Source: Vermamoeba vermiformis (lineage: Eukaryota). From it: a stretch of DNA of 20,000 nt. Shown piece after piece: positions 1 to 20,000 of the stretch. The notes beneath the pieces are model-generated. The model saw nothing but the letters and a program-made list of their open reading frames with translations. It was not told the DNA's origin and made no database searches. Position numbers and translations under genes: made by a program. Within the stretch, counting starts at the first letter, position 1, and each line of letters opens with the position of its first letter. Where the stretch lies: assembly GCA_045837725.1 (NCBI GenBank), contig JBEWZL010000304.1, positions 179,191 to 199,190 of the forward strand, in the 5' to 3' direction.

Positions 1-1355
1 AAAGGCAACTTCTTGTGCTCGATCAGTTCCTCCCAAGCCGAGGCTTTGTTGCCCTTGGCAGAGAGCAGGGTCTCCCAAGTTTCAGGAGTAGGCAACTTCA
101 TTCTTCGGCCAGCACGTTCAATCTCAAACTGGCCAGACAGTCCACTCAAGCGGAAATCAGACTCGGCGACTGGATACTTCTTGCCCAAGAGACACATGAC
201 GTTGTAAACGGGCTTCGACAAATGGAGCTGTCGAATCATTTGCTTCATGGTCAACATGGGCTTGTCGGGCTTATTCATGCCCAACTCGCGCATCTTCTTT
301 TGCTTGCGCTTGATGGTACGTTCTTTGTTGTACTTTCCGAGTTGATAGACATCAAAGTTAGGGAATTTATCGACCATTGATTTTCTCAAGCAGGTCGGGA
401 TTGACTTTCCTTTGAGGACTAAAAATAGAACATTGTGAGCAAATCTCGCGATACGAGGCTAATAGAGTCGATCTAGTTGTCGTTACAGTAACTCTGAGAC
501 TTACGTTTGTCAGGCAATGTTTGATAGGTTGCCGCGACATCAAGCCAATCAGAAGGCAAAACGATGATTTTGCTAAAGTATTTGCGAACATAAGGCTGGC
601 ACTCAGTAATGTTGCAAGCGAGAGCAACCAAATAGTTAGCGGTTGATCTGATTTGAATCAAAGTTAGAAAATATTGAATCATATTATTTCCGTCTACCGC
701 ACGTACCTAATGTTTAAGTCCTGACGAACGTACAACGCGAGCTTAAGTACAAACTCAGGGTCATAAAATGCAATAGTCTTGCAGGATTTAGTAATCTTAA
801 TGTAAGTAGGATTGGTTGGGGAGAGTTTTGGTTCGTTGATTAAAGCAGCAGAGACCATATTCAATAATTTCACCTAAAGAGACCAAGCGGTGAGTCACCA
901 AATCCGACGGAGATATTTTTGGCAGATGATCTTACCTTGGTCTGCTTGAGCTCTTGTGGGGTCATGCTTTCGAATTCTACGTGAGTCGCTTGGGCGTAGT
1001 CGCTAAAATAGCAAAATCAAGTTAATAGCTGCTTCAAAAAGGTGGCTAAAGTAAGTCAATCTGGCTCAATTCAAAAATAAATTTTAAAAATCAATATTCA
1101 GCAGAAAAATAATTAATTCAGTACTTACATTTGTGGCTGGTTATCACGCACCAATTCCATAGCTTGCGGGTTCTGAGTGGCCGTTACAGTTTGAGTAGCC
1201 GATCCAAGACCTCGTCCACGAACAGCACCACCACGAACAGCGCCACCACGACCCCCGCGAGCAGCACCGCCACGTCCTCCGCGTCCTCCACGAGCAGGAC
1301 CACCACGACCTCCACGAGAACCTCCTCTACCGCCTCTGTTACCGCGTCCCGACAT
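1..1355 (-). CDS. TEP1: TEP1/p80-like TROVE-domain protein with N-terminal RGG region; 5' part only, continues beyond the left edge
   Basis: Exons 1355-1129, 1002-936, 873-707, 647-505, 418-<1, all GT-AG and phase-consistent. The translation contains DPEFVLKLALYVRQDLNIRSTANY, YFSKIIVLPSDWLDVA, PTCLRKSMVDKFPNFDVYQLGKYN, TMKQMIRQLHL, LLGKKYP and RAGRRMKLPTPETWETLLSAKGNKASAWEELIEHKKLP. These match my recollection of the TROVE domain of TEP1 and ciliate p80 better than Ro60. Confidence 0.9.
1205..1352 (-). repeat. Low-complexity RGG/RG-coding repeat in TROVE exon 1
   Basis: Encodes GRGNRGGRGGSRGGRGGPARGGRGGRGGAARGGRGGAVRGGAVRGRG; imperfect ccacg/ccacc tandem units on the + strand. Confidence 0.9.
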
Positions 1356-1864
1356 CTTAGCTGAAAGTTATCGAAGACAGATGTATTTGAAAGAGAATGT
1401 GTAATAATAATACAACAACAGGGTGTAACAAGAAGGTTTCAATTAAGGTATGTATTAGCTTGATTGAAACAAAAAAATAACCTCTTTATGCGCGTCAAGA
1501 ATTTTTTTAAACTCTTCTTGTGTTCTGTGATTTTTCTCAGTCCGTCAAACTGCCTTGTCTTCGCCCACAACCAGAATACGCTTCGCATCCTCCACACTAC
1601 CACATATATGCAAATCAGCAAATTAAAAATATTTTTTTGAGTGATCAGAAGGGATCAGCAATCAGAGCGGTCAGAATGTAATTATTTGTGGATAACTACA
1701 CGTTAAAAATATTATTATACTCAGGTACATTTTTTAAAAAAGATTTTACGTGCAACGGTAACACTCAACGGTAACGCGAATTTTAATAATTTAGATCAAA
1801 TCGAATGCTTGCCTTTCAAATACTTTTTAGTGCTATCAACAATTACATTTTATTATTGTACAAT

Positions 1865-4800
1865 TTATCTCAAATCGACACGAGCAGCATTTCGTGGTTC
1901 GATCTTGAGCGACTGCTCTTCCACAATGGTTTCTTCCAAAGTGGGCAGGTGATTAATGACTCCTTGTAAGTCGTCTTCGATTTCAATGTCATATTTAAAC
2001 TGTTGGAACCGCAAGACGGAGTTAAAGATCAGGTTGTAGATCATGCGTCTCTTGGCGAAGTTGATCAGCTTGACGTTGTTTACTTTGACCCAATCGGGAT
2101 TTCCTTCGTCAATGAAAGTCAAATCCTTCATAACGACACCCCTAAATAGCATTTGGTTAGTATTTGCGTTCAGGATTGCCAACCTAGAATAAATTTGTGG
2201 ATGCGATCCAAAGCTCGCTGGAGCTTCGTGGTTTTTGTTTGAATTTCATAATGCTACGAATAATTCCTCGACTATTGTACTTCAAGTGGGTACTTACAAA
2301 TAAGGAATGCACGGGCCTTCGATCTTTTCGATCTCCGCACGGTAATTTTTGAAGCTGCCTTGCATGTCCATTAATTGTTCTAACTCTTGCAGAACTTGAA
2401 TAAGTTGCTTAGGTACTCGCGCCATAGTCCACTTTAGGCGAGACACTATTAATAGAACAAAAGATTAGTATCAAAAATGATTGGATCTGCACGACAAGAT
2501 CTTACCAGCAAAATGATTCAGACCAGAGATGATCGCGGTTAATAAGTGGAAGTTGTTCATGTCTCGTAATCGCTTTGCGATCTTAATAAACTTGATCACC
2601 AAGTCAACACGCTTCTTCAGTTGATGTTCGAAGCAAACAGTCGTTGTGACCCACCTTGGTTTGCAACATTAGTCAAGCTGCTAGAAGAGATCGACAAACG
2701 TTCAAAACTTACGAGGCTACTGTATTGAACATTTCAATCATTTGGCCAACCATGCCATCCTTATTCTTGAGCCAGGCTTGGTTCAGCAATTCCGAGATCT
2801 GACACGAGCACGTTAGATCCGATAGTTTGAGGAACTTGGATTTCTTACCTTCATTTGTGAGAAAACATTGGAGAGTCTGATAGTCAGTTGCTTGGCAATA
2901 TCATTTGTGCGAAGCTCAGAGCGAGTCCAATCGACCTTATCAATAATGCTCATGTTCTTAAAATCCTTCGCAGTCAACACTTTGTAGATGTCTCTCGTCG
3001 AGGCATTTCTCTTCAACTTGAAGCTGTTGCTTCGGGATACTGAAGGACTGGCATCTCCAGGCTGTCCATCACTTTCTTTCTGTTATTGAATATTATTAGC
3101 AAAAGTTGACACGTGTCAAACATCACTCATGAACGTACTCTAAGTTCGAATAAAGTGATGACCAAGCGCGTTACTGTTTCGTTCTTGATAGTAGGATCCT
3201 TTGTGACGACGTTGCGGACCAAATGTTCGAGTTTCTTATTTACATTGACTTCTTTAGCATCTTCGGGTGAGTAGTATTTCTCGATGAAATGACCCAAAAT
3301 GAAACACACTCGCAACTTGATGCGGCGTTGAAGATGAGACTTTTCTTTTGGTACTTCGAACCTGAGAGAGATATTATTAGGTAAGCTAAGGGCTTAAGAA
3401 CGTCACGTGATTCTACTTACAATTCAGCCAACTTGTCAAGGAAATCTTCGACGCTCATGAACGTGGATAAACTTCCCAAGAACGGATTCAAATAGTGCTT
3501 GTCGCCTATGACAGTCGTTAGCACGTGCAAGTTAGGCAGAGTTCGTGAGGACTTACCAAATTTGGTGTTAACGAGCGCCAAGATCAGTTGGTACAATGAA
3601 GAGGCCTCGACAATAAGTTCTTCGCCTTGTTTCGTGAACTGAATGTCGTCTTGCTTGCTCAGGTCTTGTTCGACATCGGCCCAATTGATCTTCTTTTTCG
3701 CCAGCTCACGTCTCGCAGTCAATTTAGCTTCAAAATCTTGACGTGTGATGACAGTGACGCGATTGCCTTCGTTAATGTTGTACTCGAGTAAAGACTTGTT
3801 GATGTCCATTTCAATCATCTTGCCGTGCACTTTGCGGTAGGTAATCAATTGACCCACTGGCGCGTTAAGTTTCGGGAATTGACTGGACTCAACGACCTGC
3901 TTGAACGGGATCGCGGAATCAACTTTGACAGGTGTCACTTTCTTATCGCCGGTCTTCAATTGGATAGTGATGAATCGTCTAAGCAATTGCAAATTCATCT
4001 AAGCCGATTGGTGTCAGTAAGTTTTTCAATATTTTTTTGCACTGACTTACTCTGTTGTTAGGTTTCAGTTGGGCTAATGTCATGTTGCCATCGAGCCATG
4101 AGAGTGCTCCGTCAACACTAGCCGATACAAAGCTAAAGTCTTTAGGATCGCCGAGTTGAGTGCGGATTACTGCTAGGGAGACCAACTTGTTGACTTTCAT
4201 TTGAGGATCCGCTCTGAATTCAATTGAATTAGTTACAAGAAAGGATTATAATATTTGTAAAATAGGTGGAACTAATTATTAAATAATAGAGTTCTTTGAG
4301 AAAGGCGTACCTGAATTTTTCTTTTTGTCTGGATGCACCTTCAGAAGATCTCGCTCGGCCGCTAGCAGAATTTTCTTCATAGTAAATAATCGTATCAACG
4401 AATTTAGGTCGCAGCTCGATAATGTTCGATTGAGTAACGACGGAGCTATATTTAGCCAAGGGCTCCGTGTCTTCAAGTGGCAAGTAGAATTTCTCGCCGT
4501 CGCCTTCAGCAGCCTTGACAAATCTCCATTCGGAGAGTTCAGCGGAATTTCCTTCGTTTTCATTGTGTTTGTAGTAAAGACCCCATTCTTGCGACAGATC
4601 GCCTTTGAGTTGCTCGACCAAAGCCAAAGTCAATTCGCTGCATTGCTTGTTTGCATCAATTTCGACGATATGATCTTCGGTCTTAGTACCAGACTTATAT
4701 TGAACTGTTAAAGTCCATGGCTGGTATTTAAACTCGAATAAAACCTAAATTTTCTTTGATTAGATCTGACGTTCTTTCCATACATAGAAGGTAAAGACAA

Positions 4801-7800
4801 AGCATAATCGGAGCATTTCCGTAAAGAGATCAATATTCGAATGATTAATATACTTACAGGTCCTTTAATATTACGTTGGAATAAGGAAACGTCTCCGTGT
4901 AACCAAGATCCAGGCTCGATCATGACTTGTGGTACCTCGCTCTGTAAATTAATGTTTAGTAAATAGCGCAAATAATATTGTCATAATTATTTAATTAATT
5001 AGAGTTGCGTTCACCGAATTTAAAATCCTAGGATTTTAGTCCGTATTACGGATGTAGCTAAATTATGTGATTTTGGGTATGCAAGTAGTGCTTACTTTAC
5101 GAGGCGAGGAATCAGGTAATACATTTCCAGGCAAGAACAGTCCAAAGTAATGGAATTCGCTTTCAATGAACCCTTTCTTCATGAGTTCTATGATTATTCG
5201 TTTGAATGTTGTGGTGGCGTCGTAAGAGAGCAGTAAATAATAAAAACCAAAAGTATTGGTCACTATAACCACAAAATTCTCGTCCAGACGGAAATGCTGG
5301 CGGTTTGCAACGAAATACTAAATAAGGAGATTAGTTCAAGTGAACCAGATCAAAAAGACACGCGAGATTGAACGGGAGATACATGAATTATTGCAAGAAT
5401 TTGGATTCGTTCCAATCGTAAGCGGATAAATTATATTCCTCGTTATAAAATTTCGATAAGAAATGGAGCAGGATCCGTCAAGAAAATTTAAATCAACGTC
5501 CGATCCAACTAAAAATAGCTTACCTCAACGAGCTTTTCTCTTCCATGTTGCACAAATAGCTCTTCCAGATCATCGTTGAATGATTTATGAAAGGTTCGCA
5601 TTAAGGGCTGAATATCTTGCGAGGCTCGAGATTTCCATTCCTGAATGATAAAGATTAAGTAATCTCCATTAATCTCATCGTTTAGGATTTAACTTTAAGA
5701 ATATACTTTAAATAAACATAAACAATATATTATACTGTTTAAATATGAGCTAAATACTTACACCGAGGTAAAACACGATGCCCACGGCAATGAATTCATC
5801 GCGGATCTTCATTCGGGTTTTTAAGTCCTCAGTATGATGTAGAACTGTATTAATGAACTCTAATACGCATTGGACGTGCTAAATAGTAAAAATTAAGTAT
5901 TAGTAAAGCAATATCCAAGCACTATATTAGTTGTCATTTAACAGCCAGATCGTTCTCATTACTACCGTTATTAAGCGTGTATTTGATGCAAAAATGATTG
6001 ATTATTTGTGATATTGTATCGAAGGTGTATACTTACTTGAGGATAAGAAAGAGATCCATCGAGGTAGAAAAACAGCGGATCCATTCGATTGTTCTTTGTC
6101 GGTGAAACAGCAAATTGAGCGGAGAATCCATCGAGAATAGTACTATAACATTAGACCGTTAATAACGGTTAATAAAGCGAATACTGCGTGACACTTTGTT
6201 GACATTTTTTGACACGGGACTTTGCGTTGTTTTGACACGCTACTTACGGAATGCCTCGCGGAGCCTTTGTAACGATTTTTCCAAGTAATTTGATGACATA
6301 TAAATACATTAATGGCACGTCTTTGAGCGTCAATAATAACATTAGAACGCGTCCCATGTTGACTGATTGTTCCATCGCTTCGAACATTTCATAAATATGG
6401 TCCTAAAAATAGCATTAATGAACGTATATAGATGCTAATATTAATAACAATAAAGCTTGTTTGTTATTAATGAATCACATAATTTAGTTGATAAGACTTA
6501 CGTTTGCAAAATAGGCTATAATCGCCAATAAATCTAAGATAATTTCTTTAACGTCCTCAGTGAGCCTATAATAAAAAAGAGAACATTACTATGAGAATTC
6601 TATTCACAAGAATTTTTTGGTACGCGCGCGTTGAATAAAAATTTAGCCGCGAAATAGTTGCAAAGCTTGACTTACTTAGTTTGCGTATTGACTTTGAGTA
6701 AATATTCGAATATATACTTGATTCCTCCTGACGATACGAATGACGTCATCCATTGCGGAGTTACACGGTGAATAACAGATCGAAGTGCTGCAATGTCGAT
6801 CCAGCTCAATGACGGTTTAGCAAGTGCTTCTAAATAATATTCTACTTGTAATTTGCGCGGGTCATCTACTTCCCCGGTAAGAGATCCGCGTCGCGAGGTT
6901 GATGGCGATGAATCAGCAGAATCACTATCGCTGTTACAAAAAAACGAGTCAGTACGAATAAATCGAAAAGTGGCGTATAAATATGCCTTCTAAATGATTG
7001 CGTATTAATATAGCGCTAAACATTTTATTAGATGAATAGTTTTTATTCGTTGAAAGATGACGCGATCCAGAATCAAAATAATTTTTTGGTCAAAATAGAG
7101 ATAGTTCGCGAGTATAAATATGCGTAAAGCTAATTAACTAATGAATAATAATATTTTTTGTAATGTGAAAGCATTGTAACTGTTGCGAATTGTCTAAATT
7201 TGGAATGTGGACCTAAATAACTGAAACGCTTCATAAAAAGCAATAGCTATTATTTAAATATGCTCTATACTATTATGAATATTAGCTTACCTATTTCTCC
7301 TTTGCAATTCAGGCGGCAACTCACCAAAAAATTTAATTGAAGCTGAAGATCTTCGAGCGGGTACGGCAGGTGCTTTTAAAGATATTAGTACGAGCGTCTT
7401 GCTTATAATAAATATACTATCGATGGTATCATTCGATCACAAAATTTGCGTTGGAACTCTTAAACATGTGACAGCTTGGCAGCACGTTAATTAAATCAAT
7501 TCAACAAAATCTGATGGAAAATCTTCTATAGAAATCGATAGGAAATATTCAATACGAGGGCTAAATATGCCTTTGAAGCTGACAAACGAATATTTAAAAA
7601 TTGTTACCTAAAACCGGAGATGTGGGCGCTGAATACGCTGAACCAATTGTAAATCCTCTATTTCTATTTTCTGCATTACTAGTGCCATTTGCTTGTTGAG
7701 GAGAGCCCGGAGCGCTGCCAATTAACGACCGAGTAGTGAGCGATCCGACGGATTTAGGCGCTGCGGGTACTGGAGGCGGCGTGTTAACTCTTCTGACAGT

Positions 7801-10100
7801 ACCCATGGAAGGGTCCGATGAACGCAGTTGTGGTGTTGATATTGACGAGTTCATAGTAAGAGTGCTTGATCCAAATATAAACGAGCTAGAATCTCCGTGG
7901 CTGGATGATAATTCAGGCTTGGATTTTTTTCTAATGAGAATTGGATTCACTCCTAATCCGTGCGTTGGACTTGATGGCGTGCTTTGTGAATTGCTAAGTA
8001 AATCAGCAAGATTGCCTTTTCGCGACGATTTTTTGTCGATCTTGACTGTAGCAATTTGATCTAGAGCCAAAAAAAATTAATAAATAATTTTTGGCGTTGA
8101 TTTACTATTGACTTGTGTGTTTACAACGGACAATTTAAAAATAATTCTTCAGGCGGTTTCAAACAAAAAAAATTTGACACGTGTCAAACATTTACATTGT
8201 GCTTTGATATCATGAAGGCACGCTTATTATGTACATAGATTTTCGGGTCTTAAAGTTACTTGTATACTTTATACATAACCGAAGCAGAAAAATTTAAATT
8301 CAAGAAATGTGTCAATTTGTGAACCGCGAATAAAAAGTACTTAAATTGAGCTGCTTATGCTATGTAATTACTTACATTTGCCTTCTTTATCGACTTCTAG
8401 CGTTTTCATGTTCGCCCAAAGAATTTTCGCTTGCGATTTCCACTTGGTCTTCGAGTTTTTGCAATTGTTTCCGTACAGCGACAAGATCGACAAACTTAAT
8501 TGCGTCTCGACCTCCGCTGGTGTTGTTTCTATCATATTATTGTGCAGGTATAATTCTACTAACGTTGGAAGCTTCAATAATTCCATAGGCAATTGCTCGA
8601 GTTTGTTGCCGGACAAATCCAACGTTTGAAGGGCATCAAAGTGCTTAATTTCGTTAGCAGTCGATGTTACTAGCTTGTTGTTCGATACATCTAATACTTC
8701 TAACGAGGAAATTAAGCCGTGAACGGGTTCAGGTTGATACCTCTCGAGCCAAACCCAAATCTGGTTATTTTGGAGGAACAACGTGTTGAGGCTTTGCATG
8801 AATAACAACTGCTTCGGAAATTCGCTGATGGCGTTGTCGCTTAAATTAAGCATTTTCAGTAGAAGCAGATCCTGGACTTGGTGCGAAACCGTCTTCAAAT
8901 AATTGAAGCTGAGGTCCATTTGTTGAAGGGACGAGCCAATATCCATTAATACTGACTTGTCTTCGATATCTCTCCATGATTTGATCGAGTTGCGGCTGAT
9001 ACTTAATTTTTTAAGATTTTTAAATGTTTTTCCAATGGCCTCGAGGCATACATCTGCCGTGAAAATACAAAGTAAGTCATAGAAATGATAAATCGCGCTT
9101 AGAAATAATATTGGCACTAATTTTAGATTTTTTGTAGGTCCGCAAACGAAGAAAAAAAGAGAGCCGATCTCCGGATCGAGCCAGGACTTACCAGACAGTT
9201 GATTTCTCGTCAAAGAAAGCTCCTCCAAGGAATCCAATACGTAGTTGTTAGGATTTTCGAAGACCTTGATTTCGTTGTTCTCCAAGTTCAAGATCTTCAA
9301 CGATTTGAGCGCGAAAAGCGGATCAGGGATGTCGTGCAAGTTGCAGCTCTCCAAAGAGATTTGAACGAGCGATTTAAACTCCCTAAGGAATAATACACGA
9401 GTTAGTTGAATCCTAAGCCATAAATAGCACGCGATCTGGACACACGAAAATATCTCTGCTTCGGACACGTGTCCCATCGTGGATCTCATTACACAAGCAA
9501 CTTTCCGAATCGTTGCCATTGCAATATGGTCGAGTACGTGCTATTACTGCGATTCCATGCTCTTAGAACAGAATTCGAGCAAGATCCACTTTTTAGAACA
9601 CACCCGAACACAAAGATTTTCTGATCGGATCCGCGCATGTTCGTAAAACGTGTCCGACACACTAAAAATTCGGTAAAATACCGCGATTAAGCGATCAGGT
9701 CCTACGTGAGCTTTATCAAAGCATTACTGCAGTCCCTCGCAGAATCATCAGTAATCAGCCGATCTCTGGGTCAGATCCATCCAGGTCCCAGAAACAATTG
9801 TTTTTTCGTTATTTTACACGTCGTAATGCAGAGAAAAAACGAATAATTTCGTACGGGACCATAAAATTTAAAAATTACGACCGTCGAATTTTAATGGGAC
9901 GCGTTTATGGCCACTTACTTTGCAATACCACGAAGATGGTCTAAATTCTCTTCCAGCGCCAAATCTTTGAATCGAATAGCTAGAACTGTATTATCCTTAT
10001 TAATTAATTCATTCTTGATAGATCCGGGCTTCGCGCTCTTTCGCTTCTCTTTCTTCTCTTTCTCCTTCTTATCTTTGCTCTTTTTTACGCTGTCATCCAT
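1865..10100 (-). CDS. Multidomain RasGEF: LRRs - Ser/Pro linker - formin GBD/FH3 - about four ubiquitin-like (FERM-F0/RA-like) modules - REM - CDC25; resembles Dictyostelium RasGEF-L; ~1647 aa
   Basis: 23 exons, every junction phase-consistent (4944 nt): 10100-9919, 9382-9192, 9053-8376, 8060-7608, 7372-7291, 6930-6676, 6565-6502, 6402-6248, 6142-6037, 5878-5762, 5640-5524, 5317-5096, 4941-4858, 4744-4311, 4213-4051, 3998-3557, 3505-3421, 3361-3139, 3079-2849, 2798-2713, 2654-2506, 2445-2298, 2141-1865. LRR: LxxLxLxxNxL repeats. GBD: VEYYLEAL..AALRSVI..PQWMTSFVSSGG. FH3: CVLEFINTVL..DLKTRMKIRDEF. REM: VEASSLYQLILAL, RRIKLRVCFIL. CDC25: [49 protein letters not shown]. Confidence 0.88.
3106..3123. 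repeat. Palindromic 18-bp motif TTGACACGTGTCAAACAT, copy 1 (inside a 59-nt intron)
   Basis: Identical to 8174-8191; the core TTGACACGTGTCAA is self-complementary. Confidence 0.85.
8173..8191. repeat. Palindromic motif TTTGACACGTGTCAAA(CAT), copy 2 (intronic)
   Basis: Perfect 16-bp palindrome at 8173-8188; 18-bp identity with 3106-3123. Confidence 0.85.
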
Positions 10101-10596
10101 TCTCTAAAGTGTTCGTGCGATCCACTAACGAGAAAAAATGATAGCGTGATGAAACGAGGTGTTTACAAAATTGACGTTTTGACACCCGAACGAAAAATTC
10201 CTTCTGCCAACAATTACGGCCAGAAAATTCATTGATTTGCCAACAAAAACGTGAATATAACTTGATTACGGCACAGCAAGATCATTTAGATGCTTTGTAA
10301 TTGCATAATTAGCGTTCATCGAAAGGAATATCTCCGATACTGCGAGATAAATGGAGCGGAATTTAATCCATAAATAAACAAGTCACCTTAAGGGACAAAG
10401 TAATGTAACAAAAAAAAATCAATTAGTTTATTCACATATAAAGCGCAACCTTAAATAATGCTAAATTATAGTTACACAGGCGGCGAGATCTGGATCCGAC
10501 AGACAGAGATCGCTTTCTTAGACCGAATAGATTTACGACAAGTCATCGGTAAACTATAATAATTCCAAGGATTAGTAAATCGATTTGTTTTAGAGA

Positions 10597-11868
10597 TTAA
10601 ATTCGAATTTTGTAGCTAATGTCGAACTAAATACACGTCTCCAAAATTAGTAACCACCAAATAACGAACATTTGATTGTAAATTACTCATACTTTTCATA
10701 TATTGACACATAGCAAATTATATTGATTGTCTTATTCAACTTACCCTAAGTCTGCTTTCATAAAACTTGATTACGATCTGCGGAGCCTTGCTATTGATCG
10801 TGGGTGCTGGAACGTAAGTACAAATATTCTTGCCCTTCCTAGTGAATCATATAAAGCACGTTAATAATCAATTTAAAAGGAAATCAAAGCAAGAAATTTC
10901 GCACATGAGTAACCCGTTAGATGTGCCGTTAGGATAATGATTTGGATATGAACCGAGGTCTATTTAAGTAATATATGCTCTAAGGTGTATAATCGCACGA
11001 AGCAAATTGATCTACAGCTTCGCTTAAGCTCGTGTAACGGATGGGACTTACCATCGAACGTAAAACATCAACTGTCCATCAATCATGCGTGCACCAATCA
11101 ATTCTTGTACTGTATCACCATGTTCAAAGCCTACTTTAACGTTCTTGTCAGGTTCCAAGAGACTTTCAAGTTCCTGAAGAGGAATACGTCAGAGATGCGG
11201 ATTTGCTTCTGGTTTGGGAATAGAAGACCGCGTCCTATGCCAAGTACTTACCCTCCTTTCATCTTTTTTAATTTTTTCTTTTTGTTTAATCATTTTTTCT
11301 TTTCGCCTGGGTTGATCGAAAGTTAGCAAACGAGCGATCCAGAAAATACAACAAAAAGCAGAATTGAGCCAAAATTATATGTAAAAAATATTAACTCACT
11401 TTCTATCTTCTTTGTTTTCATATTCTGCAAGCAGATCCGGGCAGTTCAACCGATCTTCATCCTCCCAAGTGTTGAATTCGTCGCCGTAGCCTTCCCACTT
11501 GATTAAATATTGAACAGCACCCTATTTAAAGGCAAATTAATATTATTTCACTTTATCAGGCAAATTACAACGAGAGAAAGTACCGAAAATGAGATCAATT
11601 ATCAAAAAATCCTTAGAAATGTTATTAAAATTACCTTATGCTTTCTTTTGCCGACAATAGCTTCTACTACATATTCTTCATCATTAGGCGAGCCAGTGCT
11701 ATTATTTTCTCCATTTTTTTTCCTCTTCTTGGCGGGACTGTCTTTGCCACCCTCGGATTTGCGCTTTCTCTTTCCTTTTGAGCGACTAGTCTCCTCGTTG
11801 TTACCATTATTTGGTGCCTGTTCATCATTATCTGAGATTACAGAGCCACTTCGTTCCTCATCCGCCAT
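10597..11868 (-). CDS. HP1-family heterochromatin protein (chromodomain + chromo-shadow domain), ~218 aa
   Basis: Exons 11868-11635, 11521-11400, 11306-11252, 11173-11052, 10838-10745, 10626-10597 (last exon less certain). Chromodomain EEYVVEAIVGKR..VQYLIKWEGYGDEFNTWEDEDRLNCPDLL has an intact Y/W/Y aromatic cage. A basic hinge follows, then the shadow domain GFEHGDTVQELIGARMIDGQLMFYVRWKG..APQIVIKFYESRL. Confidence 0.93.
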
Positions 11869-12347
11869 TTTTACTGCTTAGATCCTCCTTTCCACTAACG
11901 ATCCAAGATTCAACAACGTTGATATAATTATTAATAGGTAATATCAAATGGCTTGTTGTCTCTGGCGCAGCGAGCCAAAATAATTTAACGAGACACGAGA
12001 AAACAACAACGGCACTGAATTATGGATGAATTATGTAATATTGATATTAACGAATCAATTAATGGACTAGCGCAAGTATTATACCGAACAAATGAACTGA
12101 TTCATCGTTAAGCAGACAGCTGGATTTCGATCGCCTCGATCAAAAAAGATTTTGAGATAATTTAACGCCCACCTGTTAGTAATAATAGACTAGCTATTAA
12201 TTTAACAAGATATTTGACTTCGAAATAGTATTTGTAAGTTGCAAACATTTTTTCATTTCAAAGCAATCAATTTTTTTGATCTCAAGCAGAAATGCCCATT
12301 TTAGGGTTAACCACCTCTGCTCTTCATAGTTAAATCGAATTTTATAT

Positions 12348-12613
12348 AGCGGTGAAGCATGCCTCGTTTGGAGATACCTGGCAAGTCGTAAGTTGTCAAG
12401 ATGTCGCGAGGTTACCAGCGTGTCCTGGTCGAAGTCCCGCGAGCACCACCCCCTGGCGCACATCATAACGCAGGGTACTAAGAAAATCTACACGGCGAAG
12501 AGCACGGGGGGGTCAAACCCACTGTTGTCCCCTCAGTGCTATTGCGAAAGCGGAACCAAACCTTTACGTTGTTTCGGTCCAAAATAAATTTTAAATCGCG
12601 ATCTTGCTTCTGC
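12348..12613. ncRNA. Candidate structured non-coding RNA, family unassigned
   Basis: GC-rich island in AT-rich intergenic DNA with about six consecutive hairpins found by eye, including a GAAA tetraloop at 12542-12553. TTTATATA at 12341-12348 and TTTT at 12589-12592. No recognisable family motif. Confidence 0.35.
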
Positions 12614-13481
12614 GGCCTGGACATAAAATTATTTCCTGTACTCCACTACGTGATAACAAATGGTGAGTTGGGCTGGTGGGTTGCACAGTTCGGTCGTTCA
12701 ACAATGCGTTGATAACTTTTGGTGAAAGAATCGCGTGGCAAAGGCAGCTTAGCTAAGAATGCTTCCAACCCACACGCCAATTAATTTTAAATAAAACTAC
12801 GAGTTGTTTATCGGCGTAACTTTTATTTAGCCTAATACGCCATTCACGAAAATAGACAATTCGGAAACCTCCGCGCCATTGAGTGCGTAATTCTGCGGTG
12901 TCGGTCAAAAGGTCCAGTGTATAACCACTGAACATTTCGACTTATCTGAACATGTCAGCCAACAGATTGGCTAGCGTTAGGGAGCCTCAAAAGCATAATC
13001 GTTAATATTTGAGTGAATCTATTGTACTGCAATATGCTGGTCGGAGCATGCCGAGCAATTCACAGTTTCGAATAATTGCCGATATTTTTAGTTTTGTACT
13101 GTCGTGAAAATATCGGTCGATCGCATAAAATTTATTTTTGGCAAAATCCAACGTTTTCGGCGTATGCTGGACCGCGAAACAAGCTAATTAAATCCGATGG
13201 GATTACCAACCTGCATAATCTCGAACCCAGCGTAATGGATGACGCTATTATATGAAGAAACATAGATACCTGGTAGGCGTGACAGATATTCTGATGAGAA
13301 ATCTGGTGTCTCGAAACACAGGCGATAAAAGACAGCTTAAAGATGGAATGCGAGAGGGGTACAGTACATCCCGCGCTTATTCGCAGGCATTGCCAAAACA
13401 GGTCCGAATGAGGTGCGAAAAGGATCGTTTATGGAATAGAGTACACTAGGTGTCAGTATGAACAACATACGACTTTTACAA

Positions 13482-13505
13482 TTAATTGCTATGCATAGCA
13501 ATTAA
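13482..13505. repeat. Perfect 24-bp palindrome TTAATTGCTATGCATAGCAATTAA overlapping the stop codon of the small ORF
   Basis: The sequence equals its own reverse complement; the TAA of the 13502-13654 ORF lies within it. Confidence 0.95.
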
Positions 13506-13654
13506 AAATAAAATGTTTCACCACCACCAGGATCGTTGATGGGACCGGTTTCACCGGCACCGGGATCGTTGAATAGACGAGTTTCGCCGGCACCGGGATC
13601 GTTGAATAGACCACTGGAGGTGGTAGTGAAGCCCATGCTCACAGGTGCGTTCAT
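13502..13654 (-). CDS. 50-aa intronless small protein with three NDPGxGET repeats (putative multicore peptide precursor)
   Basis: MNAPVSMGFTTTSSG-LFNDPGAGETR-LFNDPGAGETG-PINDPGGGETF-YF*. The ATG has A at -3 and follows a CAA-rich leader; CATAAAT (TATA-like) at 13724-13718. Differences among the cores are mostly synonymous. Confidence 0.7.
   Translation of the reverse strand: MNAPVSMGFTTTSSGLFNDPGAGETRLFNDPGAGETGPINDPGGGETFYF
13513..13609. repeat. 33-bp tandem repeat, three imperfect copies
   Basis: gtttcaccaccaccaggatcgttga / gtttcaccggcaccgggatcgttga / gtttcgccggcaccgggatcgttga at 33-nt spacing. Confidence 0.95.
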
Positions 13655-14323
13655 CTTGCGTTGTCGTGTGCTTGTTGTTGTTGAGGTGAAATTGAATGGT
13701 TCAGCTCAATTTTTCTGATTTATGCTCCCTAAGAGCACGTGACTGACTAAAAATGGCATGGACCCCGAAATATGACCGCGTTCGGCGAACGGGACCTTAC
13801 CGAACAATTAATAGAGTCAACGTCACGTCATTTAATTAACCTTTGGTGGAAGATCGGATCTTTCCGGTGTTCAAAGCTATGACAACATTTTCATTCGGTC
13901 GTTTAGGCCGTGGACAGCAGCCTTCGTGTACACCAACATGTTCACATTTATTGATGTATATTAATGCGACGAAGTTTGCAAGGCGGTCGAAGATAACATT
14001 TAAGGCTTTGTCCGAGGTTCTGCACTCAGCTCAATTGTTCGTACAGAGGATGGCCGTTTGAAAATGCGGAGAAATTGAGGCTTGCATTGCCTGCACCTCA
14101 AAACATTATTATTTACTATTTATGTACAAGTTAGATCACTACCGCCTTATTCATAACCGTTGCAGTGCTTCGCGTCAACATCAACAATCTACAATAGCAT
14201 GGCTAACTACTACGATGCGCGGTAATAAGTACGTGAAACTACTTAGCATAATAATATTTATTACAACACAAAGGAATTGAAGCTATTACGCAACAAACAT
14301 GCGTCAATAAGCTCTTACGACCA

Positions 14324-15749
14324 TTATTTGTTGGCGAGAATGTATTGTCCGGATTGAGCATTCGTCGCCAACACAACCGTGTAATCCTCAGATGCTTCGA
14401 CGACCTGTAAAAGCAAGTTAACGATTGACGTAACAAGATAATAATCAGGTCTCTTACTTGTTCAAAGAATCGAATGTCAGGCTCGTGAGGATGAGCTTCC
14501 ATCGGATCGATGAAGAAAATGATTTGGCTGCACAAGCCTGACAACGCTACGTGTGCAATTTGAACATCACCACCTACGCTAATATTCAGTATCGATGATA
14601 AATGAGGGATCGTAAAGGATCTACACTCTACCTTTAGGACCGGATTCGCATAAAATAAATTTATGCTCGAACTCTTCTTTCAAATCAGGGCGTGCTGCGA
14701 TGAAAAATTTCTTCAACCAACCGCCTGTCGTAAAAATACTCGAATTAGCATTGACGAAGAAAAAGATTGACTAGAAATTGTTACCTGTAGTTCCCGTGGC
14801 CAAAATGAAGTCGTACGTCAACAACGATTTCAAATGTTGCATGGCAAATAAACAAAGCTCCAATTTCTTGCCGTCATGAGCAATTAACGCGACATTATTG
14901 TTCGTGCATTTGCCGTTACTGTCTTTCGTAGCCTTAGCTCTGATCTTATCAAAATCGACAACAGGGCTCGTGCTAGGTCCGTATTTTAACGGAATTGCGC
15001 CAGTTTTCCACGCGTCAATCATAATTTCTGCACCGCGCACACTATCAGCATAGCTCACATTGTGAACCTAAATCTTACTTAAGTATGCATAATTTGAGGT
15101 CATATCGTATTATTTTGCTATACTTGCCGATGTCATTTAATGGTAAAATTTTGGTACCATTTTGAAAAAATATAATTGAGATTTCAGGTCTGAAATAGTA
15201 GCGGGAAGTGGATCCGCTTGATCTTCTAGAAGAACTTACCATTGATTGTCGCTTTAATACAGACCACGAAAATGTCTTATGAATATCCTTGTAGTGCGAC
15301 AAATGAATCAATCCCGCCAATCTGCCTTCGACAAGCTCGTGTGTCACGGCTACAATTCCTACAGATCCGCCAGGAAGCTTGATTGTTTTCTCTAAATTAT
15401 AATTATAAATTAACTAATCCAGATTAAATCATTACAGCGTTGAAATGCGTAAGATTTCGTTTTGAGACTATAAATAAATATTAAAATTGAACAAAAAAAT
15501 TCTGAGCCTGCAATTCTTCATTAGACGCTTGCCTTTGTATAGTTTAAGATCTTCTTGGGTCAATTCATTTTTGTGCACGAGATCCTGCAGCACATCCAGC
15601 AGAAAATCAAAAGTTTTGCCAGTGATGCAGATATCCGTGTTTGCGAGTAGCCATAGCAAATTATTCTTTAAAAAGTTACCGCAAATATCTTTATGATCGG
15701 TTCTGAATCTTTCAGTGCTTGTTAGCGCGATCCTGATCTTCGAAGCCAT
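14324..15749 (-). CDS. mgsA: Methylglyoxal synthase with a degenerate N-terminal MGS-like domain and a catalytic-type C-terminal domain, ~313 aa
   Basis: Exons 15749-15533 (GC donor), 15391-15240, 15067-14785, 14724-14632, 14573-14458, 14404-14324. The C-terminal half has the MgsA motifs VALIAHDGKK, LATGTTG, SGPKGGDVQI, IIFFIDP..AHPHEPD and LATN. The N-terminal half echoes them degenerately (IRIAL, ITGKT, ELVEGRL..LIH, VHNV). Confidence 0.88.
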
Positions 15750-15979
15750 TTTGTACGACTGCTTGAAGGCAAATAAATAATCGGGTAAGAGTGTTGAAGG
15801 TAAAAAGAGTTGCTTCCCGTTTGGGCAAAGAGGAAATAATGTGTTTCTGGAATTTTTTTTAGGTTGCGATTGCCGGGTTGTAAAATGTGTACGAGCACCT
15901 TTCTTAGTGGATGGACGAGGTTATTAGCACTCTTATTTACAAATTTACATTTATACAGCTTTAAATCAAAATTTAAACT

Positions 15980-16764
15980 TCAGTGGGTTGAGTTGCCGAC
16001 ACTTTTGACCGGCGGAGTAGTTGCGGTAATCGTATTCTTGGCTATTTTAGCGACAGTAACTTGCTGCTTCCTAACAGATATAACTAAGTACAATAACAAG
16101 GCTAATCCGCCTAATAGAACCATAATTCCGGCGGCGACAATTCCGATTCCTTTTGCTAGGTACTCGTCCAAAGGCGGCTTTTCTAATCTCGGGACATAGT
16201 CTGAAGTACTATAAACGCAATCTACATATTCATCCCGTTGCAACTGATCAGCGTCATTTTGAGCAGGAGCCACATCCGCGTAGACTGCAGAATTTATTAA
16301 GCAATGGGAATGAGAGTTCAAGCTGTTAATACTCACATCCGTACTCTAATGATGCTTCGTGCGTATTATTATCTTTTGAAGTGAAATTTACCTGCGATTA
16401 GTAAAAATTAAAAGCCGATCTTTACAAATTCCAATTCGCTCTGCTTACATTGACTAGCAAAACATAATGTAGCTTAAAATCCGTATAAGTCGATTGTCTT
16501 TCTATTACACTCGTAGCTTCAATATAACAGATGGCACCTGAATAATTAAATTAATTTTGTGGATCGGACATTAAATTTAAATCAACGCGTCAAAATACGT
16601 GTAAACTTACTGTCATAACGTTGGTTTTTATACTGTTCATATAAGGCCAAATAAAGCATGGAGCCGACAACTAGCATCGCTATGCCAGCCAAAATAAAAA
16701 CGCCACCAAATCCACCTGCCAAAACTCTATTCTGTAACAACTTTTGTCCTTTAACGTGACCCAT
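15980..16764 (-). CDS. Two-transmembrane protein with a ~105-aa Cys-containing loop (DUF3592 / BK-channel beta-subunit-like topology), ~200 aa
   Basis: Exons 16764-16611, 16537-16449, 16391-16337, 16284-15980, phase-consistent. TM1 GVFILAGIAMLVVGSMLYLAL; loop YDSAICYIEAT...YVDCVYSTSD; TM2 GIGIVAAGIMVLLGGLALLLYLVI. The family assignment is inference from topology only. Confidence 0.75.
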
Positions 16765-16943
16765 CGCTCATTCTTTCTATGTTGTTGATAATCTATCGAA
16801 CGTGAGAGAAATTAAATTCTTGTCCTGTCAAAACGTCAAACAGAGATAAAATTAATTAATGTTAATCCGCGTACCCCACCTTGCTAGCAAAATTGTTTAA
16901 TAGATGCATTTAGAGGCAACAATTTAAAGAGAATTCAATTTTA

Positions 16944-19176
16944 CTATTTCTGGATCACTTTCTTTTGCAAATAGTTCTGGATCCTCGGGAAAACAGGTGT
17001 TCCAAGACCAGTCACAGCGTCCCAGCCATAGGTCGCAGTGAATCCGTATTTCGAACAACAATTCTCAGTACATTTGTTGTTGCCCGACGTAATGTCAGTG
17101 AAGGTCGTCGGATCTTCTGCTTGCATCTTGTATAACAACGGATTGATGAACCCAAGCGAGTTCTTGTTGTTGTTTAACATGTAGCTATTCAAAAGTGCAA
17201 TCATGCCCGCTACAAGTGGGGTCGAGGCCGATGTTCTGGCCAATCAGAATCAGTTAGATATGCATTATAGGGCATACTATAGTATAATATGTGTCGTACC
17301 CGTCGGCTTGTTGGAATCCCATTGGATAAAATTGAATCAAGTAGTTGTGGCCGTTAGCGCTAATGTCCGGAAAACCTCGGTTTGATTGGTTGAAAAGACC
17401 CGTTGGAAATCCAACTCCGGAGTTCAAGTATTGAGATACAGCGGTTTGTTGCCAACTAGGAACCGTATTTACTGCAGAGAATCCTCCACCAGTGGTAATT
17501 AACGCGGCTATTAAATTTATAGGTTAATTTCGGATCCGTTCATCACTGAATAATTCTTACTTGGAAAAGTGCAAACTCCTTCGAGACCGGTAGTAGCGCA
17601 TTGAAATCTGTAAGAATATATTAGAAACTTTTAATTTAATCGATAATACGACTTACTGTTGGCAGATGGGCGGTTGTCGTACCGGCAACGTAGATCCACC
17701 AGGAACTAACATCGTAGCGCCAACACCAGTGACCCACGGTGAGGTCGCAGGATACATAGTAGAAATAATAGGGTTTTGGCAGAAAGGATTTGAGTCACCA
17801 GGAGCTCCTTGATCTCCGGATGAGGAGATCAACGTAACTCCTTTCATCGTAATTTTCATGAATTCAATATCAGTTCGTCTAATGTAATCGGAATAACCCC
17901 CAGAATTGCAATTGAAGTCGATAGTGCAAGTTGATTCTTCGGGGAAACCATAAGACATGGAGACTACGAGCGGATAACTCTGCGCGTTGAAAAAGTTCGT
18001 TGCGAACTCGTACATCCAAATCAGCTCGGTCCAGTACCAGAACGTCGTGTTGAGAGCAATCGAGCTGCCAGTCTTTTTTAAAAACAACGTTAGTATTCTG
18101 AGCATAATACGAAACTTAAATTGTTATTTTCATACATTAATATAAATGAGTTGTAAATTTAGTTCGGCGAGCATATTATTATTACTTAGCCATACCTCGA
18201 CGTCAAGCGTGGGTTCAAGAGCACTTTGTCTGCTGCTGAACGGGCCAATGATCTTATCAACGTGGACCTTCTCGTTCATGCCAGCATTATACACAGGCAA
18301 GTCATCAGGGTCGTAGCTGCGTTGATCGGCAACATTTTCCCAGAAAAATTGAACCACGCCAAGCGAACTTTTTGGATGCACTTTGTACGAGCTAGGAACT
18401 CCGTACATTTGTCGTAATAAAGCAGGATATACGAATCCTAAGGGATCATTCGATTGTTCAAGAGAACGTTGCTGTGCTGAGCGGCTCTTAGGTCTGGTTG
18501 ATGGCAGAGGCACGAGTTCGGACAAACCAAACACCATCTCAACGATCGACAAGTGATCTGGAACGTGAGCCGGTCCAAATACACGAGCGATCATGCCACC
18601 TGCAGTATTTCGGTAAGTTATGCCTTTAATAGGTAATTCTTAATTTTTTCTTACCGGTCGCGGTGGATTTGTAGTAGAACATTTCCGTCTTGAAGATCTT
18701 CTCGATAACGCCAATCTTCGTTCGTACTTTAATGAAGTCCCTTCCAGACGCATCAATATCACTGATTCCGTTAGCATGTAACCATTCCAGAACGGGCTCA
18801 ACATCTTCCAAGGGAGGTGCGATCAAATCCAAGATCTGCTCAGTCGTCCACCATTTGCCTGAATTTAAGTATTAAATACGGTTATCTTATGGTACTCAGA
18901 GTTGTTACCATAGTTAACGGAATCTGGGTCGGCCGCATCCAACACTTTCGCCTGCGAGAATTTTTATTAATTAGAGATTAAATTCTATTTATTTCTTACC
19001 TCTAATATTTCTAAATTTCTCTGCTTAAGGGCTATTCTGAACTCGTGCATTCTTTCAGGATTCGCGCGGTTTAATTTAATGTACTGGGCTGGAACATGAT
19101 CTCGCACGAGCACCACTCTGGCTTCAATAAGCACTAAGACAACAGCAAGTATCGCTACGATGAGTAAACGCGACAT
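16944..19176 (-). CDS. Sedolisin-family (S53) serine-carboxyl peptidase, TPP1/physarolisin-like preproenzyme, ~596 aa
   Basis: Exons 19176-19000, 18951-18909, 18858-18655, 18599-18196, 18072-17657, 17607-17561, 17507-17300, 17235-16944. Signal peptide MSRLLIVAILAVVLVLIEA; prodomain IALKQRNL..DPDSVNYGKW; catalytic E-x-x-L-D (EPTLDVE); oxyanion SSGDQG; RGFPDISA; nucleophile GTSASTP; Ca-site DITSGNN..GWDAVTGLGTP. Confidence 0.95.
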
Positions 19177-19692
19177 ACGTGGTGCTGTTAATATCGTTTT
19201 AGATGTACTGGCCTGCAAGAAAACTCGTTTTGCTTTTCGGTAAGTTTTCTTGTCCGTTTAAAATCTTCTCAATTTAGATTGTGTTTATCGCTTTATTCAT
19301 ATTATAGCATACTAATGGCAATTTCGTTCAGACAGCTGGGTTAAAATAGATGCATCCAGCTGGATCGTAAGTTTACCGTTAGAACTTTCAATCTTTCAGC
19401 TAATCAACCTCCTGGTGTCATTACGTTATGTTGTATTTAATTGGATTCTCAGAGAACGGCGATACATTAACTTAAGTTAGCCGAACCTGACGAACCTGTA
19501 CGGTAAGAATTTTGAAACTAATTCTGTAAATATCATAAACAAGCGCCTCGTAAAACAGTTTTTTCGAAGTTTACCGTCCACTTGGTTGAAGAAAGCAATC
19601 CTTCTTAGATTTTTCTGCGCCGCAGTATTGGGACTAATTCTGACCGTTAAAGTAATAACTAGTACGGTACACAATCAATCACCCTCAACACC

Positions 19693-19881
19693 ATGCTTGG
19701 TCGCTCGCTGCTCTTTGTCGGCATTGTATTGCTGATTGCAGTGCTAGCCTCAAGTGAAAGGGTCAAGATTACGGAGCAAAAGCCAGATGCCCTAGAGCAG
19801 TTGATCGGCAACTCGTTTTTGAGCCAATTTATTCCAACAAAATCAACCATTGATATTAAAAAATTCTACGTTGGCTCTAAG
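19693..19881 (+). CDS. First exon of an unidentified secreted or membrane protein, divergent from the sedolisin gene; continues beyond the window
   Basis: ATG in an ACACCATG context; signal-peptide-like MLGRSLLFVGIVLLIAVLASS; probable donor AAG|GTAATA after 19881. Confidence 0.6.
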
Positions 19882-20000
19882 GTAATATTACTGTTATATA
19901 AAAAATTTCAAACTCGAAGATCCGAGGTCATTTTCGATTTAAATTAAGTTGCATCATTTCTAAGCACAATACCATTAGGCTAGAAAAGATTCTGATGACC

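Follow-up and report, generated by a model that had tools for sequence, protein, structure and literature searches.

Gene neighbourhood and layout of the repeat ORF

The recognisable genes of the window, by which we mean the whole 20,000-nt stretch of DNA analysed here, all lie on the minus strand, and the same strand holds a short ORF built around a tandem repeat (Table 1). At the window edge, an exon at 3–458 (minus strand) contains a TROVE domain of the Ro60/TEP1 type (Pfam E 4.2e-37). A run of minus-strand exons at 1865–9540 gave a RasGEF match (E 3.1e-6), a weak RA-like match and a strong LRR match (E 4.2e-25), and, going by these matches, could belong to a single large multi-exon signalling gene or to several genes. 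At 14300–15920 (minus strand) lies a gene resembling methylglyoxal synthase, with short introns; one of its exons matched solved methylglyoxal synthases at E 4.8e-6, and its second intron, GTAAGA..TTTTACAG, was predicted by eye near 14405–14467. The gene upstream of the ORF has its own stop near 14326 and an AATAAA at 14262–14257, and the ORF is therefore not the tail of that gene. Exons resembling sedolisin/tripeptidyl-peptidase-1 (S53) were located at 17653–18639 (minus strand), for which Pfam gave nothing at E ≤ 0.01. The S53 peptidase mentioned in the initial annotation is nevertheless recognisable, as the TPP1-like exon at 17653–18123 matched solved TPP1 at E 3.8e-6; the gene is 4 kb from the ORF, with other genes between.

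Retranslation of 13654..13502 gave the identical 50 residues and the three 11-residue units that the initial annotation had quoted, their cores being NDPGAGET, NDPGAGET and NDPGGGET. The codon differences it had listed among the units, synonymous plus one A>G, agree with the sequence, and the CAA-rich leader and the CATAAAT at 13724–13718 are both present. Tandem Repeats Finder assigned the array a period of 33, 3.0 copies, 84% matches and no indels, which makes it the strongest of the seven tandem-repeat rows in the 20-kb window. The back-translated NDPGxGET pattern was found three times in the window, all within this ORF, and not once in 200 shuffles. Among the three units, variation in the 24-nt core affects 4 of the 8 third positions and 1 of the 16 first and second positions (one-sided Fisher p = 0.028), and 5 of 9 positions are variable in the linkers between the cores.

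Table 1. Coordinates of the repeat ORF and the features around it
Feature	Position	Strand	Remark
50-codon ORF + TAA	13502..13654	-	15-residue head, 3 x 11-residue units, FYF end
Tandem array, 3 x 33 bp	13515..13613	.	Tandem Repeats Finder
Rival 59-codon ORF	13539..13718	+	same third-position nucleotides as the minus ORF
TATA-like CATAAAT	13718..13724	-	35 nt upstream of the X4 contig 5' end (13683); putative promoter element
CAA-rich presumed 5' UTR	13655..13683	-	ATG-free from CATAAAT to the start codon
Perfect 24-nt palindrome	13482..13505	.	overlaps the stop codon; strongest hairpin of the predicted RNA fold
Presumed 3' UTR	13440..13501	-	much more diverged than the ORF in X4
CATAAA, possible poly(A)-signal variant	13428..13433	-	downstream of the contig end; putative role

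A contig covering the ORF in a second organism

The sequencing runs found comprised three DNA runs of organism A (X1–X3), with word shares of 0.92–0.59, and one run of organism B (X4), with a share of 0.30 and guessed to be RNA. We compared X4, together with X11–X13, with positions 12700–14700 of the window, using 90% likeness as the threshold for the fit of a contig. One X4 contig of 245 nt, with a word depth of 27.2, fits 13477–13683 and contains the entire ORF with 29 nt upstream and 25 nt downstream. Coverage of the 2-kb stretch by X4 is confined to 7 of 30 bins. Another contig, of 399 nt and depth 4.64, skips 14574–14631, a minus-strand intron of 58 nt with GT..AG ends; with this intron removed, the frame runs on unbroken through the conserved region of the methylglyoxal-synthase-like neighbour. 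The spliced contig of the neighbouring gene makes X4 look like cDNA; the RNA status of the run is a guess by software combined with what this one contig implies. Most simply, a close relative would carry a discrete, short transcript across the ORF. Neither strand nor true ends can be read from a contig, and its depth says little about expression; the strand is deduced from other features.

Three RNA runs carrying the species label of organism A (X11, X12 and X13) were searched as raw reads and gave 0, 0 and 2 reads, respectively, on 12700–14700, and the comparison was marked as no test. The two reads fall in the neighbouring gene and are 90–95% alike, and the species label probably covers a strain or species diverged from the source of the window.

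Within the ORF, the window and X4 differ at four positions (13520, 13523, 13535 and 13547), all of them third-position transitions and all synonymous, affecting the codons of Gly45, Gly44, Asn40 and Thr36. The initial annotation had named a frameshift or stop in a homologous locus as evidence against a gene; the X4 copy has neither, its ATG, TAA and frame are intact, and it contains no indel within the ORF. With 50 of the 150 possible transitions in the ORF being synonymous, the probability of four out of four is 0.012, or 0.037 when the neighbouring pair of GGT>GGC changes counts as a single event, in what is a single pairwise comparison with a copy that could be a paralogue. The sole listed indel, a 1-nt insertion in X4 behind 13497, is 5 nt past the stop and inside the 13482–13505 palindrome. 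The next 37 contig letters at the low-coordinate end did not fit at 90% likeness; by eye this loose end can still be matched to 13447–13476, with many more differences, and the 3' flank is thus far more diverged than the ORF. The four differences are also clustered, as all are in codons 36–45 and none is listed in 13548–13683, including the presumed 5' UTR. Under a uniform rate the probability of such clustering is approximately 0.005–0.016, similar to that of the codon-phase pattern, and the clustering could equally well stem from repeat turnover, from constraint at the nucleotide level or from a gene on the plus strand.

The ORF could alternatively be without function, a chance frame over a young tandem duplication between genes, with the X4 contig representing DNA carry-over or transcriptional noise. 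Such a reading would be in line with the guessed RNA status of X4, with the counts of 0, 0 and 2 reads for X11–X13 on the 2 kb (though marked as no test), with the lack of relatives in our searches and with an unremarkable codon usage. However, the spliced contig of the neighbour argues for cDNA, DNA at a word depth of 27 would be expected to extend past 245 nt and into more than 7 of the 30 bins, and the phase of the X4 differences follows the codons. On balance, we regard the absence of function as unlikely. The hidden gene proposed in the initial annotation has thereby gained a cDNA-like contig that spans the ORF and keeps its frame, although this contig comes from a second organism and the strand is read from the anatomy of the locus.

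Coding strand and the non-coding alternative

A 50-aa ATG ORF is alone weak evidence for a gene. The window contains 44 ATG ORFs of at least 50 aa, compared with 21.6 +/- 4.4 in 50 shuffles, and three of the six frames stay open over the array because the repeat period is a multiple of three. On the plus strand, the frame with codons from 13503 reads as VSPxPGSL repeats. Its third positions are those of the minus ORF, and the argument from synonymous changes is therefore not specific to a strand: none of the four differences from X4 changes a residue in the plus-strand frame either. The same applies to the selection on the core peptide claimed in the initial annotation, for which the excess of third-position variation (p = 0.028) speaks as expected, but with equal force for the antisense frame.

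The product of the plus-strand ORF would be a protein of 59 aa with VSPAPGSLNR repeats followed by a hydrophobic tail. In addition to the silence of all four changes, its frame has a slightly higher codon-usage score (+11.5 bits for the antisense frame and +6.5 bits for the minus ORF, using a table of 1622 codons from the recognisable exons of the window, a gap too small to tell the strands apart), and the differences from X4 thin out towards its coding part. However, three of the four changes (13520, 13523 and 13535) would be in its 5' UTR, where their shared phase has to be attributed to chance with a probability of 1/27. Its start codon has T at -3 and is preceded by three upstream ATGs (13458, 13491 and 13513), it takes in two of the three units, and it ends 35 nt past the end of the contig. 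Its product had 273 candidates in the protein search, none at E ≤ 10, no called protein was found for it, and its strand is opposite to that of the recognisable genes of the window. We therefore consider a real product of the plus-strand ORF very unlikely. The minus ORF has A at -3, and both of its ends and all three units are inside the X4 contig; the start context, the upstream ATGs and the contig ends favour the minus ORF. The letters of the CATAAAT at 13718..13724 also fit the CATAAA variant of the poly(A) signal.

A transcript of the locus could also act as a non-coding RNA, with the ORF being a by-product of a tandem duplication whose 33-bp unit happens to be a multiple of three. The predicted fold of the minus-strand RNA of 251 nt is more stable than that of any of 200 shuffles (MFE -77.7 kcal/mol, z = -4.17), and the 24-nt palindrome at the end of the ORF could, judging from its sequence, form a hairpin at the 3' end or bind a protein. 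The 136 nt with no listed change, including the presumed UTR, suggest constraint at the nucleotide level, and the open frames over the array, the commonness of 50-aa ORFs and the lack of a protein homologue in our searches also speak for this reading. In the opposite direction, all four differences are in one codon phase (p 0.012–0.037), the variation within the array favours third positions (p 0.028), the context of the first AUG is good, the ORF is intact in X4, and Rfam gave no match for the locus at E up to 1. We consider the non-coding RNA a rather unlikely alternative.

Relatives, known precursors and the predicted peptide

The search with the peptide among proteins of near length returned the query alone, and the search among longer proteins gave 358 candidates, none of them at E ≤ 10. 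There were no matches to the peptide among PDB sequences or in Pfam at E ≤ 10 and no usable match in the ESM Atlas. Using phmmer against a representative library, we obtained 11 matches at E ≤ 1e-3, one of them the query itself. The remaining 10 are unrelated tandem-repeat or low-complexity proteins and were rejected as relatives, their similarity being compositional: NDPGxGET is found in 0 of 10 and DPGxG in 1 of 10, and one has an 11-residue NDPGG repeat. The two-unit DNA pattern was not found in metagenome contigs. The one-unit pattern FNDPG[AG]GET gave 8 metagenome, 9 prokaryote genome and 0 viral loci, all 17 of them single copy; 14 have a common flanking context and three (L003, L005 and L008) differ. 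We translated the opposite strand at these three and at 4 sampled from the 14, and in the latter (L006, L009, L011 and L013) LFNDPGAGET corresponds, codon for codon, to the opposite strand of GFAGPRVIEQ, a conserved stretch in a bacterial carboxyltransferase gene of accD type. The 17 bacterial-type loci were thus rejected as kin, being chance matches multiplied by a conserved carboxyltransferase gene, with L003, L005 and L008 unrelated; the corresponding antisense in the window has stop codons. The literature search did not find the NDPGxGET motif strings. The missing relatives are weak evidence because the DNA pattern scans covered metagenome, prokaryote and viral sequences and because gene callers seldom report ORFs of this size.

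Three further ideas about the ORF were discarded. An intron that removes the stop and extends the frame into 54 open codons downstream was rejected, as X4 follows the window colinearly across the stop. The second Met (MGF...) as a start for an N-myristoylated product was dropped for the aromatic residue at position 3, which is disfavoured for this modification. The C-terminus shows what we take to be a likeness to the hydrophobic-Tyr-X motif of proteasome-activator type, and this was dropped as a resemblance of three residues only.

The initial annotation had proposed a multicore precursor of a RiPP-like or signal-like peptide. In the form considered here, each unit would be cut, for example after Pro by a macrocyclase of prolyl oligopeptidase type, giving linear or cyclic peptides of 11 residues. 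The layout invites this comparison: a head is followed by three near-identical in-phase units with a conserved core and variable linkers, and Pro recurs every 11 residues (P20, P31 and P42), leaving two Pro-bounded 11-mers in the peptide. According to the passages of PMC6514808 that treat these families, the precursors of orbitides and dikaritins have several cores each; those of the MSDIN family consist of a conserved MSDIN leader, a hypervariable core and conserved flanks, with invariant Pro residues beside the core after which POPB cuts; and those of ustiloxin, phomopsin and epichloecyclin begin with a signal-like sequence and have a KR site in each repeat.

Compared with MSDIN (amatoxin/phallotoxin) precursors as these passages describe them, the peptide is similarly short (35 aa in MSDIN and 50 aa here), has no signal peptide and has potentially bracketing Pro residues. 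In contrast to them, its N-terminus MNAPV is no MSDIN leader, it has three units and not one core, and its conserved stretch of 8 residues spans the Pro, that is, the proposed cut site, and does not flank a hypervariable core; the three variable residues per unit are the reverse of the MSDIN arrangement (PMC6514808, same passages). With UstA, PhomA and GigA, the KEX2-processed dikaritins, it shares the tandem repetition of a short conserved peptide in one precursor, but differs from the accounts given there in having no KR or dibasic sites (no Lys, one Arg) and, by inspection of its hydropathy, no signal-like N-terminus. Plant orbitide and cyclotide precursors, too, have several cores each, which protease-type cyclases release and cyclise, but in these plant families the cyclase is PCY1 or AEP, and their sequences show no similarity to ours. 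Unlike lipopeptide pheromone precursors of the a-factor type, the peptide lacks a C-terminal CAAX box, ending in TFYF and having no Cys; the maximum Kyte-Doolittle value of 0.72 over 9 residues agrees with the initial annotation, which had seen neither a signal peptide nor a CAAX box.

Nor is a maturation enzyme visible in the window, as had been noted at the outset: the 19 ORFs scanned had no match to POP (including a POPB-like S9 gene), AEP, ATP-grasp or DUF3328, and tyrosinase, which like DUF3328 is a partner of the dikaritin precursors, was likewise unmatched by Pfam in the scanned ORFs of the 20 kb. The sole peptidase is the distant S53/TPP1-like gene. Our literature search found no link between RiPPs and Amoebozoa, the co-mentions being incidental as far as title and abstract tell. 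Going by its sequence, the ORF resembles a multicore precursor in layout, yet it lacks those defining features of the compared families that a sequence can reveal. With no relative, paralogue or maturation enzyme found and the family features absent, the proposal gained no support, and processing into 11-residue peptides appears highly improbable. We give equally little credence to a new class of protist precursor, cytosolic and composed of a leader and three cores, from which linear or head-to-tail cyclic peptides of 11 residues would be released at the recurring Asp-Pro/Pro-Gly junctions by a macrocyclase of prolyl oligopeptidase type or through the known lability of Asp-Pro bonds. If true, either would give this lineage its first family of ribosomal peptides resembling natural products and open a new source of ribosomal peptides in protists, an expectation that at present draws on the layout.

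The tiny repeat gene is probably real, transcribed and stand-alone, with a putative function. We tentatively favour a small, independently transcribed and lineage-restricted gene, the likeliest mode of action being that of an unprocessed micro-protein presenting a motif. The gene would be transcribed from the minus strand as a short mRNA of approximately 250–300 nt, starting some 30–35 nt downstream of CATAAAT, and translation from the first AUG (13654) would give an acidic peptide of 5.1 kDa with no signal peptide. The predicted peptide has a pI of 4.05 and a net charge of -5.5 and contains 10 Gly, 6 Thr and 5 Pro; an AlphaFold2 model built from this sequence alone had a mean pLDDT of 56.6, too low to use. 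Such a micro-protein would be cytosolic and mostly disordered, the NDPGxGET core would be its selected part and the linkers free to vary, and with its three short motifs it could bind a single partner multivalently, be this a protein or a metal ion.

In several respects, the locus looks like the taxonomically restricted small-ORF (micro-protein) genes of eukaryotes. It has a short lone ORF with its own short transcript and a low-complexity, probably disordered product, and such genes have no homologues outside close relatives and are missed by length cut-offs. It differs from typical cases in the in-phase repeat of 3 x 11 residues with a seemingly selected core of 8 residues, and in that its translation is deduced. 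If real, these 50 codons with no homologues are a gene invisible to standard annotation, and cDNA contigs from a sister organism combined with codon-phase analysis can rescue such genes. The in-phase triple motif also offers an experimental handle, through tagging, pull-down and mass spectrometry of the two tryptic halves.

Beyond the stop codon, a 14-nt stretch at 13421–13434 (minus strand) is 93% like part of unit 3, from which it is 108 nt downstream, and encodes INDP in the same frame. The stretch could be what is left of a fourth unit after decay, or the likeness could be due to chance.
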